A stretch of 20,000 bases of DNA from an uncultured virus (IMG/VR IMGVR_UViG_3300007231_000006) (IMGVR_UViG_3300007231_000006), one strand, 5' to 3'; shown: positions 1 to 20,000, numbered from the stretch's first letter. A program made the numbers and translations. Notes: generated by a model from the sequence alone, not told the origin.

Positions 1-1516
1 CTGGCAGAAAAGCAACTTGAGACCACGGTGCGAAGGTAGAGTATTCCCCGTCTTGGTACTTGTATCTATAAGAAAACCTAGGAAACTTTAAGTTAAACAA
101 AGTTTCTGAAACCTCAAGTCTAGCAACAAAACCTAAGTCTTCGAGATCTTGAGATTCTAAGTCTGATATACTATTCGATATAGTTCTGATTTTAAGCACA
201 AAACCCGTAGACGACAACGCGTTTGCGTCAAGGACATCAGACGCTGTAACTAAAGCCCTTATGTCGTAGTCCGAGGGCTCAAACGTGAGAGTGTCAGAGT
301 TAACAGCTGCACTGGTCTGCATTGCTAACAAAAGAACATCTCCTACTCTAAAATCTACCGCCTCGTCAAAATCCACATCAATAGTATTACCAACTTCTAA
401 GCCCCCCACGTCAAAAGAGCATGTCGTTGAAAGCTTGTTTTCAACACCTGCGTCAGTAACTCTAGAGCTAGGCCCCCTAAACATCTCTATCTCCAAGGGT
501 TGTGTTGGAGCTTTTTTAATCACAGTTATGTGGCTTTCGTTTACGTACACTGCTTTGTTTCCGCTAGCGTTAGTAACAACGCTATACCTATTAGAGTCTA
601 CGTTGTAAAAAGCTTTATCTTTGACTAACCTAGTGTGGAAGTGGTCGAAGTCCCCTTCAAACACGCTGCTTGTGTTAACAGTCGACGCGTTTGACCAACC
701 TCCGTTTCCAGCGCCGTACAAGTAATCAGTACCGCCCGTTCCAGCTATAGATCTAGGTATACTTATTTTCTTAGGCTCAGAAGAGTTGTCTGTCCAGTAT
801 ATAAATTCGTCTAAAACGTTTATGCCTGTTATAATAATGTTTTTTGAAAAATTCAAAACCCTGTCTGCGTGGAAGCTTAGCGATACCACGCCTGACGACG
901 AGGAAAAAGCGACACCATTAGGGTGTGTTAAGTAAACATCCCACTTAGGGCTTCCTAAGTTAGCGTTGTACTTTATTTCAGAAACCTTAAGTGCGTCTGC
1001 GCGAGTGTAGGTAACGCCGTTTACCGTGCCAGTCACAATCATGTCTAATCTAATGCCTGTGTCGTTGGTCGCGCTTGATGCCGCTAAACTAACAAAAGCC
1101 GATGTGCTAGACGTCGTGGCAACAGTGGTGATCGTCGATCTGTATATATCAACAAACACATACCTGTGCTTGTCTAATACAGAATCGTACTCTAATATAT
1201 AGTCTTTTCTTACAGGCCTGTGGTTAGATGAAGCGGCCTCGTCTCCAGCTGAAACGAAGTAGTATATCTTGTCTGAATCTTTAGCGGCAACTGCACCAAC
1301 ACAAGTGGCTGTGGTAGGCACGTTTATGCTGTGACCCGCTAGCATTGTGCTAGACGCGGTGTTACCGAGAAGGGTTTGGGCTGATCCAGCGTTAGAACCG
1401 TCAGACGTGGAAACCTGTATGTTTAATGCATCTCTGTAATGACCTTGAGGAATCAAACGCTCGTCGGCATCCTTGTTCATCTTAGCCTTTTGGAAATTAC
1501 GTTTTGATAGCGGCAT
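1..1516 (-). CDS. Tail stabilisation/nozzle-like protein (crAss-like 'phage stabilization protein'), truncated at left window edge
   Basis: Not in the ORF track. ATG at 1516 reads MPLSKRNFQKAKMNKDADERLIPQGHYRDALNIQVSTSDGSNAGSAQTLLGN..., later ..DRVLNFSKNNIITGINVLDEFIYWTDNSSEPKKI... The MNKDxDERL..YRDALN and WTDN..EPKKI motifs are characteristic of this family as I recall it. Position after two ring-like genes fits. Frame was checked in segments only. Confidence 0.75.
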   Translation of the reverse strand, partial: MPLSKRNFQKAKMNKDADERLIPQGHYRDALNIQVSTSDGSNAGSAQTLLGNTASSTMLAGHSINVPTTATCVGAVAAKDSDKIYYFVSAGDEAASSNHRPVRKDYILEYDSVLDKHRYVFVDIYRSTITTVATTSSTSAFVSLAASSATNDTGIRLDMIVTGTVNGVTYTRADALKVSEIKYNANLGSPKWDVYLTHPNGVAFSSSSGVVSLSFHADRVLNFSKNIIITGINVLDEFIYWTDNSSEPKKISIPRSIAGTGGTDYLYGAGNGGWSNASTVNTSSVFEGDFDHFHTRLVKDKAFYNVDSNRYSVVTNASGNKAVYVNESHITVIKKAPTQPLEIEMFRGPSSRVTDAGVENKLSTTCSFDVGGLEVGNTIDVDFDEAVDFRVGDVLLLAMQTSAAVNSDTLTFEPSDYDIRALVTASDVLDANALSSTGFVLKIRTISNSISDLESQDLEDLGFVARLEVSETLFNLKFPRFSYRYKYQDGEYSTFAPWSQVAFLP

Positions 1517-1519
1517 TCT

Positions 1520-2443
1520 TTAGTGCTTAATTATTTTTGAACTACCTCTTAATACTTGCGTAAGCTCTTCAAGTTTTATATTCGAAAGCCTTAGTTTAGC
1601 TTTTCTAGTTTCAGCAAACCTTTCTTTCTTCAAGTAAGCAAGCGTACCTGCTGGCGTGTCTTTCCTAGCAAGCAAAACACCGTACAGTATATGCTTGTAT
1701 ATAGCTTCCTCAGCTAGTTTAGGAACGTATGAAGTAGTAAGATCAATGCCTCCGTTAGAAGTAGATGATACGCCATCACTCAAGTATTTTAACACCAGTG
1801 TCTTACCGCTTAAGTTAGAGCTAAAGTGAAACTTGCCAGCTGTCTCATCTATAAAGAAAGACCCGTTAACCTGCGAGTGCTGAGGGTCTAAACCAAACCT
1901 AGCGCCTGTTAAGTTACCGTACACGTCGTCAACTTCATCATAGTCTAAAGAAGCTACGTCAGAAGGTGTTATAGTTTGGAAGTTGGCATTTGTGTCTGAT
2001 GCTTCAGATCCATCCAAGTCAGTGTTTGTGCCTTCTGTGGTCCAACCACCCCAGTCTTGAACCAACGCATGAGTATTCGTGTCAACGTTTAAAGGATTAG
2101 ACGTTTTACTAGTAGGATATATAATTCTTTCAATGCCGCTACTGTCACTCCAGCCAAGTTTTATATAGTTAACATAATCTAACGGCATCACGAGCACGAG
2201 TGTTGCTGGTACTTCAACCTCCCAATCCTTTGTCGATCTAATCGTATCGTAGCTTAGCTCTTGCAATGCTCTTAAAGCGTGGAATGTAATGTCGTTGTTT
2301 GTTACGTTCTCACACAGCTTGTCTTTGCCTACGTAAGTAGCATTAAAAGAATCTATAATCTCATTCAATGGTATATACCTATAATCCCCGTGATCTCCAC
2401 CCGTATTGTAGTACGCTAGTGGGGCTTGTTTAATTATACCCAT
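1520..2443 (-). CDS. Putative tail ring/adaptor (tail tubular-like) structural protein, 307 aa
   Basis: Clean ORF between the capsid module and the stabilisation protein. Helical N-terminus (ALRALQELSYD), LPxDYV-like motif (MPLDYVNY) and C-terminal helix (VPKLAEEAIYKHILY) resemble crAss-like ring proteins. Function inferred from synteny. Confidence 0.55.
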   Translation of the reverse strand: MGIIKQAPLAYYNTGGDHGDYRYIPLNEIIDSFNATYVGKDKLCENVTNNDITFHALRALQELSYDTIRSTKDWEVEVPATLVLVMPLDYVNYIKLGWSDSSGIERIIYPTSKTSNPLNVDTNTHALVQDWGGWTTEGTNTDLDGSEASDTNANFQTITPSDVASLDYDEVDDVYGNLTGARFGLDPQHSQVNGSFFIDETAGKFHFSSNLSGKTLVLKYLSDGVSSTSNGGIDLTTSYVPKLAEEAIYKHILYGVLLARKDTPAGTLAYLKKERFAETRKAKLRLSNIKLEELTQVLRGSSKIIKH

Positions 2444-2446
2444 TGT

Positions 2447-3202
2447 TTATGATTTTTGTGAAGTTGTTTCAGCAGCGCTGTATTGACTAACCGTCTGAGC
2501 AAGGCCTACTTTGTTCATTATAATACCGGCAAGCTCTAGTATTTTATTCGTGAGTGTATCCTCTTCAGATCTATGCAATTCAAAGTTTACGGATGTCGCG
2601 CTGTTGTAAAGTGCTTTACCGTTTACGACAACGTATCCCCATGCTACTGTTTTAGGCACTCTAAAGCATTCAACAGTGACCCCAGCGGTTTCCTCGTTAT
2701 CGTCAGAACCATCGATTCCGCCAGCGTAAACGACTATGTCTCTACCACTAACCCTGTTATCGGTATAGAACGGCGCCTGGTTGTCAGTAACTGCCATATG
2801 CCTTGTAGACTTCTTAAACCGCTGCGCCTCAAACATAGACACTTTTTGACAGGGCTCATCACCAAGTAAAACCACACCTGTTTGGAAGACATCGTAGTTA
2901 ACGCTATCAACTGCTATTATGCTTGGGAATGTGTGCCCGGCGTTGTCGACAGTTGCTTCATAAGACTGAAAAGGAGCGAGCTTTTTATCTAGCAACTCAC
3001 TTATATCTGTTTCGTCTACCTCTATAGACCTAGCGTCCTCTATTCTATTTCTTTGATTCTTATCGTAAAAGTAAGATTCAAATATTGCCATTTGGGCGTG
3101 GTTGGCCAATAAGTTGTACTCCTGCGGGGTTATATAGCCTCTCTGCTCTTTGTTAGCAAGAGCTAAAACCCTTTGATATATAGTATCTACACTTATTGCC
3201 AT
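2447..3202 (-). CDS. Putative tail ring/head-tail adaptor protein, 251 aa
   Basis: N-terminal VDTIYQRVLALANKEQRGYITPQEYN and C-terminal FELHRSEEDTLTNKILELAGI, seen in structural proteins at this position in Bacteroidota podophages; synteny. Confidence 0.55.
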   Translation of the reverse strand: MAISVDTIYQRVLALANKEQRGYITPQEYNLLANHAQMAIFESYFYDKNQRNRIEDARSIEVDETDISELLDKKLAPFQSYEATVDNAGHTFPSIIAVDSVNYDVFQTGVVLLGDEPCQKVSMFEAQRFKKSTRHMAVTDNQAPFYTDNRVSGRDIVVYAGGIDGSDDNEETAGVTVECFRVPKTVAWGYVVVNGKALYNSATSVNFELHRSEEDTLTNKILELAGIIMNKVGLAQTVSQYSAAETTSQKS

Positions 3203-3222
3203 AATTCTTTTTTTATGGTTTA

Positions 3223-3246
3223 GCGACTACCCCGAAGGGCAGTCGC
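3223..3246 (-). other. Stable RNA hairpin with cUUCGg tetraloop (possible processing/stabilising element or weak terminator)
   Basis: Minus strand reads GCGACTGCCC-TTCG-GGGTAGTCGC, a 10-bp stem with one G:U pair. No U-tract follows. Confidence 0.6.
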
Positions 3247-3263
3247 ATCACCGTATATGATTA

Positions 3264-4106
3264 TTAATTTAATCGTTTCTCTATGTTGGAGTAAATCTCC
3301 ATTCCCTCGTCAGTCTTAAACCAAGCGGCTAAAGCTGAATACGGGTGTTCGTCAAAAGGAACAGTCATTAACTTTCTGTCGTTAGTTCCCCACGAGAACG
3401 TTCTTTGATCAGAGGATAGTTTAATGATTCCCATCTCTGTAGCTTTGATACCAAAGTTCCTAAGTACCACGTTGTCGTCATTGACTAATTCTAAGAACAA
3501 ACTAGGGTTTCTCTTAGCGTATAATAGTAAATCACGCTTAAGCTCCTTAGAACTCATCTGAGATACCTTAGAACCAATCTCTACTCTCATAACAGCTTCT
3601 GCCATGTCAATGTCTAGGTTCATGGCTGCGTTTAGGGCTTCAACCTCCATTTCTAACCAATCAATCTCTTGAGCGGCTCTAACTTGAGGCTTAAGTTCTT
3701 CGTATATGTTTTTGCGATTTGGGTGATACAAAGACAAAAGCTTTTGCAATGTCACTTTATTTTTAGGCACCATCAAAACTCCATTGCGGAATATAATATG
3801 TGATAACCTTTGATCACCTTGCATTTCATCTACGAAACAAGTTCTTTGGTTTTCGCAGTACTTTAGTTCTCTTTCATAACCCTTTTCCTCATCGAAGTAG
3901 TATACTCCAGCAGATTTTATTGATCTACTTAAAGGGCTTTTGTTATATCTAAGAACGTAAGTTCTGTCTTTAATTTCCCAAGTGTCTTTCTTAGGTAATT
4001 CTTTTCTCGCGATTGGTTTAGGCTCCGGTTTTGGAGCTTCTAGTACAACCGTTTCTTCTACGTAGGGTTCTTCGACCTCTACTTTTTTTGTTTGCTTTTT
4101 AGCCAT
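3264..4106 (-). CDS. Conserved hypothetical protein immediately downstream of the major capsid gene, 280 aa
   Basis: Clean ORF with an AT-rich initiation region. Low-complexity K/E/P N-terminus followed by a globular domain (WEIKDRTY..., ELKRDLLLYAK..., PFDEHPYSALAAWF). Confidence 0.8.
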   Translation of the reverse strand: MAKKQTKKVEVEEPYVEETVVLEAPKPEPKPIARKELPKKDTWEIKDRTYVLRYNKSPLSRSIKSAGVYYFDEEKGYERELKYCENQRTCFVDEMQGDQRLSHIIFRNGVLMVPKNKVTLQKLLSLYHPNRKNIYEELKPQVRAAQEIDWLEMEVEALNAAMNLDIDMAEAVMRVEIGSKVSQMSSKELKRDLLLYAKRNPSLFLELVNDDNVVLRNFGIKATEMGIIKLSSDQRTFSWGTNDRKLMTVPFDEHPYSALAAWFKTDEGMEIYSNIEKRLN

Positions 4107-4132
4107 AATATAATATAATAAAAAATTAATAT

Positions 4133-4163
4133 AAAACTACCCCTCCCGAAGGAGAGGTAGTTT
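4133..4163 (-). terminator. Intrinsic terminator after the major capsid gene
   Basis: Minus strand AAACTACCTCTCC-TTCG-GGAGGGGTAGTTT followed by TATATTAATTTTTT, starting 17 nt after the MCP stop. Confidence 0.75.
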
Positions 4164-4180
4164 CACCAAATATACTTATC

Positions 4181-5605
4181 TTAGTTCAACAACATGAAGT
4201 TGTTAGCACCTTGAGTTACTAAACATCTCTCTGACAAGAAGTTTACAGTCATTGCGTCTAGAGTAGACGTAACAGCTCCAACTGAACCAGTGATCCAAGT
4301 CTTCATCTTGCGAGACTCAGTGTTAGATGCTCTGTAACGAACGTGTAGGAAAGGACGCTTAAGGTTCTTACCCATTTGCTCGTCATATACAGAAGAAGTA
4401 CCAGCAGGGATGATTACACCTCTGATGTCCTCACCGGCAGTAGCGTTAGCATTGATGCCTCCACGTGTAGCCAGATCGTTTAGGTACTTCCAGTCTGACT
4501 TGTAGAAATCGTAAGATCCGCGACGGAATCCAGAGAATCCTAGGTTTAAAGCCATATCCTCATCGTTCTCGAATACCCCGTAAGAAGTACCTCCAGCACC
4601 GTAAGAATTCATAGAAGCTAGCATATCGTCAAGAGCTAAAGCTGTTGCGCGATTAACAAACATCATGTTCTCTTCGATAGCACCGTTCTTATCGAACTCA
4701 GCTAGGATAGCATCAAACTCAGCTAGGTCAGTAGCAGCATTAACACCAGTAACACCAGAAGACTGGTGACCACGGTCTTTAATAGCAGCAAATAAACCTT
4801 GTGTACCAACTAGTCCGTTAGCACCACCCAAGATAGTAGAAGCGTCAGCAGCTTTCTCAGACTCAATCATACTCATCTCTAAGTAATCAGTGAATCGAGA
4901 GCGTGTCTCACCTTCAGCTTTTAGGTACCACATGTAACCGTTCTGTCCATCTTCACCTGAAACTTCAACCCAGCCAACTTGCGCAGCATCAGAACCTGAT
5001 ACTTCGTATTGATCCTTAAGGATAATTGGCTTGTTAGTGAAAGTAGTGAAAGAAGGCTTAACAGATCTAGCTCCACTGTACTCAGTTCCTTTTGAATTCT
5101 CAGAACCAAACACTAGAACACGAAGATCATTGTCTGTATCTGCGAAACCAACGTCACTTAAGTGAGCTCCACCGTAAGGTAGCGCAGTGATAGTTTGGTT
5201 ACCAGCAGCAGCTACAGTTACTAAAGCAGTAACAGTTTGACCTCCACCTGCAATTAACACCTGATCACCAACACGGATACCGTGAGTAGTAGTTTGAGCT
5301 ACACCGTCGATGTCGTGAGTAATATTAATCGTACTAGCAGAAGCGTCTAAACAGTCCGCTTTGTACGAAAGGTGTAATCTACCTTGCTCTGACCAAATAA
5401 CTTGATCAGCTGACATAGCCTCTTCAGCTCCAACTTGTCCTAGGAAACCAGCAATAGTACGCTTTCCGTATACTTCAGCCTCCTTCTCCATTAGATCTGG
5501 AAGGTATTGCTGTGCCCATCCATTTGTTTGGATGTCTAAATAATTGTCCGACGTTACTTGCTGTATTGGTGCAGCTTGAAACGACGTTCTTGCAGTAATT
5601 GCCAT
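4181..5605 (-). CDS. Major capsid protein, 474 aa
   Basis: Position after portal and acidic scaffold-like gene, followed by a strong terminator. Motifs WAQQYLPDL, WSEQGRLH, NKPIILKDQYEVSGSD, LGFSGFRRGSYDFYK and FLSERCL match crAss-related/flavobacterial phage MCPs as I recall them. Confidence 0.85.
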   Translation of the reverse strand: MAITARTSFQAAPIQQVTSDNYLDIQTNGWAQQYLPDLMEKEAEVYGKRTIAGFLGQVGAEEAMSADQVIWSEQGRLHLSYKADCLDASASTINITHDIDGVAQTTTHGIRVGDQVLIAGGGQTVTALVTVAAAGNQTITALPYGGAHLSDVGFADTDNDLRVLVFGSENSKGTEYSGARSVKPSFTTFTNKPIILKDQYEVSGSDAAQVGWVEVSGEDGQNGYMWYLKAEGETRSRFTDYLEMSMIESEKAADASTILGGANGLVGTQGLFAAIKDRGHQSSGVTGVNAATDLAEFDAILAEFDKNGAIEENMMFVNRATALALDDMLASMNSYGAGGTSYGVFENDEDMALNLGFSGFRRGSYDFYKSDWKYLNDLATRGGINANATAGEDIRGVIIPAGTSSVYDEQMGKNLKRPFLHVRYRASNTESRKMKTWITGSVGAVTSTLDAMTVNFLSERCLVTQGANNFMLLN

Positions 5606-5623
5606 TTTTTCTTAATTTTAAAT

Positions 5624-6784
5624 TTATTTTTTGTTTTTAATCTTGAACTTAAAAGAGGCGGAATCATCGCCTAGCACTCTCATTTTTATACCTCCAGTCT
5701 GGCCTTCTCCATGAGAGGATCTAGCTGTTGTGTTGATATTCTTGGCTTTAGCCACGCTGTCTTTCAACGCGTCTGTTTTGCCTTGTTCATAAAAGTGCTG
5801 AGCAACAGCATCAGCGTTCATAGCGGTATACAAGCCTTTGTGATAACCTTTAGCATCATTAATAGACTTGTCTTCGTTTAAAAACTTTTTAATGAAGTTG
5901 CCTATATCGCTCTGGTTCTCTTTAACTTGCCCCGCATCTTTAACGTTAAATCTAAATCGTTTGTCACCGACATTGTATTCAAAACCTTTGAACTCGTCGT
6001 TGAAAACCTCATTGGTCTTCTTGTCAAACCTAGTTTTATTTAACTCTGCTGTTTTGTTTGATTGCTCCGTCTCTTTACTGTATCTGTTGAAGAAATCTAT
6101 AGCCTTCTGCTGTTCTTGTGTTAGTTTGCTTCCAGCTTTGATCTCTTCGTAATATTTAGACTTTTGCCCGTCTAAATAGGTCTTAGCCTCGGCAACTTGC
6201 TCTTTCAAGGCTAATTTTTTTCTTTTTATCTGTGTCTCATCTTCTATATCTTCGTCAAACGAAAACTTGTCTTCCATAAGAAAATCAATCTCGTCGCTAG
6301 ACAGATGAGGTTTTGTGGCTTTATAGTAGTCTTGAAGTACGTCTTTAGAATCTAGCTCGTCTACGTTTTTGTTTAATCTAACGTAGTCCTCTAGATCACC
6401 ACCTGTGTCATCCATGAAATCCAGTAGCTTCTGAATCTTTTCTGGAATTACAGCGCCTGACTCTTCTGATGCCTGGATAGCCTCAACGGCTTCTTCGCCA
6501 AGCTCGTCCGCCTGCTGCTGCTCAACCTCAGTAATCTCTTCGATTAGAGATGTTTGGTTTTCGTCAACTGCTTCTGGCTGAGCTTCTTCAGCTACCACCT
6601 GTTCCTCTACAACTTCTTCCTTTACGTTGTCTGTCGGTGGTGGTGCAGATAAATCTACTTTAACAACGCTAGGGTCGTCTTTTGTTGCAAACTTACCCAG
6701 GTCAATAACGTTCTCTTCTTTCTGCTCAACTACCTTTTCTTGAACTTCTGGTTCTTCAACCTTTTCTTTCTTTTTTTTACTCAT
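5624..6784 (-). CDS. Putative capsid scaffolding/assembly protein, 386 aa
   Basis: Very acidic, E-rich disordered N-terminal third, then a helical coiled-coil region (FMDDTGGDLEDYVRLN..., AQHFYEQGKTDA). Lies between portal and MCP. Confidence 0.6.
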   Translation of the reverse strand: MSKKKKEKVEEPEVQEKVVEQKEENVIDLGKFATKDDPSVVKVDLSAPPPTDNVKEEVVEEQVVAEEAQPEAVDENQTSLIEEITEVEQQQADELGEEAVEAIQASEESGAVIPEKIQKLLDFMDDTGGDLEDYVRLNKNVDELDSKDVLQDYYKATKPHLSSDEIDFLMEDKFSFDEDIEDETQIKRKKLALKEQVAEAKTYLDGQKSKYYEEIKAGSKLTQEQQKAIDFFNRYSKETEQSNKTAELNKTRFDKKTNEVFNDEFKGFEYNVGDKRFRFNVKDAGQVKENQSDIGNFIKKFLNEDKSINDAKGYHKGLYTAMNADAVAQHFYEQGKTDALKDSVAKAKNINTTARSSHGEGQTGGIKMRVLGDDSASFKFKIKNKK

Positions 6785-6801
6785 GATAAAATATTATATA
6801 A

Positions 6802-9192
6802 TTAACTTCCTATTTGCGGGGTGAAGTCATCTAAACCGATTCCACCACCGAGTATATCATTACCTGAAGACTCAAACTTTTTAGCGGGTTTTGGTGAATT
6901 TGTTTGCTTCATTACCTCCCTTCTGTCTTTACCGTCTTCTTTAAGCTGCTCCATACCTTTCGCGTCTTGCCTTTCTTGCCCGCGAAGTTTTTGATTAAGC
7001 TCAAATTCATAAGCCATTAACTGCTTTTTTAACTCAACTTCTTTCTGTAGGTAAACAAGCTTAGCCTCTGACTTCATTTGCTCTAGGCCCATATCAGCCT
7101 GCGACTTAGCCTGGTTCTTCTGCATTTCAACTTGAGACGCCTGTTGCTGAGCTTGTGAGTTAGCCTGCGCTTGCGCTTCCATGTCTTGCTGTCTAATCTG
7201 CTGATCGCGCTCTTGCTTCTTCTTTCGCTTTATCTTTAGTAGCTGATTAGCAAGCTTAACGTTCCTAACAGTTCGTATGTCAATAGCATCGTCAAGATCT
7301 ATCAACTGTTGGGCTAGTGCTGTTTGGATGTTATTCTCTAGCATCTGCTTCTCTTCTTCGTCAGGCTCTAGTTCTATAAAGATACCAAAGTCGTAAAGGT
7401 AAAGCTCTGACATCTCCTTCAGCGTCGCTACGTTGTGAGCGCCAAGCGCCTGAACAAACGCGTCAGCTGTTGGCGAATACTCTAATATATCTGAAATCCG
7501 CAAAGACAAAGCGTTAGCCACTTCAGTCGTCAAGTACATCGATGAATCTAAGATGTGCCTAGTAGCTACGTTTGAATTAGCCGCTGCTAGCTTTTGAACC
7601 CCAACTAAAGACTTTGGATCGGGTGAACTGCCATCTCTAGCCTCGTTAAGGCCAGTTACATCTCTTATCATTTGAAGATAGTAGTTATAAGTCTGTATTA
7701 GACTTCCTATCTTGTTTTGACCAGCGCCGTTAGATATCTGCTGAATAGGTATCTTACCTGGATTAGCATCCCCATCGCCAGTGAAAGACCTACCTATAAC
7801 AGAGCCTGTTTGGAAGAACATATTAAGCGCTTCCTGCGGGTTGTAGTTTGTTCCGTTGCCTAAGTCAATTTCAGCAAGTCCATCAGCGTCAAGGTAAACC
7901 CCATCGGGTACCATGCGTGATAAAACCTGCTGTAGTTTTAAATGCGTTAATTGTATCGTGTCAGCAAAACCAGTGATTCTGCTAACTATAGATTCAATTC
8001 TTCCGTTGTACATTCTAGGCGCTACAATAGAGTAATTCATTTTTACCTTATTGAAGTCGCTCTTAGAACGCATCATGTTTTCTGCCCGCTCCCACTTTAG
8101 TAGGATGTCAGTACCTAGAATCATAACACCTTCATACACGCACTCAACTGACCGCTGTAGCTTTGAGTAACCACCTTCTTTATCTTCTGGTGGATTAAAA
8201 GTGTCAGGTTTTTCTATGGCTTTATAGCCGCCAGTAGAAGTTTCTTTAACCTTGTAAACATTGTTCATAAAGGTCTTGTAGTTAAAATACAAAACCTGAA
8301 CCTTGTTTATATCGTTGACCTCTGTCCTGTAGGTTCTATTGCCGTACCTTTTAGACGCAGAGCTTTGGATTTTCTCTAGATCGTCAAGCGTGAGATGCTC
8401 AAACTCTCTGGCAAGCTCGTTAATGGGTATAGTCTTTACTTCACCTACGTAGTATACGTCTTCGAAATAAGGTGATTCAGTTCTAGAGTAAACTATATTA
8501 GCTGGGTCAACGTAATCTATAGTAACACCTTCACTCCAGTTAAAACTAGTTTTTACACAACCAAGTCCTAGCACCGTAAGATCGTAAACAAGTCTACGTC
8601 TAATCAAGTCGTAGTCATTACCGTCTAGAAGCACGTTTATAGCTTGCTCTTCGGCAATCTCCACAGCTTGCTTATAGTTTAGCTGCATATGGAGAGAAAG
8701 CTCCTCCTCGGTCTCCGGAAGCTCCTCTGCGTTAGTCTCAGATAAATCTATATTAAATAAAGCCTTTGAGTTGTCGTTAAACTGCTTCGACTTCATGTCA
8801 CGGACTATAGCGTCCATGTACTCAGTACGCTTGCTAACTCCGTATTGATCTTGCGAATAAGCTTTTATACTGAACATACGGTCAGATAGACCGTTAGTAA
8901 CAATATCAACAAACTTAGGTATAATAGGTACAGGCTTCCAGTCTAAGTTTAAATAAGATAAATCGCCGTTTATAGAGAGCTCATCTTTATACTTCTGTAT
9001 AGACTGCTCTCCTCTAGCGTATAATCTAAGGCTGTGAAACTTATTCTTGTTATCATCAAACTTACTACCTCCAGCATCGTGAAACCACTCTTGCTCTACG
9101 GCTCTAGCAACCTTCAACCCATACTCTGGGCTCATTTTTTCTAGGTCACTTACAACCTGAGACGGGAAATTAACATATGCAACGTTAGCCAT
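6802..9192 (-). CDS. Portal protein, 796 aa
   Basis: Directly after TerL. Motifs LRLYARGEQSIQKYKDEL, LDWKPVPIIPKFVDI and IRDVTGLNEARDGS. Q-rich C-terminal coiled coil like the P22-type portal barrel. Confidence 0.85.
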   Translation of the reverse strand: MANVAYVNFPSQVVSDLEKMSPEYGLKVARAVEQEWFHDAGGSKFDDNKNKFHSLRLYARGEQSIQKYKDELSINGDLSYLNLDWKPVPIIPKFVDIVTNGLSDRMFSIKAYSQDQYGVSKRTEYMDAIVRDMKSKQFNDNSKALFNIDLSETNAEELPETEEELSLHMQLNYKQAVEIAEEQAINVLLDGNDYDLIRRRLVYDLTVLGLGCVKTSFNWSEGVTIDYVDPANIVYSRTESPYFEDVYYVGEVKTIPINELAREFEHLTLDDLEKIQSSASKRYGNRTYRTEVNDINKVQVLYFNYKTFMNNVYKVKETSTGGYKAIEKPDTFNPPEDKEGGYSKLQRSVECVYEGVMILGTDILLKWERAENMMRSKSDFNKVKMNYSIVAPRMYNGRIESIVSRITGFADTIQLTHLKLQQVLSRMVPDGVYLDADGLAEIDLGNGTNYNPQEALNMFFQTGSVIGRSFTGDGDANPGKIPIQQISNGAGQNKIGSLIQTYNYYLQMIRDVTGLNEARDGSSPDPKSLVGVQKLAAANSNVATRHILDSSMYLTTEVANALSLRISDILEYSPTADAFVQALGAHNVATLKEMSELYLYDFGIFIELEPDEEEKQMLENNIQTALAQQLIDLDDAIDIRTVRNVKLANQLLKIKRKKKQERDQQIRQQDMEAQAQANSQAQQQASQVEMQKNQAKSQADMGLEQMKSEAKLVYLQKEVELKKQLMAYEFELNQKLRGQERQDAKGMEQLKEDGKDRREVMKQTNSPKPAKKFESSGNDILGGGIGLDDFTPQIGS

Positions 9193-9194
9193 GT

Positions 9195-11411
9195 TTATTT
9201 AATTATTTCGGATGCAAATCCTTTGTTGTTGTATTTTGCTATATTCAAGTTGAGCGAAGGTTTATGCTTTTCAGCGTGTGGAGTGTATAGGTGTCTATTA
9301 CAAGCCATGATAGCCAGGCCTGAACTTATAGCCGCGTCAAATTTAGTTCTTTTGTTTATATCAAAACCAGCCCAGTCGTTCAGTGTTTCTTGAAAGTAAA
9401 CTGTCCCGTAGTTGCCGTCACCTAGATGACCAACATGGGATTGTATATACATTTCAATCGCTGCCGCGTGGGCTTGTTTGATGTCTTCACTGGAGTTTGG
9501 TATACCACCTACTTCTTTCTCAGCAACAGAAAGCTTATTCCAAACCTTGTCTGGTCTGTTCATGCTATAGCCTCTGTATCCTCTTCGCTTTAGGTAGTAA
9601 AGCAGTCTTGGTTTGTTGTTCTCTGCAAGTAGAGGCATTCCGTAAAACACCAATGCCATAAGCACGTCTTCAAAAAATATCTCAGCAGTTTGGGGTCTTG
9701 CTACATACTCTAAGAAAAACGAGCTAGGCGGCGCGTCCTCCATGGAAAACTTAGTTAATCCATGAAGTGCTCCTTTTGAACCCTTTCCATCTACAGTTCC
9801 AGATATGTCGTAACTGTCACAACCAAAAGCACCTACGTGCTCGTTGCCAGGGAATTTTACCCCGTTTTTAACAATCGACTTGTTCTGTAGACTTATTGGC
9901 GGAACCCAGCTTATATTAAATCTTCCGTTAGGATCAGGGTAGAAGATTACTTTAGAATCTTTTACACCGTTCTCCCATTGAAAGCTACCTTTAGTGGTAT
10001 GTGCGCTGTGACGGCTGCCCTCGTTATAATCTATTTGCTCGTAAATCTTTACTAGGTTGAATATACTATTCTTAGCCTCATCTCTAAAAGCGTGTTCTAC
10101 GGTTCTAGGGAATTGTCTATAAAATTCGTTTAATCCATCCTGGTCATCTTTTAAACCATGGGCTTCGTTTTCCCAATGATCTATAACACCTATGTCTATT
10201 AGTTCACCATCTGGTGACAGTCTTTCTCCATCGTCTGGAGTATTAAATACAGGAAATCCGAATCTGTCAATAAATCCCTCATAGTTCCATTCCATTGGGA
10301 TAAAGAGAGAATAAAGCCCAGACTTCGTCTGTCCATTTCTATTTCTCTTTGAAACATTTGAATCATTGTACAGTTTCTTAAAGTTGTTACCGCCTTTGTC
10401 TAAAGCGTTTGAGGTAGACCCCATCAAGCACTTTCCTATAATTCTACTTCCTAACCTAAGACAAGTTTTAGTTACTCGCCAGTTGTTGAGTATGTTGTCA
10501 GGTCTTTCCCACTTACCACTTTCATCATGTACTAGCAGGTTAAGCTTTTCACCGTCATAACTGTTGTCGCCTGTGTTCTTCCAGTCAATCGTAGTGTCAA
10601 GTCCTACTAGTTCCTCAAGCTTTTCATTGCTCTGTATCTTCCTTCTAGTAAACTTACTAGCAGGTACTCTATAAGCAAGTTCAGACTTAGGTCTGTCCAT
10701 ACCATCTTGTATAGGCTTGAAGAAAAACGGGTAGTTCATTGATATAGGAACTATCTTATCCGTAAACATTTTCTTTGCGTCTCCACCTGATTTAGACAAC
10801 ACTCCATATCTACTATCACTCGATATGGTCGCTAAGTTAACTGTTTCAGCTGAACTCATAAAAGAAAAACCAGATCTTCTATTCTTTAGATAGCACATGC
10901 CGTAGCATCTTTTATCTGCTTTACACGCTTCCCAGAATATAAAAAATAACCTGTTTGACTCTCTGAAGTCTGCGGCACCTACGTCAATCTTGCTCCACTG
11001 GAGGTACATGTAGTGACTTCCAGTTATGTACGTTGGCTCTCCATCGTTCACGAACCAGAATCCTTCTTCTCTCCGAATAAACTCTTCGTCTATATAATCG
11101 TACCATCTTTCTTTAAGTTCTTCAGGGTAGGCTTTCCAGTCAAATATATTTTTAAGCTTGCCTAGTTCTTTAGGAACTTCTTGTTTAACCCATTGGTTAG
11201 CCCGGTTTTCAATCGTAGTGCTTTTTTTCGGTAAAGCTATTTTCAAGCCTTGTATTTCGTACACGTCCCCGATTTGACCGGTCTTAGAGATAACTATAAC
11301 GTCATGCTCTTTATTATAACCATAGTCCCACTTTTTCGACTTGTTGAGTCTACTTATAGCGTTACTTTTTATAGGATGTATTACCTTAAGTAGCTCTTGC
11401 TGATACTTCAT
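9195..11411 (-). CDS. terL: Terminase large subunit, 738 aa
   Basis: Walker A-like LKNRRSGFS, Walker B LLVHDESGKW, coupling motif GSTSN, RNase H-like nuclease motifs FGCDSYD and FDAAISSG. Confidence 0.9.
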   Translation of the reverse strand: MKYQQELLKVIHPIKSNAISRLNKSKKWDYGYNKEHDVIVISKTGQIGDVYEIQGLKIALPKKSTTIENRANQWVKQEVPKELGKLKNIFDWKAYPEELKERWYDYIDEEFIRREEGFWFVNDGEPTYITGSHYMYLQWSKIDVGAADFRESNRLFFIFWEACKADKRCYGMCYLKNRRSGFSFMSSAETVNLATISSDSRYGVLSKSGGDAKKMFTDKIVPISMNYPFFFKPIQDGMDRPKSELAYRVPASKFTRRKIQSNEKLEELVGLDTTIDWKNTGDNSYDGEKLNLLVHDESGKWERPDNILNNWRVTKTCLRLGSRIIGKCLMGSTSNALDKGGNNFKKLYNDSNVSKRNRNGQTKSGLYSLFIPMEWNYEGFIDRFGFPVFNTPDDGERLSPDGELIDIGVIDHWENEAHGLKDDQDGLNEFYRQFPRTVEHAFRDEAKNSIFNLVKIYEQIDYNEGSRHSAHTTKGSFQWENGVKDSKVIFYPDPNGRFNISWVPPISLQNKSIVKNGVKFPGNEHVGAFGCDSYDISGTVDGKGSKGALHGLTKFSMEDAPPSSFFLEYVARPQTAEIFFEDVLMALVFYGMPLLAENNKPRLLYYLKRRGYRGYSMNRPDKVWNKLSVAEKEVGGIPNSSEDIKQAHAAAIEMYIQSHVGHLGDGNYGTVYFQETLNDWAGFDINKRTKFDAAISSGLAIMACNRHLYTPHAEKHKPSLNLNIAKYNNKGFASEIIK

Positions 11412-11683
11412 CTAGATCTACCTTCGGCAAAACCTTTAAAAGTAGCTTCTTTACTAGACTCGCTTAGCACGCTGTCTAAAAGGTTCTGCTCTTCTTGAAT
11501 TCTAGTGAGTATTTCAAACGCGTCGAATATAGCAAGCTTTTTAGTAGCAGCAGCGTTTTTAAGTCTATCAGCTGATATATCGTCATCAGAATCTATAATA
11601 GGTTCTTTAGCGACTTTAATCAACTCATCAACTGCTACTTGCCCAGCTTGGATTATACTCTTCTTCGTTTCCTTGATATTCAT
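11408..11683 (-). CDS. Small helical protein coupled to terL, candidate terminase small subunit, 91 aa
   Basis: Start reassigned to ATG 11683 (MNIKETKKSIIQAG...). The stop overlaps the terL start (ATGA). Helical composition. TerS role inferred from position only. Confidence 0.5.
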   Translation of the reverse strand: MNIKETKKSIIQAGQVAVDELIKVAKEPIIDSDDDISADRLKNAAATKKLAIFDAFEILTRIQEEQNLLDSVLSESSKEATFKGFAEGRSR

Positions 11684-12233
11684 ATTTAATTGTAATAAAT
11701 TTAGACAGCACCCTATACATCCTTTGGCCTTCAACGATAAACTCAAACTCGCTGCTCGGCGTAAAGCCAACTAAGCTGCCCTCTTCTACTGTGCCGTCAG
11801 AGTACTTGACTATACCAACAAGCGGCATCTCTTCTAAGTCCTCTACTTCAAACCCTTCTATAGCAGACTGGTGCTTTATAGGTTGTACGAAGCAGTAGCC
11901 GTTTATGCTCTTCCAGTTATCGTTAGACTTGTACAGGTATAGCTGATCCGGAGATACTAAGTATTTTCCTTCTTCTAGAAAAGCCCTGCTGTTCTTCTCA
12001 CGGCCTTTTACATCGTGCCATCGCCTAAAAACGTTATGGTGGACAAGTACCGTGTCACCGTCTTTTATATCTGTGTTAGATATCTTAGGCGTGGTTAAAA
12101 CAACAGCCTCTCTATTTATATACTGGTGGTTGAATATCTCTGAGTTTATAATCAACTCATGTTCATCCACTTTTTTAACGTTGTTATATCTCTCACCTTT
12201 AGGTGATACAACAAAATTATATATTGATCTCAT
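11628..12233 (-). CDS. Tandem GroES-like (double co-chaperonin-fold) protein, 201 aa
   Basis: Two halves each follow a GroES-like pattern: FVVSPKG..KKVDEHELII..REAVVLTTP..IKDGDTVLVHH and CFVQPIK..EMPLVGIVKYS..VEEGSLVGFTPSSEFEFIVEGQRMYRV..I. Confidence 0.55.
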   Translation of the reverse strand: MRSIYNFVVSPKGERYNNVKKVDEHELIINSEIFNHQYINREAVVLTTPKISNTDIKDGDTVLVHHNVFRRWHDVKGREKNSRAFLEEGKYLVSPDQLYLYKSNDNWKSINGYCFVQPIKHQSAIEGFEVEDLEEMPLVGIVKYSDGTVEEGSLVGFTPSSEFEFIVEGQRMYRVLSKFITIKYEYQGNEEEYNPSWASSS

Positions 12234-12454
12234 TAATATTCCAGGTTGTATTCAACTGAAATTGCCATGTTTTTATTAAAGTCCTTCCAAGGTATCACAG
12301 CGTTGCCTTTTCTTATGTAAATAGAGTACTTGTCTTCTTCCTCTAGTATATCACAAATAGTATGACCGCCATAAACCTCCTGACCCACAGCGTAATGCAT
12401 GGAGTCAGTTTTGTAGTCTTTACCTATCGTTATCTTCCTTATTAGATGGCTCAT
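12233..12454 (-). CDS. Conserved hypothetical small beta-rich protein, 73 aa
   Basis: ATG 12454 (MSHLIRKITIGKDYK..MHYAVGQEVYGGH..). The stop overlaps the next start (TAATG), implying translational coupling. Confidence 0.75.
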   Translation of the reverse strand: MSHLIRKITIGKDYKTDSMHYAVGQEVYGGHTICDILEEEDKYSIYIRKGNAVIPWKDFNKNMAISVEYNLEY

Positions 12455-12713
12455 CTTCACCGTAGTTTATAACACCGGTTTGGATGTCTATATTGTTTGT
12501 ACCGTAGGTTTCTTGAAGGTTTTTCTGCATCATAATAAGCTGCTCATTAACTTGGAACACGGACTGTACAGCTACGTGTTTTTGAAGTTCTAACTGAACA
12601 ATATCGTTTCGGTGCTTGTTTATGTTTGCTACCGCTTGCTGCATATTCTGCAGTTCCTCTTTAGTGATCTCGGTTGGCTTGAGATCAACTACTTTGTTTT
12701 TTGATTTTCCCAT
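12420..12713 (-). CDS. Hypothetical coiled-coil (helical hairpin) protein, 97 aa
   Basis: AT-rich initiation region. Heptad-like Q/L-rich helix followed by TYGTNNIDIQTG. Confidence 0.75.
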   Translation of the reverse strand: MGKSKNKVVDLKPTEITKEELQNMQQAVANINKHRNDIVQLELQKHVAVQSVFQVNEQLIMMQKNLQETYGTNNIDIQTGVINYGEDEPSNKEDNDR

Positions 12714-12725
12714 GATTTAATTAAA

Positions 12726-12857
12726 TTAACGCCCTTGCCCTCGGTATTTTTTCTTGTATAAGGGAGAAGACTTTTGGTTTGATTGTTTTGTTTTCGCGTG
12801 AACCCCAGGTCTATTGATACTTTTTGATTCGTACGTATTTACGGCTTTATTAGCCAT
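12726..12857 (-). CDS. Basic microprotein, 43 aa, ending KKKYRGQGR
   Basis: Not in the ORF track. Hand-translated as MANKAVNTYESKSINRPGVHAKTKQSNQKSSPLYKKKYRGQGR*. Fills the intergenic gap and has the same AATTTAATCATG-type initiation context as its neighbours. Confidence 0.8.
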   Translation of the reverse strand: MANKAVNTYESKSINRPGVHAKTKQSNQKSSPLYKKKYRGQGR

Positions 12858-12890
12858 GATTAAATTGTATTAAATTGTTGTTAATTGTTT

Positions 12891-13220
12891 TTAATATCCA
12901 AAGTAGAATATTACTCCACCAGCTGTGGTGGTTGGAGGCGTAAAACTATCCCACCTTCCATATATTGTTAGTCCAGCTGGGAATGAAGTAGCAGCATCTG
13001 ATTCCGCAGCACCACCACCGTTGCCAGCAACAGCGGCTGTATGACTAAAATAAGCGGCATCAGGATTATCCGTAGAAGCTACCAGTGTAGACAATACTGT
13101 TGCTTCTAAAAAAGTTATAGCTATTATTTTTTTTCCAGTTGGAGGAGTAACTTCAACAGCCTCGTCGCTAAAACCACTACCAAACTGTCCTAATTGATCT
13201 GTTCCTATGTTAAATCCCAT
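12891..13220 (-). CDS. Small A/T/G-rich beta protein, possible virion component, 109 aa
   Basis: Clean ORF. Composition and the FPAGLTIYGRW motif are typical of small structural proteins; function inferred. Confidence 0.6.
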   Translation of the reverse strand: MGFNIGTDQLGQFGSGFSDEAVEVTPPTGKKIIAITFLEATVLSTLVASTDNPDAAYFSHTAAVAGNGGGAAESDAATSFPAGLTIYGRWDSFTPPTTTAGGVIFYFGY

Positions 13221-13223
13221 AAT

Positions 13224-13616
13224 TTATTTTTTTACTTTTTCTAGTGATCTTCCGCCAAAATATGCACCGATCACGGTTATTAACACTAATTGAAGAAGGT
13301 CTACGTATGAGTCCTTCACGTTGAAATTTATTGTCCCTGCATCAATGAATATCAATAACATCGTGCATACTATCAAGAATATAAGAACCATAGGCCTTAC
13401 GTTCTTTGAAAGCCAAGAGTCAGATCTTAAGTCCGCCTCCCATCGAGAAGTGATGTTCTTTTCCATCTCTATCTCGTAATTCGCTACAAGCTCTTTTACC
13501 TTGCGTTCGGCTTCAAGTTTCTCGTCCTTCGATGTAGTTAAGTTATCTAGCACTCCACCGACGTTTTTTATAAGGTCGGCAGCTCCACCAGAAAGTACTT
13601 TACTAAGTATACCCAT
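13224..13616 (-). CDS. Holin, GTA-type 3TM holin-like family, 130 aa
   Basis: RWEADLRSDSWLSKNVRPMVL motif, two C-terminal hydrophobic segments and the terminal GAYFGGRSLEK signature. Confidence 0.75.
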   Translation of the reverse strand: MGILSKVLSGGAADLIKNVGGVLDNLTTSKDEKLEAERKVKELVANYEIEMEKNITSRWEADLRSDSWLSKNVRPMVLIFLIVCTMLLIFIDAGTINFNVKDSYVDLLQLVLITVIGAYFGGRSLEKVKK

Positions 13617-14089
13617 TATTTACCTCTGTTTTTTCTCGCTTTTTCTTTAGCGTTGTGATCTCGCAGTTCTTGTCTCTTCTTTGCTTTCTCAGCAGAGGAA
13701 AGGTTTGCCATAGCTCTTGAATCTTGTTTTTCAGCCTTGTCGCTAAGCTTTTTCGCTTTACCGGTGTTACCCCTTGCGCTTGCTTTAAGGGATCTTCTTG
13801 CTAGGTTAGCCGCTTTATTGTCCGCAGCGTAACCGGCTTCCCCGTCAACTCGGCGCGTTACAGCTGCTACTCTACCGAATTTCTTGTTTTTGATTCTCTC
13901 TCCTCGATCTTTCATAGGAGACTCCGCTTTTGAAGCATGAACCGCTTTACGCTGGGCATCGCTTGCATATTTTTTCATAGGAGATTCTGGCGCCGCTTCG
14001 ATCTTGGCTTTTAGTTCCTCTGGTAAGTTATGCTGCTTACCTACTAACGCTTTTGTCATTGGGCTTTTGCCCCTCATTTTAAATGCCAT
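13616..14089 (-). CDS. Highly basic low-complexity protein with MAFKMRG leader and SPM(K/T) repeats, 157 aa
   Basis: Start reassigned to ATG 14089. K/R/A-rich; contains KSPMTK, ESPMKK and ESPMKD. Confidence 0.75.
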   Translation of the reverse strand: MAFKMRGKSPMTKALVGKQHNLPEELKAKIEAAPESPMKKYASDAQRKAVHASKAESPMKDRGERIKNKKFGRVAAVTRRVDGEAGYAADNKAANLARRSLKASARGNTGKAKKLSDKAEKQDSRAMANLSSAEKAKKRQELRDHNAKEKARKNRGK

Positions 14090-14090
14090 G

Positions 14091-14309
14091 TTAATTCTTT
14101 TTTGCAAATTTTTCTACACCACTAATACCAAACGAACCTAAAACCACCCAAACAAACGAATTGTAAACAAAGTCGTTAATTACTAGATCCTTACCTATTG
14201 CTCCAGAAACAGTGTCTGCAATCATTACCAGAACCATTATTGCAAAGGCTACAAATCCAACTATTGCTTTTTCGTTCCATTCGTTCGAGTCTTTAAATAT
14301 ATCAAACAT
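14091..14309 (-). CDS. Small two-TM membrane protein (holin/antiholin-like), 72 aa
   Basis: Start reassigned to ATG 14309 (MFDIFKDSNEWNEKAIVGFVAFAIMVLVMIAD...FVWVVLGSFGISGVEKFAKKN). Two hydrophobic segments and a basic C-terminus. Confidence 0.65.
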   Translation of the reverse strand: MFDIFKDSNEWNEKAIVGFVAFAIMVLVMIADTVSGAIGKDLVINDFVYNSFVWVVLGSFGISGVEKFAKKN

Positions 14310-14661
14310 CGCTCTCGTTTTTAACAGCTCGTTTTTCCCAAGGGAATACGTTGTCTCCTTCTGGGTACCACTTACCGTTGTATTTAATCTCACCGTCTTT
14401 ACGAGGGTAAGTTTTTTTACCATCTCTAACAAAATCGTCACCGTATGCTATTTTACCGCTCTTCATCTCAGAGGCATGTAAGCTTTCATGCGCTATAACT
14501 CTTTTTTCTAGAGCGCTGCCCTTAGGCACGGACTTATCTATATGTATGCTTCCATCCATATTAGCCTCACCCATTATGCCTGATTCAAGGTTTTTTCTAA
14601 ATATAGGCGTATCCTTGGAATTCCTATTCTGGCGTTTCTCTCTACCAAGTTTAAAACCCAT
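14302..14661 (-). CDS. Minimal zincin-like (HExxH) metallopeptidase, 119 aa
   Basis: VIAHESLH motif preceded by the strands GEANMDGSIHI, plus a downstream PWEKRA that could supply a Glu third ligand (gluzincin-like). Confidence 0.65.
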   Translation of the reverse strand: MGFKLGREKRQNRNSKDTPIFRKNLESGIMGEANMDGSIHIDKSVPKGSALEKRVIAHESLHASEMKSGKIAYGDDFVRDGKKTYPRKDGEIKYNGKWYPEGDNVFPWEKRAVKNESDV

Positions 14662-14662
14662 A

Positions 14663-15103
14663 TTATCTATCTTTATCTCGTATCATATCATCTACAGACT
14701 TGCTATAGACTTTATCTGAATACGATTTGTTTTTATAAAAAACACTCCTGTCAGAGGTTGGTATATCCTCTTCACCTAGCAAGATACGGTATATCCTACT
14801 TACTAGCTGGGAGCATTGGAATGAAGTCTTGTATACAGAGTACTTTATACTCTTACCGTTTCTTTGCCTCCAAGTCTCTATCCATCCAGCTGATCGTAGC
14901 TTCTCCCACCTTCTCTTATCCCAAGAGTACGTGTAAGCGCCCTCGATAAATTCGTTGCGGGTAAATCTACCCTTATGATCTAGGTATATCAATAACTCTA
15001 GATCGGCATCGGTTAACCCATAAGTCTTACAGGCCCACTTACGCGTGAGCCTGTAGTACTTAAGGATATTCAATTCACGCAGATCCTGCGCGGTTAGTCT
15101 CAT
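14663..15103 (-). CDS. Putative winged-helix (MarR-like) DNA-binding protein, 146 aa
   Basis: YGLTDADLELLIYL...LRSAGWIETWR...YSVYKTSFQC pattern resembles MarR-type wHTH; basic protein. Confidence 0.5.
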   Translation of the reverse strand: MRLTAQDLRELNILKYYRLTRKWACKTYGLTDADLELLIYLDHKGRFTRNEFIEGAYTYSWDKRRWEKLRSAGWIETWRQRNGKSIKYSVYKTSFQCSQLVSRIYRILLGEEDIPTSDRSVFYKNKSYSDKVYSKSVDDMIRDKDR

Positions 15104-15106
15104 GTG

Positions 15107-15481
15107 TTATGAGTCTATAGTTATAGCTAGAGCGGATATCGCTGGCATACCGGCCGCGTACACACTCTCTGTGAGGTCAGCGACTGTGTGCATGATGCCT
15201 CCGTGAGGGTGTGCGTTTAGCAAGCTTGAGACAGCTTCTGCTATCTCCTTGCATTTATGCCCGTTGATATCAGCTTGGTCATCTGCTACCGTTGCTGAGT
15301 TCAAATGCGTTAGCACAACTTTATCCAGGCCATCTCCCACGCCGGTTTGGCCTTCAAAGTATAACGTTGTAGTTGTAGCTGACGTTGGGTCTACACCTAT
15401 GAATCTTGAGGCTGGCCACATAGCAGAATCGCCTGTTGCGTCTGCTCCATCGCCATCTGAGAAGTATAAATAATTTTCCAT
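15107..15481 (-). CDS. Acidic beta-rich protein, paralog of 15506..15937, 124 aa
   Basis: Shares YLYF, PAS.(F/Y).G..PT, L.FE, HK and VAD motifs with its neighbour. Confidence 0.75.
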   Translation of the reverse strand: MENYLYFSDGDGADATGDSAMWPASRFIGVDPTSATTTTLYFEGQTGVGDGLDKVVLTHLNSATVADDQADINGHKCKEIAEAVSSLLNAHPHGGIMHTVADLTESVYAAGMPAISALAITIDS

Positions 15482-15505
15482 GTTATTATTTTTTTATGTT
15501 AATTA

Positions 15506-15937
15506 TTAAGCGATTGCGCATCCAGTTACATTTCCCAAGAATGCCTTGTGGTATACAGCTGTTTTAGTTCCATACTGAGCTGGATCATAAGAAGTGCCCG
15601 CACCACCAGTAGCTGTAGTAAGCTCTTTAGCAGTTGTCACTTCAGCATCAGCAACCACGATAACCCCAGCGTTTGCTTTATTAGGATTAGAGTTCATTAT
15701 AGACGCTAATGCGGCCATAACCTGCTTATGTGTATCCGTCGCTATAGTTAGGGTTACGACATTAACTGTGTCGGTTGCCACCACGTCTTCAAATGACAGC
15801 GTTAAAGCGTTGTCACCTGTTGGGTTAGCCCCTAAGTAAGAGCTAGCCGGAACGCAGATAGCCTCTGTCGTTGTAGCCACTTCTGCTTCCGCGAAGTAAA
15901 GGTAAGGGCCTTTCGCCCTAATTGATTGTTGTGCCAT
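15506..15937 (-). CDS. A/T-rich beta protein, paralog of 15107..15481, 143 aa
   Basis: Same shared motifs; A-rich initiation region AAACAAACAACTAATTAAAAAATTTTAAAATG. Confidence 0.75.
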   Translation of the reverse strand: MAQQSIRAKGPYLYFAEAEVATTTEAICVPASSYLGANPTGDNALTLSFEDVVATDTVNVVTLTIATDTHKQVMAALASIMNSNPNKANAGVIVVADAEVTTAKELTTATGGAGTSYDPAQYGTKTAVYHKAFLGNVTGCAIA

Positions 15938-15975
15938 TTTAAAATTTTTTAATTAGTTGTTTGTTTAAATGTTCT

Positions 15976-16008
15976 CCGTTTAAGGTTTGAGGTTCAAGGT
16001 TTAGGTCT
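15976..16008. repeat. Degenerate heptamer tandem repeat (AAGGTTT/GAGGTTC)
   Basis: Plus strand CCGTTT-AAGGTTT-GAGGTTC-AAGGTTT-AGGTCT in the intergenic region after groES. Confidence 0.55.
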
Positions 16009-16038
16009 AATATATATATCACACGTTTAGTGAGGTAG

Positions 16039-16296
16039 TTACTCCACTAAAACAACGTCTCTTGCTCGAATCACTTGGTATACTGTATCTGCCCAAGTTA
16101 TACCGTGTCCAGCATGTTTGTCGTAATATATAACATCTTTATCTTGTAGGCCTTCAACTAAGTTTCCAGTAGAAACTATAGTAGCCTTTACGTACCTATT
16201 GTCACTGTCTAGATCTTCTGTTAGAATTAAGCCTCCAACCTTTTTAGGTCCGACTTTCTCTATATCTACTACAATGTAGTCATTAATTGCTTTCAT
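16039..16296 (-). CDS. groES: Co-chaperonin GroES (phage-encoded), 85 aa
   Basis: MKAINDYIVV start, mobile loop KKVGGLILTE, ATIVSTGNLV, DKDVIYYDKHAG and terminal RARDVV; overlaps the groEL stop. Confidence 0.85.
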   Translation of the reverse strand: MKAINDYIVVDIEKVGPKKVGGLILTEDLDSDNRYVKATIVSTGNLVEGLQDKDVIYYDKHAGHGITWADTVYQVIRARDVVLVE

Positions 16297-17848
16297 CTGC
16301 TCTAGCGTTTGAGATTACACAATCAGCGGATATAATGGTAGACACTACAGAGCAAGCGTTTTTCAAAGCGGACTTAGTAACTAGAACTGGATCAATTATA
16401 CCAGCTTCTACCATGTTTACAAATTCGCCTGAAACTACGTCCATACCCTCGCCTTCTTCTAACGTTATGTTGCAGATAAGCCCAGCGTTGTCTAGTATGA
16501 CCTTGTAAGGAGCTCTTATGGCTCCAAACAGTATCTCTTCTCCCACCCCTTGGGGTGAAATTTTTTCAGAAGCGTTTAATAGCGCTACACCACCGCCAGG
16601 TACAATACCTTCTTTTAATGCTGCTTTAGTTGCGTATATAGCGTCTTCAGCTCTATCTTTCTTTTCTTTAAGCTCTACCTTAGAGTTTGCGCCTACCTTG
16701 ACAATAGCCACAGAACCTGATAAAGTAGCAACCCGCTCTTCTAGCTTCTTTTTAATAAAGCTATTCTTCTCTTCTTGAATCTTTTTAACTACAGAGTCAA
16801 TCCTTTCCTCGATATCCTCTGTCATGCCTTCTAGCGTTATAACAGTATCACTTGCCGATGTTACAGCATACTGTGCTTCACCTAGGTATTCTGGCGTTAT
16901 CATGTCTAGATCATCTCCTAGTGCTTCGTTTATAACTGTAGCGCCAGTGAGAACTGCAATATCTTCTGTAGCGTCGTTTTTAGTGGGTCCAAAGCCAGGT
17001 AGATCAATAATGTTTACCTTAATGTTTCCTTTAACCTTGTTCATCATAAGAGCCGCTTTCACTTGCTGCGCTACAGGAGCGATAATCAGCAGCGCGCGGC
17101 CCTTCTTAATAACATGTTCTAGAACACCTTGAATCTTCCTCACGTTAGGTATCTCACTAGAAACAACTAGAACTAGAGGATTGTCTAGCTCTACTGTATT
17201 CTTCTCGGTATTAGTTATAAAGTGCTCGGACGTAATCCCACACTCTATTTTAACTCCATCTACTAGTTCAACGTACGTATCCTCTGTCTCGCTAGACTCC
17301 ATAAGCACGACACCACCTTTACCTACTTTTTCGTAAGCTTCCGCGATAGTTGTTCCCAGGCTAATGTCATTGTTGCAGCTAATAGAACTAACGTTGAATA
17401 GCATATCACCCTCAACTTTAGTAGCAATTTGTTCGAGATACTTATTGATCTTTCCCAAGCCAGAAGCAATCCCGCTTTTAACGTCTCTAATAGATGCATT
17501 TTTATAGTTGTCTTTGTTTACCTCATTTAACAACGCCTCGGCAAGAACCGTAGCGGTTGTAGTTCCATCACCAGCTTCACGCACTGTGTTGCTGGCGGCT
17601 TCTTTTATAAGTGTAGCACCTATGTTTTCAACGGGATCGTATAAGACTACGCTTTGGGCAACGGTTACTCCGTCTTTTGTGATCACCGGTTTACCGCGTC
17701 CATCTTCATATATGACGCACTTTCCAGAAGCGCCAAGTGTGGATTTTACGGCTTTGGCCAGCTTGTGAACGCCGGTCATTATTTTATGCTTAGCTCCCTG
17801 ACCAAAGTCTAATTGCTTGATCAGTTCGCTAGGAATGTTATACTCCAT
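16283..17848 (-). CDS. groEL: Chaperonin GroEL (phage-encoded, divergent), 521 aa
   Basis: ITKDGVTVA, ATP-binding AGDGTTTATVLA, PGFG, ELKEKKDRAEDA (catalytic Asp region), GIVPGGG and GIIDPVLVTKSAL. No C-terminal GGM tail. Confidence 0.95.
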   Translation of the reverse strand: MEYNIPSELIKQLDFGQGAKHKIMTGVHKLAKAVKSTLGASGKCVIYEDGRGKPVITKDGVTVAQSVVLYDPVENIGATLIKEAASNTVREAGDGTTTATVLAEALLNEVNKDNYKNASIRDVKSGIASGLGKINKYLEQIATKVEGDMLFNVSSISCNNDISLGTTIAEAYEKVGKGGVVLMESSETEDTYVELVDGVKIECGITSEHFITNTEKNTVELDNPLVLVVSSEIPNVRKIQGVLEHVIKKGRALLIIAPVAQQVKAALMMNKVKGNIKVNIIDLPGFGPTKNDATEDIAVLTGATVINEALGDDLDMITPEYLGEAQYAVTSASDTVITLEGMTEDIEERIDSVVKKIQEEKNSFIKKKLEERVATLSGSVAIVKVGANSKVELKEKKDRAEDAIYATKAALKEGIVPGGGVALLNASEKISPQGVGEEILFGAIRAPYKVILDNAGLICNITLEEGEGMDVVSGEFVNMVEAGIIDPVLVTKSALKNACSVVSTIISADCVISNARADESN

Positions 17849-17880
17849 ATTATATTAAATTAAATTATAGTGGTTTGGTT

Positions 17881-18147
17881 TTATTTACTGGTCCTGCGGG
17901 CTTTTCTATCGCCTCTTTTATCGTTGGTGTCCGCTCCTTGAGCGATGGGTTGGCTGGCTCTCTGGTCTTTAACGTCTGATCGGATTTCTTTCTTACGCTT
18001 GCGCTGGTACTTGTTGTACTCCTTTACTTCTTCGCGAGAACCTCCATGGTCTTTTAGAGACTTTCTCTCTTCACGGATATCCTGGCGCATTTCTTTTCTA
18101 GATCTATCGCCATAGAATTTATCCATGCCTTTCATCTTGAATGCCAT
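17881..18147 (-). CDS. Very basic small protein with MAFKMKG leader, 88 aa
   Basis: Start reassigned to ATG 18147, just after the upstream stop. K/R-rich. Confidence 0.75.
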   Translation of the reverse strand: MAFKMKGMDKFYGDRSRKEMRQDIREERKSLKDHGGSREEVKEYNKYQRKRKKEIRSDVKDQRASQPIAQGADTNDKRGDRKARRTSK

Positions 18148-18148
18148 G

Positions 18149-18367
18149 TTAGTTTTTCTTTTGGCGTACAATTTTACCGTTTTTCATGACGTAATCGTTG
18201 TCTACTACGAATCCTTGAGCATCTACTTCTAGCTTACCTTTAGGATCTGCAATAGGAGCACCAGTGTCTACGTCTGAGTACTTGCCGTTTTCGTTTTTAA
18301 TGCTTTGTCCAGCAATAGTTGTCTTTTTTCCTTTAGCAAAAGGTGCACCCTTCATCTTAAACGCCAT
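18149..18367 (-). CDS. Small basic protein with MAFKMKG leader, 72 aa
   Basis: Clean ORF beginning MAFKMKGAPF. Confidence 0.75.
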   Translation of the reverse strand: MAFKMKGAPFAKGKKTTIAGQSIKNENGKYSDVDTGAPIADPKGKLEVDAQGFVVDNDYVMKNGKIVRQKKN

Positions 18368-18372
18368 AATTT

Positions 18373-18669
18373 TTATTTTTTAAAAGTTTTGACCACTTTT
18401 GGTCCGCTAATTGTGTCTAGTTTTTTAGCAAAATACTCAATGCTTCCGTCAATAGCGGATTCTGCGCCATCTAAAGACTCTCTACGTGTCACGGAGTGCC
18501 ACTTTTCGCCTTCTTCTGGGTTAGATACCTCGGTTTGGTAAAAACCGTTGGGTAATTGAGTAATTCGCCAGTGGCCTTTGTCGGCCATATGCTTCCATTG
18601 CCCGATTTCTTTATCGTTAGGCTTCGATGCGTACGCTGTAGACGTACTGTTGTAGTATAAATAGGTCAT
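18373..18669 (-). CDS. Conserved hypothetical protein, 98 aa
   Basis: Clean ORF with globular composition (WRITQLPNGFYQTE..W..VTRRESLDGAESAID). Confidence 0.75.
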   Translation of the reverse strand: MTYLYYNSTSTAYASKPNDKEIGQWKHMADKGHWRITQLPNGFYQTEVSNPEEGEKWHSVTRRESLDGAESAIDGSIEYFAKKLDTISGPKVVKTFKK

Positions 18670-18726
18670 TTTCTTTGGTTTTATGACTGTTTATGGTATA
18701 GGGACTTTCCCTACGTTAGTTTATTA

Positions 18727-19089
18727 TTATCCTTTAGTCCAGTAGGCATATTCTAAGATGCAGCTTGCCGTGTCGGCTCTAGCTTCTAAACCAGCTCCAT
18801 CGTTTATGGGGAAAAAAGCAAACTCTCCAGGGCTTAATCTGGCATACTGTACGCTCGCTGTAGTTTGAAGTATGACGAAGTTTGTCGTGTCTATGTTTTT
18901 AGCATAGAAATACTTTACTCCACTAATAGCCTCATCTACCAGCTCTTGATTATCGGATGTTGTTATAGTGACCCTTGATATGCCGATCGCTGGGATGGTC
19001 ACAGTTAACGAGTCAGTTACTGATAGGTTTAAAGCCTCGCTTGTTGCGTCTGAACTTGTCAGCGTCAATGTTGGTACTAGTGTTGCCAT
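18727..19089 (-). CDS. Small T/S-rich beta protein, possible virion component, 120 aa
   Basis: Clean ORF with triple TAA stop. Thr-rich strands and YFYAKNID..NFV..RLSPGEFAFFP pattern. Confidence 0.65.
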   Translation of the reverse strand: MATLVPTLTLTSSDATSEALNLSVTDSLTVTIPAIGISRVTITTSDNQELVDEAISGVKYFYAKNIDTTNFVILQTTASVQYARLSPGEFAFFPINDGAGLEARADTASCILEYAYWTKG

Positions 19090-19092
19090 CGT

Positions 19093-19569
19093 TTAGAGAT
19101 TTCTTTTTCGGTCTTCCTTTTTACGCTCTGAAGCTGTCAAACTAGCCCGTCGCTTTCGTTCCGCCAAAGCAGCGGCTTTATTTTTATTCCTTTCATCCCG
19201 CCCTGCCTGATTCGCGTTCGTTCTGGCACGTGCTTTAGCTTGAGATGCTACGTCAGCTCCCGTGACATCTCTATCACGCATCGCATTAGCAGAAGCCTCG
19301 TTGGAGGCCATTTCAGTTGCGGTTTTTTCTCTAACCGCCTGGCGCTCGTCATCTGACATGTCGTTGTACCCAGACCCGACACGGACGCCGCGCAGTGCTT
19401 CAGCGTCTTTATTCTTAATGACCGTTGGGTCTATATCGCTCCCTGTGCCCATAGCGCCAAGCCCCTTCAACAACTCATTTGTAGCGCCTGGAACTGGTTT
19501 TCCATCCTTCATCGGACTGCCAATGCCGTAGTTACGGTACATCGGTGTTCCCTTCATTTTAAATGCCAT
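19093..19569 (-). CDS. Low-complexity protein with MAFKMKG leader, SPMK motif and basic C-terminus, 158 aa; first gene of the minus-strand arm
   Basis: MAFKMKGTPMYRNYGIGSPMKD...; A/R/K-rich C-terminal half. Confidence 0.75.
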   Translation of the reverse strand: MAFKMKGTPMYRNYGIGSPMKDGKPVPGATNELLKGLGAMGTGSDIDPTVIKNKDAEALRGVRVGSGYNDMSDDERQAVREKTATEMASNEASANAMRDRDVTGADVASQAKARARTNANQAGRDERNKNKAAALAERKRRASLTASERKKEDRKRNL

Positions 19570-19729
19570 GATAGGTATTTATTTAGTGTGTGTATATATA
19601 GTTGAATAGTTACACGGTATACAAGTAATTTAAAAACAGTGACATAAGCCTGTTACTATCTGGCTTATCTAGCTAGTGTCACACTTAGCCCCGAAAAAAA
19701 ATTACTATAAATTTAGAGAGTTTGTGTAG

Positions 19730-19757
19730 CCCCCTCCCCCTGCCCCTCCCCCCTCCC
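19730..19757 (-). other. G-quadruplex-capable tract (five C-runs on the plus strand)
   Basis: Plus strand CCCCC-T-CCCCC-TG-CCCC-T-CCCCCC-T-CCC, unique in this AT-rich window. Confidence 0.6.
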
Positions 19758-19845
19758 AGGGAAAGTCGCTACTTTTAGGGCCCCCCGTCACGACATAACT
19801 ACGACGTCGCGTAGATAATATATATATAACAAACAAACAAACAAC

Positions 19846-20000
19846 ATGAACAACAACGATACCGAAAGAAATTTCTACACCAATTATCTCTGCTCATTCT
19901 ACACGCATGATCAACTCGATAAGTACTGCACTGCTACACTGTCAATAATGTACAAATCAATTCGAGGCCCATTCATCAACGAGCCTAATCCATTCTCCAA
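19846..20000 (+). CDS. Hypothetical protein, first gene of a divergent plus-strand arm, truncated at right edge
   Basis: ATG 19846 preceded by (AAAC)n. Reads MNNNDTERNFYTNYLCSFYTHDQLDKYCTATLSIMYKSIRGPFINEPNPFS and stays open to the window end. Confidence 0.55.
   Translation, partial: MNNNDTERNFYTNYLCSFYTHDQLDKYCTATLSIMYKSIRGPFINEPNPFS

Follow-up and report, generated by a model that had tools for sequence, protein, structure and literature searches.

Leader-bearing genes at the locus

The window (the whole 20,000-nucleotide stretch that was analysed, with 28 proteins) belongs to a GroEL-coding phage of the Flavobacteria type. Four of its late genes, all on the minus strand, open with the peptide MAFKM[KR]G. 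These genes and their neighbours are arranged as follows:

19093..19569, minus strand: leader-bearing basic protein, 158 aa (leader at 19549-19569; SPMK linker at 19507-19518)
18149..18367, minus strand: leader-bearing basic protein, 72 aa (leader at 18347-18367)
17881..18147, minus strand: leader-bearing basic protein, 88 aa, directly upstream of groEL (leader at 18127-18147)
16039..17848, minus strand: groEL-groES pair within the leader-gene cluster, from family matches (context)
14302..14661, minus strand: minigluzincin-like metallopeptidase, 119 aa, leader MGFKLG (HExxH at 14476-14490; third-ligand candidate E109 at 14335-14337)
13616..14089, minus strand: leader-bearing basic mosaic protein, 157 aa (leader at 14069-14089)
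14054-14065, 13973-13984 and 13910-13921, minus strand: SPM[KT] module borders in the 13616..14089 protein

The seven-residue leader reported in the first-pass annotation is present at all four starts, as MAFKMKG at 19569, 18367 and 18147 and as MAFKMRG at 14089; at the amino-acid composition of the window's 28 proteins, chance would give roughly 1e-6 starts of this kind. Two of the leaders are indeed hidden in the ORF track, which over-extends the genes from TTG codons at 18171 and 14107, and the peptidase does open with the variant MGFKLG, at 14661. The four 21-mers vary at third codon positions and by the one K/R change only, as the annotation's description of synonymous differences implied. 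Its further statement that the proteins then diverge completely holds in that no pair among the five (peptidase included) gives a significant alignment past residue 7 (best E 0.86), but fails for a second motif, SPMK, common to the 19569 and 14089 proteins (one exact copy in the former and two in the latter, which also has SPMT at residue 9). All five proteins are basic (pI 9.4-10.6), as had been noted for the four with the MAFKM[KR]G leader.

Searches with the four leader proteins matched nothing in Pfam and gave a single marginal hit in PHROGs. The protein at 19093..19569 has an extended N-terminus, MAFKMKG-x-P-M-x-RN[FY]G, a form found in 15 proteins, and its body has no relative in the fetched loci apart from one identical copy. 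The body of the 18149..18367 protein has two relatives there, both lacking the leader, and the protein upstream of groEL carries the leader in all 8 relatives found. A scan for promoters found 22, within the range of chance (16.1 +/- 4.1 expected). Four marine RNA runs contain contigs from close relatives that span parts of the region, leader genes included; such contigs are silent on expression and on start positions.

A peptide-level signal confined to late genes

Does the leader act as DNA or as peptide? The first-pass annotation had proposed to look for enrichment in the late arm, and had held that a motif equally common at non-structural starts would speak against a signal. Among 20 relatives, the leader is nearly confined to the late, structural strand, where 65 of 874 ORFs carry it, against 2 of 477 on the opposite strand (Fisher p 9e-11); both exceptions belong to a single unrelated MGYKMKT family. 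(Dropped before this count were G009, an unrelated 120-kb phage with one MAFKMKG ORF, and G027, which is identical to the window; G021-G025 were left out of the comparison.) Nearly all matches to MA[FY]K[ML][KR] (218 of 224) are the first Met of their frame, and of the matches to the leader's DNA pattern, 137 of 144 viral ones and 15 of 108 cellular ones coincide with the start of a gene. Synonymous codons within the leader vary like background N-terminal codons, which upholds the earlier claim of selection on the peptide; Gly7 uses all four codons (53/40/28/25), and the core also occurs inside proteins, as internal FK[ML]KG copies. Because of this synonymous variation and internal occurrence, the leader is best read as a peptide signal, and it is confirmed that the signal is at the peptide level and confined to late genes.

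A translation-initiation bias, or the relic of a duplicated 5' cassette that was fused to new genes, would account for the A-rich upstream context and A/T-rich codons, and perhaps for an upstream identity of 0.40 among leader genes against 0.35 among other genes. However, synonymous variation is free, the core is repeated internally, the leader is found neither on core late genes nor on the opposite strand (the MGYKMKT family apart), and no upstream element is common to the leader genes, so that such an origin seems very improbable.

The proteins behind the leader form a variable set, as the first-pass annotation had proposed: 347 proteins with a broadly defined leader fall into 196 clusters. 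Leader proteins consist of 17% lysine and 84% of them are net positive; the leader also stands on the folded peptidase and on neutral or acidic proteins, and is lacking from the large ejection-type proteins. Pfam searches with 150 of 194 cluster representatives gave 3 matches, of which DUF6321 alone was above the cut-off, and a selection of 30 proteins gave 9 with a PHROG match. No leader gene is present in the 46-50 kb read from each of five cultured or deposited relatives.

Scaffold tail, cargo modules and peptidase

Further into the window lie the genes for the head itself:

6802..9192, minus strand: portal protein (PHROG 6547; context and alternative receptor)
5624..6784, minus strand: putative scaffold (386 aa, pI 4.8), flanked by the portal and major capsid genes; labelled from position and composition
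5636-5653, minus strand: scaffold C-terminal FKFKIK, resembling the leader core
4181..5605, minus strand: putative major capsid protein (PHROG 13704, virion structural protein; 39-45% identical to Panino and elemo structural proteins)

The capsid label is drawn from gene order. The putative scaffold is P22-like in lying between portal and capsid protein and in being elongated, acidic and helical with a basic C-terminus. It has no family match and its model no PDB fold match; the model is helical, with a low-confidence C-terminal strand pair (366-371 and 379-383, pLDDT about 50). The capsid protein has a conserved acidic N-terminal stretch, and the portal holds a conserved YK[IL]K.

Most of the putative scaffolds end in a tail of the FKFK[IML]K type: F[KR][MILF][KR], a four-residue core defined after the data were seen, falls within 16 residues of the C-terminus in 15 of 19 scaffolds and in 1 of 1,332 other genes, and an F[KR][MIL][KR] tail is present in 74 of 79 scaffolds chosen without using the leader. 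For FKMK and AFKMK the scaffold comes top among 39 conserved families, and it falls to third place when the leader Gly is included; exact FKMK ends just 5 of 44 and 2 of 79 scaffolds. In a sister clade, scaffolds have KL[RK][IMV][KN] tails in all 20 records and there is no MAFKM start. Two leader-carrying genomes (G007 and G008) nevertheless have KL-type tails; the co-occurrence of leader and tail type comes from one clade contrast, and both trees are quick trees. A co-fold that paired residues 1-32 of the 19569 protein (alignment of 34 rows) with the capsid protein (73 rows) scored 0.00 in two runs, with a mark of 0.32 and controls not folded, and weighs neither for nor against docking.

The proteins that carry the leader are mosaics of modules common to the polyproteins of T4-like cyanophages. 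In those polyproteins the modules are preceded by xxE junctions, and in the leader lineage often by S-P-hydrophobic-K: in front of shared modules, E is found within four residues in 8 of 10 T4-like cases and in 0 of 32 from the leader lineage, and an SP-type motif in 0 of 10 and 17 of 32, respectively. The linker occurs 80 times among 209 leader proteins, where shuffling gave 7.2 on average and at most 13; only 29% of strict leader proteins contain the S[PA]-hydrophobic-K form, and before the LRDW module it is found in 0 of 9. Both clades that have the peptidase show an excess of SP[LMFY] in their basic late ORFs, and the motif is missing from 1,723 aa of five cultured relatives that have no peptidase. 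The same basic modules occur without a shared leader in the sister clade and in pelagiphage podoviruses, and the leader is therefore not needed for their retention; in HTVC010P, Skadi and the sister clade they stand alone. One leader-borne module corresponds to the N-terminus of a phi4:1 virion protein detected by mass spectrometry. Literature searches, with subscription journals and supplements outside them, found nothing on the leader or linker motif (MAFKM, FKMKG, SPKK in phages), on phage cargo mimicking a scaffold's capsid-binding element, on DUF6321 or on cyanophage virion proteomics with prohead protease cleavage.

The catalytic residues of the peptidase are intact. H58, E59, H62 and E109 are invariant in all 80 aligned relatives and HExxH is present in all 109 relatives in the loci, giving the HExxH and distal Glu of gluzincins. 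A profile search matched MJ1213/selecase (4QHF, E 7e-4). The model (pLDDT 80.7) has mostly zinc metallopeptidases as best fold matches, the top structural match (VIA) being PprI (Z 5.4, rmsd 3.9, 82 aligned), with IrrE/PprI, SPRTN, ArdC and Wss1 as fold neighbours at Z 3.5-5.4. It had no PDB Foldseek match at E 0.001, matched SprT-like viral models at E 1.5e-4, and in the ESM Atlas had unnamed viral clusters and SprT/M78-type neighbours only; the phage collection gave no match. Nineteen of 20 leader genomes have the enzyme (the linear contig of G002 carries leaders and lacks the peptidase), and there is one copy per genome in both clades. In 19 of 20 sister-clade records the only copy, which has no leader, is fused to a protein of >2,000 aa. 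Leader and giant fusion are shown to be alternative states of the peptidase. The sister giants are homologous to the giant of the leader lineage (39 of 39) and the giants are weakly and locally homologous to the MS-detected gp123 of phi18:3 (best E 2e-10); a search with a profile built on their C-terminal part matched no giant from a cultured phage. An SP-type motif marks the giant-peptidase junction in 43 of 59 cases against a 7% background, even after acidic runs; in the fused peptidases the motif may be what is left, in shortened form, of the TP strand that belongs to the stand-alone enzyme. The links to the virion, namely the phi4:1 virion-protein module behind a leader and the fusion of the otherwise leader-bearing peptidase to a giant virion protein in the sister clade, are circumstantial.

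What else could the leader and linkers be? The SPKK motif of histones is a DNA-binding or phosphorylation unit to which SP-x-K repeats may be likened, and the proteins could be histone-like DNA binders, acting in the cell or passively co-packaged, in which leader and SP-x-K repeats are DNA-binding or phosphorylation units with neither address nor cut site. Their lysine content and charge, the tandem SAMKMK/SPMK repeats, and the leaderless stand-alone modules of HTVC010P, Skadi and the sister clade would all suit this. It is nevertheless unlikely, given that the leader is also carried by the folded peptidase and by neutral or acidic proteins, and that SP-type motifs sit where T4-like polyproteins have xxE junctions and persist at the giant-peptidase junction.

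Leader genes cluster near groEL and the peptidase gene, the peptidase is nearly universal in the clade, and leader and linker merge in forms such as SPFKMKG, as might be expected if the leader were a docking signal for a non-capsid partner, either the peptidase (which would clear or activate late proteins at a set time) or the GroEL of the phage, and played no part in head loading. However, the sister clade has GroEL and the peptidase without a MAFKM leader, and in the stretches read from the elemo and Panino phages, GroEL occurs without any leader gene. The leader proteins, being mostly of low complexity and basic, would also be poor chaperonin clients, and a partner of this kind is quite improbable.

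Finally, the proteins could be head cargo with the peptidase as an injected effector, that is, an anti-defence or host-protein protease akin to the IrrE, SprT and ArdC-like zincins; nothing would then be processed, and in place of the capsid protein the leader would bind the portal or the acidic body of the scaffold. Such a reading modifies the preferred explanation rather than opposing it. The fold neighbours point this way, effectors would be expected to travel fused to the end of giant ejection-type proteins, and the pI of the scaffold and the YK[IL]K of the portal offer alternative receptors. On the other hand, the peptidase is single-copy in the genomes of both clades, which points to a core function, and the linker tracks the presence of the peptidase; we regard this variant as unlikely.

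A proposed head-loading system and its counterparts

The reading we prefer is that the leader probably loads the small basic proteins and the peptidase into the virus head, and we lean towards a two-part cargo system, made up of a head-loading address and peptidase-cut linkers, in this podovirus-like clade of marine Flavobacteria phages. Scaffold identity, receptor, packaging, cleavage and cargo fate are all steps that we infer. The address would be the N-terminal [AG]-F-K-[ML]-K/G strand, copying the alternating hydrophobic-lysine strand (FKFK[IML]K) that ends the scaffold. Inside the assembling procapsid, the leader would dock the basic proteins and the peptidase onto the scaffold-tail site, most likely on the major capsid protein, and so bring them into the head. 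The S-P-hydrophobic-K/N linkers that bound the interchangeable basic modules would be cut sites, at which the co-loaded minigluzincin may release short basic peptides that bind the head DNA or are ejected with it. The full mechanism, which would have evolved in an abundant marine clade, is a tentative proposal: a scaffold-tail copy as a general head-loading tag, a co-packaged minigluzincin rather than a serine prohead protease cutting at S-P-hydrophobic-K, modules re-tagged with xxE in T4-like cyanophages, and a sister clade delivering the protease by fusion to a giant ejection protein.

Why would this matter? In the portions of the literature cited here, the head-targeting tags with experimental proof are those of T4 and P1, and no receptor more precise than the scaffold core is given for the T4 tag. 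If true, the proposal would provide a tag of seven residues for a podovirus-like lineage, together with its template, the scaffold tail, and with a named candidate receptor and a named candidate protease. The small basic modules (DUF6321 and unnamed ones) that cyanophages, pelagiphages and Flavobacteria phages have in common would be virion cargo, and the protein load that these uncultured phages bring into their hosts could be listed by a sequence rule.

In T4, the capsid-targeting sequence (CTS) of IPI-IPIII is removed by the prohead protease gp21 (cited parts of PMC3012670 and PMC9026906), which cleaves at L/I-x-E (PMC9026906, same part). The analogy with T4 drawn by the first-pass annotation stands as a functional likeness only. 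Like the CTS, the leader is a short conserved N-terminal peptide on divergent, lineage-variable small proteins and is paired with a short candidate cut motif, and its relatives share cargo modules with T4-like cyanophage polyproteins. Unlike the CTS, it has a basic FK[ML]K core and, within residues 1-10 of each of the window's four proteins, no L/I-x-E; no gp21-type prohead-protease family is found among the 28 window genes (PHROGs, Pfam), and the candidate enzyme is a zinc minigluzincin. The gene set is podovirus-like, the leader core also occurs internally and at the scaffold end, and the system is known here from sequence.

In P1, an N-terminal stretch of up to 30 residues routes DarB into the head; the cited part of PMC9024508 finds no consensus among the Dar proteins, whereas the leader is one consensus across hundreds of proteins. 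The basic C-terminal domain of the P22 scaffold binds acidic residues of the coat N-arm (bioRxiv 10.1101/2022.12.13.520362, cited part), and the present lineage likewise has a basic C-terminal element on an elongated helical scaffold and a capsid protein with a conserved acidic N-terminal stretch. The P22 element is a helix-turn-helix, in contrast to the low-confidence strand pair predicted here, and that part of the preprint describes no copying of the scaffold element by cargo such as is proposed here. With the minigluzincins selecase and proabylysin (PDB 4QHF, 4JIU) the peptidase shares a length of ~110-120 aa, an HExxH helix after a small beta-sheet and a distal Glu; it differs in being a phage late gene with a leader or a giant-virion-protein fusion, and in its own C-terminal beta region, and its activity and specificity are putative.

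The window likely belongs to the Group 2 lineage of Flavobacteriaceae environmental viral genomes, which are related to Cellulophaga phage phi38:1 (PMC5332604, cited part) and with which it shares structural genes and GroEL; that part mentions no leader, peptidase or cargo set. A parallel in cargo storage is crAss001, a Bacteroidota podovirus-like phage that stores protein cargo in its head (PMC10172136). The main text of that paper does not use the terms targeting, protease or cleav-. The likeness lies in a podovirus-like phage with head protein cargo, as proposed here; the crAss001 cargo differs in being large, conserved and bound to portal and tail (PMC10172136, same part).

The late arm and its leader genes

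All genes in the window lie on the minus strand and make up the late arm of a tailed phage: groEL-groES, holin, large terminase, portal, an acidic 386-aa protein, a 474-aa structural protein and tail genes. The host is probably a member of the Flavobacteria, since the terminase and the 474-aa protein both find matches in Maribacter phage Panino, in Flavobacterium elemo phages and among the Cellulophaga phages (Pachyviridae, Pervagoviridae); the GroEL-coding group 2 genomes agree with this, as far as the consulted portions of PMC5332604 go. The source record, G000, is a 21.9-kb fragment, and genome-wide tests were therefore done on relatives. The features concerned are:

Starts at 19569, 18367, 18147 and 14089, minus strand: four genes beginning MAFKM[KR]G (the leader)
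Start at 14661, minus strand: 119-aa minigluzincin-like peptidase, variant leader MGFKLG
18373-18669, minus strand: 98-aa gene between leader genes, without leader or family; 18 ORF calls across 20 relatives
16039-17848, minus strand: groEL-groES pair
12726-12857, minus strand: basic protein of 43 aa containing SPLY, C-terminal end KKKYRGQGR
11628-12233, minus strand: second, longer GroES-like gene adjoining the terminase genes

The two-GroES layout is likewise annotated in cultured relatives, and ends like KKKYRGQGR are present in small pelagiphage proteins (L301:2786-2914, L303:2065-2214).

The first-pass annotation had placed all four leaders and the MGFKLG variant correctly. Two are masked in the ORF track by over-extended starts, as it said; both extensions begin at TTG. 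Its statement that the proteins then diverge completely needs qualifying: nothing aligns past residue 7, but SPMK is common to two of them.

Could the leader simply reflect translation-initiation bias, which the first-pass annotation had named as fatal to its reading, or a DNA repeat? From composition, about 1e-6 leader starts of this kind would be expected by chance. In 215 loci (80 chosen via a neighbouring gene, 135 via the leader pattern), 218 of 224 MA[FY]K[ML][KR] matches begin at the earliest Met of the reading frame. The proposed scan for late-arm enrichment, run over 20 related records of 48-69 kb, found the strict leader on 65 of 874 structural-strand ORFs versus 2 of 477 on the opposite strand (p 9e-11; genes called with a simple ORF script); many of these records were found via the leader, a bias that affects presence and leaves strand untouched. 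Both opposite-strand ORFs belong to a single MGYKMKT family. The leader DNA pattern stands at a gene start in 137 of 144 viral matches versus 15 of 108 cellular ones. Across 174 MAFKMK genes, synonymous variation is like that of other N-termini, all four Gly7 codons are in use, and the upstream DNA is A-rich and nothing more; FK[ML]KG is additionally found behind short extensions and mid-protein. Strand confinement, codon variation and internal copies thus make both translation bias and a DNA repeat unlikely, and uphold the earlier view that selection acts on the peptide. On this sequence evidence, the leader is a real, clade-wide peptide signal.

Most matches in the cellular control (L305-L424) lie within one conserved protein, a putative glycosylasparaginase found chiefly in Bacteroidota, where the surrounding sequence reads TTSG-MAFKM[KR]G-RVGDSP. 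An unrelated 120-kb phage, G009, has one 50-aa basic ORF starting MAFKMKG (L121:10001-10150), and none of the window marker genes searched for in its record matched. A depth-3 contig from RNA run X6 links two leader-gene starts (window 18117 and 19553), through either recombination between leader copies or an artefact of assembly.

Putative cargo, linkers and peptidase

The 347 broad-leader proteins fall into 196 clusters, 171 of them singletons, and Pfam names almost none. They are Lys-rich, with a net positive charge in 84%, and might instead act by leader-independent DNA binding. Many are mosaics of short modules also seen in multi-module PHROGs, and these recur in long proteins of the T4-like cyanophages S-RIM8, S-PRM1 and P-TIM68. 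There, glutamate precedes the module at 8 of 10 junctions, the pattern that gp21-type cleavage would predict (cut motif L/I-x-E in the sections seen of PMC9026906). In the present lineage, [SNE]-P-hydrophobic precedes it in 17 of 32 cases and glutamate in none; one module type among the 32 lacks such a linker. A count over 209 leader proteins gave 80 instances of S[PA]-hydrophobic-K (shuffle mean 7.2).

The peptidase profile matches minigluzincin MJ1213, and its fold matches are zincins with middling Z. HExxH and E109 are invariant in 80/80 relatives, with leader Phe3 kept in at least 90%. Nineteen of the 20 leader genomes have it in single copy, and a leader is present on 92 of the 109 relatives within loci. 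Of the 150 top-ranking profile matches, out of 645, 39 are proteins of >1,100 aa that carry the peptidase domain in their C-terminal part. Each of the 39 is a homologue of the leader lineage's giant late protein, which is itself a weak relative (E 2e-10 to 1e-16) of virion proteins from phi18:3, phi38:1 and elemo. In 43 of 59 fused forms the junction bears an SP-type motif (background 7%), in 35 of the 43 at a single fixed distance from HExxH; it could be a shortened version of the peptidase's own first strand. Other relatives (P0247, P0252-P0332) have long C-terminal extensions behind an SP-type linker, one group starting MAKPITN[KR]VK, possibly another leader type.

Cutting by the peptidase at the linkers is close to an even proposition, shading towards doubt. 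Alternatively, the cargo would be packaged yet unprocessed, the peptidase being an injected effector.

Putative scaffold tail and sister clade

The protein between portal and putative major capsid protein, with C-terminal end SASFKFKIKNKK, is a putative scaffold; the label is tentative because the AlphaFold2 model, elongated and helical, gives the tail as two strands at low confidence and has no fold match in the PDB. A leader-like core, a short match defined post hoc, occurs in the last 16 residues of 15/19 scaffolds versus 1/1,332 other genes, and in the last 16 of 74/79 scaffolds picked independently of the leader. The scaffold ranks first of 39 conserved families for plain FKMK or AFKMK and third for FKMKG; exact FKMK is found in only 5/44 and 2/79 tails. 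In P22, the scaffold attaches to acidic N-arm residues of the coat protein through its basic C-terminal domain (bioRxiv 10.1101/2022.12.13.520362, in the part consulted). Tails in cultured relatives are of a looser hydrophobic-lysine type. The putative scaffold of an elemo phage, gp27 (L298:27098-28117), starts MFKMKL, the leader core, and offers an experimental handle on the motif in a cultured phage; a search of 50 kb of this phage found no leader genes.

A sister clade provides a natural experiment. Twenty records chosen by the fused form (G028-G047; L505-L539, L589) have one peptidase each, in 19/20 within a >2,000-aa frame; the minigluzincin forms the C-terminal domain in a giant late protein of 2,000-2,700 aa, apparently split across two frames in G040. 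None has a MAFKM start (a looser pattern occurs in 3/20), and all 20 have KL[RK][IMV][KN] scaffold tails. In the terminase tree, six form a separate clade with SH-aLRT 100, next to the leader clade, whose value is 88. The same basic modules are retained without a common leader, several following an SP-hydrophobic motif. In basic late ORFs, the leader clade has 63 copies of SP[LMFY] over 17,491 aa, where shuffling gives a mean of 8.4, and the fused clade has 7 over 3,239 aa (shuffle mean 1.0); five peptidase-less relatives have none over 1,723 aa (shuffle mean 0.5; low power). From this comparison of tails, leaders and SP[LMFY] counts, a single phylogenetic contrast, the leader appears to track the FKFK-type scaffold tail and the linker the peptidase. 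Two records, G007 and G008, are exceptions, with KL-type tails yet one or two strict leaders; their scaffolds carry FK[ML] close to the N-terminus.

The leader is probably an address for head loading. That it works by mimicry of the scaffold's capsid-binding strand is a more tentative proposal, somewhat on the doubtful side: the leader would imitate that strand and so bring cargo into the head. The peptidase would enter via its own leader or via fusion to the giant protein, and would cleave cargo at the linkers. The leader might otherwise dock to the peptidase or to GroEL. One of the modules behind the leader has a match in the N-terminus of phi4:1 gp040, a protein whose annotation records detection in virions by mass spectrometry. 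On the other hand, the DUF6321 module is free-standing in pelagiphages and the clade's large ejection-type proteins lack the leader, both of which count against head cargo. Some post-tail ejection-type proteins have SP[LM]K in their first 25 residues (G017:35111, G017:37502, G020:27604, G039:20720); most do not.

Relation to known head-targeting signals

Our search of the openly accessible literature found no description of this leader system. In its mode of working, the leader may be likened to the P1 DarB signal (PMC9024508) and to T4's capsid targeting sequence (PMC3012670, PMC9026906). The T4 analogy of the first-pass annotation survives for a short leader that would work like a targeting sequence and fails at the cut site: the window leaders contain no L/I-x-E site, and the leader is not classed as a T4-type member.
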